From: Promethearchaeota archaeon
GTDB taxonomy: Archaea; Asgardarchaeota; Lokiarchaeia; Sigyniarchaeales; SOKP01
DNA: 14,239 bases
Assembly (NCBI GenBank): GCA_016839585.1
Contig: JAEOTZ010000005.1
Span: 1-14,239 of the forward strand
Reading direction: 5' to 3'
Positions 1 through 14,239 of this stretch are shown piece by piece; positions within the stretch are counted from its first letter, which is position 1; each line of letters starts with the position of its first letter. Both the position numbers and the translations under genes were made by a program. Below the pieces are notes generated by a model that worked only from the letters and a program-made list of their open reading frames with translations, did not search any database and was not told the DNA's origin.

Positions 1-2
1 AT

Positions 3-623
3 GATGTCTTACTATACACTATTTTTGGGAAAATAAAGAATGTTCATATTATTGGAACTATTATTGAAAAGCGAGAGGAGGTTTATCAAAGAGAAGGTGA
101 AGAAAGACAAAGAATTATATTCGACTTAGATGATGGTACTGGATTGGTTCAGGCAGTTAAATGGGAGGCTAATTTTGAAAAATATGAAAACTTGAAGAAG
201 GGAGATGTCATTGATTTGGTTGGAAATTTCCCAAAAAAATGGAAACTGTATAACACAATCTCAATAAATTTTTTAACAAAAGTAGAAGATCCAAATCTAA
301 TTTTGTTGAGAAATGGGGAAGTACTTAAAAAAATTAAATCAGGAGAAATCCAAGAGATTCCAGATCTACTAGAAGATGTTAATGATGTTGATGAAATCTA
401 TGTGGATGATTTATTTAACGAGGAACAAAACATTAAAAAAGAGGATATTAAAGAAAACATATATAAAGTAATTGAGGAACATTCTTCAAATGGATTTGGG
501 ATTAATTTTGAAGAGCTAAACAAATTGATTCAAATTACTGAAAGTGTTTTGAAAAAATATATTAAAGATCTGGAGATGGAATCTAGAATTTATCAATCTG
601 ATAATTATTATCAATCTTATTAA
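3..623 (+). CDS. RPA32/RPA2-like ssDNA-binding protein (OB fold, acidic linker, C-terminal winged helix); 5' end lies outside the window
   Basis: Frame 3 is open from the window edge: DVLLYTIFGKIKNVHIIGTIIEKREE...IIFDLDDGTGLVQAVKW. VxIIGxI and FxLDDGTG are RPA32/Stn1-type OB-fold motifs. The C-terminus IYKVIEEHSSNGFGINFEELNK...LKKYIKDLEMESRIYQ has a winged-helix pattern. The ORF-track start at 144 is an internal TTG. Confidence 0.8.
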   Translation, partial: DVLLYTIFGKIKNVHIIGTIIEKREEVYQREGEERQRIIFDLDDGTGLVQAVKWEANFEKYENLKKGDVIDLVGNFPKKWKLYNTISINFLTKVEDPNLILLRNGEVLKKIKSGEIQEIPDLLEDVNDVDEIYVDDLFNEEQNIKKEDIKENIYKVIEEHSSNGFGINFEELNKLIQITESVLKKYIKDLEMESRIYQSDNYYQSY

Positions 624-721
624 AAGTAAAATTATAAAACAATATTTCAAAAAAGTAAAATATATTTTCTACGCAATTTTTTATATTTATAATTAAGTTT
701 ATTTCAAATTTGATAATAATC

Positions 722-1135
722 ATGGATTTATACGATTATAAGAAATTGCTAGATAAAGTATATGAAAAAATTCCAGAAAATGTAAAGCAGTCTGCTAGAT
801 TTGAGATTCCCAAGGTAGAAATTCGTATTGAATCAAAAAATACTTTTATCACAAATCTTAATAAAATTCTTAACACTCTAAATAGAGATAAAAAGCATTT
901 TATGGGAATTTTCCTTAAAAAAGCAGGGACAATGGGTGAGATTCGCGGGCAACAATTATTCTTGAAAGGTCAATATAAAGAACAAGTATTAAACCGGTTA
1001 ATTGAAAATTATACAAAAACCTATGTATTATGTAATATTTGTAATAAACCAGATACTCAAATTCAAAGAGAGGGTAAAAAATATTATCTTAAATGCACTG
1101 CCTGTGGAGCAAGACAAGAGATAAAAGAAAAATAA
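722..1135 (+). CDS. eif2b: Translation initiation factor 2 subunit beta (aIF2-beta)
   Basis: N-terminal YKKLLDKVYEKIP...RFEIP and C-terminal zinc ribbon YVLCNICNKPDT...LKCTACGA. ATG at 722 preferred over TTG at 710. No TRAM domain. Confidence 0.95.
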   Translation: MDLYDYKKLLDKVYEKIPENVKQSARFEIPKVEIRIESKNTFITNLNKILNTLNRDKKHFMGIFLKKAGTMGEIRGQQLFLKGQYKEQVLNRLIENYTKTYVLCNICNKPDTQIQREGKKYYLKCTACGARQEIKEK

Positions 1136-1147
1136 ACTGGAAAGTAT

Positions 1148-1444
1148 ATGAAAGTATACCTGAAAATTCATCGTAAAGATGAAATTGAGACAATTGCTTG
1201 TTGCGATGAAAAATTACTTAACCAAGTTTTTAAGGAAGGTAATTTGAGAATTGAGATTTCAAATCAATTTTTTGGAGGAAAATTAATTAATTTAGAGGAT
1301 GCTATTGAAATTTTAAAAGAAGCATCTTACTTCAATATTGTAGGTGAAAATATAACTAGTAAAGCAATTGATTATAAAATTCTCCCTAAAGAGGGAATAA
1401 GATCTATTAATGGAGTTCCAATGGCTTTAAAGATGATGTTTTAA
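1148..1444 (+). CDS. DUF424 family protein
   Basis: 98 aa with IACCDEKLL, FFGG, NIVG and INGVP motifs. Its position between aIF2-beta and nmd3 is the usual archaeal arrangement. Confidence 0.9.
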   Translation: MKVYLKIHRKDEIETIACCDEKLLNQVFKEGNLRIEISNQFFGGKLINLEDAIEILKEASYFNIVGENITSKAIDYKILPKEGIRSINGVPMALKMMF

Positions 1445-2358
1445 TGCCAAATCGATTTTGTGCTATATGTGGCAAAGTAATTAGTGATGCTGATCCTCAT
1501 TTTGGAATGTGTTACGATTGTTATTTAAAGGAAAAACCTTTATTTGATTTACCTAAACGATTTTCATTGAATATTTGTATAGATTGTGGAAGTTATTCCA
1601 AAAAAGAAGTTTGGATTGAACCGAGAGATAACGAATTATTCCCTACAATCAATGAAGCTATCCATAGATTCTTATTAAAAAATTATTTGAAAAAGAGTAA
1701 TATTGAGTTCTCTATCACTTTTGATGAGAAAAGTTATATATTTTCTTCAAAAGATTTATTAAATAACCTCGATATCGTTGTTAATGGAAAAATGAAAGAA
1801 AACACTAATTTGAAGTATCAAGAAACAATTAATGTAAATTTAAATTATCTTCTGTGTAAAAACTGTTCAAATATAAGGGGAGGAACTTATTATATATCAA
1901 TTATTCAATTACGAGTAAAAGATGAAACTCAATTTGATTTAATAGATAAAGCCCTAAATGAGATAAATAAGTATGTTGAAAAACTATTTGAAAAAGATCA
2001 AAAACATTATATTTCAAAAATAGAGGATCAAAAATTTGGTGTAGACTTATATTTAAGTTCAAATGAATTAATGAATTATATCATAAAACTATTAAGAGTG
2101 AAATACTACTTTTTAATAAAAAGGACAAAAAAATTAATTGGCAGAGATATTCAAAAGGGTAAAAACCTATATAGATTAAAAACCTTAATAAAATTTTTAC
2201 CAATACAAAAAAATGATATTGTTATAATAGAAAATGAAGATTTTCTTATTGAGAAGATTACTAAAAATAAAGTCTTCCTGAGAAATAGAAAGAATTCAAA
2301 ATTGATAAAAAATTATTCTTATTTTTTTAATGAGAAAATTCTTAAGAAAAAAATATAG
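1444..2358 (+). CDS. nmd3: Nmd3 family large ribosomal subunit maturation factor
   Basis: Four CxxC pairs (CAIC, CYDC, CIDC, CKNC) plus YYISIIQLR, GVDLYL and KLIGRD...GKNLYR motifs. Start overlaps the DUF424 stop (TAATG). Confidence 0.93.
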   Translation: MPNRFCAICGKVISDADPHFGMCYDCYLKEKPLFDLPKRFSLNICIDCGSYSKKEVWIEPRDNELFPTINEAIHRFLLKNYLKKSNIEFSITFDEKSYIFSSKDLLNNLDIVVNGKMKENTNLKYQETINVNLNYLLCKNCSNIRGGTYYISIIQLRVKDETQFDLIDKALNEINKYVEKLFEKDQKHYISKIEDQKFGVDLYLSSNELMNYIIKLLRVKYYFLIKRTKKLIGRDIQKGKNLYRLKTLIKFLPIQKNDIVIIENEDFLIEKITKNKVFLRNRKNSKLIKNYSYFFNEKILKKKI

Positions 2359-2369
2359 AGGCAACTTTA

Positions 2370-3242
2370 TTGGAACAAGATAAAGATGAAACAGATGAGG
2401 AATTCGATGAAATTTTAGATAAGGAATTCAATGAAATTTTAGATAAGGAATTCAACAATAAATTTGAAACTAATATTGATGAGTTGCAAAAAAGGAAAAT
2501 AGATAATAAAAGAAGAAAAAAGATTGATCAATCAAAGAAAAGAGCAGTAATAGAATCTGTTTTTGATGAACGTACAATATTTCAATTAAATAGAATATTA
2601 ACACATGGACCACTTGAAAGAATTGAAGGGATAATCTCAGCCGGGAAAGAAGCAAATGTCTATCTAGCATATGATAGAAGTGGAGAAGAAGTTGCTGTAA
2701 AAATTTATAAAATTGATAGTAATACTTCAAAATGGATGAGGAATTATATTATTGGAGATCCGAGATTTAAGAAAATTCCTAGTAATATTTCAAAAACTAT
2801 TTTTTTATGGGCAAGTAAAGAATTTAAAAACCTTAAAAGAGCATTTAAAGTAGGATTAAGTGTTCCAAAACCAATCTATATTAAGAATAACATATTAATA
2901 ATGGAATATATTGGTTTTGAATCCATTCCTGCCCCAATACTGAAGGATATTAAAAGCCCAAAGAATATAAATGATTTATTAGATGAATTATTAGATTTCA
3001 TAAAGACATTATTTCAAAAAGCTAAACTAGTTCATGGAGACCTTAGTGAATTTAACATCTTATATCATAATCAAAAACCGGTTGTAATTGATATTTCACA
3101 AGCAGTATCAATTCAACATCCTAAAGCAGAAGCTTATCTAGTTAGAGATATTAAGAATATGTTGAATTATTTTAAAAAATTAGGGGTCAAAACACCAGAT
3201 CCCAAAAAATTTTATTATGAAGTCATAAATTTAGACAATTAA
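2370..3242 (+). CDS. rio1: Rio1 atypical Ser/Thr kinase/ATPase (small subunit maturation)
   Basis: ISAGKEANVY P-loop, AVKIY, YIIGDPRF, WASKEFKNL, LVHGDLSEFNIL catalytic loop and IDISQAV. TTG start. Confidence 0.96.
   Translation: MEQDKDETDEEFDEILDKEFNEILDKEFNNKFETNIDELQKRKIDNKRRKKIDQSKKRAVIESVFDERTIFQLNRILTHGPLERIEGIISAGKEANVYLAYDRSGEEVAVKIYKIDSNTSKWMRNYIIGDPRFKKIPSNISKTIFLWASKEFKNLKRAFKVGLSVPKPIYIKNNILIMEYIGFESIPAPILKDIKSPKNINDLLDELLDFIKTLFQKAKLVHGDLSEFNILYHNQKPVVIDISQAVSIQHPKAEAYLVRDIKNMLNYFKKLGVKTPDPKKFYYEVINLDN
2400..2455 (+). repeat. In-frame 24-bp tandem repeat (2 copies plus a partial third) in the rio1 5' region
   Basis: gaattcgatgaaattttagataag (2400-2423), gaattcaatgaaattttagataag (2424-2447) and gaattcaa (2448-2455), encoding EFDEILDK-EFNEILDK-EFN. 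Confidence 0.92.
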
Positions 3243-3285
3243 ATAAATAAAATAAAATGATTTAATTAAAATTTTTTATATAAAA

Positions 3286-3843
3286 ATGAAAATTGGTAAA
3301 AACCGTATAGCAGTCTTAATCGGGAAGGATGGAGAAACAAAAAAAGAGATTGAAGAAGCATTAGCAGTAAAAATTAATTTAGATAGTAAAACCGGTGAAT
3401 GTGAGATTTTACCGTTAATTAACGTTCTAAATTACAATCCAATTAATGTTTACACAGCAGAAAAAATTGTTAACGCGATTAATAGAGGGTTTAATCCTGT
3501 TAAAGCAATGAAATTATTGGATGAAACTTATGAACTGGAAATTTTTAATCTTTTTTTACTTTTAGGTAAATCAGATAAGAGGATTAAACGAATTAAAGGA
3601 CGTATTATTGGAAGAAATGGAGAAATGCGTAAGGCAATTGAAAAATTTGCTGAAAGTTACATTTCAGTATACGGAAAAACGGTATCCATCATAGCAGATT
3701 ATGAAAATTTACAGATTGCAAGAAAGGCAGTAAGTATGTTGATAAATGGAATGCCTCATCATGTTGCTTTAAGGTTTTTAGAAAATAAATATAATGAAAA
3801 AAAGAAGGAGCAATTTAGACAGATGTATAAACCTGAATTTTAA
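3286..3843 (+). CDS. KH-domain pre-rRNA processing protein (Dim2/Pno1/Krr1 family)
   Basis: Two KH domains with GxxG loops (RIAVLIGKDG, KGRIIGRNG) plus AINRGF and ISVYGKTVSII. Directly follows rio1, as is typical in archaea. Confidence 0.93.
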   Translation: MKIGKNRIAVLIGKDGETKKEIEEALAVKINLDSKTGECEILPLINVLNYNPINVYTAEKIVNAINRGFNPVKAMKLLDETYELEIFNLFLLLGKSDKRIKRIKGRIIGRNGEMRKAIEKFAESYISVYGKTVSIIADYENLQIARKAVSMLINGMPHHVALRFLENKYNEKKKEQFRQMYKPEF

Positions 3844-3847
3844 TATT

Positions 3848-4216
3848 CTATTTTAAAAACCTGTTTTTATAAATTTTAGAGGCATTATTTAAAATATCTT
3901 TTCCATATATAATTTCTTTTAATTCTTTGAGTAAAAGGTTTTGATTTCTAATGTTTTCTACTGAAAAAATTTCCTCAAACTCTTCCTTTTTTGAATAATT
4001 AAGGTGAACTTCAAAACTTTTAATAGAATATGAATTCGTAGTGTAAGATTTGAAAATAACTATACTCCGTGGATAAAGACTTTTTTCTTTTAAGAAAATA
4101 GCCCAACCATCGAAATAAAAATCAAAATTAATTGAAAAGAATTCATTCCAAAAACTTATTTCTTTAAGAATCCCATCTATTTCTTTTTTTATTTTTGGAG
4201 AAAACTTGTATTCCAT
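3848..4216 (-). CDS. Hypothetical 122-aa alpha/beta protein downstream of ftsZ
   Basis: ATG-started ORF filling the gap between dim2 (convergent) and ftsZ (co-oriented, 46-bp gap). Composition looks like a native protein; family not recognised. Confidence 0.75.
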   Translation of the reverse strand: MEYKFSPKIKKEIDGILKEISFWNEFFSINFDFYFDGWAIFLKEKSLYPRSIVIFKSYTTNSYSIKSFEVHLNYSKKEEFEEIFSVENIRNQNLLLKELKEIIYGKDILNNASKIYKNRFLK

Positions 4217-4262
4217 ATAATTTAGTATAATTAGGAATATTTAAAGAAATATTAAAAAAAAA

Positions 4263-5369
4263 TTAATCAAAAGCAATTTCACCAATGTTAAATATATCAT
4301 TAGATAAACCTAATTTTGATTTTTTAAATTTAGTTTTATAGGATGGTTGATTCATTGAAAAACAATTACCAAAAATTTGAGGAGATTTAATACCTGTAAT
4401 AAGAAGCATGACTCTTAAAAATCCATCAAATTCATCTGAAACACGTGCACCCCAAATAACCATAGAGTCATTTACATCCATTTTTTCTGATATTTTTTTA
4501 GCGACTGAGTTAGCTTCTGCTAAAGTCAAGTCATTTCCTCCACAAATGTGAATTAAAGCACCTTTTGCTCCTTCTATACTCACATCTAATAATGGAGTAT
4601 TAAGTGCGTCATTAATAGCGTCATCAACACGATTCTCATTTCCATTTGATTCACCAACCCCTACAATTGCAACACCACCAGTACTTAATATTGTTCTAAC
4701 ATCTGCAAAATCCAAATTAATCAAAGATGGTAATGATATTGTTTCAGTAATACCTTTTACCATTGTTGCTAATACTTCATCAGCAACACTGAAAGCTTCT
4801 ATGATTGGTAAGTTAGGGGCAATTTCTAATAATCGATTATTATCAATTACGACCAATGTATCAACATATCTTTTTAAAAGATTCAAACCAATTTTTGCTT
4901 TATCCATCCGTCCAATTTCCGTTTCAAATGGTAGAGTCACTACTCCTACTACAATAGCACCTTCCAGTTTCGCAATTTCAGCTATAATGGGAGCACTACC
5001 TGTCCCAGTTCCCCCTCCTTCTCCACATGTTATAAATACTAAATTTGAATCTCTTAAAACTCTTGTTAAATCTTCTCGAGATTCTTCCGCAGCTGCTTTA
5101 CCAATCTCAGGATTACCACCAGCACCAAGTCCCCTTGTTAAATTTTTTCCAATTAAAATTTTTATATGAGACTCCACAGCATCTAAATGTTGGCAATCCG
5201 TATTTATAGCAATACACTGAGCCCCTCTTATTCCTATTTTCATTAATCTATTAATTGTATTATTTCCCGCACCACCACATCCAAGGATCTTAATATTGGC
5301 ATAACCCAAATTTTCAATTTGGGGATTATTTATTTCTCTCTTACATGCATTTTTGATAAATGATTCCAT
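4263..5369 (-). CDS. ftsZ: Cell division GTPase FtsZ
   Basis: GCGGAGNN, INTD, GLGAGGNPEIG, tubulin signature GGGTGTG, PFETE, IDNNRL, intact T7 loop INLDFADV, and IWGA. Confidence 0.98.
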   Translation of the reverse strand: MESFIKNACKREINNPQIENLGYANIKILGCGGAGNNTINRLMKIGIRGAQCIAINTDCQHLDAVESHIKILIGKNLTRGLGAGGNPEIGKAAAEESREDLTRVLRDSNLVFITCGEGGGTGTGSAPIIAEIAKLEGAIVVGVVTLPFETEIGRMDKAKIGLNLLKRYVDTLVVIDNNRLLEIAPNLPIIEAFSVADEVLATMVKGITETISLPSLINLDFADVRTILSTGGVAIVGVGESNGNENRVDDAINDALNTPLLDVSIEGAKGALIHICGGNDLTLAEANSVAKKISEKMDVNDSMVIWGARVSDEFDGFLRVMLLITGIKSPQIFGNCFSMNQPSYKTKFKKSKLGLSNDIFNIGEIAFD

Positions 5370-5471
5370 TCAAAATCAATTATTGAATTTAATTAATTCT
5401 TTACAAAAAAAAATAAAATTGGAAAATTATAATTGATGTGATATCTAAATATTATATATCTTTTATAAAAT

Positions 5472-6692
5472 TCAATGTAATGAAAAATCCTTTTCGATAT
5501 CAGGATCAAAGATTTGCTTTAATTGATTATCTTTAATGAGGAAAATCTTTGGTAAAGGATATGGAAAGCGATTTGAAAAAGTTAAACAGTATGCACCTGT
5601 ATTGGTGACTAAAACTTTATCCCCTTCTTCTAAATACTCACTAAAAAAGTAATCTTTTGCTAATACATCTTGATCAGTTGGAACTATTCCTAAGAATGTT
5701 GTTGGTTCATTATGCGAAAGATGAATTTTAGATGCATTATAAAACCTTAGAGAACATCTAGCGAATTTCGGACAAATGTGATTTCCTATATTTAAGAAAG
5801 CATTTCGATCATTAGATACTTTTAGAATTTTAGCTATAAATAAACCAGCATCACCAACAAAGTACCTACCAGGTTCAAAATAAATTTTCTCATAATTAAT
5901 ATTAAAATCCTCAAAGATGGTTCTTATATTTTTAACAATTTTTCTTAATTGGTTTTGAGGCATTATAGTAGCTTCTGGAAAACCCCCGCCAATATTTATA
6001 TTTTTAACATTAATCCCAATTCGCGAAAAATTCTTTAAAGCCTCTATAATAGTTGTAATATTTTTTTTAAATTGCTCAAAATTATTCAATTGAGTACTAT
6101 AATGAGATAGTATTGTTGTTATTTTGATATTTTTACAACTTGTAATTAGCCTTTCTAAAAATAATAAGTTTTTTTCATCAAAATTAATACCTAATTTACT
6201 ATTATATTTCTGAGAATTAACTCTGATACAAATATTTTGGATAATATTAAATTTCTGGGCAACTAAATTAATTTTTTTTATGTCATTTAAATTATATGCT
6301 ATTATTTCTTTGATTTGGTTTTTTATACTAAGTCTTATCATTTCTTTTGGCATATAGGGCCCTCCAGCTAATATTTTATTAGGGGGAAATCCGATTTTTA
6401 ATGCTAATTTAAGTTCAGGTAACCCCACAACATTTGCACCAATTCTTTCTGAACATATAATGTTACAAATATCGGGAAGAAAATTAGCTTTAAATGAATA
6501 ATAGCACTCAAAATCATTAAACTCAGAACTAATAACATCTATAAATGATTTGATATTATCTCTTATTCTGTTTTCCAAAAAAATTAAGAATGGAGTTTTA
6601 AATTTTTTTATAATATCTTCAAGATATATCAAATCAATTAAAATTTTACCTCCCTCTTTCTTTAAGAAAGGATTTCCAGAGATTTTTTTCAT
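5472..6692 (-). CDS. PLP-dependent fold type III (group IV, LysA/ODC-like) decarboxylase homologue with an atypical active site
   Basis: YSFKAN (Schiff-base Lys), RVN, NIGGGF, FEPGRYFVG and TGAY are present. HYSTQ replaces HxGSQ and GIVPTDQD replaces GPxCxxxD, so lysA is not assigned. Confidence 0.85.
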   Translation of the reverse strand: MKKISGNPFLKKEGGKILIDLIYLEDIIKKFKTPFLIFLENRIRDNIKSFIDVISSEFNDFECYYSFKANFLPDICNIICSERIGANVVGLPELKLALKIGFPPNKILAGGPYMPKEMIRLSIKNQIKEIIAYNLNDIKKINLVAQKFNIIQNICIRVNSQKYNSKLGINFDEKNLLFLERLITSCKNIKITTILSHYSTQLNNFEQFKKNITTIIEALKNFSRIGINVKNINIGGGFPEATIMPQNQLRKIVKNIRTIFEDFNINYEKIYFEPGRYFVGDAGLFIAKILKVSNDRNAFLNIGNHICPKFARCSLRFYNASKIHLSHNEPTTFLGIVPTDQDVLAKDYFFSEYLEEGDKVLVTNTGAYCLTFSNRFPYPLPKIFLIKDNQLKQIFDPDIEKDFSLH

Positions 6693-6699
6693 ATTATTA

Positions 6700-7998
6700 T
6701 TATTTTTTATTTATTAGATTTTGATATAATATATGTGTTTTTTCTGCAACTATATCCCATGTATAATTCTGGTATACCTTTAATTGTCCTGCTAAGCCAA
6801 AAAAATTTTTTAATCTCCTATTTTTTAATAGAATAAGAACTTTTTTGGCAATATCAATTGGATTATCAAATTCCACTAAGAGTCCATCATAATTTTCTCT
6901 TATTACTTCTGGTGTAGCACCAATTCTTGCTCCAATTACTGGTTTTCCGGCAGCCCAAGCTTCTAAAAATGAAATTCCAAAAGCATCACTTCGACTTGGC
7001 ATTAAATATAAATCTGCTTCTTTAAATGCACTCAGCTTTTTTTTATCAAAATAACCAGTTAAATTATCAGGTGTAAAATTAAGGATTCTAGCATTTCTTA
7101 ACTTACGAACTTTTGATAATTCACGGTTAAATGCTAAGGTTGAAGGACCAATAAAAACAAAATAAATTTTAGGAAACTTTTGTAAGATGTAAGGGATTGC
7201 TTTTAAGATTGAAATTGCCCCTTTTTCATAGTTTTTATATCCACAGAATAACACTAATTTATAATTTTTTTCCTTTCTTTTAAAAAAATTTTTTTTAAAA
7301 TAAGATTTTACGTGTTTCGAGTTTTTAATGTCTTTAAATTTTTCGTAATCCACACCCATAGGAATTACCATAATTTTTTCTTTTTGCATACCATAGTTTT
7401 TTATCAAAACATTCTTTTCAAGATTTGTACAAGTTATAGTGATATCGAATTTGCTTAAAACCTCAATTAAACTTGAATCTAAGTACCGTGGATTTGAAAA
7501 ATGAAAAAATGGAGTACAAATTTTAGGTTTGTTAATTAGATTTCCTAAAATTAAAGCGATGATTAAGTTAAAATAAGGATAAAATGTAGCATGTATTAAA
7601 TCATAATTTATTTTTGGTTTTTTTAAGAAAAAATTGATTAAATCCTCCATATACGGCCCATTTTCTATAAATTTTATTAAACTTTCATTACTTAAATTTA
7701 AAAAATCAAAATTAGGAATTTTTTTCAAATTAGTTATTATATCATCAGGAGAAAGATTATGGTTTATCGAGAATCTATTAATCCTAATGTTGTTTACTCC
7801 ATTAAAATACTTATTATTCCTCGTTATAAATCTCCCATTAGGTTCTCTTAAAGCTTTGAAGTCAATCGCATTTGAAGTATAGATATCTATATTATAATCA
7901 TATTTTTTTGTTAAAATTTCTGCCATTCTTTGAAAATAAAATTCAGCACCAGATATTGATGGATAATATCTTGTAGGAAGAAATAAAATATGATTCAA
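6700..7998 (-). CDS. Glycosyltransferase family 4 (GT-B fold)
   Basis: N-terminal YYPSISGAE, IPMGVD, EKG, PSRSDAFGISFLEAWAAGKPVI (D-x7-E variant) and YTWD. TTG start. Confidence 0.93.
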   Translation of the reverse strand: MNHILFLPTRYYPSISGAEFYFQRMAEILTKKYDYNIDIYTSNAIDFKALREPNGRFITRNNKYFNGVNNIRINRFSINHNLSPDDIITNLKKIPNFDFLNLSNESLIKFIENGPYMEDLINFFLKKPKINYDLIHATFYPYFNLIIALILGNLINKPKICTPFFHFSNPRYLDSSLIEVLSKFDITITCTNLEKNVLIKNYGMQKEKIMVIPMGVDYEKFKDIKNSKHVKSYFKKNFFKRKEKNYKLVLFCGYKNYEKGAISILKAIPYILQKFPKIYFVFIGPSTLAFNRELSKVRKLRNARILNFTPDNLTGYFDKKKLSAFKEADLYLMPSRSDAFGISFLEAWAAGKPVIGARIGATPEVIRENYDGLLVEFDNPIDIAKKVLILLKNRRLKNFFGLAGQLKVYQNYTWDIVAEKTHILYQNLINKK

Positions 7999-8048
7999 AA
8001 TATATTGATCCTTTTTACTTATTAATTATAATTATATATAAGATACAA

Positions 8049-8441
8049 ATGTCAAAAGATTTATTATTAGCCATTTTTGAAATGGCTAAAAAGAAGCAGG
8101 TTCTTGACGAGGAACTAATAGATTTCTTAGAAGTCCTCTTTCCTGACAGATCTACTAATATTATAGAAGTTTTAAAAAGGGGAATTACAAAAAACATATA
8201 TAAACCCTCAAATAGAATAGTTTGGACCGCGATGGGTGAAAATCAAGAGCATTTAATGTATCCAAAAATATTTTGTAGTTGTCAAGATTTTTATAAATCA
8301 GTTATTATAAAAAAGAATAGACTTGTTTGTAAGCATCTTATAGCTCAAATCATTAGTGAAGCTCTAAACAATTATAAAATTAAAGAATTAGAAGATCAAG
8401 AATTTAGTGATCTAATTAGGGATTTGAGGTTAAAAATATAA
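8049..8441 (+). CDS. Standalone SWIM zinc-finger protein, SWS1/ZSWIM7-like
   Basis: FCSCQDF...VCKHLIA (CxCxxF...CxHxxA), preceded by PSNRIVW...G; 130 aa. Confidence 0.85.
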   Translation: MSKDLLLAIFEMAKKKQVLDEELIDFLEVLFPDRSTNIIEVLKRGITKNIYKPSNRIVWTAMGENQEHLMYPKIFCSCQDFYKSVIIKKNRLVCKHLIAQIISEALNNYKIKELEDQEFSDLIRDLRLKI

Positions 8442-9065
8442 AATCTCGACACTTCTTATTGATTCTTTTACTAGATCAACTAAATTAATAGTTGATTCAG
8501 CTTTAATAATTTCTAAAGGTTTTGCATGAGTTTCAGGAAATTGAGGATTATATTGGCAACTAGCTGAACTTTGAGAACAAATATTGTAAAATCCGATTTT
8601 TTCACTTAATCTTATTACTTCAAGTTTATCCCAGCCTATTAAGGGGCGCAAGATTACAAAATTATGTAGTAGGTTATTATATGCAAATAAGTTATCAAGA
8701 GTTTGACTAGCTTGTTCTCCTAATATGTCACCAGTTACTATGAGATTTATGTTTTCATTTTTTCCAATCTGCATGGCTATCCTTATCATTAATCTTTTAC
8801 ATAAAATACAGGTTAATTTTCTTTCACTTCCGGTTTTAAAAAGTTCTAAATTTAAATCATGGTTAATTAAATACAATTTAATATTTTTTTTTGTAAATTT
8901 TTTTAAGATTTTAACAATTTGAATCAGCTTTTTTTTCATGGAATTATTTTCATCTTCTGAAGTTAAAAACGATATAAAAATAGGATGATATTTCTTATTA
9001 ATCATTAAAAATGCAGCAACTGGACTATCTAATCCTCCCGAAAGTAAAGAGACAAATTTCTTCAT
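8430..9065 (-). CDS. ThiI-like PP-loop sulfurtransferase, catalytic domain only (no THUMP)
   Basis: LLSGGLDSPVA PP-loop right at the N-terminus, CILCKRLM, VTGDILGEQASQTLDN, LRPLIGWDK and a third Cys in SASCQYNPQFPET. Confidence 0.88.
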   Translation of the reverse strand: MKKFVSLLSGGLDSPVAAFLMINKKYHPIFISFLTSEDENNSMKKKLIQIVKILKKFTKKNIKLYLINHDLNLELFKTGSERKLTCILCKRLMIRIAMQIGKNENINLIVTGDILGEQASQTLDNLFAYNNLLHNFVILRPLIGWDKLEVIRLSEKIGFYNICSQSSASCQYNPQFPETHAKPLEIIKAESTINLVDLVKESIRSVEILYF

Positions 9066-9132
9066 ATAATTCTTATCAAACTTTTCTTAATTTAAAATAC
9101 AATTTTTGTATGTTATATATTTTCAAAGCAAA

Positions 9133-9738
9133 TTATTTCACTCTAATTTCTATACGATCCCATTCTTTTAATGCTTTATTGAAATCATCTAGAGAGATTT
9201 CACGTGCGATCTTTATCTTTTTTTCAAATTCTAATTGTCTTATCTTTAATATCAAGTTTTTGTTTTTTCTATAGAATCTTTCAACATTTGGATATTCAAT
9301 TTCAAATATTTCTTTAATCTTATTCAAACTTATATTTTTTAATTCATTATAATTTTTACTAACAAAATTACATAATGGATCAATACTTAGCTCCATATTA
9401 AATGAATCTATTCTTTTTAAGGCTAATGGATATGCTTTACATGCTAAAGGCTTTTTTTCATGAATAGTACAACCTTCCTCTTGATCGTAAAAAGGACAGC
9501 ATGCTTTAGGATTGTCTAAAAATATCTTAAATGTTAGGACTAAAATGTTTTTATTAATAATATCAGGAAAAACTAAATCTTCTATAACTTTAAATTCGAT
9601 TTCATATTTCTTCGCTAGCTCAATTAATTCATCTACTTCTTCTGGATAAAGAGGAATTCTTTTCCTATATCCAAGTTCATTTTTCTCGACCTCATAACAA
9701 CATATTCCACACTTCATACAACGATATTTTAAAATCAT
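9133..9738 (-). CDS. YkgJ family CxxCxxCC zinc/iron-chelating cysteine-cluster protein
   Basis: YRCMKCGICC...CPFY...CTIHEKKPLACKAYP...C. Confidence 0.9.
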   Translation of the reverse strand: MILKYRCMKCGICCYEVEKNELGYRKRIPLYPEEVDELIELAKKYEIEFKVIEDLVFPDIINKNILVLTFKIFLDNPKACCPFYDQEEGCTIHEKKPLACKAYPLALKRIDSFNMELSIDPLCNFVSKNYNELKNISLNKIKEIFEIEYPNVERFYRKNKNLILKIRQLEFEKKIKIAREISLDDFNKALKEWDRIEIRVK

Positions 9739-9894
9739 AAGCTTATAAATTATTAATGTTGTTATCTAGCCTAATAATTAAGATCCTTGATAGGATCAAG
9801 TTGTTTTCTTAAATTAAGTTTTTGATAATATGATTATATTACTTTTACACTAATTCTTGTGTCTACTAGGATAATACATCGTTTTTAAATTGAT

Positions 9895-9912
9895 AAAAAA
9901 AACCTTATTAAT
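9895..9912 (+). promoter_or_regulatory. Putative BRE/TATA promoter of the PAC2-family gene
   Basis: AAAAAAAACC followed by TTATTAAT (9905-9912), about 32 nt before ATG 9945. The AT-rich background limits certainty. Confidence 0.45.
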
Positions 9913-9944
9913 AGAGTTATTTTTGAAAAAATAAGGTTTAAGAT

Positions 9945-10754
9945 ATGGAAGGAATAAGAATTATCAAACATGTAGATCTTTCTAAAGAAGATTTTAATAA
10001 TCCAATTTGTATCTTGGGAATGCCTGGCATTGCTGATGTTGGTAAATTTGCATTAGATTCGTTAATAGGCCAGCTTGATGCTGAGAATTTTATGGATATT
10101 ATTTTTGATGATTACCCCGCCGGAGCAATTGTGGATGATAGTATATTATCTGCTCCTAAAGCGGAAATTCTCTATTGGAAAGATCCAAATAAATTGAGGG
10201 ATATCATATTAATTACTGCTGATGCTCAAAGTTTAACTCCTAAAGGAATATATAAAATATCAAATTTTCTTACAAAAATCATTATGCAATGTGGGATAAA
10301 ATTAATTGTAGCTTTAGGAGCTTATCCTATAAGTAGTCGAATGCTTAACTCAAAAATTCCAAAAATATTTGCTAGCTCTACAGATCGTGAGTTATTAGAG
10401 AAGTATTTAATAAAGAATAAATGTGAAAAGATCCAAAAAGGAGTTATTATCGGTGCGAATGGTTTAATTCCTACATTGGCAAAGGCAAGATTTAATGTTG
10501 ATGGTTTAGTTTTTCTTGCTGAAACTGATAATATTGCGATGGTTAATGAGGATATTACTGATTTAAAAGCATCCATTACACTTTTAGAAATGCTTAAAAA
10601 GTCATTTACCTTACCAATCAAAAAGAAATATTCTTTAGAGAATATTGAAAGCATAACAAAAAATCTTCAAATCAAAAGAGATCAATTAGAAAAGGATCTT
10701 GAGACTCTCCAAATTATTGATACTGATGATAAAAGAAAATCATTATACATTTAA
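9945..10754 (+). CDS. PAC2 family proteasome assembly chaperone (PbaA/PbaB-like) with C-terminal HbYX motif
   Basis: ILGMPGIADVGK, ITADAQ, IVALGAY, IIGANGLI and LAET motifs; ends in -LYI. Confidence 0.9.
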   Translation: MEGIRIIKHVDLSKEDFNNPICILGMPGIADVGKFALDSLIGQLDAENFMDIIFDDYPAGAIVDDSILSAPKAEILYWKDPNKLRDIILITADAQSLTPKGIYKISNFLTKIIMQCGIKLIVALGAYPISSRMLNSKIPKIFASSTDRELLEKYLIKNKCEKIQKGVIIGANGLIPTLAKARFNVDGLVFLAETDNIAMVNEDITDLKASITLLEMLKKSFTLPIKKKYSLENIESITKNLQIKRDQLEKDLETLQIIDTDDKRKSLYI

Positions 10755-10818
10755 GGTTATAGATTAGATTAATTATAAATTATATTTATAAAACTCTTTT
10801 CTACGTTAAAGAGATTAA

Positions 10819-10834
10819 GCAAAAACTATATTAA
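10819..10834 (+). promoter_or_regulatory. Putative BRE/TATA promoter of rpoP (probably leaderless)
   Basis: GCAAAAAC followed by TATATTAA (10827-10834), ending 22 nt before ATG 10857. Confidence 0.5.
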
Positions 10835-10856
10835 TTATGTTAAATTCAAAATAATA

Positions 10857-11006
10857 ATGAGATACATATGTGCTAGAAAAAGCTGTGGAAAAGAAGTGAG
10901 TAAAAAAGAATTAAGTGCCCTTCCCGGTATCAAGTGTTCTCACTGTGGATTTCGAATATTATATAAAAAACGACCAGATGTTATAAAGCGAATTAAAGTT
11001 CGCTAA
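10857..11006 (+). CDS. rpoP: DNA-directed RNA polymerase subunit P (Rpo12/RPB12); absent from the ORF track
   Basis: Manual translation gives MRYICARKSCGKEVSKKELSALPGIKCSHCGFRILYKKRPDVIKRIKVR* (49 aa). IKCxxCGFRILYKKRP is the Rpo12 signature. Confidence 0.95.
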   Translation: MRYICARKSCGKEVSKKELSALPGIKCSHCGFRILYKKRPDVIKRIKVR

Positions 11007-11008
11007 AG

Positions 11009-11039
11009 TTTATTCTTTTTTTAAATAAAAGGTTTTTTT
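11009..11039. terminator. Oligo-T/oligo-A putative bidirectional terminator between convergent rpoP and tfb
   Basis: tttattctttttttaaataaaaggttttttt directly after the rpoP stop. Oligo-T tracts are known archaeal termination signals. Confidence 0.45.
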
Positions 11040-11095
11040 AATTCATTAATTTGTTACTATTAAAAAAGTTAATGTATAGTAGAGATGAGCTTTAT

Positions 11096-12013
11096 TTATA
11101 CATTCAATTCAAAATTGAGGTGATTCAGAAGTTCTTTATATCTATTCCGAATAGTTGCTTCAGTCACCCCAGCAGTTAAGGAAATTTCTTTCTGTGTTCG
11201 ACGCTCCCCTTCCTTTATAGCTGCTACGTATAAAGCAGCTCCTGCTAAACCCGTTGGGGCTTTCCCTGCTGTGATACGATGCTTTTTTGCTAATTTTAAA
11301 ATTGAAGCTGCCCTATTTTGAGTTCTTCCTGAAAGCTTTAATTCAGCGCAGAATCTTGGAATAAAATTTATTGGGGAAGATACTTTAATATTAATTTTTA
11401 ATTCTCTTAAAATTAATCTATAACATCGTGCAACCTTCCTTTTATCAACTGATGCAAATTCAATGAAATCATCAAGAGTTTTTGGTATGTTACTCAATCT
11501 ACAAGATAAGTAAATCGATGCTATTAACATAGCTTCTATGGATCTTCCCCTAATAAGATTTTTTTGAGCCATTTTTCTGTAAATATGAGCTGAAGATTCT
11601 TTTAAACCTTTAGATAAGTTTAGTTGAGAAGAAAATCTATCTAATTCATTCATGGCGTATGCTAAATTTCTATCGATTGATTTATTTGTCCTTGTTCTTA
11701 CATGCCATTTCCTTAAACGATATACTTCTGCTTTCATTTTAGGGCTTATAGCCTTTCCAAAAGCGTCTTTATTTTTCCAGCCTATCATTGTACTTAATCC
11801 TTTATCATGTAAAGTTAGAGTTGTTGGTGCTCCGACTCTAACTTTCTTGTTTGCTTCTTCTGACGTAAATGCTCGCCATTCAGGACCGGAATCGATGATT
11901 TTTTGTAATATTACCAGCCCACATACACTACATATTACCTCACCCCGAGACTCATCTGAAATTAAATTTTTATTGCCACATTCTGGGCATAAATTTAAAT
12001 TTTTTTGAGTCAT
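11096..12013 (-). CDS. tfb: Transcription initiation factor IIB (TFB)
   Basis: Zinc ribbon CPECG...RGEVICSVCGLVI, B-reader IDSGPEWRAF...RVGAP...LHDKGLST, two cyclin repeats (LIRGRS; GKAPTGLAGAALY) and HTH GVTEATIRNRYKEL. ATG 12013 preferred; TTG 12025 possible. Confidence 0.98.
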   Translation of the reverse strand: MTQKNLNLCPECGNKNLISDESRGEVICSVCGLVILQKIIDSGPEWRAFTSEEANKKVRVGAPTTLTLHDKGLSTMIGWKNKDAFGKAISPKMKAEVYRLRKWHVRTRTNKSIDRNLAYAMNELDRFSSQLNLSKGLKESSAHIYRKMAQKNLIRGRSIEAMLIASIYLSCRLSNIPKTLDDFIEFASVDKRKVARCYRLILRELKINIKVSSPINFIPRFCAELKLSGRTQNRAASILKLAKKHRITAGKAPTGLAGAALYVAAIKEGERRTQKEISLTAGVTEATIRNRYKELLNHLNFELNV

Positions 12014-12155
12014 TGAAAGATCCAAATATGTCTACTCTTTTAAAATTCAGCTATTTAATTTCTATAATCATTTTCCCACATTTAAATGTTTGCGTTTCAA
12101 GGATTTGTCGGTTAATAATATACTCAATTTTTAATTTTGGTTTTTTAAATTAAAT

Positions 12156-12170
12156 CAAAAAGTTTTAATA
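12156..12170 (+). promoter_or_regulatory. Putative BRE/TATA promoter of the 12194 zinc-finger gene
   Basis: CAAAAAG followed by TTTTAATA (12163-12170), ending 23 nt before ATG 12194. Confidence 0.45.
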
Positions 12171-12193
12171 AGTTCGGTATTTCTCTTAATATA

Positions 12194-12658
12194 ATGCGAC
12201 ATTTTTATAAGGCTCATGGAAGACATTGCTATCTTCGTTCTTTTCAAACAAAATGCCCAAAATGTGGTGTAGATGTGTTATATTGGGAATGTGCTCATGG
12301 CAGTAAAGTATTTTTTGAATACCCACCCTATGGAAAATTAGTAAGGCATTTTTGTCGATATCAATCAGCTAGGTTTGATAGAAAAAGAAAATTTCCAATA
12401 GTAGTTAAAATTCCAAAAGGTTTATTAGAAAATAGCTCACCAAGTTGTCCAGTATGTGGGAAATTATTTAAAAATAATAAAGATCTCAATAATCATTTAG
12501 AAACTCTAAAGAAGGATGATAAGCTCCATAAAACATTTTTTAAAAATGATTTTGTATTTGAAAATGGCAGTTGGAATAGCAATCAAAAAAAAATTGATCA
12601 AATTAAACTTTATGAAAAACCAAAATTTGGTAGAATTAATATTAAAAAAAAGAAATAA
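12194..12658 (+). CDS. Basic multi-zinc-binding hypothetical protein (Cys/His-rich N-terminal domain plus C2H2-like finger)
   Basis: HGRHC...CPKCG...WECAHGSKVFF...HFC, then CPVCGKLFKNNKDLNNH...H, then a Lys-rich tail. Confidence 0.75.
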   Translation: MRHFYKAHGRHCYLRSFQTKCPKCGVDVLYWECAHGSKVFFEYPPYGKLVRHFCRYQSARFDRKRKFPIVVKIPKGLLENSSPSCPVCGKLFKNNKDLNNHLETLKKDDKLHKTFFKNDFVFENGSWNSNQKKIDQIKLYEKPKFGRINIKKKK

Positions 12659-12785
12659 AAAGTTTAGAGTATTGTTATGAATAAATTTTTAATTAATTAG
12701 TATATAATTATTTTATAATAAATATTAATGTCATTAAATTTTATTAGATTCAGATATTAATCTATTAGAATGGGAAAAAAATAAA

Positions 12786-13397
12786 ATGTCAGTTGATCCA
12801 GAAGCTGCGATTCATAATTTAATGCAAGCTGAACCATCGATTATTGCTGCTGTAGTGATCCGTGGAAGGGATATTATCTATTCTACAGATAACTGGGATA
12901 TAAGTGTTGATGTTGGAAGAGTTTTATCAAGTTGGGCCTCCATGAATGCTCAATTTATTATTATTTCAGGAGTGAAATATTCACTTCTGCAGTGCACTTC
13001 AGAAAGATTAGTTGCTACTTCAATTAGAGGGGAAGGTCATATTGTTGGGGCAAAAGATGAAATGCATAAGGTAATTACTTATGTTGAACCAGATGGTCCA
13101 ATGAATGCAGCATATATGGATACTGCTAGAGCATTAGCATCAATGAGCACCCAAGGTCCATATATGGAAGGAAATAGTCAGTTAGGTGCTAAAGGTGCTG
13201 CAATGGGAGGGGCAACCAAACCAAGTATAAATATTGAACCTCATTTAAAAGGTGAGATACAATCATTTTTAGAATGGCTTAAGGATACTGAAGGTCTTTC
13301 AGGATATATCAGTTATTATCTTCAACAAAATAATATCCAGATAATTACTGAGTTATCAAAAATTTATAATGAATTAAGAAAAATTTTTGGCGTTTAA
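12786..13397 (+). CDS. Asgard (Loki-type) profilin with a Gly-rich linker and an extra C-terminal helical domain
   Basis: About aa 1-121 follow the Loki profilin pattern as I recall it: helix, IIAAVVI, YSTDNWDIS, SGVKYSLLQCTSERLVATSIRGEGHIVG, ITYVEPDG, C-terminal helix. About 80 further residues follow. Confidence 0.85.
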   Translation: MSVDPEAAIHNLMQAEPSIIAAVVIRGRDIIYSTDNWDISVDVGRVLSSWASMNAQFIIISGVKYSLLQCTSERLVATSIRGEGHIVGAKDEMHKVITYVEPDGPMNAAYMDTARALASMSTQGPYMEGNSQLGAKGAAMGGATKPSINIEPHLKGEIQSFLEWLKDTEGLSGYISYYLQQNNIQIITELSKIYNELRKIFGV

Positions 13398-13412
13398 AAT
13401 CCAGCTATATAA

Positions 13413-13430
13413 GCGAAAAAAATATTAATA
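13413..13430 (+). promoter_or_regulatory. Putative BRE/TATA promoter of the 13453 gene
   Basis: GCGAAAAAAA followed by TATTAATA (13423-13430), ending 22 nt before GTG 13453. Confidence 0.5.
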
Positions 13431-13452
13431 GCAATTTAAATATTGGACAACT

Positions 13453-13911
13453 GTGAGATTTGTGGGAGAAAAAAAAGAAAAAAGTTACTTAAAAAAAATG
13501 AAAAATTTATTTGCTAAAAAACCAAAACTAAAAACTCAAGATGAGAGTATTGATTATCCATCAGAAGAAGATGTAGAATTACAGATTCCAACTATACCAG
13601 AAGCACCAAAACAAAAAGAAAAATTTGCTTTAGATTCTCCTGATTTATCACCCGATGTACTTGAAAGAATAAAGAAAGTAGAATCTCCTGATAAGAAAGT
13701 TGTTTTAGTAAATTGTGAGAGATGTAAAGCAATTATACCTATACCTATTCCAAAAAGGATGGTTTCAAGGTCAAATTTGCCAATAGTTCCTATAAGTTAT
13801 GTTCATATGAACCTCCAAAATAAGGATCAACATTGTATAACAATACATATTGATCATGACTTTGATATTCGAAGACAAAAGATATCTGATGTCATTCTTT
13901 CTTCTGATTAA
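13453..13911 (+). CDS. Hypothetical protein: basic amphipathic N-terminal helix, acidic/Pro-rich linker, C-terminal putative Zn-binding beta domain
   Basis: SYLKKMKNLFAKK; DESIDYPSEEDVELQIPTIPEAP; VNCERC...VPISYVH...HCITIHIDHDFDIRR. Start could be GTG 13453, GTG 13462 or ATG 13498. Confidence 0.75.
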   Translation: MRFVGEKKEKSYLKKMKNLFAKKPKLKTQDESIDYPSEEDVELQIPTIPEAPKQKEKFALDSPDLSPDVLERIKKVESPDKKVVLVNCERCKAIIPIPIPKRMVSRSNLPIVPISYVHMNLQNKDQHCITIHIDHDFDIRRQKISDVILSSD

Positions 13912-13971
13912 TTTTATAACTATCTCTAGTCTTAAATAATCATCTTTTCAAATACTTTAATTCATAATATT

Positions 13972-13987
13972 AAAAAGGTTTTTTTTT
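13972..13987. terminator. A5-GG-T9 putative bidirectional terminator between convergent genes
   Basis: aaaaaggttttttttt lies in the convergent intergenic region 13912-14001. Confidence 0.4.
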
Positions 13988-14001
13988 GGTATACCTGATT
14001 G

Positions 14002-14232
14002 TTAAAAAATTATTAAATTAATTAGGACCGCAATAAGAAAAGGAAGTAGGCACAAACAACATAAAAATCCACACCAACTTTTCTTCCATTTAATATAATC
14101 ATTAGGATTTAGAATTACATGACAATTTGGACAATATTTTTGTGTTTGATCATTAATTTTTGTCCCGCAATTATAACATAAGAGCAGTTCATTATCTAAT
14201 TTTCTATTATTTTTAAGCTCAATTTTTAACAC
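14002..14232 (-). CDS. Zinc-ribbon protein with a Cys-rich C-terminal transmembrane helix; may extend beyond the window
   Basis: CYNCG...KYCPNCH zinc ribbon, then WKKSWCGFLCCLCLLPFLIAVLINLIIF. The frame is open to the window edge upstream of GTG 14232. Confidence 0.75.
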   Translation of the reverse strand: MLKIELKNNRKLDNELLLCYNCGTKINDQTQKYCPNCHVILNPNDYIKWKKSWCGFLCCLCLLPFLIAVLINLIIF

Positions 14233-14239
14233 ATCGAAA

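Follow-up and report, generated by a model that had tools for sequence, protein, structure and literature searches.

Background

The closest described relatives of the protein discussed here are the Odin profilin (5ZZA chain P) and Loki profilins-1 and -2 (5YED, 5YEE, 5ZZB), whose structures were reportedly determined by Akil and Robinson in 2018. These are single-domain proteins of 119-136 aa that share a seven-stranded fold with two terminal helices. Polyproline is the type of sequence through which formins and Ena/VASP proteins recruit profilin in eukaryotes; to our knowledge, none of the characterized profilins from Loki and Odin binds it. Similarly, we know of actin, profilins and gelsolins in Asgard archaea, but of no machinery that directs where profilin-actin assembles in them. 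Their nucleation machineries, in the words of one study, “have yet to be discovered” (PMC9433394).

Appendages have been reported on some Asgard actin regulators. The Heimdall and Thor profilins (6YRR, 7PBH) have disordered N-terminal extensions of about 20 aa, a feature of roughly 5% of Asgard profilins that probably arose on independent occasions (PMC8410842). The “Zn domain” of Loki2DGel/MKD1-2DGel is found only in Loki lineages, where it lies exclusively at C-termini, behind long charged or Pro-rich linkers; its carriers are an actin regulator and unrelated proteins, and it also occurs by itself as a small protein (PMC9433394). It is marked by an extended Tyr loop together with a zinc site of the form (Cys-X-X-Cys)2, does not bind F-actin, and was proposed by its discoverers to bind a cellular feature (PMC9433394).

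In the window, i.e., the whole stretch of 14,239 nucleotides of Promethearchaeota DNA analyzed here, we find a gene whose product compares with these systems as follows. It shares with the Odin and Loki profilins a homologous profilin domain, including the GVKYS...GHIVGA strand region, and differs from them in what follows this domain, namely a linker of about 30 aa that leads to a module of about 52 aa. As in the Heimdall and Thor profilins, there is an appendage that may tune function; however, theirs is N-terminal and disordered, whereas the one described here is C-terminal, predicted to be folded, highly conserved, and found in almost all genomes of an order. The layout has its best precedent in the Loki2DGel Zn domain, which likewise combines a flexible leash with a small terminal domain, but that domain binds zinc via (CxxC)2, whereas the module of the window protein is predicted to be a Cys-free three-helix bundle with no sequence relation to it.

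The gene and its parts

The features of the locus are:

11096..12025, minus strand: TFIIB gene, which serves as the constant anchor in this neighborhood (Pfam matches to TFIIB, 1.2e-42, and to Zn_Ribbon_TF)
12194..12658, plus strand: 154-aa protein that combines a Zn-ribbon-like CxxC with a single C2H2 finger (Pfam zf-C2H2, below the curated cut-off)
12786..13397, plus strand: whole gene, profilin, linker and three-helix module (from the ORF list, the translation and 613 full-length homologs)
12786..13148, plus strand: profilin domain, aa 1-121 (phmmer against PDB, AF2, Foldseek, alignment)
13149..13226, plus strand: flexible linker, aa 122-147 (low pLDDT, high column entropy, indels)
13227..13394, plus strand: C-terminal three-helix module, aa 148-203 (AF2 of the module alone, entropy, alignment of 37 copies)
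13239-13283, 13296-13325 and 13335-13388, plus strand: predicted helices of the module, aa 152-166, 171-180 and 184-201 (AF2)
13453..13911, plus strand: 152-aa protein with a basic N-terminus, an acidic and Pro-containing linker and a C-terminal CxxC...H...H domain (translation)

The ORF at 12786..13397 begins with ATG, ends with TAA, encodes 203 aa and is preceded by an AT-rich spacer of 127 bp. The 613 homologs, each of about 200 aa, span the entire protein at 64-95% identity and come from independent metagenome assemblies, which argues that this is a genuine gene, far beyond what chance would yield, and no local artefact. Most of them are annotated as hypothetical. The sequencing runs that contain the stretch come from marine sediment and cold seeps and are all of DNA, with no RNA run listed. 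A scan with bacterial-type promoter and terminator models, which are not applicable to archaea, returned no sites above those in shuffled sequences.

The initial annotation had divided the product into a profilin-like domain, a flexible linker and a helical tail, and this layout was borne out at the positions listed above by the ORF translation and by a full-length AF2 model built on an alignment of 33 homologs (pTM 0.57). In that model linker residues 124-150 have pLDDT values below 50, and across 132 full-length orthologs the linker, about 30 aa in length, is the most variable region and is marked by indels, its first half being weakly conserved and its second half a Gly/Ala/Ser spacer of variable length. 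The mean column entropy across these 132 orthologs is 0.91 bits for the profilin domain, 1.73 bits for aa 121-135, 2.36 bits for the spacer at aa 136-150 and just 0.67 bits for the module; by virtue of this lowest value, constraint on the protein is strongest in the helical tail, above that on the profilin domain itself.

Within the otherwise variable, low-pLDDT linker we also noted two nearly invariant positions, Tyr126 (13161-13163) and Gly134 (13185-13187). These fall within the pattern S-x-x-x-x-Y-x5-Q-L-G, which may constitute a short linear motif.

The N-terminal profilin domain

The only noteworthy matches of a phmmer search of the PDB sequences were the four Asgard profilins of solved structure, namely those of Odin (5ZZA_P, E 3.2e-13), 7PBH (4.4e-9), Loki profilin-1 (5YED, 6.9e-8) and Loki profilin-2 (5ZZB, 3.8e-7). 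AF2 models aa 1-120 with pLDDT above 90 as an initial helix (5-15), seven strands and a terminal helix (106-120). Foldseek searches with this model returned 5zza_P as the best match (E 8.5e-11, TM by target 0.83, rmsd 1.5 Å, 34% identity over 113 columns), with TM values of 0.75-0.83 to the Odin, Loki-2 and Loki-1 profilins; all of the top 46 matches are profilins, the Asgard versions being followed by about 40 eukaryotic ones, such as those of yeast, Acanthamoeba, plants and human.

We also considered a roadblock or longin fold for this domain, the alternative named in the initial annotation, and rejected it, as the first roadblock structure appears only at rank 47 of the Foldseek matches (E 7.5e-4). 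A hallmark of profilins is a three-strand motif that replaces half of the central helix of the roadblock fold (PMC10933270), and the model displays this motif among its seven strands in place of half the helix; a roadblock or longin domain would instead possess a five-stranded sheet and an unbroken central helix, through which it would homodimerize. The Pfam profilin model PF00235 has no match to the window protein at E <= 1; precomputed matches to it exist for three close orthologs, one of which is named “profilin family protein” by NCBI. This model was built mostly on eukaryotic sequences. Taken together, the PDB sequence matches, the Foldseek ranking and the seven-strand topology uphold the original profilin assignment and indicate that residues 1-121 make up an entire profilin domain, which is of the Odin/Loki type.

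The window protein, like the Odin profilin, aligns without an insert of 6-7 aa that is seen ahead of the GVKY strand in the paralogs of the Loki-profilin-1 type, both in the window genome and in the closed genome discussed below (G138). We take this insert to be the Loki loop reportedly named by Akil and Robinson in 2018, and the alignment is consistent with the earlier remark that this loop appears to be absent here. The window genome, of 3.45 Mb and 99% complete, codes for three profilin domains in all, namely that of the present gene, that of a tailed 215-aa paralog on contig C27 and that of a 137-aa single-domain protein of the Loki-profilin-1 type on contig C43; its actin system further includes an actin of the Lokiactin type (443 bits) and gelsolins.

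The C-terminal module

Folded on its own with an alignment of 37 copies taken from different architectures, the module is predicted by AF2 to form a three-helix bundle with a mean pLDDT of 91.5; within the full-length model the values are 73-86. The 37 copies share an invariant Trp and an invariant Gly. The extreme C-terminus of the protein is a conserved ...IFGV, and this terminal ...IFG[VF] is lost in copies where the module is internal. The module lacks Cys residues and transmembrane segments and is net acidic, with a charge of about -3 by count of the consensus. The confident prediction for the isolated module and its column entropy, the lowest in the protein, point to a tail that is both folded and conserved, and speak against the unconserved or disordered tail that, by the initial annotation, would have undone its reading.

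We then compared the module with known domains. No Pfam family recurred among the matches of the 37 copies at E <= 10, the best hit of a module profile to PDB sequences had an E-value of 0.075, and Foldseek found no match in the PDB. An exhaustive VIA-align search reached a best Z of 5.0, which is noise level for helical bundles, and in the ESM Atlas the module matched only its own family, in the form of three Promethearchaeota “hypothetical protein” clusters. The small helical interaction domains that one might suspect here, such as SAM, UBA/CUE, SARAH and docking domains, show neither a recurrent Pfam match nor fold scores above this noise level; a SAM- or UBA-like tail in particular, which the pattern W-[IL]...G-L..Y...N might bring to mind, found no support from Pfam, the PDB profile, Foldseek, VIA-align or the Atlas. 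Likewise, the (CxxC)2 site that characterizes the Loki2DGel-type Zn domain is missing from the cysteine-free module. A generic three-helix bundle gives no functional clue by itself. A full-text literature search, of incomplete coverage, found no description of the C-terminal module, and we suggest that it defines an undescribed domain family, an earlier description being nonetheless possible.

Phyletic distribution and origin of the module copies

In a census of 400 genomes sampled across the phylum to which the window belongs, we detected the module in 152 of the 153 genomes of the window's own order, at 1-5 copies per genome. By family, the counts are 133/134 (f1), 1/1 (f2), 14/14 (f3) and 4/4 (f4). 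Outside this order the module was not detected in any of the 7 genomes that represent the other orders of its class or, overall, in any of about 247 other genomes. All four families possess both a profilin-linker-module protein of 200-238 aa and a separate free-module gene of 50-55 aa. A second module-bearing profilin paralog was added in f1, and a third profilin-module gene is a lineage-specific feature of one genome (G155). Fusions of the module to GTPases and to gelsolin are rare, lineage-specific and limited to f1, and may therefore say little about the ancestral role of the module.

A tree of the modules, which comprises only 59 columns and is to be read with care, nests the GTPase-borne modules, that of a 728-aa protein and those of the second profilin paralog within the clade of f1 profilin-borne modules (96/87). 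This nesting points to the profilin gene as the source of the other fusions, and a GTPase that retains a profilin remnant ahead of its module (P0144, see below) adds to the evidence; hence, we conclude that these extra module copies derive from the profilin-borne copy. The free and the fused modules of f4 cluster together in the same tree (91/83); however, a single clade of all free modules is not rejected by the AU test (p 0.168), and accordingly we make no claim of co-evolution between free and fused modules.

Other proteins bearing the module

The initial annotation had suggested a search with the tail alone to see whether it is mobile. An exhaustive HMMER search of 1.8 billion cluster representatives, with architectures delimited by module and profilin HMMs and by Pfam, yielded a positive answer. 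In the Ras-family GTPases P0164 and P0188 the module follows the GTPase domain, in P0144 the order is GTPase, profilin remnant and module, and in P0185 the module lies between a GTPase domain and a gelsolin repeat (gelsolin E 3.7e-4, just under the curated cut-off). It is also found after a divergent second profilin and as short stand-alone ORFs. A search for longer homologs with the module profile was dominated by the 200-aa orthologs and gave no new architecture, and no natural protein with tandem modules was seen among the cluster representatives with the module HMM. Giant Ig-repeat proteins (P0236, P0258, P0220) were treated as spurious carriers since their matches are partial and marginal (E about 1e-3). 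Together with the census, these architectures indicate that the module is a portable domain confined to one order of the phylum. Its homologs are labeled Lokiarchaeota or Promethearchaeota in the databases, which, with the L. ossiferum match described below, places the module in Asgard archaea of the Lokiarchaeia type.

The corresponding loci in the window genome (G000) and in other sampled genomes are:

L003:1498-1659 (G000 contig C60:58968-59111), minus strand: free-module gene, 53 aa, module only
L001:1381-2028 (G000 contig C27), minus strand: second profilin paralog, 215 aa, same module, f1 only
L029 (G230): GTPase fusion, 474 aa, lineage-specific
L031 (G267): GTPase fusion, 352 aa, lineage-specific
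L038 (G202 contig C47): 728-aa protein with a Zn-ribbon, a profilin domain (aa 31-121), the module (aa 232-284) and about 440 aa of probable coiled coil

In f1 and f3 the free-module gene is divergently oriented from a gene whose product, of about 300 aa, carries CxxCxGxG repeats of the DnaJ type (Pfam E-values of 1e-5 to 3e-7, short of the cut-off), and lies upstream of a gene for a DEAD-box helicase. The second profilin paralog is 36% identical to the window protein in the profilin domain and is a divergently oriented neighbor of a gene for a 169-aa Ras-family GTPase. A Rosetta-stone link between this adjacent GTPase and the module-fused GTPases was considered and dropped, because their identity of only 27-28% represents generic Ras similarity and hence no specific GTPase link.

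The module-fused GTPases (P0164, P0185, P0188 and P0144, as well as L029 and L031) have degenerate P-loops, e.g., GEPEVDKS or SDSEVDKS versus the canonical GxxxxGK[ST], and no clear NKxD motif, and may be pseudo-GTPases. Their linkers are Pro-rich (e.g., LPPPHPPPEP in P0201) and often contain CxxC...HxC knuckles.

As a separate observation, many cluster representatives of 390-440 aa join a profilin-like N-terminal domain to about 280 aa of other sequence (P0143, P0155, P0157, P0166, P0178, P0181, P0183, P0191, P0200, P0210, P0212 and P0224). The one of these that was checked, P0143, has a TrmB-type winged-helix domain after the profilin-like domain (Pfam 8e-11), an unexpected union with a transcription-regulator domain.

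Gene neighborhoods

The order PAC2, TFIIB (minus strand), C2H2-type Zn protein (plus strand) and profilin-module gene (plus strand) recurs in f1 and f2, is rearranged in f3 and is undetectable in f4. The C2H2-type gene lies directly upstream of the ortholog in f1, f2 and f3 genomes. Homologs of the CxxC...H...H protein encoded at 13453..13911, for which Pfam returned no match, also stand beside the ortholog in f1, f2 and f3, often downstream or nearby, with an absence noted at L013. We do not equate this protein with the Loki2DGel Zn domain, as it has one CxxC plus His residues versus (CxxC)2; the version in G138 has a Pro-rich linker. In the same genome, a 245-aa membrane protein (L007:4252-4989, minus strand) adjoins the module-bearing profilin gene; its N-terminal stretch appears gelsolin-like by eye, and a Pfam search returned no gelsolin match for it.

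The probable Lokiarchaeum ossiferum ortholog

The closed genome G138 (6,035,313 bp) encodes a module-bearing profilin of 207 aa with a computed mass of 22.83 kDa and, 89.5 kb away, a 127-aa profilin of 14.48 kDa. The supplement of a preprint on L. ossiferum lists GNAMCCOK_02671 (B35_Pro1, 22.82 kDa) and GNAMCCOK_02587 (B35_Pro2, 14.47 kDa), 84 genes apart (10.1101/2025.11.30.690169). Based on this match in the masses and the spacing of the two profilins, we infer G138 to be L. ossiferum B35 and its module-bearing profilin to be B35_Pro1 (UYP46361.1), a probable ortholog of the window gene. The two proteins have the same architecture and the same TFIIB, zinc-finger and CxxC neighborhood, although they are only 33% identical in the profilin domain.

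The available part of that study gives a mean log intensity in the L. ossiferum proteome of 19.5 for B35_Pro1 versus 17.4 for Pro2, and reports that in Lokiactin co-immunoprecipitation the single-domain Pro2 was significant (log2FC 1.07, p 0.0018), whereas B35_Pro1 was not (log2FC 0.31, p 0.17) (10.1101/2025.11.30.690169). Its authors note a bias of the co-immunoprecipitation against membrane-associated proteins, and its profilin passages list B35_Pro1 under that plain name, with no word on the extra domain (10.1101/2025.11.30.690169).

Functional considerations

Drawing on architecture and distribution, we propose that the module is a portable docking or assembly tag, a reading that we favor over the others and hold to be evenly poised. 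It gains its plausibility from the occurrence of the module on Ras-like GTPases and as a free mini-protein within this order. By this proposal, the profilin domain would bind Lokiactin monomers, as characterized Asgard profilins bind actin, and the module, acting in protein-protein docking or assembly on a long leash, would deliver profilin, together with the actin bound to it, to some partner or site that the other module-bearing proteins share. The partner could be another module, the free one included, and the free module might act as a partner or a competitor of the fused one. In either case the tag would set the location or the valency of profilin-actin action. Eukaryotic proteins have leashed C-terminal elements of their own, such as the hypervariable region plus CAAX of small GTPases and the tetramerization helix of Ena/VASP; the likeness to the profilin-linker-module arrangement is one of analogy, with an element that sets location or valency, and not of homology.

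More tentatively, and as a version of the proposal that we think somewhat unlikely, the module might form an order-specific hub, in which module-module or module-receptor contacts would co-localize profilin-actin with small GTPases and the free mini-protein would act as a regulator. This would be an independent, pre-eukaryotic answer to the task that in eukaryotes falls to the recruitment of profilin through polyproline.

It is also conceivable, although in our estimation unlikely, that the module forms homo-oligomers, thereby creating a multivalent profilin that clusters actin monomers as a primitive aid to nucleation or elongation, with the free module capping or dispersing the oligomers. 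For a bundle of 52 aa the module has an unusual hydrophobicity, its large hydrophobic residues numbering 22 and including 7 aromatic ones; this would suit such self-association, as would the coexistence of free and fused copies in all four families and their joint cluster in the f4 part of the tree. However, that cluster is not robust by the AU test, tandem modules were not seen in any natural protein, and, while a dimerizing degenerate GTPase is possible, its function would not be obvious.

The GTPase fusions and the free copy favor a tether or adaptor over a second actin contact, both of which had been offered in the initial annotation. A second contact, whereby the module would bind G- or F-actin and tether the GTPase fusions to filaments, accords with the nature of the fusion partners: profilins, a gelsolin repeat, and GTPases with the potential to signal to actin. 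We nevertheless regard it as very unlikely: the module does not resemble WH2, gelsolin, calponin-homology or other actin-binding folds, the DnaJ-type zinc protein and DEAD helicase next to the free-module gene are not cytoskeletal, and, in the available part of the co-immunoprecipitation study, it is the single-domain Pro2 and not B35_Pro1 that is enriched with Lokiactin.

We consider it highly improbable that the module is an intramolecular regulator, packing against the profilin domain of the same chain and hiding the face that binds actin or lipid until the module is released. Tethering by a flexible linker is indeed typical of autoinhibitory modules, and the near-invariance of Tyr126 and Gly134 at the start of the linker could be read in this light. 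On the other hand, the same module is found on GTPases and as a free protein, the linker is free to vary in length and sequence, and the lower pLDDT of the module in the full-length model (73-86, compared with 91.5 alone), together with a pTM of only 0.57, implies that the model does not confidently dock the module onto the profilin domain.

Least probable of all is a direct membrane tether, in which the module would bind lipid and hold profilin and the lipid-anchor-less Asgard GTPases at the membrane: its position copies the hypervariable linker and C-terminal membrane anchor of eukaryotic small GTPases, Asgard Rab-like GTPases are without prenylation cysteines (PMC10933270), and the co-immunoprecipitation bias noted by its authors in the available text would fit, but the module is predicted to be a folded bundle and not an amphipathic helix, its net charge of about -3 is unfavorable for binding anionic lipids, and it has neither Cys nor a transmembrane segment.

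Conclusions

The module is absent from Pfam and consequently merits a domain-family entry. Practically all genomes of the order to which the cultured Lokiarchaeia belong encode a tailed profilin, and under the docking-tag proposal the module on Ras-like GTPases and as a free mini-protein would offer a concrete bait for the partner. Since cultures, antibodies and proteomics exist for L. ossiferum and MK-D1, the question is testable now. If the more specific hub reading were true, the module would be a missing link between signaling and actin assembly in Lokiarchaeia.
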